Shown: positions 1 through 29,539 of the stretch, in pieces | Position numbering within the stretch: position 1 is the first letter of the stretch | How the letters are laid out: the number at the start of each line of letters is the position of its first letter | DNA from: Deltaproteobacteria bacterium | Lineage (GTDB): Bacteria; SAR324; JACQKK01 | Assembly (NCBI GenBank): GCA_029879595.1 | Contig: JAOUPZ010000001.1 | Location: 1 to 29,539, forward strand | Direction of reading: 5' to 3' | DNA: 29,539 bases | The notes under the pieces: generated by a model | Databases searched by the model: none | What the model was told of the DNA's origin: nothing | Seen by the model: the letters and a program-made list of their open reading frames with translations, nothing else | Program-made: the position numbers and the translations under genes

Positions 1-84
1 CCGGAAGAAACCGTCGGGTCTGTGGCAAAATGCGGCATCGCCCGGATGGACATGATATGAGTTATGGAAAACATGACTCGCACG

Positions 85-110
85 GGTTTACAACCTTCCG
101 GTTGTCAACC
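85..110. promoter_or_regulatory. Inverted repeat GGTTTACAACC-TTCC-GGTTGTCAACC, possible operator or hairpin
   Basis: 11-bp arms with one mismatch and a 4-nt loop, ending 18 nt before the ATG at 129. No known regulator motif recognised. Confidence 0.3.
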
Positions 111-128
111 GCCGCCAGAACAAAAGAC

Positions 129-884
129 ATGAAATCAACAATGCCCAAAAGATTCCTGCTGATCCTTCTGCTGCCGGTTTTTGCGGCGGGCTGCCTTGCC
201 GCCCGGCCCCTGGCCCCTCATCCCAGCGTGGTGTATGTGCCCCGGCCCGGACAGATCAACTCCACCCTGGGAGAGGACGAGTTGCAGACCATGTTCACCA
301 CCTCGCCGGACCGGAATCCCGATGGCCTGGGGGTATACGAGCTTATCTGGCCGCAGTCCAGCATGACCCTTGTGCCCTGGGAGCTGCAACGCTTTCGCGA
401 GGAACGCAGGAAAACCGCTTATGCCCGCAGCGAAAGTGAACACGAGCAGGCCCTGAGCGACATGGAAAAAACCTTTGGGAACCATGTGATCTTCCAGGGA
501 TACCTGATTTCCTACTTCTCCCGGTTCACAGAACCTGGGTTTTATGAACCAGAGGGGATATACCTGCTTGACGACAGGGGCCGTAAATTCAAGCCTGTCA
601 AAACCGGCACCGGTTACAGGGACTACCAGCAGGAAATCCGGCTGCGGGAAACCGGAGCCGGCTACAAACTGGAGGAATCGGCCTATCACTTCGGGTATCC
701 TCACCTGTATTTCCCCGGTGATGCCCTGACCCCGCAGACCAAAGCCCTGATGCTGTTTTTCGCCGCATCGGACAAGCGCATCCGGTTTACCTGGATATTT
801 GACCCGGACTATGTGGTGCCCGGTGGCTCCGTCGATGCTCACATGGGCCGCGACATGGACAAACTGAGGCTGCGGGGCAACTGA
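129..884 (+). CDS. Putative lipoprotein of unknown function (about 251 aa)
   Basis: From ATG 129 (or 141): MKSTMPKR, hydrophobic FLLILLLPVF, then lipobox-like AAG|C (Cys codon 192-194). The track's start at 30 adds a hydrophilic stretch that would mask the signal peptide. Confidence 0.7.
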   Translation: MKSTMPKRFLLILLLPVFAAGCLAARPLAPHPSVVYVPRPGQINSTLGEDELQTMFTTSPDRNPDGLGVYELIWPQSSMTLVPWELQRFREERRKTAYARSESEHEQALSDMEKTFGNHVIFQGYLISYFSRFTEPGFYEPEGIYLLDDRGRKFKPVKTGTGYRDYQQEIRLRETGAGYKLEESAYHFGYPHLYFPGDALTPQTKALMLFFAASDKRIRFTWIFDPDYVVPGGSVDAHMGRDMDKLRLRGN

Positions 885-1051
885 TTCCGGGGGGATTCAC
901 CCGGCGTCAACACTGGCAATTTCTTCCACCAGAACCAGCTTGAAAAGCACCTGAAAAACTCGGTAAAACCTCCGGGCAGTTTCCGCAATCCGGGTTTTTC
1001 CCCTGCCGATGGCCTTAAAAAACACGAAATAACACAATCCGAGGAATGATA

Positions 1052-2050
1052 ATGACCACCCAGATTGACCTGATCATCAGGGCCCTGGACAACTTCAGCC
1101 CGGTTTTTGAAAAACTCGATAAATCCTTTTTGAAATGGGGCAGCAATGGCGCCGGCGCCGTGGACGCGCTGGAGGACATCAACGGCAGCATGGAGGATCT
1201 GGTTCGGCAGACCGGGATGGCTGAGGGTGCGCTTGCCGGCTTTTCCGCCTCCACCACCCGCCTGATGACCGAGGCGGCCGAGGAGCAAAGAGCCCGGAAT
1301 GAGGAGTTTTTGGCGGCCCGTGAAACAGCAGCCCTGGATCACCATGACCGAATGCTGGCCCTGGAACAGGACGTAATGGCGCGAAAAACCGCCCAACGGG
1401 AAATTTTCCGCGCCCAGGAGGAACAGGCCCAGGGCGCACACTACGCCGGCCTGCTGGCCGCGCAGCAGGCTGCGGGCGACCAGGCGGTCATGGTGGACGC
1501 CGCCACCCTGATGAGCAGGTACAGGCTGTATGAGGATTACCGCAACGCCATTTTGAACCTGGCCCGGGACAAGGGTGGCCAGCTGGCCCGAGCGGCGAAA
1601 GCCCTGGCTGTGGCCGAGGCCACCGTGATGGCCTATCTGGCGGCCAATAATGCCCTGGCCAGTGCGCCCTATCCCTTCAATATTCCCCTGGCAGCGCTGG
1701 TGCTGGCCCAGGGACTGGCCAACGTGGAGCGGATAAGACAGGTGGGAATAGCCCACTCCGGCCTGGAAAACGTGCCCGAGGATGGAACCTATGTGCTCAG
1801 ACAAGGGGAACGGGTTCTCAGCCCGGCACAGAACCGTGACCTGAGCCGCTTTCTCGATGGCGGCCCTGGAGGCAGCAGCCATGGGGTCAGGATCGATTCA
1901 ATCGTGATCCATATCCTGGAAAACGCCACTTCCGCCGAAGCCCTGCTGAACATGAATCCCGCGGACCTGAAAAGGATCGTGGCGGAAAAAATATTTCCGG
2001 CTATGGATGAACTGGCCGACCAGGGCATCCGCCCGGCCTTTACGGAGTAG
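1052..2050 (+). CDS. Short phage tail tape-measure-like protein (332 aa)
   Basis: GAGG RBS at 1041-1044 favours ATG 1052. N-terminus IDLIIRALDNFS, an Ala/Glu/Gln-rich coiled coil, the hydrophobic segment AKALAVAEATVMAYLAANNALASAPYPFNIPLAALVLAQGLANVERI and AHSGLENVPEDGTYVLRQGERVL are all typical of siphophage tape-measure termini. Confidence 0.75.
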   Translation: MTTQIDLIIRALDNFSPVFEKLDKSFLKWGSNGAGAVDALEDINGSMEDLVRQTGMAEGALAGFSASTTRLMTEAAEEQRARNEEFLAARETAALDHHDRMLALEQDVMARKTAQREIFRAQEEQAQGAHYAGLLAAQQAAGDQAVMVDAATLMSRYRLYEDYRNAILNLARDKGGQLARAAKALAVAEATVMAYLAANNALASAPYPFNIPLAALVLAQGLANVERIRQVGIAHSGLENVPEDGTYVLRQGERVLSPAQNRDLSRFLDGGPGGSSHGVRIDSIVIHILENATSAEALLNMNPADLKRIVAEKIFPAMDELADQGIRPAFTE

Positions 2051-2057
2051 AAACCAC

Positions 2058-4190
2058 ATGAGCCTGAATGTTTCCAGCTGGTTTATTGAGCATTTGAAAG
2101 GAAGGTCCCTTTCACCTTTGCGCCGATTCACCCTTGGAGGCAGCGATTATTCCGACAAGGTTCTGCGCTGGCCCAGTCTGAACTTCCGGGCCGACACAAT
2201 CGACCTGGGAACCACCCAGGTTGAACTGGATGCCACCGGGAACCATTTCCAGTTCCTGGTCAACTGCAACCACCTGTTTTCCACCAGCGCGGAAATCAGC
2301 CTGGGGCTCACCCACCCGCAAAGCGGCCCGGAGTTCCTGAATCTGTATCTGGGAGGAATTTCCAATATCCACTTTGAACGTGGTGGAACACGCATCAGGC
2401 TTCAGATGCAGGGTAAAACCAAGGATCTCACAGACACGGCGCTGGGCAGCGAAGCGGAATCATTGGGGTTGGATTTCACCAGCAGCATGCATTTCCCCAG
2501 TGATTTCGTATGGATGCTGGTTACATCCTATGGCGGAATGTCTGCCCTTGAAAGCACGTCCAATCCCGACATCGACTATGAAACCTGGCTCAAATGGCGG
2601 CAGGACAATATCCTCAAGGACACCAGGGTCAAAGCCTATCTCACCGGCGAGAAGATTTACCAGATCATCAACACCCTGGCGGAAATGGACACCAGAGTGG
2701 TGGCCTTTCAGGGTGGGCGGTTATTTTTTTCCGATATGTTTCAGCCCTACAGCGAGGGGGGGATCCACTTTGACCTGAGCCGGACGCTCGATTTCAACTG
2801 GGAGCTGGGACCCTCCAGGATCATCAACGAGTTCACCGCGGAGGCGGGTTACAACCCCTCCACCGGAAAGTTCAACAGCAACTACACCAAAACCGATGAT
2901 GTATCCCAGAGCAACTTCGGCATCCGTTCCCGGCGACACGGGTCGAAGGGGGTATGGTTCGCCCGAAGCTTCGATGGCATTTTCATGGCGCAGGACAAGG
3001 TTTACATACACCGGAACCCCCTGGCCAGAATGTCCATCAGGACCACCCTGGGAGACGGACTTCTTTATAACCTGGGCGAGATCCTGTCCATTACGGATTC
3101 CCATCTTGGACTGGACGGGAAAAATTTCAGGCTCATCGGCCAGGGAATCGACCTGGATTCCGGAATAACCCATCTGCAACTGGAAGAAGCCGCTCACCGC
3201 CAATGGGAACACCGGCATATGGTCTCGTCATACAACCTTACCGTGGACACCATCACCAGAACCACATCCGGGAAATATCTGGCCATTGAGGAACTGGTGT
3301 TCTTCCACCAGCTGCACAAGTCGGACGGTAATGATAATTTTTCACCTACCGGTCTGTATGCCCAGCGATTGCTGGACCTGGGCGGCGGATCATTTGTATT
3401 CGCAGGAGCGCCCTCATCCGGTTCTTATTCCAGGGTGATTCAACGCTCCTCAGATAACTGCGAAACCAGCACCATGGTTTTCTCGGGAATTCCCCAGTCT
3501 TCAAATATGAGGGATCTGTTCCGGTGCAGTTCAAGCCATGTCCTGCTTTCCGCCGATTCAGGCCAGGTCTATTTATCCACAGATATCGGATCTTCCTGGG
3601 TGCTCACGGATGTGATCAGTCCCGGCACACACATCGGCAAGTTTTTTCATCCCTATCCGGACAGGATTTTCGGAATTTCGGGCGGACAGACCTACGGACT
3701 GGAGGGGCTTCACATCTGGGAATCAAACAACCTGGGGGTCAGTTTCAGCTATAAGACAACCATTTTCTCCAGCGGGGTATATACCATCTGTGGAGTTCAT
3801 GTTCTTTCCGGGTCGGAGTTTCTTATCGGCCACAACGGATTAGACCACACGCACCTGGGGATCACCAGGGTATCCATGAATTCCTCAGAAGACATGAGCT
3901 GGGCAACAGTGAAGACCAATGCGAGCTTCAGCCATATTCTCCGGACAACCTCTGGCACTCTGGTCATGGGGTACTACGAGTATCTGACATCGGCCGGTGG
4001 GTCGATCCTGATGTCCACGGACAACGGTTCCAGCTGGCAGGAATACTCCCGGGTGGCCATGCAGGGAAACATTCATCTCATGCCCCAGCCGGATGGATCT
4101 CTGGATGCCGTTATTTCAAGGACATCCGCTGGGATCAGAACCGACAGGCACAAATGCTTCGACCCCGGCTTTGCCTTCCCGGCAAGTTGA
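2058..4190 (+). CDS. Phage tail hub/central-fibre-like protein with a C-terminal BNR/Asp-box beta-propeller (710 aa)
   Basis: Starts 7 nt after the TMP-like stop. Residues up to about nt 3200 resemble tail-hub proteins (IINEFTAEAGY...DDVSQSNFGIRS...YNLGEILSITD...FRLIG...LQLEE). The C-terminal part has Asp-box-like motifs QRSSDNCETS (~3441), YLSTDIGSSW (~3570), WESNNLGVSF (~3717) and LMSTDNGSSW (~4008). Confidence 0.6.
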   Translation: MSLNVSSWFIEHLKGRSLSPLRRFTLGGSDYSDKVLRWPSLNFRADTIDLGTTQVELDATGNHFQFLVNCNHLFSTSAEISLGLTHPQSGPEFLNLYLGGISNIHFERGGTRIRLQMQGKTKDLTDTALGSEAESLGLDFTSSMHFPSDFVWMLVTSYGGMSALESTSNPDIDYETWLKWRQDNILKDTRVKAYLTGEKIYQIINTLAEMDTRVVAFQGGRLFFSDMFQPYSEGGIHFDLSRTLDFNWELGPSRIINEFTAEAGYNPSTGKFNSNYTKTDDVSQSNFGIRSRRHGSKGVWFARSFDGIFMAQDKVYIHRNPLARMSIRTTLGDGLLYNLGEILSITDSHLGLDGKNFRLIGQGIDLDSGITHLQLEEAAHRQWEHRHMVSSYNLTVDTITRTTSGKYLAIEELVFFHQLHKSDGNDNFSPTGLYAQRLLDLGGGSFVFAGAPSSGSYSRVIQRSSDNCETSTMVFSGIPQSSNMRDLFRCSSSHVLLSADSGQVYLSTDIGSSWVLTDVISPGTHIGKFFHPYPDRIFGISGGQTYGLEGLHIWESNNLGVSFSYKTTIFSSGVYTICGVHVLSGSEFLIGHNGLDHTHLGITRVSMNSSEDMSWATVKTNASFSHILRTTSGTLVMGYYEYLTSAGGSILMSTDNGSSWQEYSRVAMQGNIHLMPQPDGSLDAVISRTSAGIRTDRHKCFDPGFAFPAS

Positions 4191-4261
4191 TTTTGCAGGA
4201 CTGCAAACCCCACCTGATGCCGGGGAAATCCGGACCGGCTTCCTTGCTGAGTGGAGGCTTT

Positions 4262-4765
4262 TCAGGCCACCACTGTTTTTTCACCCTTGGTATTGGGTGA
4301 TCCATCGGCCACCGCCAGGGCCTCAATATTGAAAACCAGGGTGGAGTTGGGAGGGATGTTTCCCATCTGGCGCTTGCCATAGGCCATCCCGGGTGGAATG
4401 ACCAGCTGCCGCCTTTCTCCGGGCTCCATTCCGACGATACCTTCCTCCCAGCCCTTTATCACTCTGCCGGAGCCCAGCGGGAACTCAAACGGGCGTCCCC
4501 GGTCCAGCGAGCTGTCAAAGCGGGTACCGTCAATCACCCATCCGGTGTAGTTGACCTTGATACTCATTCCCTTGGCGGCCGACTTTCCCGAACCGTCCTT
4601 CAATACGGCCACCTTCAGACCAGAGTCGGTCTCACGGTAGCTGGCTTTGGGCAGCATCCTGAAAGTCTTCAAAAAATCGTTGCCAGGCGGAGGAGCCTTG
4701 CTCTCCCGGGGAGCGCCTGCCGCCCCCTGAGTCTGGATTCCCGATTTTCCAACATTCATCGCCAT
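4262..4765 (-). CDS. FKBP-type peptidyl-prolyl cis-trans isomerase (167 aa)
   Basis: VNYTGW..DGTRFDSS, PFEFPLGSGRVIKGWEEG, LVIPPGMAYG and IPPNSTLVF motifs. AGGAGGTG SD 5 nt before ATG 4765. Confidence 0.93.
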   Translation of the reverse strand: MAMNVGKSGIQTQGAAGAPRESKAPPPGNDFLKTFRMLPKASYRETDSGLKVAVLKDGSGKSAAKGMSIKVNYTGWVIDGTRFDSSLDRGRPFEFPLGSGRVIKGWEEGIVGMEPGERRQLVIPPGMAYGKRQMGNIPPNSTLVFNIEALAVADGSPNTKGEKTVVA

Positions 4766-4997
4766 TGTTTCACCTCCTGACTGCCGGCGGATCATCCCGG
4801 TTTCTGCTCTCCGGGTGATCATGCCGGGCGTTTCTGAAGAAATGCATGCTAAAAAATAAGGAAAGCAAATCACACACCAATCAGACCTTTCCTCGCGAGA
4901 TCCTGCCCGTTTGCCCCCTTGCCCTGAGGAGCAGGGGGGGCTGCACGGGAAAATATTCCGCCGCAAGGGCTGATTTTTCTGTCTTTCAGGGAAATAT

Positions 4998-5022
4998 TTC
5001 CCGCCCCGACGGGGTGCGGGAA
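4998..5022 (-). terminator. GC-rich hairpin downstream of argF, possible terminator
   Basis: TTCCCG-CCCC-GAC-GGGG-(TG)-CGGGAA, about 20 nt past the argF stop. Weak U-tract. Overlaps the perfect palindrome GGGAAATATTTCCC (4989-5002). Confidence 0.4.
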
Positions 5023-5043
5023 GGTGAGCTTTTGGACACAGGT

Positions 5044-5967
5044 TCAGGAACCGGTGTTTTCCAATAAAAACTTCATCAGCGCCTGCTGGGCGTAAAGCCT
5101 GTTGTCGGCCTGCTGAAAAATGATGGAGCGGGGGTGATACACCATTTCCTCGCTTATCTCGAAACCGGGATGAATGGGCATATCATGCATGATGAAGGCG
5201 TCGCTCCCGGACAGATTCTCCTCGTTCAGCTGATACGGGATCATCTGGGCAACCCGCCGCTTTTTTTCGTCCTGGTATGACTCGTCATTGAAGAACTCCA
5301 TATCAATCCAGGTATCTGTATAAACAAACTGAGCCTTGCTTACAGCGGCCTTCAGGTCCGTCGTTCTTTCAACCAGTCCGGTCGCCATCAGCCGCTCCAT
5401 CAGCGCCGGGTCGTCAGCCGCCTGATTGGTTTCAGGGGTAACCAGGACAAGCTTCCCCCCCACCTGGGATAAACCACAAGCCAGGGAATTGGCCACGTTG
5501 TTGTGAATGCCGACATAGACCAGGGTCTGCCCCTGGAAGGTCCCAGCGTTTTCGTAGATCGTAACCAGATCTGCCAGGGCCTGACAGGGATGAAACTTGT
5601 CGTCGCAACCATTTATAACCGGTGCCCGGGAATGCCGGGCCAGGTTAATGACATCGGAATGATGTTTAAGCCGGGCCATGAGAATATCGGTCTGGCTGGA
5701 AACATACCGGGCCTCGTATTCAATGGGAGAGATAGAAAAATTCGATTTCCCCCAATCCATGACCACAACCTGCCCCCCAAAGCGCCCAAAGCCGACTTCA
5801 AAGGAAATCCTGGTGCGGGTGGAAGTTTTCTGGAACAGCATCAGCAGAACCTTCCCCCTGAAACAGTCGCGGTAGGATTCCGGATTGTTTTTCATGTCGA
5901 TGGCAAGGTGTACCAGAGCGTTCACCTCGTCAGCACTAAAATCATCCAGGGTAATGCAATGTTTCAT
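5044..5967 (-). CDS. argF: Ornithine carbamoyltransferase, divergent motif type (307 aa)
   Basis: FQKTSTRTRISFE carbamoyl-phosphate motif, INGCDDKFHPCQALAD, QADNRL. Ornithine-site motifs read YTDTWIDM and HDMP. Start at ATG 5967 (MKHCITLDDFS). Confidence 0.85.
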   Translation of the reverse strand: MKHCITLDDFSADEVNALVHLAIDMKNNPESYRDCFRGKVLLMLFQKTSTRTRISFEVGFGRFGGQVVVMDWGKSNFSISPIEYEARYVSSQTDILMARLKHHSDVINLARHSRAPVINGCDDKFHPCQALADLVTIYENAGTFQGQTLVYVGIHNNVANSLACGLSQVGGKLVLVTPETNQAADDPALMERLMATGLVERTTDLKAAVSKAQFVYTDTWIDMEFFNDESYQDEKKRRVAQMIPYQLNEENLSGSDAFIMHDMPIHPGFEISEEMVYHPRSIIFQQADNRLYAQQALMKFLLENTGS

Positions 5968-6106
5968 AATGGACCCTGCAAAATCATGATGAAAACCGTA
6001 TTCCTGAAAAAGAAAAATCGAAAACAAGAACCATATCAGATAAACAGGTGTTTTTCAAAGAATTTTTTCTGGCGGCCCCCCTTGAACGCAGGGCATCAAA
6101 CAACTT

Positions 6107-6133
6107 TCAAAATTCAAACCGGCTGGCCGATAA
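6107..6133 (+). promoter_or_regulatory. sigma28 (FliA)-type promoter
   Basis: TCAAAATT-N11-GCCGATAA against the consensus TAAAGTTT-N11-GCCGATAA: perfect -10, exact spacing, oriented toward a chemoreceptor gene. Confidence 0.65.
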
Positions 6134-6390
6134 CCGCACACGACAGGCAAATCACGCCAGTGGTGCCCCTGTCAGTCCATTCGGTTTCTTCCTGGGCTGA
6201 TAAACCAACTTCCGAGGTTTTCGACTCTCCGGACATATTATCCGGTATGATTACTGGAAGTTTGTTTTGTGGGCCATGCCGGCAGTCCCCAAAATATCTA
6301 TTGCCAAATTATATACGTGTATCGTAAGCTTAAAAATAAAATTCATTAATATCCTTTTCCTCCGGGGCTGTTATTTTAACTTAAACTGTG

Positions 6391-6406
6391 TTGTAAATCT
6401 GTACAA
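6391..6406. promoter_or_regulatory. Palindrome TTGTA-N6-TACAA in an AT-rich island
   Basis: Perfect 5-6-5 inverted repeat. Cognate regulator not recognised. Confidence 0.3.
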
Positions 6407-6483
6407 CGTTTACGCGGATATAAGTCGGCTCCGCCAGCGTTGTCAGGGGGAATCGAAAGTTTTAAGGGGATCAGGGGTCCCAG

Positions 6484-6497
6484 TCGATGTTTATCAA
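6484..6497. promoter_or_regulatory. FNR/DNR-like box TCGAT-N4-ATCAA
   Basis: 9 of 10 matches to TTGAT-N4-ATCAA, about 150 nt upstream of the heme chemoreceptor. Confidence 0.35.
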
Positions 6498-6646
6498 GGC
6501 AGTTGGGAAAACAGCATCGAATTTCTTTTTGATTATGCGGACAACCACCCGGTAGAACACCCCGGGATATTGCCACGACGCCATTCGATGTCCTCGCGGC
6601 CATCGAAAAAGCAGGTCCGCATGAGTCATCCAGTCCGGCGTATGAT

Positions 6647-8164
6647 ATGATAAAAAATCGTTCCATCCAGGCCAAGGTACTGCTCAGGTTCTCGCTGTAT
6701 TTCCTGTTTTTCTTCGTAGTCACCCAGCTCGTGTTCATGATCAGCTTCCGCGAATTCTCCACCCGGTCGGCCCAAAACAAGGCCACCCTTATTGCCGAAC
6801 TGGTGAAAAACAACCTGACATCGCTGATGAAGCTGGGCCTGATTCAGATGCGCGATGAATACCTGAATCCCCTGTTATCCGGTCACGATATCAATGAGAT
6901 AAAGGTCTTCAGAGGGCATAAGGTGCAGGAACTGTTTGGAACTCCACCAAACTTTGTCAAGCCGCGGGACAACTTCGAGACTCAGGTGCTGAACACCGGC
7001 AAGGAAAATGTCCGGCTAAATGAAGGGCTGCTAACGGCCACCTACCAGATTGTCATCCCGTATCTTTCCACCAACGAGGGCGCCGTTCATTGCCCGCTCT
7101 GCCACATAAACTCCAAGGAGGGGGATGTCCTGGGGGCGGTAAGCATTGAACTGAATCTTACCAACGAAAGAAAACTGGGGGTTTTCGCATTTGTCATAAT
7201 CATCTTCGCGTCCGGGGTTCTTTCGATACTGTTCCTCTACCGGACGCACCGCTTCATGTTGAAGTCCTTCTATGAGCCGATAAGCGATGTTATCAACTGG
7301 CTCACCAACGCCAGTGAATACTTGGAGAATGCCGCAAACTCCTTTTCCGAATCCAGCCAGGTGCTGGCCGACGGTACTCACACCCAGGCTTCCACGCTGG
7401 AGAAAAACTCGGACACCATACAGGAAATGGCCGGCAGGACCAAAAAGAACGCCGATAACTCCATGAATGCCCGGAAAGAAACCGATAAGGCGGTGGACAC
7501 GGCCAACAAGGGCGGCACTGCCACATCGCGCATGGTGGAGGCCATTCAGGAAATCAAAAGCTCATCCGACGAGTCCGTGAAAATTGTACGGACCATTGAC
7601 GAGATCGCCTTCCAGACCAACCTGCTGGCCCTAAACGCGGCCGTTGAAGCCGCCCGGGCCGGAGAATCCGGCAAGGGCTTCGCAGTGGTGGCCGAGGAGG
7701 TCCGCAATCTTGCCAAACGCAGCGCCGATGCCGCACGGGAAACCAGCCAGCTTCTGGAAAAGGCGCAGCAAAAAGCTGAGATGGGGGTGGAGGTGGCCGA
7801 GGAAGTTAATACCATGCTGCAAAATGTTGTGAAGAGCATACAGGTGGTGGGTGAATTCACCGGGGAGATAACCTCGGCGATTTCACTGCAATCCCGGGCC
7901 TTGGAAGACCTCAGCACCTCGATGATACACATGAACGATGTGACCCAAAAAACCGCCTACAGCGCCGATCAGACCGCCACCACCAGCATGGAACTCACCA
8001 CCCATGCCCAGGAGATGATCAATAACGTGGACAAGTTGCGACTGCTGGTCACCGGCAGTTCAACCCGGAAAAGGCTTTTTGGCGGCAATGGCGGCAATGG
8101 GGGTAAGTTTCCATTCTTCAGGAACAGGCCCCAGCTTGAGGATGTGAAGAAAATTGGCCGTTAG
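6647..8164 (+). CDS. Methyl-accepting chemotaxis protein with a periplasmic c-type heme motif (505 aa)
   Basis: Two TM segments, CPLCH at 7091-7105 just before TM2, and the signalling hairpin [40 protein letters not shown]. Confidence 0.95.
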
Positions 8165-8385
8165 GTCCTTCGCCAGACCCACCGGAAAAAGCCCCGCCGT
8201 CTTCCCCGACACGGCGAACCAGAGGCAGGGAAATACAAAAATCACTCCAGGGTATCGCTCAAATATCTTTTTTGCGTTATAATACTCAAGCAAAGGTGTT
8301 CCGGCGGAAATGCCGGAATGTACCCGGTGTTCATCATTTCCAGAAAAAGGGTTCTACAGACGGTAAAACCTGATTTGTCAACAAA

Positions 8386-8415
8386 GCGGCAAATAGCAAA
8401 GAGGCAAATAGCAAA
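8386..8415 (+). repeat. 15-nt direct repeat G(C/A)GGCAAATAGCAAA x2
   Basis: gcggcaaatagcaaa followed by gaggcaaatagcaaa, ending 38 nt before the OMP start. Confidence 0.8.
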
Positions 8416-8453
8416 CCGCCGCGAAAGTAACTAACATGCGACAAAGGAGCATC

Positions 8454-8981
8454 ATGAAAAGATGGATTATCCCCGCCCTGGCGGCGGTGATGCTGTTTTC
8501 GGCATCCAACAGCGCCCACGCGCTGATTTCGGCCACACTGGACGTCCCCGTATCATACGCCTTCAATGATTCGGATATTGAAACCGATGGCGTATCGGGT
8601 ACCAAGATCGGTATATCCCTGCCTATCTTCATTGGTCTGGCGCTGGAAAAATACGAGGTGACGATCAAGAATGCTCCCGGGCTTTCTCCCATCAGCTATG
8701 CGGTCAGCATGTACGATTTCTATATTGATCTTCCCTTTCCCTTCCTCAACCTGGGCCTGGGCGCAGGCATTGGCAAGGGAGACCTCACCGGCGATGGTGT
8801 GAACCAGTACGGCCCGGTACCACTGGGGCAGTGGTTCGCCACCCTGGGATACCCCTTCCTGGGCCTGTTCGATATCCACATGGGATACCACAGCATATCC
8901 GGCAAGGCCCGCAAGAAGGGCAACCCTGATATAGACATGGGCGCCACCATGTACACTGTAGGTTTCAGGGTTGGATTCTAA
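8454..8981 (+). CDS. Small outer-membrane beta-barrel protein (175 aa)
   Basis: AAGGAG SD, Sec signal MKRWIIPALAAVMLFSASNSAHA, alternating amphipathic strands, C-terminal GFRVGF. Confidence 0.75.
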   Translation: MKRWIIPALAAVMLFSASNSAHALISATLDVPVSYAFNDSDIETDGVSGTKIGISLPIFIGLALEKYEVTIKNAPGLSPISYAVSMYDFYIDLPFPFLNLGLGAGIGKGDLTGDGVNQYGPVPLGQWFATLGYPFLGLFDIHMGYHSISGKARKKGNPDIDMGATMYTVGFRVGF

Positions 8982-8998
8982 CAGAATCCCCCCGGCAT

Positions 8999-9031
8999 AA
9001 AAAAAGGGAGCAATGTCTCCATTGCTCCCTT
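8999..9031 (-). terminator. Rho-independent terminator for the SPOR gene
   Basis: Perfect 12-bp stem AAGGGAGCAATG/CATTGCTCCCTT with a 4-nt loop. The A-run at 8999-9005 gives a U-tract on the minus strand. Confidence 0.8.
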
Positions 9032-9130
9032 GCTGTGCCTTCAGATCCCGCTCAGGCTCAACAAAAATATACCCGCTACAATCAAATACCCTTCGGCCTT
9101 GCAATCCCTAGCCGCCTGCCTGCCGAAAAG

Positions 9131-10393
9131 CTACTTCAATAAAACCATGTAGGCACCTTTGAATCGTTCGTCCAGCCGGGCCAAGTCATCCTTCATCCGG
9201 ACGGCCTGTTCTTTGTCCAGCGGAGCGATTCTGATCCTTTGAACCAGCCTGTCCCCATCCAGCTGCTGGCTGATCACCTGAATGCTGTCCGCGCTGACCC
9301 TGGCCAGCAGGATATCCCGGAACTTCCGGACACAGGAGTGAGATGTACAGGAGCCCACCTGCAGGGCGTAACCTGATCTGACCGCAGCCGGGGCCTGGTT
9401 TTCAGCCGGAGCTGTTTGTGCGGTAGCGGAGGGCTTTGCGGCTGTTTTGTTCGCGGCCCTGCCGTTGGCCATGTTGCTATCGGACGTTTCACCGCCAGCC
9501 TTTGTTCCATTGGCCTTTACTCCGTTGCCCAGCCTGGGGGGCTTGATTTTGGAGTCCACGCGGGGCAGTGCCAGGGGTTCCAGTCCGGCCGTGCTTCCCG
9601 GATTCAGTTCCGGCGCGGGCGGGGCCTCAACGGAGGCTTCATCCTCGGCGGAATCAGCCTCAACTGACTCCTCTGCGCCCTGCTCCACAACCGGAGGAGC
9701 GGCTTTGTTCTGGGATGATTTGTCCTGGGAAGCCTTCACAGGGGTGCCGTTTTCCGCCACCTTCTCCCCGCTTCCATTGTCCGCAGTCAGAACTGATGAA
9801 TCTTTCATCTGCTCATCCGCAGCGCTGTTTTTCCCGTTGAGGATCTCAGACAGGCGAATTTCCTGATCGGAAAACCGACCGGGGAGCTTCAGAGCGGCCC
9901 AGCCGCCCCCCACTCCCACCGCGAACAGCACCACGGCTATCACGGAGGCGCGCGCTATCTGCCATATGCCGGGGCCTGCCGGTTCACTTTCGCCAGGGGT
10001 AACAGGGCGGGCCGGTTTGCTTTTCGCGGCGGATGACACGGCGGCCTTTTTGATGGAGGGAAGCCTGGCCGGTGGGGCCAGCGCCAGATCCTCCAGCGGA
10101 ATCACCTTGTGGGAGCGCATGACCTTCATGCTTCCCCGGGATGAGCTTCCCGCAGCCGGTTTGCTCCCGGTGACATCCGGCAAAGGCGGGGCCAGATCTC
10201 CGGCTTGGGCTTCGCCCTGGTCTTTTTCCCCTGTCACGGGCTGGGCGGAAAGGCTCATTTCATCAAGTGAATTCAGCCGGGAGAAGAAATCGTTGAAACT
10301 GTTTATTTCCTGGTCAACCGCACCAGCATCCTGCTTGGTGGAGCCCTTTAAAGGCTCAAAGGCTGATTCCAGAGGGTTCGGCTCGGTGTTCAT
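9131..10393 (-). CDS. Bitopic SPOR-domain protein (FtsN/DedD-like architecture)
   Basis: Disordered N-terminus, one TM (VIAVVLFAVGVGGGWAAL), long A/P/E/K-rich linker, C-terminal YALQVGS...QRIRIAP...AYMV SPOR-like fold. Confidence 0.75.
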   Translation of the reverse strand: MNTEPNPLESAFEPLKGSTKQDAGAVDQEINSFNDFFSRLNSLDEMSLSAQPVTGEKDQGEAQAGDLAPPLPDVTGSKPAAGSSSRGSMKVMRSHKVIPLEDLALAPPARLPSIKKAAVSSAAKSKPARPVTPGESEPAGPGIWQIARASVIAVVLFAVGVGGGWAALKLPGRFSDQEIRLSEILNGKNSAADEQMKDSSVLTADNGSGEKVAENGTPVKASQDKSSQNKAAPPVVEQGAEESVEADSAEDEASVEAPPAPELNPGSTAGLEPLALPRVDSKIKPPRLGNGVKANGTKAGGETSDSNMANGRAANKTAAKPSATAQTAPAENQAPAAVRSGYALQVGSCTSHSCVRKFRDILLARVSADSIQVISQQLDGDRLVQRIRIAPLDKEQAVRMKDDLARLDERFKGAYMVLLK

Positions 10394-10759
10394 TAAACAG
10401 CGCTCCTGTTGTTGCAATCACATCCTGTGATTGTTTTCTTGGTTCATACCGCCCTGCCAGTTTTCCAGATTCATGGGCCGGTGGAGGGGTAAAACTTTCC
10501 TCTCAGTCCTTGTTAAAGCAAGACAAAGACCAAACCTGTGTGTTTTTCGCCTGTTTTTTTATGGGTAGGCCGGAGGCCCGGCGCAGATGTTTTAGGCCCG
10601 ACCGATTATCTGCCGGCTGACCGGTTTTCCGGGATTTGTTTTGTGATATATGAAAGGCAGGTATCAACGGGGGAGGTGATTCCGCAGGGCGGGGGAAGGG
10701 TACTGCTTCTTGCCAGAAGCAAGTATATGAAATAACAATGATTTTAATCGAGGTTTAAT

Positions 10760-11416
10760 ATGAAGAAATTCCTGTTTCTGTTGTTGGGGGCACTGTTGGC
10801 TTCACCGCTGGCCTTGACGGCCAAGGTATATAAGAACCCTGCCCAGAAATACGGCGAGGGCAGCTTCGCCGTGGGCTTCGGAATGGACAGCCAGACCCAG
10901 CCCTTTCCCGATGGCGACCTGGAGCATTCCTCCACCCTGATAAACTTCACCATCGGCATCGGCAAGGCCGGGGCGCTGGGTCTTCACGCCGGCTCCATGA
11001 GCGGCAGCATAGATGGAGGAGAGGCCATCAGCGGAAGCATCGCCGGGATCAGCTACCAGCAGCAGCTTGATCAGGGAACCAGCGACTTCAGCCGGGGCTT
11101 CAACCTGGCCTATATGTCCGGCTACGGTGAAACGGATAGCATCGGGGTTTCCTACTGGCGCTACGAGGGGTTGTTCGGGGCCGCCAAGAAGCTGGAAAAC
11201 AACATCTCGGCATACTTCGGGGGCGGGCTTAGCTTCGCCACGGTGGGTGTGGAGATGTTTTACTCCCCCTACTACTATTTCGAGGATGAGGCCAGCACCA
11301 GCCTGGCCGGCTTTGTGGGTATCGAGCTGCAAGCGGGAAAACAGGCCCTGCTGGGCGCCGAGTTGCACCTTTTGAATGAAACCGGCTTCGGACTGTACGC
11401 CGATATGCTGTTTTAG
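10760..11416 (+). CDS. Outer-membrane beta-barrel protein (218 aa)
   Basis: GAGG RBS, signal peptide MKKFLFLLLGALLASPLALTA, Gly/aromatic-rich strands, terminal Phe (YADMLF). Confidence 0.7.
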   Translation: MKKFLFLLLGALLASPLALTAKVYKNPAQKYGEGSFAVGFGMDSQTQPFPDGDLEHSSTLINFTIGIGKAGALGLHAGSMSGSIDGGEAISGSIAGISYQQQLDQGTSDFSRGFNLAYMSGYGETDSIGVSYWRYEGLFGAAKKLENNISAYFGGGLSFATVGVEMFYSPYYYFEDEASTSLAGFVGIELQAGKQALLGAELHLLNETGFGLYADMLF

Positions 11417-11420
11417 CCCC

Positions 11421-11447
11421 CCCGCGCCAGGTTAATCCTGGTGCGGG
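11421..11447. terminator. Hairpin between the convergent OMP and phoU genes
   Basis: CCCGCGCCAGG-TTAAT-CCTGGTGCGGG, 11-bp stem with one G-U pair. No U-tract. Confidence 0.5.
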
Positions 11448-11475
11448 AGGACCGGCAGGGCTCGGGCGCGTATCT

Positions 11476-12153
11476 TCAGCTGTTTTCCTTGAGAAACTCC
11501 TCGGCCTTGTGCCGGACGATTTCCCCGGCCACCATATAAATCACGTCCTCGGCGATGTTGGTGGCATGGTCGGCGATGCGCTCCAGGTGGCGAGATGTGC
11601 TCAGGCAGTGAATCAGGCTGCCGATCCGTTCTGGGTTGTCCAGGATTCCCTGCTGCACCTGGATGTACATTTCCCGGTTGATCGCATCCACCTCGTCATC
11701 CACCGTGCATACCTTCTTGGCCAGCCGGGAGTCCATGTTCACCAGGGCGTCCAGGCTGTCTTTGAGCATCCGCTTGGTCTTCTCGGACATTTCCTTGAAG
11801 TCGAACGGAATGTCCATGGGGGGGTGTGATGAGAGTACGATGGCCCTCTCCGCGATGTTCACCGCCAGGTCGCCTATGCGTTCCAGATCGTTGTTGATCT
11901 TCAGCACGGCGATTACGAACCGCAGGTCCACCGCCACCGGCTGGTGCAGGGCCAGCACCTTCAGGCATTCCTCCTCCAGCTCCACCTCCCTGCGGTCGAT
12001 CTCGGAGTCGGAGGCGATGATGCTTTCTGCCAGCTTGGTATCACGGTTGCTGAGCGACTCCACCGCCTTGTGAACGTTTTCCTCCACCTCGGCCCCCAGG
12101 GCCAGCACCATTTTTTTCAGGTGATCTATTTCGCGTTGCAGATGTATGGTCAT
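11476..12153 (-). CDS. phoU: Phosphate signalling complex protein PhoU
   Basis: D.EID..E..LEEECL..LAL.QPVA.DLR, NNDLERIGDLAVNIAE, D.EVD, RHLERIADHATNIAE. Last gene of the pst operon. Confidence 0.97.
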   Translation of the reverse strand: MTIHLQREIDHLKKMVLALGAEVEENVHKAVESLSNRDTKLAESIIASDSEIDRREVELEEECLKVLALHQPVAVDLRFVIAVLKINNDLERIGDLAVNIAERAIVLSSHPPMDIPFDFKEMSEKTKRMLKDSLDALVNMDSRLAKKVCTVDDEVDAINREMYIQVQQGILDNPERIGSLIHCLSTSRHLERIADHATNIAEDVIYMVAGEIVRHKAEEFLKENS

Positions 12154-12222
12154 GTTTCTTTGTTCCAGTCCTTGTTTTTACTGAATCGGCGTCTCGGCTG
12201 CCTCCCCGGCCGGGGCAGGCCA

Positions 12223-13035
12223 TCATCCGAAGCGGCCGGTGATATAATCCTGAGTCTGTTTTCTCTCCGGTTGGGTAAAGGTATTCCCGGTGTGGTTGAA
12301 CTCGATCAGTTCCCCCATGTACAAAAAGGCCGTGTACTCTGATACCCGGGCCGCCTGCTGCATATTGTGGGTCACGATCACCACGGTGTATTTTTCCTTG
12401 AGCTCGTCTATCAGCTCCTCAATACGCGCCGTGGCGATGGGGTCCAGCGCCGAACAGGGCTCGTCCATCAGGATCACATCGGGGTTGACGGCAATGGCCC
12501 GGGCGATGCAGAGCCGCTGCATCTGCCCCCCGGACAGCCCCAGGGCGCTTTCATGCAGCCGGTCCTTGACCTCGTTCCACAGCGCGGCTCCCTGCAGCGA
12601 AGCCTCCACCGCCTCGTCCAGCCGGGCCTTTGATTTCACTCCCGCTATTCTGAGGCCGTAGATGACGTTCTCATAGATGGACTTGGGAAACGGGGTATAG
12701 GACTGAAAGACCATCCCCACCTTGCGGCGCAGCTCAATGACATCCAGCTCCGGCGAGTGGATATCGGTACCTTCCAGTATGATCTCCCCGGACAGGGTCA
12801 CCCCGTCCACCAGGTCGTTCATGCGGTTCAGACAGCGCAGCAGGGTAGACTTGCCGCAGCCGGAAGGACCGATGAAGGCCGTGACGGTATCCCGGGGAAT
12901 GCTGACGCTGATGTCCTTTAGCGCCACCTTGTCCCCATAACTCATGGTCAGGCCCTTGATTTCGATGGCCGGGTCATTCACCTCCACCACATAGGGCGGT
13001 TCCAGCGCCGATCCGGCCTGCTTGACTTCGTTCAT
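12223..13035 (-). CDS. pstB: Phosphate ABC transporter ATPase
   Basis: Walker [10 protein letters not shown], signature LSGGQMQR, Walker B ILMDEP, THN switch, C-terminal YITGRFG. AAGGAG SD before ATG 13035. Confidence 0.97.
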
Positions 13036-13079
13036 GCTCTCCTTGCGGCCGGTCCGCATCGTCGGTCCGGCGCGTAAAA

Positions 13080-14714
13080 TCAGAATGTGGCGGTCTGCAG
13101 CTTTTTGCGCAGACTGTTCCTGAGCCAGATCGCCGTGATGCTCAGCACCAGGACAATGACAATCAGCAGCAGGGTTGTAATATACACCATGGGCTTGGCG
13201 GCTTCCACGTTGGGTGACTGAAAGCCCACATCAAAGATATGGAAGCCCAGGTGCATGAATTTTCGCTCCAGGTGGATAAAGGGAAACTGCCCGTCCAGCG
13301 GCAGGCTGGGAGCCAGCTTCACCACGCCCGTTATCATCAGCGGGGCCACCTCGCCCACGGCGCGGGCCATGGCCAGTATGAACCCGGTGAGAATACCCGG
13401 CACGGCCATGGGAATCACCACCCGCACCAGCGTCTGGAACTTGGTGGCGCCCAGGGCCAGGGAGGCCTCGCGCAGTCCCCGGGGAATGGCGGACAACCCC
13501 TCCTCGGTGGCCACCACCACCACCGGAATGGTGAGCAGCGCCAGGGTCAGGCTGGCCCAGAGAATGCCCCCGGTGCCAAAGGTGGGCGTGGGCAGGCGCT
13601 CCTGAAAGAACACATCGTCGATGACTCCCCCCACTCCATACACGAAGAACCCCAGGCCGAACACCCCGAACACTATGGACGGCACGCCCGCCAGATTGTA
13701 AACGGCTATGCGCACCATGCGCACCAGCAGGCCCTCCCGGGCATACTCCCGCAGATAGATCGCCGCCACCACCCCCATGGGCAGGGAGAAGACACTCATG
13801 ATCAGCACCATCATCACCGTGCCGAAGATGGCCGGGAACAACCCGCCCTCGGTGTTGGACTCCCTCGGTTCGCCCGTCAGCAGTTCGCCCAGCTTGGAAA
13901 GGTAGAAGCCCGTCTTGGCAAAGACCCCCATGGAGTTGGGGCGCACGGCCCGGACGATCTCCGTCAGCGAAATCACCGCCTCGTTGCCGGCGGAATCGGC
14001 GAATACGGCCTTGTTGGATTCAAGGGCCCTGGTCTGTTCCACGATCTCCCTGTTGCGCTCCTCGAAAATCCGGGTCAGCTCGTCGGAGCGGGCCTGCAGC
14101 CGGGCCAGTTCGCCTGCCGGGGTTTCCCCGTCAATACCAGCGCGGGAATTTTCGTGGCGCAGCCGGGCCATCCGCAGCCGGATATCCTCCGTTTCCTGAG
14201 TCAGTTCCATCAGGTCGTCCAGACGCTCCAGCAGCGCCTCCTTGCGCTCCCAGGCCTGGCTGCGGGCCAGCTTGAAGCTCTGCCAGGCGTCTTTTCCCTG
14301 GGGGGCCGCGATATCCTTCAGCCGCAGGCCCTTGAGGAATCCGTAGAAGTTTCCGAACTCGACCCGTTCCAGCATCACCGCATCCGGCGGCGTTTCCACT
14401 TGCTGGACGGCCTCGCCCTTCACCCACTGGAAATCCATCCCGTACAGGTCGCGGTTGCCCACCTTGATCCTCAGGTTATCCCCGCCGTACCTCGCCTGAT
14501 CACCCTGGCCGGGCTCCCGGCCGGCCAACTCGCCCATGACCGGGGGGCTGTCCGTCAGCCGCAGCAGCACTAGTTCCTTGGGCCAGAAAAACCCCAGCCC
14601 GTTCACCATCACCACCAGCAGCAGCACGACAACGATCAGCAGCGTCAGGCAGACTGCCGCCGCGGTCCCCCAGACATAGTGCTCACCCTGTCTCCAGCTT
14701 TTTCTCATAGTCAT
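13080..14714 (-). CDS. pstA: Phosphate ABC transporter permease PstA, long form
   Basis: [39 protein letters not shown]-loop [12 protein letters not shown]. Large extracytoplasmic coiled-coil domain. Confidence 0.95.
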
Positions 14715-14766
14715 ATTCCGTCGGCCCTCAACCGACCGCCTTCAGTCCCGCCACGGCGGGAAGCTG

Positions 14767-17136
14767 TCAGTACTGGCCGAACTTCTTGCGCAGTCTCATG
14801 CGCACCACTTCGGCCAGAGTATTCAGTATGAAAGTCGTTATGAACAAAAGCACCGCGGAAAGGAACAGGGTCCGGTACAGCGTTCCATCCACCGGTGCCT
14901 CGGGTATTTCCACGGCTATATTCGCCGACATGGTCCGCATCCCGTTGAAGATGCTCCAGTCCATCAGCGGGGTGTTTCCCGTGGCCATCAGCACAATCAT
15001 GGTTTCCCCGGTGGCCCGGCCCAGCCCCACCATCAACGCGGCGAAGATGCCCGGGCTGGCCGAGGGCAGGATCACCCGCCACACAGTCTGCCAGCGGCTG
15101 GCCCCCAGAGCCAGGGAGGCCGCCGTCAGGTTTCGCGGCACGTTCACCAGCGCGTCGTCGCTGATGGTGAAGATTATCGGCAGCACGGCGAATCCCAGCG
15201 CGGCGGATATCACGATGGAATTGCGCTGGTCGAAACGCACCCCCAGGTTCTCGAACAGCCAGGCCGGAAGCTCCCCGCCGAACAGGGCGGTATCCAGCCG
15301 GGCTCCCAGAACGAAGGCCAGCCAGACCCCCAGCAGCAGGGCCGGAGCCATGAACAGGAACTCGTGGCCCCGCACCAGCCGTGAAAAGAACGGATAACGC
15401 GCCAGCCCGCCATAGACCACCAGTGCGACCAGCACCGTCAGGGGCAGTATGCCCATAATCAGCAGAAACCCCGTCAGGGAGGCCTTTACCAGCGGGGCCA
15501 GCCAGAGCGCGGCCAGGAAGCCTATCACCACGGTGGGCACCGAACCCATGATCTCAAAGGCGGGTTTGATGTATCGGCGCAGGCCGGGCTGCATCAGGTG
15601 GCTGGTGTACATGGCCGCCAAAATGGCCAGGGGGGCCGCGAAGAGCATCCCCCAGAAGGTGCCCTTGAGAGTGCCGAAAACCAGCGGCATCAGGCTGAAT
15701 TTGGGCTCGAAGTCGTCAGTGCCCGAGGAAGACTGCCAGACATAGGCGGACCGGGGATAGTTCTCATACCAGATCTTGCCGAAATAGCCCCCCAGGCTCA
15801 CCTCGGGATGGGGAATCCGCAGGTGCCACAGGATGACCTGCCCGTCACCGGTAAGGGCGATATAGCCATCGTCCCGGGGACTGATGGCCCCCAGGATGAC
15901 TCCCGCCCCGGCTGGGGCGGAACCGCCGGGCCGGGTCTCCCCGTCTGTCAGGGTCAGCAGGTGCTGCTCGTTGGTAAGTTGATCCAGGTGCACAGTGCCC
16001 GAACTGGAGATGCTGGCGGTGAACTTTGACTGGTGGGCCGGCTGAAAACCCTTCACGGGCCGGGGATGTGGCTTGATGCGGTGCACCAGGGCCAGCACCC
16101 GCATTCCTTCATCCCCCCGGGGCACGGGAAACCAGCCGGAAACTCCGCCCTTTTCATCACCCACCAGCAGGGTGGTGTCTCCGAGCAGCATCCCCAGGGA
16201 GGTGATCACCCGCCCGTCGGGAAACCCCTGCAGGCGGTCCAGCAGCCGGATGTCCTCCGGGTCCTGCAATGTCCAGCGCAGCAGGTGGCCGTCCTCGGTG
16301 CCTGCGTACAGGTTGTTCCCCTCGCTGTCCAGTTGCAGCGCGGTAATGGGCGCCTCCAGGCCTGTCTCCAGGATTTCCCTGAAGTTTTCCAGGGTTTCCT
16401 CGCCCAGCAGATCCATTCCGCGGATATGCTTTTCCACCAGGATTTTGCCGTCCTGCAGCAGGCTCACCCGGGTCTGGGTCTCCTCGTCCTCGCCGCCGAA
16501 AACCCGCCCCAGGGACAGCAGGGCCGGGTTGGCCCGCTCCTCCACACCCGAGTGGGTCAGGCTGGCCTGCTGGTCCACCATGCGCTCCATGGAAGGCCGC
16601 CCCTGCGGGTCAAACACCCGCCGGGAATATATGCGTACCAGGTTCAGGGTGCCATCACTCCACAGCAGGGAGTATTTTCCGCCCCCCAGGGGGTCCGCAT
16701 GGACCAGCCCCGGGCGGCTTCCCTGCTCCGGCTCTCCCGGCTCACCCGGCTCAGCGGTCCTGGCTGCTTCCGGGCCTTCCGGCCGGTCGGTCTCCCCGAC
16801 GGATTCCGGCGGGGGGTACAAATCGCGGGTGTCCAGCAGCCGGCCCTGTTTCAGATCAAAAAAGCCGACCTCGCCCTGGCCGGTGATCACATATCCCACC
16901 TCCAGGTAATCGTCCACGCCCACCGCCAGGAGTTCCCGCCCTTCGCCGGATACACGGGGCAGCGGGAACGAGGCCACCTGCTGGGCCGCAGGGGGGAGCA
17001 GCAGCGGAACGGCCACATTGGCTATCAGCACCAGAATCCCCAGCACGCAGATGATGACGAAGAGCCCCCCGGCCGTAATCAGCCAGTTGGCCATCCGGTC
17101 GCGGCGCCTGACCCGCCTCAGCAGTTTCTGGTCCAT
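14767..17136 (-). CDS. pstC: Phosphate ABC transporter permease PstC, long form with a beta-propeller-like N-terminal domain
   Basis: C-terminal PLVFGTLKG, IKPAFEIMGSVPTVVIG, ASLALGASRWQT, GRATGETMIVLMATGN. About 430 aa of WD40-like repeats after the first TM. Confidence 0.93.
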   Translation of the reverse strand: MDQKLLRRVRRRDRMANWLITAGGLFVIICVLGILVLIANVAVPLLLPPAAQQVASFPLPRVSGEGRELLAVGVDDYLEVGYVITGQGEVGFFDLKQGRLLDTRDLYPPPESVGETDRPEGPEAARTAEPGEPGEPEQGSRPGLVHADPLGGGKYSLLWSDGTLNLVRIYSRRVFDPQGRPSMERMVDQQASLTHSGVEERANPALLSLGRVFGGEDEETQTRVSLLQDGKILVEKHIRGMDLLGEETLENFREILETGLEAPITALQLDSEGNNLYAGTEDGHLLRWTLQDPEDIRLLDRLQGFPDGRVITSLGMLLGDTTLLVGDEKGGVSGWFPVPRGDEGMRVLALVHRIKPHPRPVKGFQPAHQSKFTASISSSGTVHLDQLTNEQHLLTLTDGETRPGGSAPAGAGVILGAISPRDDGYIALTGDGQVILWHLRIPHPEVSLGGYFGKIWYENYPRSAYVWQSSSGTDDFEPKFSLMPLVFGTLKGTFWGMLFAAPLAILAAMYTSHLMQPGLRRYIKPAFEIMGSVPTVVIGFLAALWLAPLVKASLTGFLLIMGILPLTVLVALVVYGGLARYPFFSRLVRGHEFLFMAPALLLGVWLAFVLGARLDTALFGGELPAWLFENLGVRFDQRNSIVISAALGFAVLPIIFTISDDALVNVPRNLTAASLALGASRWQTVWRVILPSASPGIFAALMVGLGRATGETMIVLMATGNTPLMDWSIFNGMRTMSANIAVEIPEAPVDGTLYRTLFLSAVLLFITTFILNTLAEVVRMRLRKKFGQY

Positions 17137-17153
17137 GGTGCGTCCTTTCCTGG

Positions 17154-18170
17154 TCAGGGAAGATTCTTGAGCTGCTTAAGGGCCATTTTAGCCGGCAAAG
17201 GCAGATAGCCGTCCTTCACCACCACTTCCTGGCCCTGCCGGGACAGCACGAAGCGCAGAAACTCGGCGGTGATCTTGTCCAGCGGTTTGCCCGGGGTTTG
17301 AACTATGTAGATGAACAGGGCCCGTGACAGGGGGTACTTGCCCTTCAGGACATGGGCGTATTCCGGGGGATAGGCCTTGCCGCCGTTTTTCTTGCTGATG
17401 GGCACCACCCTCACCCCGGAGGTCTTATAGCCGATGCCCGAATAGCCGATGGCCCCCAGGTCGGATTCCACGCCCTGCACCACCGAGGCCGAGCCGGGCT
17501 GCTCCTTCACCCGGTCCTTGAAGTCGCCCTTGAACAGGCCCACCTCCTTGAAATAGCCATAGGTGCCCGAAGCCGAGTTGCGGCCATACAGACTGATGGA
17601 ACGGTTGGCCCAGGGGGCGGTCAGGCCCAGCTGTCCCCAGGTGAATATGTCCCGGGGCATCCCCCCCCGCCGGTTCTTGGAAAATATGGCGTCAACCTGG
17701 GGCAGGGAGAGGCTTTCCAGGGGGTTGTCCTTGTGAACGAAGATCGCCAGGGAGTCCAGCGCCACCCCGAAGCGGGTCGGCTTGAAGCCGAAACGGGACT
17801 CGAACCTTTCGATCTCGCTGTTTTTCATGGCCCGCGACATGGGACCCAGCTGCGCCGTGCCCTCGACCAGCGCCGGGGGGGCCGTGCTGGAACCCTTGCC
17901 TTCCACCTGGATATTGACGTTGGGATATATCTTGCGGAAGGTCTCGCTCCACAGGGTCATCATGTTGTTCAGGGTGTCCGAGCCCACGCTGTTCAGATTG
18001 CCGGAGACCCCGGACACAGGCTTGTATTCCGGCAGGTCGGGATCGACCTTGATCTGAGCGGCCGCGGGTGAAACCAGCGCCAGCCAGAAAACCAGCGCCA
18101 GCGGCAGGAGCGTTCCGTAAACAGGGTGTCCGGTTGATCTGGGGGTTTTCATGAATCTCAATAATTTCAT
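17154..18170 (-). CDS. pstS: Phosphate-binding periplasmic protein
   Basis: SVGSDTL, IQVEGKGSSTA, GPMSR, YGRNSASGTY, YPLSRALFIY. Sec signal ending PAAA. Start could be 18170 or 18152, and neither has a clear SD. Confidence 0.96.
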   Translation of the reverse strand: MKLLRFMKTPRSTGHPVYGTLLPLALVFWLALVSPAAAQIKVDPDLPEYKPVSGVSGNLNSVGSDTLNNMMTLWSETFRKIYPNVNIQVEGKGSSTAPPALVEGTAQLGPMSRAMKNSEIERFESRFGFKPTRFGVALDSLAIFVHKDNPLESLSLPQVDAIFSKNRRGGMPRDIFTWGQLGLTAPWANRSISLYGRNSASGTYGYFKEVGLFKGDFKDRVKEQPGSASVVQGVESDLGAIGYSGIGYKTSGVRVVPISKKNGGKAYPPEYAHVLKGKYPLSRALFIYIVQTPGKPLDKITAEFLRFVLSRQGQEVVVKDGYLPLPAKMALKQLKNLP

Positions 18171-18189
18171 CAGAAGTTTTGCGGGGCCG

Positions 18190-18349
18190 TAGTATTAGCC
18201 GGTCATAGTATTAGCCGGTCATAGTATTAGCCGGTCATAGTATTAGCCTGTCGTAGTATTAGCCGGTCATAGTATGAGCCGGTCGTAGCATGAGCTGACC
18301 GCAACATTAGCCAGCCATAGCATGAGCCAGCCATAGCATGGGCCAGCCG
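18190..18349. repeat. Tandem array, 10 x 16 nt, consensus TAGTATTAGCCGGTCA
   Basis: Units start at 18190, 18206, 18222, 18238, 18254, 18270, 18286, 18302, 18318 and 18334. Units 1-3 and 5 are identical, and divergence increases toward 18349. No spacers. Confidence 0.97.
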
Positions 18350-18450
18350 GGGCATCGGGGCTGTTTTGCCGGTTCCACGTCCTTATCAATTTTTCGCGGA
18401 GTCCTTCACTGCTGAAGGAACCCCCGGGATTCTGAACAAAAGCATGAACC

Positions 18451-18494
18451 CGTATTTTTAAAATTTTATTAGCGTTTTGTTAGGATTTTGTTAG
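18451..18494 (-). promoter_or_regulatory. Pho-box-like 11-bp direct repeats with -10 element of the pst operon
   Basis: Minus strand reads CTAACAAAATC CTAACAAAACG CTAATAAAATT TTAAAAATACG (exact 11-nt period). TAAAAT at 18468-18463 lies 9 nt after the second CTAACA. An 11-bp period is the established geometry of PhoB/PhoP/SphR boxes. Confidence 0.7.
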
Positions 18495-18521
18495 GGAGGC
18501 CGGATATTTTTCCGGCAGGAA

Positions 18522-18552
18522 TTCCCCGCCCTCTCCGAAGGAGCGCGGGGAA
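18522..18552 (-). terminator. Hairpin between the SQR-like gene and the pst promoter
   Basis: TTCCCCGC...CTCC-GAA-GGAG...GCGGGGAA, 35 nt past the stop codon. No U-tract. Confidence 0.5.
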
Positions 18553-18587
18553 CCCGGTATGATCACTGGCCGGCGCTAAGGCCGGTC

Positions 18588-19847
18588 TCAGCTTGCCAGC
18601 ACGGAGGACATCACCTTGAGCCCGGCTTCCATGGCCGTCCAGGGAGCCCCGGCGTGGAAGGGTTTGCCCGCCCGGAACCGCCAGGGCAGATAATAGCCCA
18701 AAAGCTTCTTGCCCAGCCGCCAGGGCTTTGAGGAGCCCAGCTTGTAATCCGCGTAGGCCGACTCCGGCACTTCCAGCGGTCTGTCGGGATCACCAGTCAG
18801 GCGCAGCGGCACCTTGGCGAAGGTGGCCTTGCTGAACTGCTCCATCACACACATGGCAGTGGGATGGAACAGGACGTTTTCCGAGCTTGGCAGGATCTGG
18901 CGGGCCAGGTGGCTGGCCGTGGCGTCCGCCTGCAGAAAGGCCATGAAGGCCTGCTTGACCGGAAAATCTCCGTTGTCGCCCGGAGCGTAGATTTCCGGGT
19001 ATCCCTGCACCTTGCGCGTCTCCAGCTCGGTGGCGATGAAGCCCCGGTCATCGGCGGGAAGCCCCGGGAAGGGGGTGGAGGCCATATAGGGCGGAAAGGA
19101 AACCAGCACATCATAGGGCAGGCTTTCGCCGTTGCGGTACACCACCTCGCTGGCAGTGATCCGTTCCACCGCATATTCCCTGTGGCCATCAATGCCCAGC
19201 CGGGAGAACTCATCGGTGACAAAACCATCCAGCCGGGGCCCGAAAGCCTGAATGAATCCCTTCTCATAGGTGCTGTAGGTGATGTCCACGTTATCCCGGA
19301 CGCCCTGCTCACGCAGCCAGTAATCGGCCATGAACACTATCTCGTACAGGGGGCCGGAGCACTTGTTGTTGGGCGGCACCAGAAACAGCAGCTTCTGCCT
19401 TTTACCTTCCCGGGCCCGCTCCTTCAATGCCCCCAGGGAGGCACGGAGTTTGAGCATCTCATCGGGAGTGAAAATGGTCTGGGCGTACTGGCTCATTCCC
19501 GGAATCTCCTCCGGGCGCATCCTGCTCCCCGTGGCCAGCACCAGATAGTCATAGGGCAGATCGCCCTGGGAGGTTTCCAGAAGCCTGCTTTCCGGGTTCA
19601 CTCCCCGGGCCTGGGCCTGGATAAATTTCATGTTCTGCTTTTTGGTGGGCAGCGTCAGGGGAATCTTCAGCTTTTCCGGGTCCATCCCGAAGGGAATGTA
19701 GATGGTGTTGGGCTTGTATAAGAAGTGGTCCTTGTCTGAAACAAGGGTGATATCAACCCGGTCCTTGAGCTTCAGGCGCAGATAAAATGCGGTTTCCAGC
19801 CCGGCGAATCCTCCCCCTGCGACAAGTACTTTTGCTTTGGCGTTCAT
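18588..19847 (-). CDS. Sulfide:quinone oxidoreductase-like FAD-dependent oxidoreductase (419 aa)
   Basis: VLVAGGGFAG Rossmann motif, YDYLVLATG, KCSGPLYE (Cys at 19359-19361), YAPGD, AMCVME (Cys at 18849-18851), basic/aromatic C-terminal helix. GGAGG SD before ATG 19847. Confidence 0.75.
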   Translation of the reverse strand: MNAKAKVLVAGGGFAGLETAFYLRLKLKDRVDITLVSDKDHFLYKPNTIYIPFGMDPEKLKIPLTLPTKKQNMKFIQAQARGVNPESRLLETSQGDLPYDYLVLATGSRMRPEEIPGMSQYAQTIFTPDEMLKLRASLGALKERAREGKRQKLLFLVPPNNKCSGPLYEIVFMADYWLREQGVRDNVDITYSTYEKGFIQAFGPRLDGFVTDEFSRLGIDGHREYAVERITASEVVYRNGESLPYDVLVSFPPYMASTPFPGLPADDRGFIATELETRKVQGYPEIYAPGDNGDFPVKQAFMAFLQADATASHLARQILPSSENVLFHPTAMCVMEQFSKATFAKVPLRLTGDPDRPLEVPESAYADYKLGSSKPWRLGKKLLGYYLPWRFRAGKPFHAGAPWTAMEAGLKVMSSVLAS

Positions 19848-20102
19848 TTTAAAAACCTCCATCAAAATCCTTCCCCCAAACCGGGCGGCGGCGTAATCCG
19901 GAATACTCCGGGTACGAGCTGACCGGGTCCCGTGGTCAGGTTCTCAACGGCGGGAAAAGCGAATGCAATGGCTGGAGGCGCTCCAGGTTGACCGGGGACT
20001 ATTTGCCGGCACTTCCGGCGTTCATCCGCTCAACCCAGTTTCAGTATACGCCCGGTGCACCAGGGGTTAAGTGACAATGTACCACAGCGGGCACAATGGA
20101 GC

Positions 20103-21341
20103 TTAAAGCAGGCGGGTCATGAGGGGTATGCCCACCAAGGTGCCGATGGCCGAGCCCAGGTTGGAAAAGGCCACCACCAGTAGTATCCGGGTGATGGCGT
20201 TGCGCCAGAATCCCTTGATGGTTACGATGTCATCGGGGAGCTTCTCGAAATCGCTGACGCGGGGACGACGCACCACCGCCTCCACCAGGCCGGAAACCCA
20301 GCCGGCGGCCACCATGGGGTTGAGGGAGGTCAGGGGCGCGGCCAGAAACGCCGCCAGAATGGTAAGGGGATGACCCATGGCCAGGGCCGCGCCCAGGGCC
20401 GAAAGCACCCCGTTGGCCAGCACCCATACCTTGACCATCTCCAGGCTCACCTGGGAATCCACGGAGACGAAGCCGTAGACGATCAGCCCCACCACCGCCA
20501 GGGGAATCAGCCATTGCAGCCAGCGCAGCAGGGGGCTGGGAGGCGGCACCCTGCTCAGAGGGTCCAGGGGCACCGGTGAGGAATGCTCCTTGAGGTGCCT
20601 CAGTATTCCCGGCACATGGCCCGCACCCACCACCGAGACGATCTTTTCGCCCGGCGCGGTGATGATATGGTCGGCCAGCCAGGTGTCCCGCTCGTCGATC
20701 AGGATTCGCTTGGCCCGGGGAAAGGCCTTTGCGAACCCCTCCATGACCTGGCTGAGCATGTCCTTCTGCTTGAGCTGCTCAATCTCCTCGGCGGTGATGG
20801 AACTCTGGGTGACCAGCCCCCCCATGAACTGCATGATAAGCTTCGCCTTGTCCCATAACCTGAGGTGGGCCCAGGTGCGGCGCAGGGTGATCCTGATGTC
20901 CCGGTCGGCCAGCACCAGCTCCGCGCCGTGCTCAGCGGCGGACTCCACCGCCTGGATCATCTCCGCGCCGGGGCGGATGCCCAGGTGCTCGCCCAGCCGG
21001 CGCTGAAAGGCGGACATGATGAGATGGGCCAGGAGCAGGGTGGCCTGCTTGCGGCGGATCACCTGCACCAGATCCATGTTGCGCCAGGCCTGCTGGTCCA
21101 CCAGTGACTTGTGCCGGGCCTCGTCCAGCTCCACGCAGACCGTGTCCGGCTTTACCCGGGCGATCACATCGCGCACCTCCTCCACGCTGCGGGCGGAAAT
21201 ATGGGCCGTGCCCACCAGGTACACGGTCTTGCCGGCCACCAGCAGCACATGCTCGCCGGACGGGCTTTCCCCCTGGGCTGCATTTTCCCCGTCGGCCCGG
21301 GCCTCTGACTCCTCGTGGGGAGTAGGCGTTGTCTCATCCAT
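20103..21341 (-). CDS. TraB/PrgY (TraB-GumN/Tiki superfamily) protein with C-terminal TM helices (412 aa)
   Basis: YLVGTAH, VCVELDEAR, LADRDIRIT, LIDERD, VVGAGHVPGI, then TMs and PLTSLNPMVAAGW. ATG 21341 overlaps the mpl stop. Confidence 0.9.
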   Translation of the reverse strand: MDETTPTPHEESEARADGENAAQGESPSGEHVLLVAGKTVYLVGTAHISARSVEEVRDVIARVKPDTVCVELDEARHKSLVDQQAWRNMDLVQVIRRKQATLLLAHLIMSAFQRRLGEHLGIRPGAEMIQAVESAAEHGAELVLADRDIRITLRRTWAHLRLWDKAKLIMQFMGGLVTQSSITAEEIEQLKQKDMLSQVMEGFAKAFPRAKRILIDERDTWLADHIITAPGEKIVSVVGAGHVPGILRHLKEHSSPVPLDPLSRVPPPSPLLRWLQWLIPLAVVGLIVYGFVSVDSQVSLEMVKVWVLANGVLSALGAALAMGHPLTILAAFLAAPLTSLNPMVAAGWVSGLVEAVVRRPRVSDFEKLPDDIVTIKGFWRNAITRILLVVAFSNLGSAIGTLVGIPLMTRLL

Positions 21342-22880
21342 CTGCCGCTGCTCCGTCTGTTGTTTCCCGCCGGTTTTCCGCGGGAACGTCCCCCGGGTTG
21401 GCCCCCAGCGATTCCAGCAGTCGCTGGTGTATGTTGTCAAATCCCCCGTTGGACATGATAAGCACAATATCCCCGGGGCGGCAGTGCCGGGCCAGCAGGG
21501 TGATGATCGCCGTGGTATCCCCCGGGGCCTCGGCCCAGACCCCCTGAGCGCGCAGGGTGCCGGCCAGGGCCTCCGAATCCAGGTACTGCTGCCCTTCGGA
21601 GTAGGACGAGGTGAAGGGCCGGGCCAGCACCACCCGCTCGGCTCCGGCCAGGGCCCGCCCGAAATCATCCTGGAACCTGGCGGTGCGCGCGGTGAAGCTG
21701 CGGGGCTCGAAGACGGCCCAGACCCGGCGGCCGGGATAACCCTTGCGGATGCCGGCAATGGTCAGGGCCACCGCCGTGGGGTGATGGGCGAAGTCGTCCA
21801 TGACCATTACGCCCCCGGCCTCGCCGCGCACCTCCTGGCGGCGCTTAACGCCCAGAAACGACGACAGGGCGTCCTGCAGCGCTCCCCCGCCTGTGGGGCT
21901 CGCAGTGTTGCTGGCACCGGAGTGGGCCGTGAGCCCCTTATGCGCCAGCCCCCGCTTTTCCAGCTCGCGCGCCATGGCGATCACCGCGGCGGCGTTGAGC
22001 GCGTTGTAGCTGCCCGCCATGGGGACGGTCCATTGCTCACCGGCCAGGGAGAACTCCGCTGCGGGGCGATGCTCCCCGCCGGAACCCTCCAGGGGCCGCC
22101 AGCCGGCCAGCATGATCTCCGCCCCGGCCGAAAAGCCGTAGGTCAGCACCGGGCAGGACGCACGGGGCAGCAGTTCCACCACGTTGGGATCATCGGCGCA
22201 GGCGATCACCAGACCGTCCGCCGGCAGGCTCTCCAGCAGCAGCCCGAACTGGCCCTTGATGGCGTCCAGGTCCGCGTAGATGTCCGCATGGTCGAACTCG
22301 CAGCTGGTGAATATCACGATATCCGGCCGGTACTTGAAGAACTTGGGGGTCTTGTCGAAATATGCCGTGTCGTACTCATCGCCCTCAATGACGAATACCG
22401 CGCCCGGGCCCAGCCGGAAGTTGCTGCCGAAGTTGCGGGCGATCCCCCCGATAAGGAACCCCGGATCAAGGCCCAGCCCGGTCAGCACGTGAGCGGCCAG
22501 GGAGGTGGTGGTGGTCTTGCCATGGGTCCCACCACGGCCACGCAGGTGCGGTCCTCGATGGCGAAGCGCTTCACGGCCTCGGCCATGGAAAGGAAGGGCA
22601 ACCCCCGGCGGCGCATCTCGGCGGCCTCCGGGTTGGACTCGCTGATCACATTGCCCACCACCACCAGATCGGTGTCCGGGGGAATGTTCTCCGGGGCGTA
22701 TCCGGCGGCGAACTGGATGCCCAGCGCCGCCAGGTGGTCGCTCATGGGGGGGTAGACATTGCTGTCGGAGCCGGTGACGCGCATGCCGCGCGCCTGCAGG
22801 CTGCCCGCCAGGGCCGCCATGGCAGTGCCGCAGATTCCCATCAGGTGGACTTTTTGGGGAGTGTTCCCGGTATCGTTCAA
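21334..22880 (-). pseudogene. mpl: Murein peptide ligase Mpl interrupted by a 1-nt deletion (real or sequencing error)
   Basis: GICGTAM and DSNVYPPMS in ORF 22482-22880 (TTG start with AAGGA SD). IEGDEYDTAYFDK, DHADIY, DDFAHHP, FEPRS and MSNGGF in ORF 21334-22488. One extra G at 22528-22530 restores VVGTHGKTTTTS. Confidence 0.9.
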
Positions 22881-22934
22881 TTGCTGTTCCTTGTGGCTTA
22901 TGTTCCCGATGCGGCGCTACGGCTCTGATCGGCC

Positions 22935-22940
22935 ATTATA
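22935..22940 (-). promoter_or_regulatory. Possible sigma70 -10 box (TATAAT) for mpl-traB
   Basis: Perfect TATAAT about 55 nt upstream of the mpl start. No convincing -35. Confidence 0.35.
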
Positions 22941-22990
22941 ATCCCGTTTTGAGGTGCTGCGGGAAAAAATGCGAATATCTCCCCCGCCCT

Positions 22991-23797
22991 TCAGAAGGGC
23001 AGACTTGCGGGCGGTTCCAGGCTCATGCTCATCAGCCCCAGCGCCGTGGCGCTGATCTCCCCCTTCATGACCACCTCGCGGTCCGACACCGGCCCCTCAA
23101 TAACCCGGAAGCCTGAGCCATGCCCGTGAACGAACCCCCCGTTGCCGTCCGGCTTGAACAGCGAGCCGTAGCGGTTGTCCTGCAAGGGCACCCAGCGCAC
23201 GGGGGTTTGCGGCGTGACCGCGCCGGGAAAGTTCACGTTGAGCACCAGGGCCTCCGGCGGCAGCCCCTGCTTCAGCACAGCCGCCGTCATGTCGGCCATG
23301 CGCTCCGCGCAGGTCTGGGCAATGTCCCCGGCGTGGGCCTCATCCTCCCGGCGGGGGTCGGGCAGGCGCTTTTCCGTCATCCACAGGGCAAAATGCCGGG
23401 GCTCCAGATAGGCGCTGAAGGCCAGCGCGGGCAGTCCCTGCAGGGCCCCTTCCAGGGCGGCGCCGATGGTGCCGGAATTAAGCACGAACGCCAGCCCGGT
23501 GTTGGTGCCGATGTTGATTCCCGATATGACGAAGTCGGGCCTGGGATCGAACAGGTGATGCAGGGCCAGGTTCACGCAGTCCGAAGGCGTGCCTTCCACG
23601 GCGAAGGCGGGCACCCCGAACTCCGGGCGGGGCTCCACGGCCACCCTTCCAAAGCGGGTCATGGCCTTGCCGCGCCAGCTCTGCTCGTACCGGGGCACGG
23701 CCAGGCACACGTCCCCCAGGCGTCCCAGCTGCTCCACCATGGGGCGCAGCATGGGCGATTCCACGCCATCGTCGTTGACCACCAGGAAACAGCTCAT
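22991..23797 (-). CDS. surE: 5'/3'-nucleotidase SurE
   Basis: LVVNDDG, VPRYEQS, VEGTPSDCV, VISGINIGTN, SGTIGAALEG, LNVNFP. ATG 23797. Confidence 0.93.
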   Translation of the reverse strand: MSCFLVVNDDGVESPMLRPMVEQLGRLGDVCLAVPRYEQSWRGKAMTRFGRVAVEPRPEFGVPAFAVEGTPSDCVNLALHHLFDPRPDFVISGINIGTNTGLAFVLNSGTIGAALEGALQGLPALAFSAYLEPRHFALWMTEKRLPDPRREDEAHAGDIAQTCAERMADMTAAVLKQGLPPEALVLNVNFPGAVTPQTPVRWVPLQDNRYGSLFKPDGNGGFVHGHGSGFRVIEGPVSDREVVMKGEISATALGLMSMSLEPPASLPF

Positions 23798-24191
23798 TGT
23801 CTTTTTGCTCCGCCAGGGCCGCCCCTCGGGGCGGTCTTCCCCCATCCGCAATGCGCCCGCGGCCACCGGGCCGCCGCATGAAGAAACAAAACGGCTTGCT
23901 TGTTTGCCGGGGAGGGGGATAAAGTTATTTTCCCGTATTTATTCAGAGTAACCGTATTGGGACATCCGGCAGATGATCGGGATACCCGGCGTTTTACCCA
24001 GGATCGGTAAAGGTGCCTCCGGTTTCCTTCCCAGCCGCCCGCCCAGTACACCACAGCCTCCTTGAGAATAAGCGACCCGGGACGTTCATGGCAAATTATC
24101 CCATGACCCGGAGGGCCGGAGCGTTTATCCGGGAGTGGACACAGGCCGCCCACCCGGCGGTATGCACAGTATTTCCTCCGGAAGATACCCC

Positions 24192-25355
24192 ATGGACGCA
24201 CACCTGCTGGAAATTCAGAAGCGCCTGATCGGCTTTGACACCACCAGCCGCAACTCCAACCTGGAAATGGCCGGCTTTATCGCCGAAACCCTCCGGGCCC
24301 TGGGGTTCTCCGCGGAGCTGCTCCCGGGCGGGGAGGATGGCAAGGCCAACGTGTTCGCCACCCTGGGCCCGCCGGATCAGGGGGGGCTGATGCTCGCCGG
24401 CCACATGGACGTGGTGCCGGTGGACGGCCAGGACTGGAGCACCGACCCCTTTGAGCTGACACAAAGGGAGGGCCGGCTCTACGGGCGGGGCACCACGGAC
24501 ATGAAAAGCTTCATCGCCCTGTGCCTTGCCGCAGCGGGTGAACTGCGCGGTGCCCGGCTGGCCCGGCCCCTGCACCTGGCCTTCACCTACGACGAGGAGG
24601 TGGGCTGCAACGGTGCGGAAGAACTGATGCAGGCCCTTGTGGCCCGGGGCGGACCCCTGCCGGCCTGGGGGGTGATCGGCGAGCCCACCGGATTCCAGGT
24701 GCACAGGATGCACAAGGGTTACCGGGCGGTGGAGGTTCTGGTGCGGGGAGTGGAGGGGCACAGCAGCATGCCGGACCGGGGAGCGAACGCCATCGCCTGC
24801 ATGGGACGGGTGCTGGAACAGGTGGCCCGGGTGACCGAGGAATGCCGGGGGCGGAGATCCCTGGAGGAGCATTTCGAAATTCCCTACACCACCTTGAGCG
24901 TGGGGACCATCCAGGGCGGGTCGGCCATCAACATCATTCCCAACCACTGCGCCCTGGCCCTGGAATACCGGTTTCTGCCCACCGAAGACCCGGATTACGT
25001 GTTCCGGCAACTGGAGGGACATATCAGCGAGGTGCTGCGCCCGGAGTTTAAAAAACAGCACCCTGAGGCAGACATCGACATCCGGGTGACCCAGCACAAA
25101 CCGCCCATGATGCTGGAGCCGGGCTCGGAGGTGGAGCGGGCGGTGCTGGAGATTGCCGGACGGAACGCGGCCAGCGCCGCGCCCTACTACACGGAGGGCG
25201 CCATCTACAACCAGGCGGGGATTCCCACGGTGGTCTGCGGCCCCGGAGACATCGGACAGGCCCACCGGCCCAACGAGAGCATCTCCGTGGAGCAGATGGA
25301 ACAGGGCCTGGAGTATGTGCGCAGGCTCATCACCCGGTTTTGCCGCGGGGGCTGA
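24192..25355 (+). CDS. argE: Acetylornithine deacetylase (M20 family)
   Basis: LAGHMDVVP, LYGRGTTDMK, TYDEEVGC, GEPT, GHSS, GPGDIGQAHRPNE. Confidence 0.88.
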   Translation: MDAHLLEIQKRLIGFDTTSRNSNLEMAGFIAETLRALGFSAELLPGGEDGKANVFATLGPPDQGGLMLAGHMDVVPVDGQDWSTDPFELTQREGRLYGRGTTDMKSFIALCLAAAGELRGARLARPLHLAFTYDEEVGCNGAEELMQALVARGGPLPAWGVIGEPTGFQVHRMHKGYRAVEVLVRGVEGHSSMPDRGANAIACMGRVLEQVARVTEECRGRRSLEEHFEIPYTTLSVGTIQGGSAINIIPNHCALALEYRFLPTEDPDYVFRQLEGHISEVLRPEFKKQHPEADIDIRVTQHKPPMMLEPGSEVERAVLEIAGRNAASAAPYYTEGAIYNQAGIPTVVCGPGDIGQAHRPNESISVEQMEQGLEYVRRLITRFCRGG

Positions 25356-25430
25356 GCGGGCTAACGGCCGCCGGTGCCGTAATCAATAACAGAACCACGA
25401 ACATAAACACGAACAGGAACAGGATTCGGG

Positions 25431-26036
25431 ATGAACTGGGTTTTTGGATACGGATCATTGATGTGGCGGCCAGGCTTCAGACCAGCGGAGCGGCGCGCGG
25501 CGCTGCTGGACGGATACCACCGCAACTTCTGCCGCATGTCCTTCCGGCACCGGGGCACCCCAGAAATACCCGGCCTGATCATCGGGCTCAAAGAAGGGGG
25601 GCAGTGCCTGGGCATCGCCTACCGCATCCCGGACGAAACCCTGGAGGAGTCCATGGCCTACCTGGACGCCCGGGAGGGCGAGGGCTATCACCGGGTGCTT
25701 TTGCCGGTGTACATACTGCCTTCATCCCGGCAGCTTGATCCGGGCCCGGAGGACTTCGACGAGCTTTCCCACCAGGGGCCCCACGGAATGCGCGGTGGGG
25801 AGCGGGAGGAGGTGGTGCAGACCTGGGTCTATGTGCCCATCAAGGACCACCCCACCTATCTGCACAATGCCACCCGGGAGCAGCTTTTACAGCTTATCGC
25901 CCAGGGACGGGGGGAAAGCGGAACGTCCTATGAATACCTGCGCGACATGGTGACCGAAATAGACCGGCTGGGGCTGGACGAACCGGCCCTGCGCGAAGTG
26001 CTGGCCGACGTTAAGAAGCATATGGGACTGGGCTGA
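25431..26036 (+). CDS. chaC: ChaC-family gamma-glutamylcyclotransferase
   Basis: WVFGYGSLMW, RGTPEIPGL, YLDARE, G.SG...EYL motifs. Confidence 0.9.
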   Translation: MNWVFGYGSLMWRPGFRPAERRAALLDGYHRNFCRMSFRHRGTPEIPGLIIGLKEGGQCLGIAYRIPDETLEESMAYLDAREGEGYHRVLLPVYILPSSRQLDPGPEDFDELSHQGPHGMRGGEREEVVQTWVYVPIKDHPTYLHNATREQLLQLIAQGRGESGTSYEYLRDMVTEIDRLGLDEPALREVLADVKKHMGLG

Positions 26037-26059
26037 GGACGTCACCGGGGGGACGCCCT

Positions 26060-27313
26060 TCAGAACAGCAGCAGACCAAGCAGGGTCAGCCAGCCAATGG
26101 CCCCCAGCCGCACCAGGGCCTCGGTGAGGGCCTCCGCGCCGCTGAACTGGGCGCTCAGGTGCCCCGCGATGAACAGCACCCCCACGCCGAGCATGAAGGG
26201 CTGAAGCCGGACCAGCCTGTCGCATCCGCGCCCCGGCAGCCCGCACAGCAGCCGCACCGCTTCCGGCAGGGCCAGCAGGAACAGGAACACCATGGCCGCA
26301 GTGTTGCCCAGCAGGAAGTACTCCTGCGGCGGAGCCCCCCGCGCCACCCGCACCGCTGTGAACAACAGCGCCAGCCCGGACAGCAGCCAGCCCAGCCGGG
26401 ACAATGGCGGAAGAGACTGTGCGGGGAGAGCCTGTGCAGAAAGGGCCTGTGGCGGGCGTATTTCATCCGGGCTATCTGCCGGGCTATCTGCCGGGCTATC
26501 CGGTGCGGGCAGGCCCCGCAGGGCACCCCACAGTTCACCCGGCACCAGGGGCAGTCCCAGCCACAGGGCGCACAGGCCGGCCACGGCCAGCCCCAGCCAG
26601 ATCTTTATGCCCGCCGGGCCGTCCTCCAGCATCCCCGCGGCCACCAGCATCACGCCCGCACCCGCGGTGAACGCCGGCAGGTAATACCTTAACAGCGACT
26701 GAGTAGCGGGACCGGCCCTGCGCTCCCGTTCCCCCGGCTTCAGCATCTCCTGGGTAAACAGGGGCAGTACGAACAGGAATCCCCCGGAAAGCAGGTGCAC
26801 CACAATGGTGCGGGCGTTGTAAATGCCGTAGTCGCCCGTCAGGGCGTCCATGACCAGCAGGGCACCCAGCCCCACCGCCACCAGCAGCCCGGCCACCGGC
26901 AGGTGGCTCCACAGGTGACGGTTCAGCCCCGGCCCCCGCCGCCTGACCGCCAGCACACCGTGCGCCACCAGCAGCCCCACCGCCGTGGGGACGAAATAAT
27001 GCCCTCCCCAGTAGACCATCTCCGGGTTGTGGATCATCAGGCCCGCCACCATGATCAGCACCCCGCCCAACTGGCAAACCAGCGCCAGCGTCAGCAGACG
27101 CCGCCGGGGGGAGTCCGTGCCGTATAGCGCAACCCAGCGCTGCTCGAGCAGCGGGTAGGCGCTGCCCAGCAATACCCCCAGGGTGAGAAGATGGGTGAAC
27201 GGCGGCAGCCAGGGATGCCCAAAGCCCACCCGCAATATCTCCGGCCGCCAGATCAACAGCCCCATGGCCAGCCCCGCAAATCCAAATGCCCCCCTGATAA
27301 ACCATGCCCTCAT
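26060..27313 (-). CDS. Polytopic membrane protein with intramembrane His residues, function unknown
   Basis: About 11-12 hydrophobic segments. His in or next to TMs (FTHLLTLG, GGHYF, VAHG, SHLP, VHLLSGG). ATG 27313. Confidence 0.75.
   Translation of the reverse strand: MRAWFIRGAFGFAGLAMGLLIWRPEILRVGFGHPWLPPFTHLLTLGVLLGSAYPLLEQRWVALYGTDSPRRRLLTLALVCQLGGVLIMVAGLMIHNPEMVYWGGHYFVPTAVGLLVAHGVLAVRRRGPGLNRHLWSHLPVAGLLVAVGLGALLVMDALTGDYGIYNARTIVVHLLSGGFLFVLPLFTQEMLKPGERERRAGPATQSLLRYYLPAFTAGAGVMLVAAGMLEDGPAGIKIWLGLAVAGLCALWLGLPLVPGELWGALRGLPAPDSPADSPADSPDEIRPPQALSAQALPAQSLPPLSRLGWLLSGLALLFTAVRVARGAPPQEYFLLGNTAAMVFLFLLALPEAVRLLCGLPGRGCDRLVRLQPFMLGVGVLFIAGHLSAQFSGAEALTEALVRLGAIGWLTLLGLLLF
26467..26502. 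repeat. 12-nt in-frame tandem repeat x3 encoding DSPA
   Basis: ccgggctatctg ccgggctatctg ccgggctatccg. Adjacent to a degenerate 15-nt repeat (~26405-26450) encoding QALSA QALPA QSLPP. Confidence 0.9.
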
Positions 27314-27774
27314 CAACCGGCTCTCCAGACAACGTGTTGTGCCTTGTTATACATATAACCCCACCGCAGGGATGACCTCGCCCCGGAGGCACTTCACGGG
27401 GCAGACCGGCAGATATCATCTGGAAAAATCATACGGTTAATGCGCCCCCATGTCATCCAAGGACGAAAAAAGAAGACGCGCCGGAGCAGGAGGGGGCCGC
27501 GTTTCCCGCAGGAGGGATATCCGGATGATTTCTTTCGGTTTGAGTTTTCCCGTTAAAACCTGTTAAATAAATCTAGGGGTAAATTAATTAAAGCAGAGGG
27601 AAATTTGCAGTGAACCGGAAGGTAGTACATGTCCAAAAGGAATGTTACAGCCGGAGCGTTTCCTGTATGTCTTTAATGTTTAAATAAGCGGGAAAAGGTC
27701 AAAGAAAATATTCCGGCCAACGCTCCAGGTATAACAAAACGGGAAAAACCGAGCATCCTGCGGGAGGCCGCAAT

Positions 27775-28677
27775 ATGCCGGAAGTTTTGAAGAATCTGCT
27801 GGTATTCCCATCCCGGGAGCGGCTTTCCGGATTAGTGGACAGGATTTTGGGGATGAATCCCCACCTGTTCACCGGACCGGGCACCAACACCTACCTGGTG
27901 GGGCCGCAAAGCAGCCAGCCCCTGCTGATAGACACCGGCTCCGGCGAGCCCGCCTGGCTGGAGCTCCTCAAAGAACACCTGAAGGAACTGGACGGGGGGC
28001 ACCTCAGGCCGACCCGCTGCCTGCTCACCCACGGGCACGGCGATCATGTGGGGGGGCTGAACCAGCTTCAGGAGACCTTCCGGGGGCTGGAATACCGCAA
28101 ATACCCCTGGCCCGGACAGGATGACGACCTGAACGGCGCGCCAATTAAGCCGCTACAGGACGGAGAGGTGATCAGCGGCCCCGGATATACCCTCAGGGCC
28201 ATACACACCCCCGGGCACTCCCCGGACCACATGTGCTTCCTTTTGGAGGAGGAGCAGGCCCTTTTCACCGGCGACATGGTGCTGGGCTTGGGCACCAGCT
28301 TCATCCCCCGCGAAGGGGGAAGCCTGAGCGACTACCTGAAATCCCTCCGGCTGCTCCAGGAGCTGCCCCTGAAAACCATCTATCCCGGTCATGGGCCGGT
28401 GATACACAATCCCCGCGAAAAACTCAGCTTCTACCTGCGACACCGCATGGAGCGCGAGTGGGAAATTCTCAACCTGATCCGGGAGGGGCCGGGAACAGTG
28501 ACCGAACTGGTGAAGGAGATCTACCGGGACTACCCGCCCGAACTGTACCTGGCCGCCGCCCAGACCGTGCAGGCCCACCTGGACAAGCTGCTGGAGGACG
28601 GCCGGGTGGAAGCCAGCGATGACTCTCCGCACCGCTACTTCATCCGCCTGGGTGGAAGCGGTCCGCCAATCGCCTGA
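27775..28677 (+). CDS. MBL-fold metallohydrolase, LACTB2-like, with C-terminal winged helix
   Basis: GGGAGG SD. NPHLFTGPGTNTYLVG, LIDTG, THGHGDH, HTPGHSPDH, LFTGD, YPGHG, AHLDKL. Confidence 0.92.
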   Translation: MPEVLKNLLVFPSRERLSGLVDRILGMNPHLFTGPGTNTYLVGPQSSQPLLIDTGSGEPAWLELLKEHLKELDGGHLRPTRCLLTHGHGDHVGGLNQLQETFRGLEYRKYPWPGQDDDLNGAPIKPLQDGEVISGPGYTLRAIHTPGHSPDHMCFLLEEEQALFTGDMVLGLGTSFIPREGGSLSDYLKSLRLLQELPLKTIYPGHGPVIHNPREKLSFYLRHRMEREWEILNLIREGPGTVTELVKEIYRDYPPELYLAAAQTVQAHLDKLLEDGRVEASDDSPHRYFIRLGGSGPPIA

Positions 28678-28832
28678 ATCTGGAAGGTGGGCTTGCCGGC
28701 CCAGACGGGCTATGATGCCCTTTGGGGGGCACTAACCGACCGGGTCAGACAGCTCCGGAAACAGCCGGCAAACCCGGTCAGACCTGAAAACCAGGTAAGC
28801 AGAATACCTGCCAGGAAGGGACGGAAACAGGC

Positions 28833-29539
28833 ATGACCGAATACTCCACACGCCGCCGGGGCGCACCCGGTGCTGCGATTAAATGCGCCCAGGGTACCGC
28901 AGGGGGCGGGCCTGCCAGCAGCGCCGCCGGGATAAAATGGAACCTGGAAGACCTGTACCGGAGCCCCGACGACGCGGCCATCGCTTCCGATACGGAGCGG
29001 GCCCACCGGCTGGCCGGGGAATTTTCGCAAAAATACCGGGGGCGGGTGGCCGCGCTTTCCGCGGCGGAACTGGCCGGAGCCCTGGCCGAGCACGAGGCGC
29101 TCACCGCCGGCATCATCCGGCCGCTGATCTTCTCCCACCTGCGCTTTGCCGCCGACACGGCCACCCCGGCCCATGGGGCGCGCCTGCAGGCGGCCCGTGA
29201 GCAATACACCCTGGCCCACGAGAAGGTGATCTTCTTCGACCTGGAATGGCAGGCCCTGGATGAAAAGCGGGCCGGGGAACTGCTGGCTGACCCCGCCCTG
29301 GAAAAATACCGCCACCACCTGGAGCGGGTGCGCGTGCAGGCCCCCTACACCCTGGGGGAGGCCGAGGAGCGCATCCTCTCGGTGAAGGACAACACCGGAC
29401 GGGGAGCCTTCCAGAGGCTCTTCGATGAAACGGTGAGCGCCATGCGCTGCGACCTGGGGGCGGGAACCCCGGACGGCCCCCGGGGCGAGATCACCCTGGA
29501 ACAGGCCCTCAGCGAACTCTACCGCCCGGACCGCAGTCG
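28833..29539 (+). CDS. pepF: M3B oligoendopeptidase F family protein, 5' part (runs off the window)
   Basis: Not in the ORF track. Hand translation from ATG 28833 is open to the end: WNLEDLY, HLRFAADT, FFDLEW, LEKYRHHLERVR..PYTLGEAEERIL, FQRLFDE. Confidence 0.88.
   Translation, partial: MTEYSTRRRGAPGAAIKCAQGTAGGGPASSAAGIKWNLEDLYRSPDDAAIASDTERAHRLAGEFSQKYRGRVAALSAAELAGALAEHEALTAGIIRPLIFSHLRFAADTATPAHGARLQAAREQYTLAHEKVIFFDLEWQALDEKRAGELLADPALEKYRHHLERVRVQAPYTLGEAEERILSVKDNTGRGAFQRLFDETVSAMRCDLGAGTPDGPRGEITLEQALSELYRPDRS

Follow-up and report, generated by a model that had tools for sequence, protein, structure and literature searches.

A phage-derived head, packaging and tail gene cluster at the argF locus of uncultured sediment bacteria, probably a domesticated GTA-like particle locus

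Host-maintained phage particles

To our knowledge, the gene transfer agent (GTA) families with identified genes amount to a handful, mostly from Alphaproteobacteria, Bartonella and Brachyspira and, lately, from gut Firmicutes. In enterobacteria, vertically inherited, domesticated defective prophages were reportedly described by Bobay, Touchon and Rocha in 2014. The tail tip of RcGTA (Rhodogtaviriformidae, Alphaproteobacteria) is a set of Dit, hub, peptidase and megatron proteins. The genes of this agent are spread over five loci of about 20 kb in total, and BaGTA of Bartonella, VSH-1 of Brachyspira and similar systems are independent exaptations kept by their host lineages (PMC9662315). For gut Oscillospiraceae/Ruminococcaceae, GTA-like packaging is described in another source (PMC12946183).

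The locus presented here – a phage-derived cluster of 13,036 bp in an uncultured sediment bacterium – is probably, as far as comparative genomics can tell, a vertically inherited and domesticated locus for GTA-like particles.

From a two-gene cassette to a contiguous cluster

The window, by which we mean the whole 29,539-nt stretch of DNA analysed, is an entire MAG contig (G000:C354), and its position 1 is an assembly break. Near that edge, the initial annotation had described an orphan two-gene phage-tail cassette embedded among housekeeping genes. The two genes themselves were borne out. Both are intact ORFs on the + strand, at 1046/1052–2050 and 2058–4190, tightly linked across a gap of 7 nt; a GGAG precedes the second ATG by 10 nt. 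Apart from the cluster, the window carries housekeeping genes (chemoreceptor, pst/PhoU, SurE, M20 peptidase and others). The orphan status, on the other hand, was an effect of the contig break. The first 147 bp of the window recur at 99.3% identity (blastn of contig ends) at the end of C189, another contig of this MAG, which supplies the missing half of the cluster with its head, packaging and tube genes, including the large terminase, portal, protease, scaffold, capsid, connectors, tube and frameshifted chaperones. Two independent assemblies – an ENA contig of 101,737 bp (k141_1435141) and one from Logan – cross the C189–C354 join unbroken. The tape-measure and hub genes are the final two genes of a contiguous head–packaging–tail cluster that was severed at window base 1.

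Both contigs combined, the full element comprises 15 ORFs. A putative small terminase is followed by the large terminase, a Mu-type portal, a prohead protease, a scaffold/decoration protein and the major capsid protein; after the capsid come three connector/completion proteins, the tail tube, the G/GT chaperones (with a −1 frameshift), a lipoprotein, the tape measure and a hub–propeller tip protein. It had been stated beforehand that a whole prophage extending leftward from position 1 would speak against domestication: phage genes do run on in that direction, but only as a head/packaging module that ends at the atp operon. The methodological lesson is that, when a phage module at a contig edge looks like an orphan, the neighbouring contig should be checked before the module is interpreted. 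The features of the window are as follows.

1–147, no strand: assembly junction, the reverse complement of bases 1–147 of contig C189
1–55, + strand: 3′ end of the tail-assembly-chaperone T frame, entered by −1 frameshift from the G frame on C189
57–884, + strand: conserved lipoprotein gene within the tail module; signal peptide start probably at 129, lipobox Cys codon at 192–194
1052–2050, + strand: short tail tape-measure protein of 332 aa (PHROG tape-measure families)
2058–3200, + strand: predicted tail hub domain of the 710-aa tip protein, gp27/Mu gp44/VgrG fold (AlphaFold, Foldseek)
3207–4190, + strand: predicted BNR/Asp-box β-propeller fused to the hub C-terminus (Foldseek; weak Pfam)
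4170–4196, + strand: terminator-like hairpin and T-run across the hub stop codon, where the cluster ends on the right (pattern scan, consensus match only)
4262–5967, − strand: right-flank host genes FKBP (4262–4765) and argF (5044–5967), convergent with the cluster (Pfam FKBP_C, OTCace_N/OTCace)

Head, packaging and tube genes

On C189, the large terminase belongs to phrog_2, with ATPase and nuclease motifs that are invariant in nine genomes, and the portal is of the Mu type (phrog_113/Portal_Mu, PF06074). The prohead protease matches phrog_976, the scaffold phrog_673, the major capsid protein phrog_1005 (E = 1.4e-63), the connector Neck1 phrog_26 and the tail tube PF18906 (Phage_tube_2). Since conservation of the terminase and portal equals that of the capsid, and the catalytic motifs of the terminase do not vary, DNA packaging can be argued to be part of the function under selection. 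The capsid protein is as long as in relatives from ~40-kb phages, which gives no sign of the smaller head that several GTAs typically have.

The chaperone genes lie at 7352–7705 and 7702–7998 on L002, in which window position 1 is 7944. Directly before the G stop stands a slippery GAAAAAAA(A/C) run, conserved at the nucleotide level in eight genomes.

Lipoprotein, tape measure and tail hub

The lipoprotein gene, previously taken for a housekeeping flank, is instead a conserved member of the phage-derived cluster: orthologues with 33–43% identity fill the same slot between chaperones and tape measure in seven relatives, and the lipobox Cys is kept in all eight sequences. Searches of Pfam, PHROG and the ESM Atlas gave no match for this family.

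The ORF at 1052–2050 aligns with the C-terminal parts of five tape-measure families – phrog_13674 (the best, at E = 1.4e-20), phrog_1506, 3336, 9483 and 2854 – all at E ≤ 4e-10. It also stands where a tape measure is expected, save for the lipoprotein gene between it and the chaperones. Its orthologues measure 289–341 aa in nine relatives, and within one genus the gene has a dN/dS of 0.50 at a dS of 0.44.

The tip protein was modelled with AlphaFold at a pLDDT of 88. Its N-terminal ~375 aa are, by predicted fold, a four-domain tail hub of the gp27/gp44/Tal type, the fold common to T4 gp27, Mu gp44, VgrG and the N-termini of siphophage Tal proteins. Foldseek matched this domain to solved hubs with a probability of 1.00 and target TM-scores of 0.57–0.70 over some 370–390 aligned columns; the targets include the phiCD508 needle (0.70), Mu gp44 (0.62), Listeria gp18 (0.61) and the MuSo2 43-kDa tail protein (~0.6). 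The T5 and lambda tip proteins are also among the matches, and those in BFVD carry names such as tail protein or central tail hub. Checked in this way by PHROG profiles and Foldseek, the tape-measure and hub identities proposed in the initial annotation both found their families or folds.

The C-terminal propeller resembles, in Foldseek, the sortilin Vps10p propellers and a P. gingivalis sialidase, and in Pfam it has weak matches to PSII_BNR and BNR and a faint one to DUF6242_C. From the model, it is likely to be a receptor-binding or glycan-acting module. The hub domain occurs without a propeller (~400 aa) in the relatives G010, G018 and G006:C1.

No distal-tail (Dit) protein was identified in the cluster. 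Nor did the candidate examined, a 281-aa protein encoded after the hub in relatives, provide one: its N-terminus is a CBM-type β-sandwich (Z ~13), and its C-terminal domain of ~100 aa gave no assignable match.

A stable locus without mobility genes

The cluster sits between host genes: atpI, atpB and atpE are directly upstream, and FKBP and argF adjoin the hub gene as originally noted. Between the host flanks there is no integrase, replication or lysogeny gene, either here or in any bounded relative; no tRNA target was found at the locus, and the two cluster junctions have no direct repeat of 8 nt or longer in common, in agreement with the earlier remark that att-like repeats were absent. No holin/lysis gene or regulator conserved with the cluster was recognised (a Peptidase_M15 gene lies upstream of it only in G008 and G004), and an alignment of the atpE-to-terminase intergenic regions revealed only a promoter-like TTGCCA/CATAAT stretch that is loosely shared. 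The GC content of the cluster (0.606) is close to that of the genome (0.597), and its composition can accordingly be read as fully ameliorated.

Several known classes of element were tried against these observations and rejected. An intact temperate prophage would require the integrase or transposase, att sites, repressor, replication and lysis genes that are missing between the host flanks. An F-type (non-contractile) tailocin would have no capsid, portal or terminase gene, whereas these, along with protease and scaffold, directly precede the tail genes here on the same strand. A capsid-forming PICI or other phage satellite was dismissed on account of the full tail module and the lack of integrase and replication genes.

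All genomes compared are MAGs, and the sequence was found in sediment DNA metagenomes only; a look for RNA runs gave none. Of the other 18 family members, 12 carry the capsid gene, as opposed to none of 69 genomes from the remainder of the class; for the hub gene, the counts are 10 of 18 in the family and 0 of 22 in the sister family. The element is confined to a single clade of uncultured sediment bacteria, at the rank of a family. The expectation of the initial annotation that homologues would occupy the same lipoprotein/FKBP–argF position in related genomes, with dN/dS below 1 and a vertical history, was borne out. At least six other genomes, from several genera, carry the same cluster beside FKBP/argF, and the gene order is uninterrupted in two other assemblies and at least seven relatives. 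On the right, FKBP and argF flank it in G003, G006, G016, G008 and JGI contig L008, and argF only in G010; on the left, atpE does so in G003, G006, G016, G010 and G018, and the deviating left flanks (metG in L061, bioB/Mrr in G008) are still host genes.

The cluster is retained even in single-contig genomes of 1.6–1.7 Mb. No copy turned up in G007, which is 92% complete in 6 contigs, nor does one follow atpE in G001. A second, divergent cluster, which may be either a prophage or another domesticated copy, lies on G006:C1, with flanks that gave no informative Pfam match. In most relatives, the hub gene is followed by CBM, fibre and fibre-assembly genes, which are missing at the locus in this genome and G016, so that the present copy may be partly eroded.

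Between G016 and G003, two members of one genus, dS amounts to 0.30–0.69 for the cluster genes and 0.35–0.62 for atpI, atpB, atpE, FKBP and argF, and the cluster genes have dN/dS values of 0.18–0.62. Between genera, pS is saturated (0.55–0.8) and pN far below it for every gene, and all 15 ORFs are full length in 8–10 genomes. Host and element trees agree on both fully supported splits and are elsewhere unresolved. Judged by these distances and trees, the cluster is shown to be vertically inherited and under purifying selection.

Accessory modules at other loci

Three modules that are linked to the cluster in relatives are found elsewhere in this genome: a glycosyl/methyltransferase gene (adjoining the capsid gene in relatives), a CBM-bearing tail-tip gene and a GH108 lysin cassette. 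To this extent, the notion of a genomically scattered machine has something to it, but the core head and tail genes are contiguous within 13 kb. The off-locus contigs could, moreover, be mis-binned, as the MAG has a contamination of 4.5%.

At the second locus, a CI/LexA-like S24 repressor, conserved beside the relocated glycosyl/methyltransferase gene, faces that gene and a small ORF that belongs to no Pfam family. Across the family, the glycosyl/methyltransferase gene occurs in two architectures, inside the cluster or at this second locus. The arrangement with the repressor hints at SOS-type control and virion glycosylation. A search in five genomes for an operator common to this switch region and the region upstream of the cluster gave nothing above shuffled expectation. 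The GH108 lysin and its phrog_1544 partner are encoded on contig C277 among host genes; with GH108 in just 3 of the 19 family genomes, an endolysin was rejected as a core component.

Competing explanations

By the traits on which GTAs are recognised, the locus is a head, packaging and tail cluster without integration, replication or lysogeny modules; on comparative grounds it is vertically inherited and co-divergent with its host at a stable position, and its structural genes are, by their substitution rates, under purifying selection. It is the shared locus, the host-like dS, the selection and the lack of integration, replication and lysogeny genes that point to a domesticated element rather than a decaying prophage. 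In the mechanism that we propose, the host would make short-tailed siphovirus-like particles, the 332-aa tape measure putting the tail at ~50 nm. The particles would still package DNA via the conserved terminase and portal, and would by virtue of this act as a gene-transfer-agent-like viriform; recipient cells would be bound by the hub propeller and, in relatives, also by the CBM protein and the fibre. Of the initial suggestion of a domesticated GTA-like or tailocin-like tail machine, the domesticated and GTA-like character is kept, and the isolated tail-only module and the tailocin are given up, with capsid, portal and terminase all present.

The other accounts fare differently against the same evidence. 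That the two genes stand alone as one piece of a machine made of tail parts only (a non-contractile tailocin, for instance), the rest being dispersed in the chromosome, was suggested by the lack of any other phage gene in the window and agrees with the off-locus accessory genes; this is now extremely improbable, given that C189 abuts window base 1 and has the terminase, portal, capsid, tube and chaperone genes lined up like an operon, that the other assemblies and relatives preserve the uninterrupted order, and that head genes exclude a tailocin. The cluster might also be a functionless prophage remnant whose decay is yet to come, as the loss of tail-tip and fibre genes here and in G016, the failure to find the element in several family members and the want of recognised lysis or regulatory genes could be taken to mean. 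We consider this very unlikely in view of full-length ORFs that persist despite saturated pS with pN well below it, of dN/dS values below 1 at a dS of ~0.3–0.7 within a genus, and of the conserved frameshift site and terminase motifs. No more credible is an active temperate phage or satellite family with site-specific integration next to argF, the shared position being due to repeated insertion: the right flank is constant and the left one variable (atpE, metG, bioB/Mrr), as such a family would have it, yet no bounded copy has an integrase, att repeat, tRNA target, repressor or replication gene, element dS equals that of flanking host genes, GC is fully ameliorated, 50,697 phage records contain no near relative, and a 13-kb structural-only unit cannot replicate or lysogenise alone.

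A domesticated particle with a role other than gene transfer – killing or adhesion, protein delivery or defence, or the supply of virions to an unrecognised satellite – is unlikely, but less so than the preceding accounts. The evidence for selection applies to it equally, and the embedded conserved lipoprotein and the predicted glycan-binding tip would fit a surface-directed function; against it stand the terminase and portal, conserved like the capsid and with invariant ATPase and nuclease motifs. Within the GTA-like reading, which we prefer, a more specific version is put forward tentatively, at somewhat less than even confidence: an independently evolved, undescribed GTA family with several loci – the 13-kb operon at argF, the repressor–glycosyl/methyltransferase locus and movable tail-tip and lysin cassettes – that would descend from a phage whose portal was of the Mu type and whose capsid gene was linked to a glycosyl/methyltransferase gene, and would have a lipoprotein built into its tail module.

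If the GTA-like reading is true, the locus would represent a further independent GTA domestication, in an uncultured sediment clade. As a comparative-genomic case it would be a clean one, in which the free-living phage lineage can be recognised and compared and a second locus may serve regulation. It would widen the phylogenetic reach of host-owned DNA-packaging particles and provide concrete genes to seek in sediment viromes.

Comparison with known systems

Like RcGTA, the element is a head, packaging and siphovirus-tail cluster of ~13–15 kb whose genes run alike from terminase through capsid, tube, chaperones and tape measure to hub, without integration or replication genes and inherited vertically with its host; the accessory genes at other loci are a looser likeness. 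It differs in its Portal_Mu portal, PF18906 tube and phrog_1005 capsid, which we take not to be families of RcGTA proteins, no overlap being detected in a comparison by family only. Membership in the RcGTA-like family was rejected on these differing Pfam and PHROG families, compared by name. The host, too, belongs to another class, the tip consists of one hub–propeller protein, and gene transfer is for the present element a proposed function.

With BaGTA, VSH-1 and the GTA-like packaging of gut Oscillospiraceae/Ruminococcaceae, the element has in common that tailed-phage structural modules were exapted independently and are maintained by the host. These systems have other phage ancestries and hosts, and for them packaging or transfer data are available, whereas the present element is a candidate.

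Among the 50,697 phage records, capsid identity does not exceed 29%, the nearest including roseophages at 26–29%, and the hub has no match. Closer relatives come from IMG/VR (UViG_3300007533_000006, 3300024520_000138 and others), on contigs of 37–45 kb. These phages share with the element the portal (34–46% identity), protease, scaffold and capsid (41–55%) and, in part, the connector and tube genes, and in them, as in relatives of the present genome, a glycosyl/methyltransferase gene of ~1000 aa directly follows the capsid gene. Their contigs are three times longer and are not anchored at atp/argF, and the terminase, tape measure, lipoprotein and hub of the element have no match in them at E = 1e-5 (±10 kb per contig). 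They probably represent, to judge from these similarities, the free-living lineage ancestral to the element.

The defective prophages of enterobacteria resemble it in that prophage-derived genes lie at orthologous positions under purifying selection. Those, however, are heterogeneous remnants, and what is kept here across genera is a complete and exclusive virion-building set.

Tail genes at a contig edge

The initial annotation read positions 1052–4190 of the window as an orphan two-gene phage-tail cassette. Its description of the genes themselves was correct: two intact + strand ORFs lie 7 nt apart, with a GGAG 10 nt 5′ of the ORF2 ATG, the tape-measure and hub-like identities are supported by matches, FKBP and argF come next, on the other strand, and the remainder of the window holds housekeeping genes. 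Several tape-measure PHROGs match ORF1 over their C-terminal region (phrog_13674, E = 1.4e-20). ORF2 gave no PHROG match and no solid Pfam match in searches of both collections. Its AlphaFold model – built from 23 homologues – is confident (pLDDT 88, pTM 0.85), and structure comparison assigns residues 1 to ~375 to the gp27/Mu gp44/VgrG/siphophage-Tal hub fold, with target TM-scores of 0.57–0.70 against the phiCD508 needle, Mu gp44, the MuSo2 43-kDa tail protein and Listeria gp18. The T5 and lambda tip proteins are likewise among the structural matches, and BFVD matches carry the names tail protein and central tail hub. Residues ~384 to 700 are predicted to form a BNR/sortilin/sialidase-like propeller.

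The cassette is, however, no orphan. The window is the entire contig C354 of a metagenome-assembled genome (MAG) in 486 contigs (89% complete), and an identical hub protein occurs on two further contigs, one from ENA (101.7 kb) and one from Logan (12 kb), where the upstream genes include Portal_Mu, Phage_tail_S and Phage_tube_2. By blastn, the ENA contig corresponds from base 7944 on to C354 and over bases 1–8090 to the reverse of C189, which belongs to the same MAG; the overlap between C189 and C354 spans 147 bp (99.3% identity). The terminase-to-chaperone genes of C189 thus join the window at its base 1: the chaperone T frame has its final 55 nt in the window (bases 1–55), and the lipoprotein ORF starts 1 nt later. 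The orphan cassette as first described is an assembly-edge artefact around a real, more interesting object.

Genes of the cluster; those on C189 are ordered reading towards the window
C189: candidate small terminase, 142 aa, assigned by position only
C189: large terminase (phrog_2)
C189: portal (phrog_113 / Portal_Mu)
C189: prohead protease (phrog_976)
C189: scaffold-like protein (phrog_673)
C189: major capsid (phrog_1005, E = 1.4e-63)
C189, after capsid: 143-aa protein, no family match
C189: Neck1 / tail-completion protein (phrog_26)
C189, after Neck1: 144-aa protein, no family match
C189: tail tube (PF18906)
C189: two overlapping chaperone frames (G, T), frameshift site
Window 57–884: lipoprotein, no known family matched
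Window 1046/1052–2050, + strand: ORF1, tape measure, 334/332 aa depending on start
Window 2058–4190, + strand: ORF2, hub-propeller, 710 aa

Measured from the candidate small-terminase gene through the stop codon of the hub gene, the element is 13,036 bp long, with a GC content of 0.606 (genome, 0.597); atpE, atpB, atpI and a class-III aminotransferase gene lie upstream of the terminase genes on C189. No direct repeat of at least 8 nt is common to both junctions, in line with the initial annotation, which had noticed no att-like repeat, and no tRNA was found at the element. The lipoprotein gene, taken there for a flanking gene, does adjoin the tape measure but is a cluster member rather than a housekeeping gene: in eight genomes it sits between the chaperones and the tape measure and retains the lipobox cysteine. 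Receptor masking or exclusion, release and a structural part are possible roles.

Some observations concern the edges of these segments. The G003 assembly, from a related MAG, also splits between the chaperone T frame and the lipoprotein gene (G003:C15 1–600, G003:C87), close to the break in the source MAG, which suggests a local feature that is hard to assemble. Just 5′ of the small-terminase candidate, C189 carries a 38-codon ORF for a hydrophobic peptide (8994–9130, minus strand) with a promoter-like TTGTAA-17-CATAAT site upstream; a holin-like role would be pure speculation. In the related genome G008, an endolysin-type Peptidase_M15_3 gene lies directly 5′ of that candidate (region L062 4989–5510), with a tblastn match at the corresponding position in G004 (region L033 18150–18563); the source genome has no such gene there.

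Conservation and inheritance

Of 18 other genomes in the source genome's GTDB family, 10 carry the hub and 12 the capsid; the hub occurs in none of 22 sister-family genomes, and the capsid in none of 69 genomes of the class's other families. In a tblastn map, three relatives (G003, G006, G016) have the complete gene order flanked by atpI-atpB-atpE and FKBP-argF. The reduced, single-contig g11 genomes G010 and G018 (1.6–1.7 Mb) have atpE to the left of the cluster, G010 with argF to the right; neither gave a match to FKBP or to the lipoprotein gene, which is absent from both, and none to argF was found within the G018 region examined. The copies in G008 and on a JGI contig share the source genome's FKBP/argF right flank, and their left flanks differ but consist of host genes (bioB/Mrr and metG, respectively). 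Within the cluster bounds, all copies are free of integrase, repressor and replication genes.

Protein identity to the source genome
Capsid: 65–83%
Portal: 61–67%
Terminase: 49–57%
Hub: 27–46%
atpB (host): 62–82%
argF (host): 60–68%
Aminotransferase (host): 58–71%

Two other accounts of the locus – neutral decay of a prophage and recent site-specific insertion – can be set against these data. For one within-genus pair, G016 and G003, dS is 0.30–0.69 for cluster genes and 0.35–0.62 for atpI, atpB, atpE, FKBP and argF, with dN/dS of 0.18–0.62 for the cluster; in comparisons across genera, synonymous sites have reached saturation, but all ORF lengths are kept and pN is well below pS. Functional signals persist as well. 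In eight of eight genomes the last bases of the chaperone G frame, immediately ahead of the stop codon, are GAAAAAAA(A/C) (C189 386–400, minus strand), a run conserved at the nucleotide level in proteins only ~45% identical, where a −1 slip leads into the T frame; across nine genomes the Walker-type ATPase and nuclease aspartate motifs of the terminase show no variation. Decay is ruled out by the intact ORFs, purifying selection, slippery site and terminase motifs, in agreement with the initial annotation's suggestion that this may be no decaying prophage.

Host-like dS and the lack of integrase and att-like repeats speak against recent insertion. The shared position and dN/dS below 1 that the initial annotation proposed to look for were observed; a vertical tree was seen in part, in that the concatenated host and element trees share both fully supported splits, (G010, G018) and (G003, G016), without strongly supported conflict, but the remaining branching is unresolved in both. 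Distribution, synteny, selection, trees and functional signals, which together exclude decay and recent insertion, also point to what would be a selectively maintained particle-building, DNA-packaging machine.

Accessory genes

Most relatives have, after the hub, genes for a 281-aa protein, a 150-aa protein, a fibre protein and sometimes a fibre-assembly chaperone. The N-terminal domain of the 281-aa protein is a CBM-type beta-sandwich (predicted model, pLDDT 75, Z ~13), and the 150-aa protein is a paralogue of its C-terminal domain. In the source genome and G016, FKBP directly adjoins the hub, without a fibre module at the locus; the source genome's 281-like gene lies at a contig edge (G000:C2, 1–675, minus strand) beside ABC-transporter genes, and public assemblies stop at the same point. 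No Dit was identified. A GH108 lysin gene, restricted to 3 of the 19 family genomes, adjoins argF with a phrog_1544 partner beside the JGI cluster; in the source genome a GH108 + PG_binding_3 lysin, a phrog_1544 homologue and a 105-aa ORF stand isolated among host genes (G000:C277 5636–7174).

A gene for a ~1000-aa glycosyl/methyltransferase, which in some relatives stands immediately behind the capsid gene, forms part of the cluster in G008 and G004 and, as the places of search matches indicate, in G011 and G005. In the source genome it lies off-locus on the contig chain C285-C296-C178, in a second locus (G000:C285 1100–3192 and C296 1–2601) where an XRE-HTH + Peptidase_S24 (CI/LexA-like) gene is divergent from it, with a conserved small ORF between. 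This three-gene module recurs in five genomes (G006, G016, G014, G010, G018); in G003 the CI-like and glycosyl/methyltransferase genes, the two compared there, are adjacent. In the two closed genomes, distances of ~65 kb and ~195 kb separate the module from the main cluster. G007, without the element, keeps the CI-like gene as its only second-locus gene, so this regulator may belong to the host. Neither lysis genes nor control genes show conservation alongside the cluster. The early idea of a scattered machine thus has some truth for accessory parts, although their placement rests on MAG contigs; the head, packaging and tail genes are contiguous.

Relationship to phages and gene transfer agents

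Among 50,697 phage records, capsid identity reaches at most 29% (Ruegeria phage Tedan, roseophage RDJL Phi 1 and others), and the hub has no match. IMG/VR yields 43 contigs with 28–55% capsid identity, several of them 37–45 kb long, which share the portal, protease, scaffold and partly the connector and tube genes; in 35 of the 43, a ~1000-aa glycosyl/methyltransferase gene directly follows the capsid gene. They probably represent a free-living lineage ancestral to the element. G006 carries a second, divergent cluster (C1 53000–85000; capsid 67%, portal 42%) that has a tape measure of 660 aa, a hub of 397 aa lacking the propeller and a glycosyl/methyltransferase gene inside the cluster, and also a third capsid homologue (C1 99518–100222); these extra copies are either prophages or further domesticated copies.

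The object is thus a 13-kb, 15-ORF, vertically inherited, phage-derived head–packaging–tail cluster, and its best reading, which we consider probable, is a GTA-like domesticated particle locus; DNA transfer by it we only infer. The initial proposal of a GTA-like module was sound as to these hallmarks but not as to isolation, the two genes belonging to the larger cluster. We suggest more tentatively that it could represent a bona fide new multi-locus GTA family. No sequence-family relationship to RcGTA was detected. Measured by the criteria in PMC9662315, the cluster bears the hallmarks of a gene transfer agent at the level of comparative genomics.
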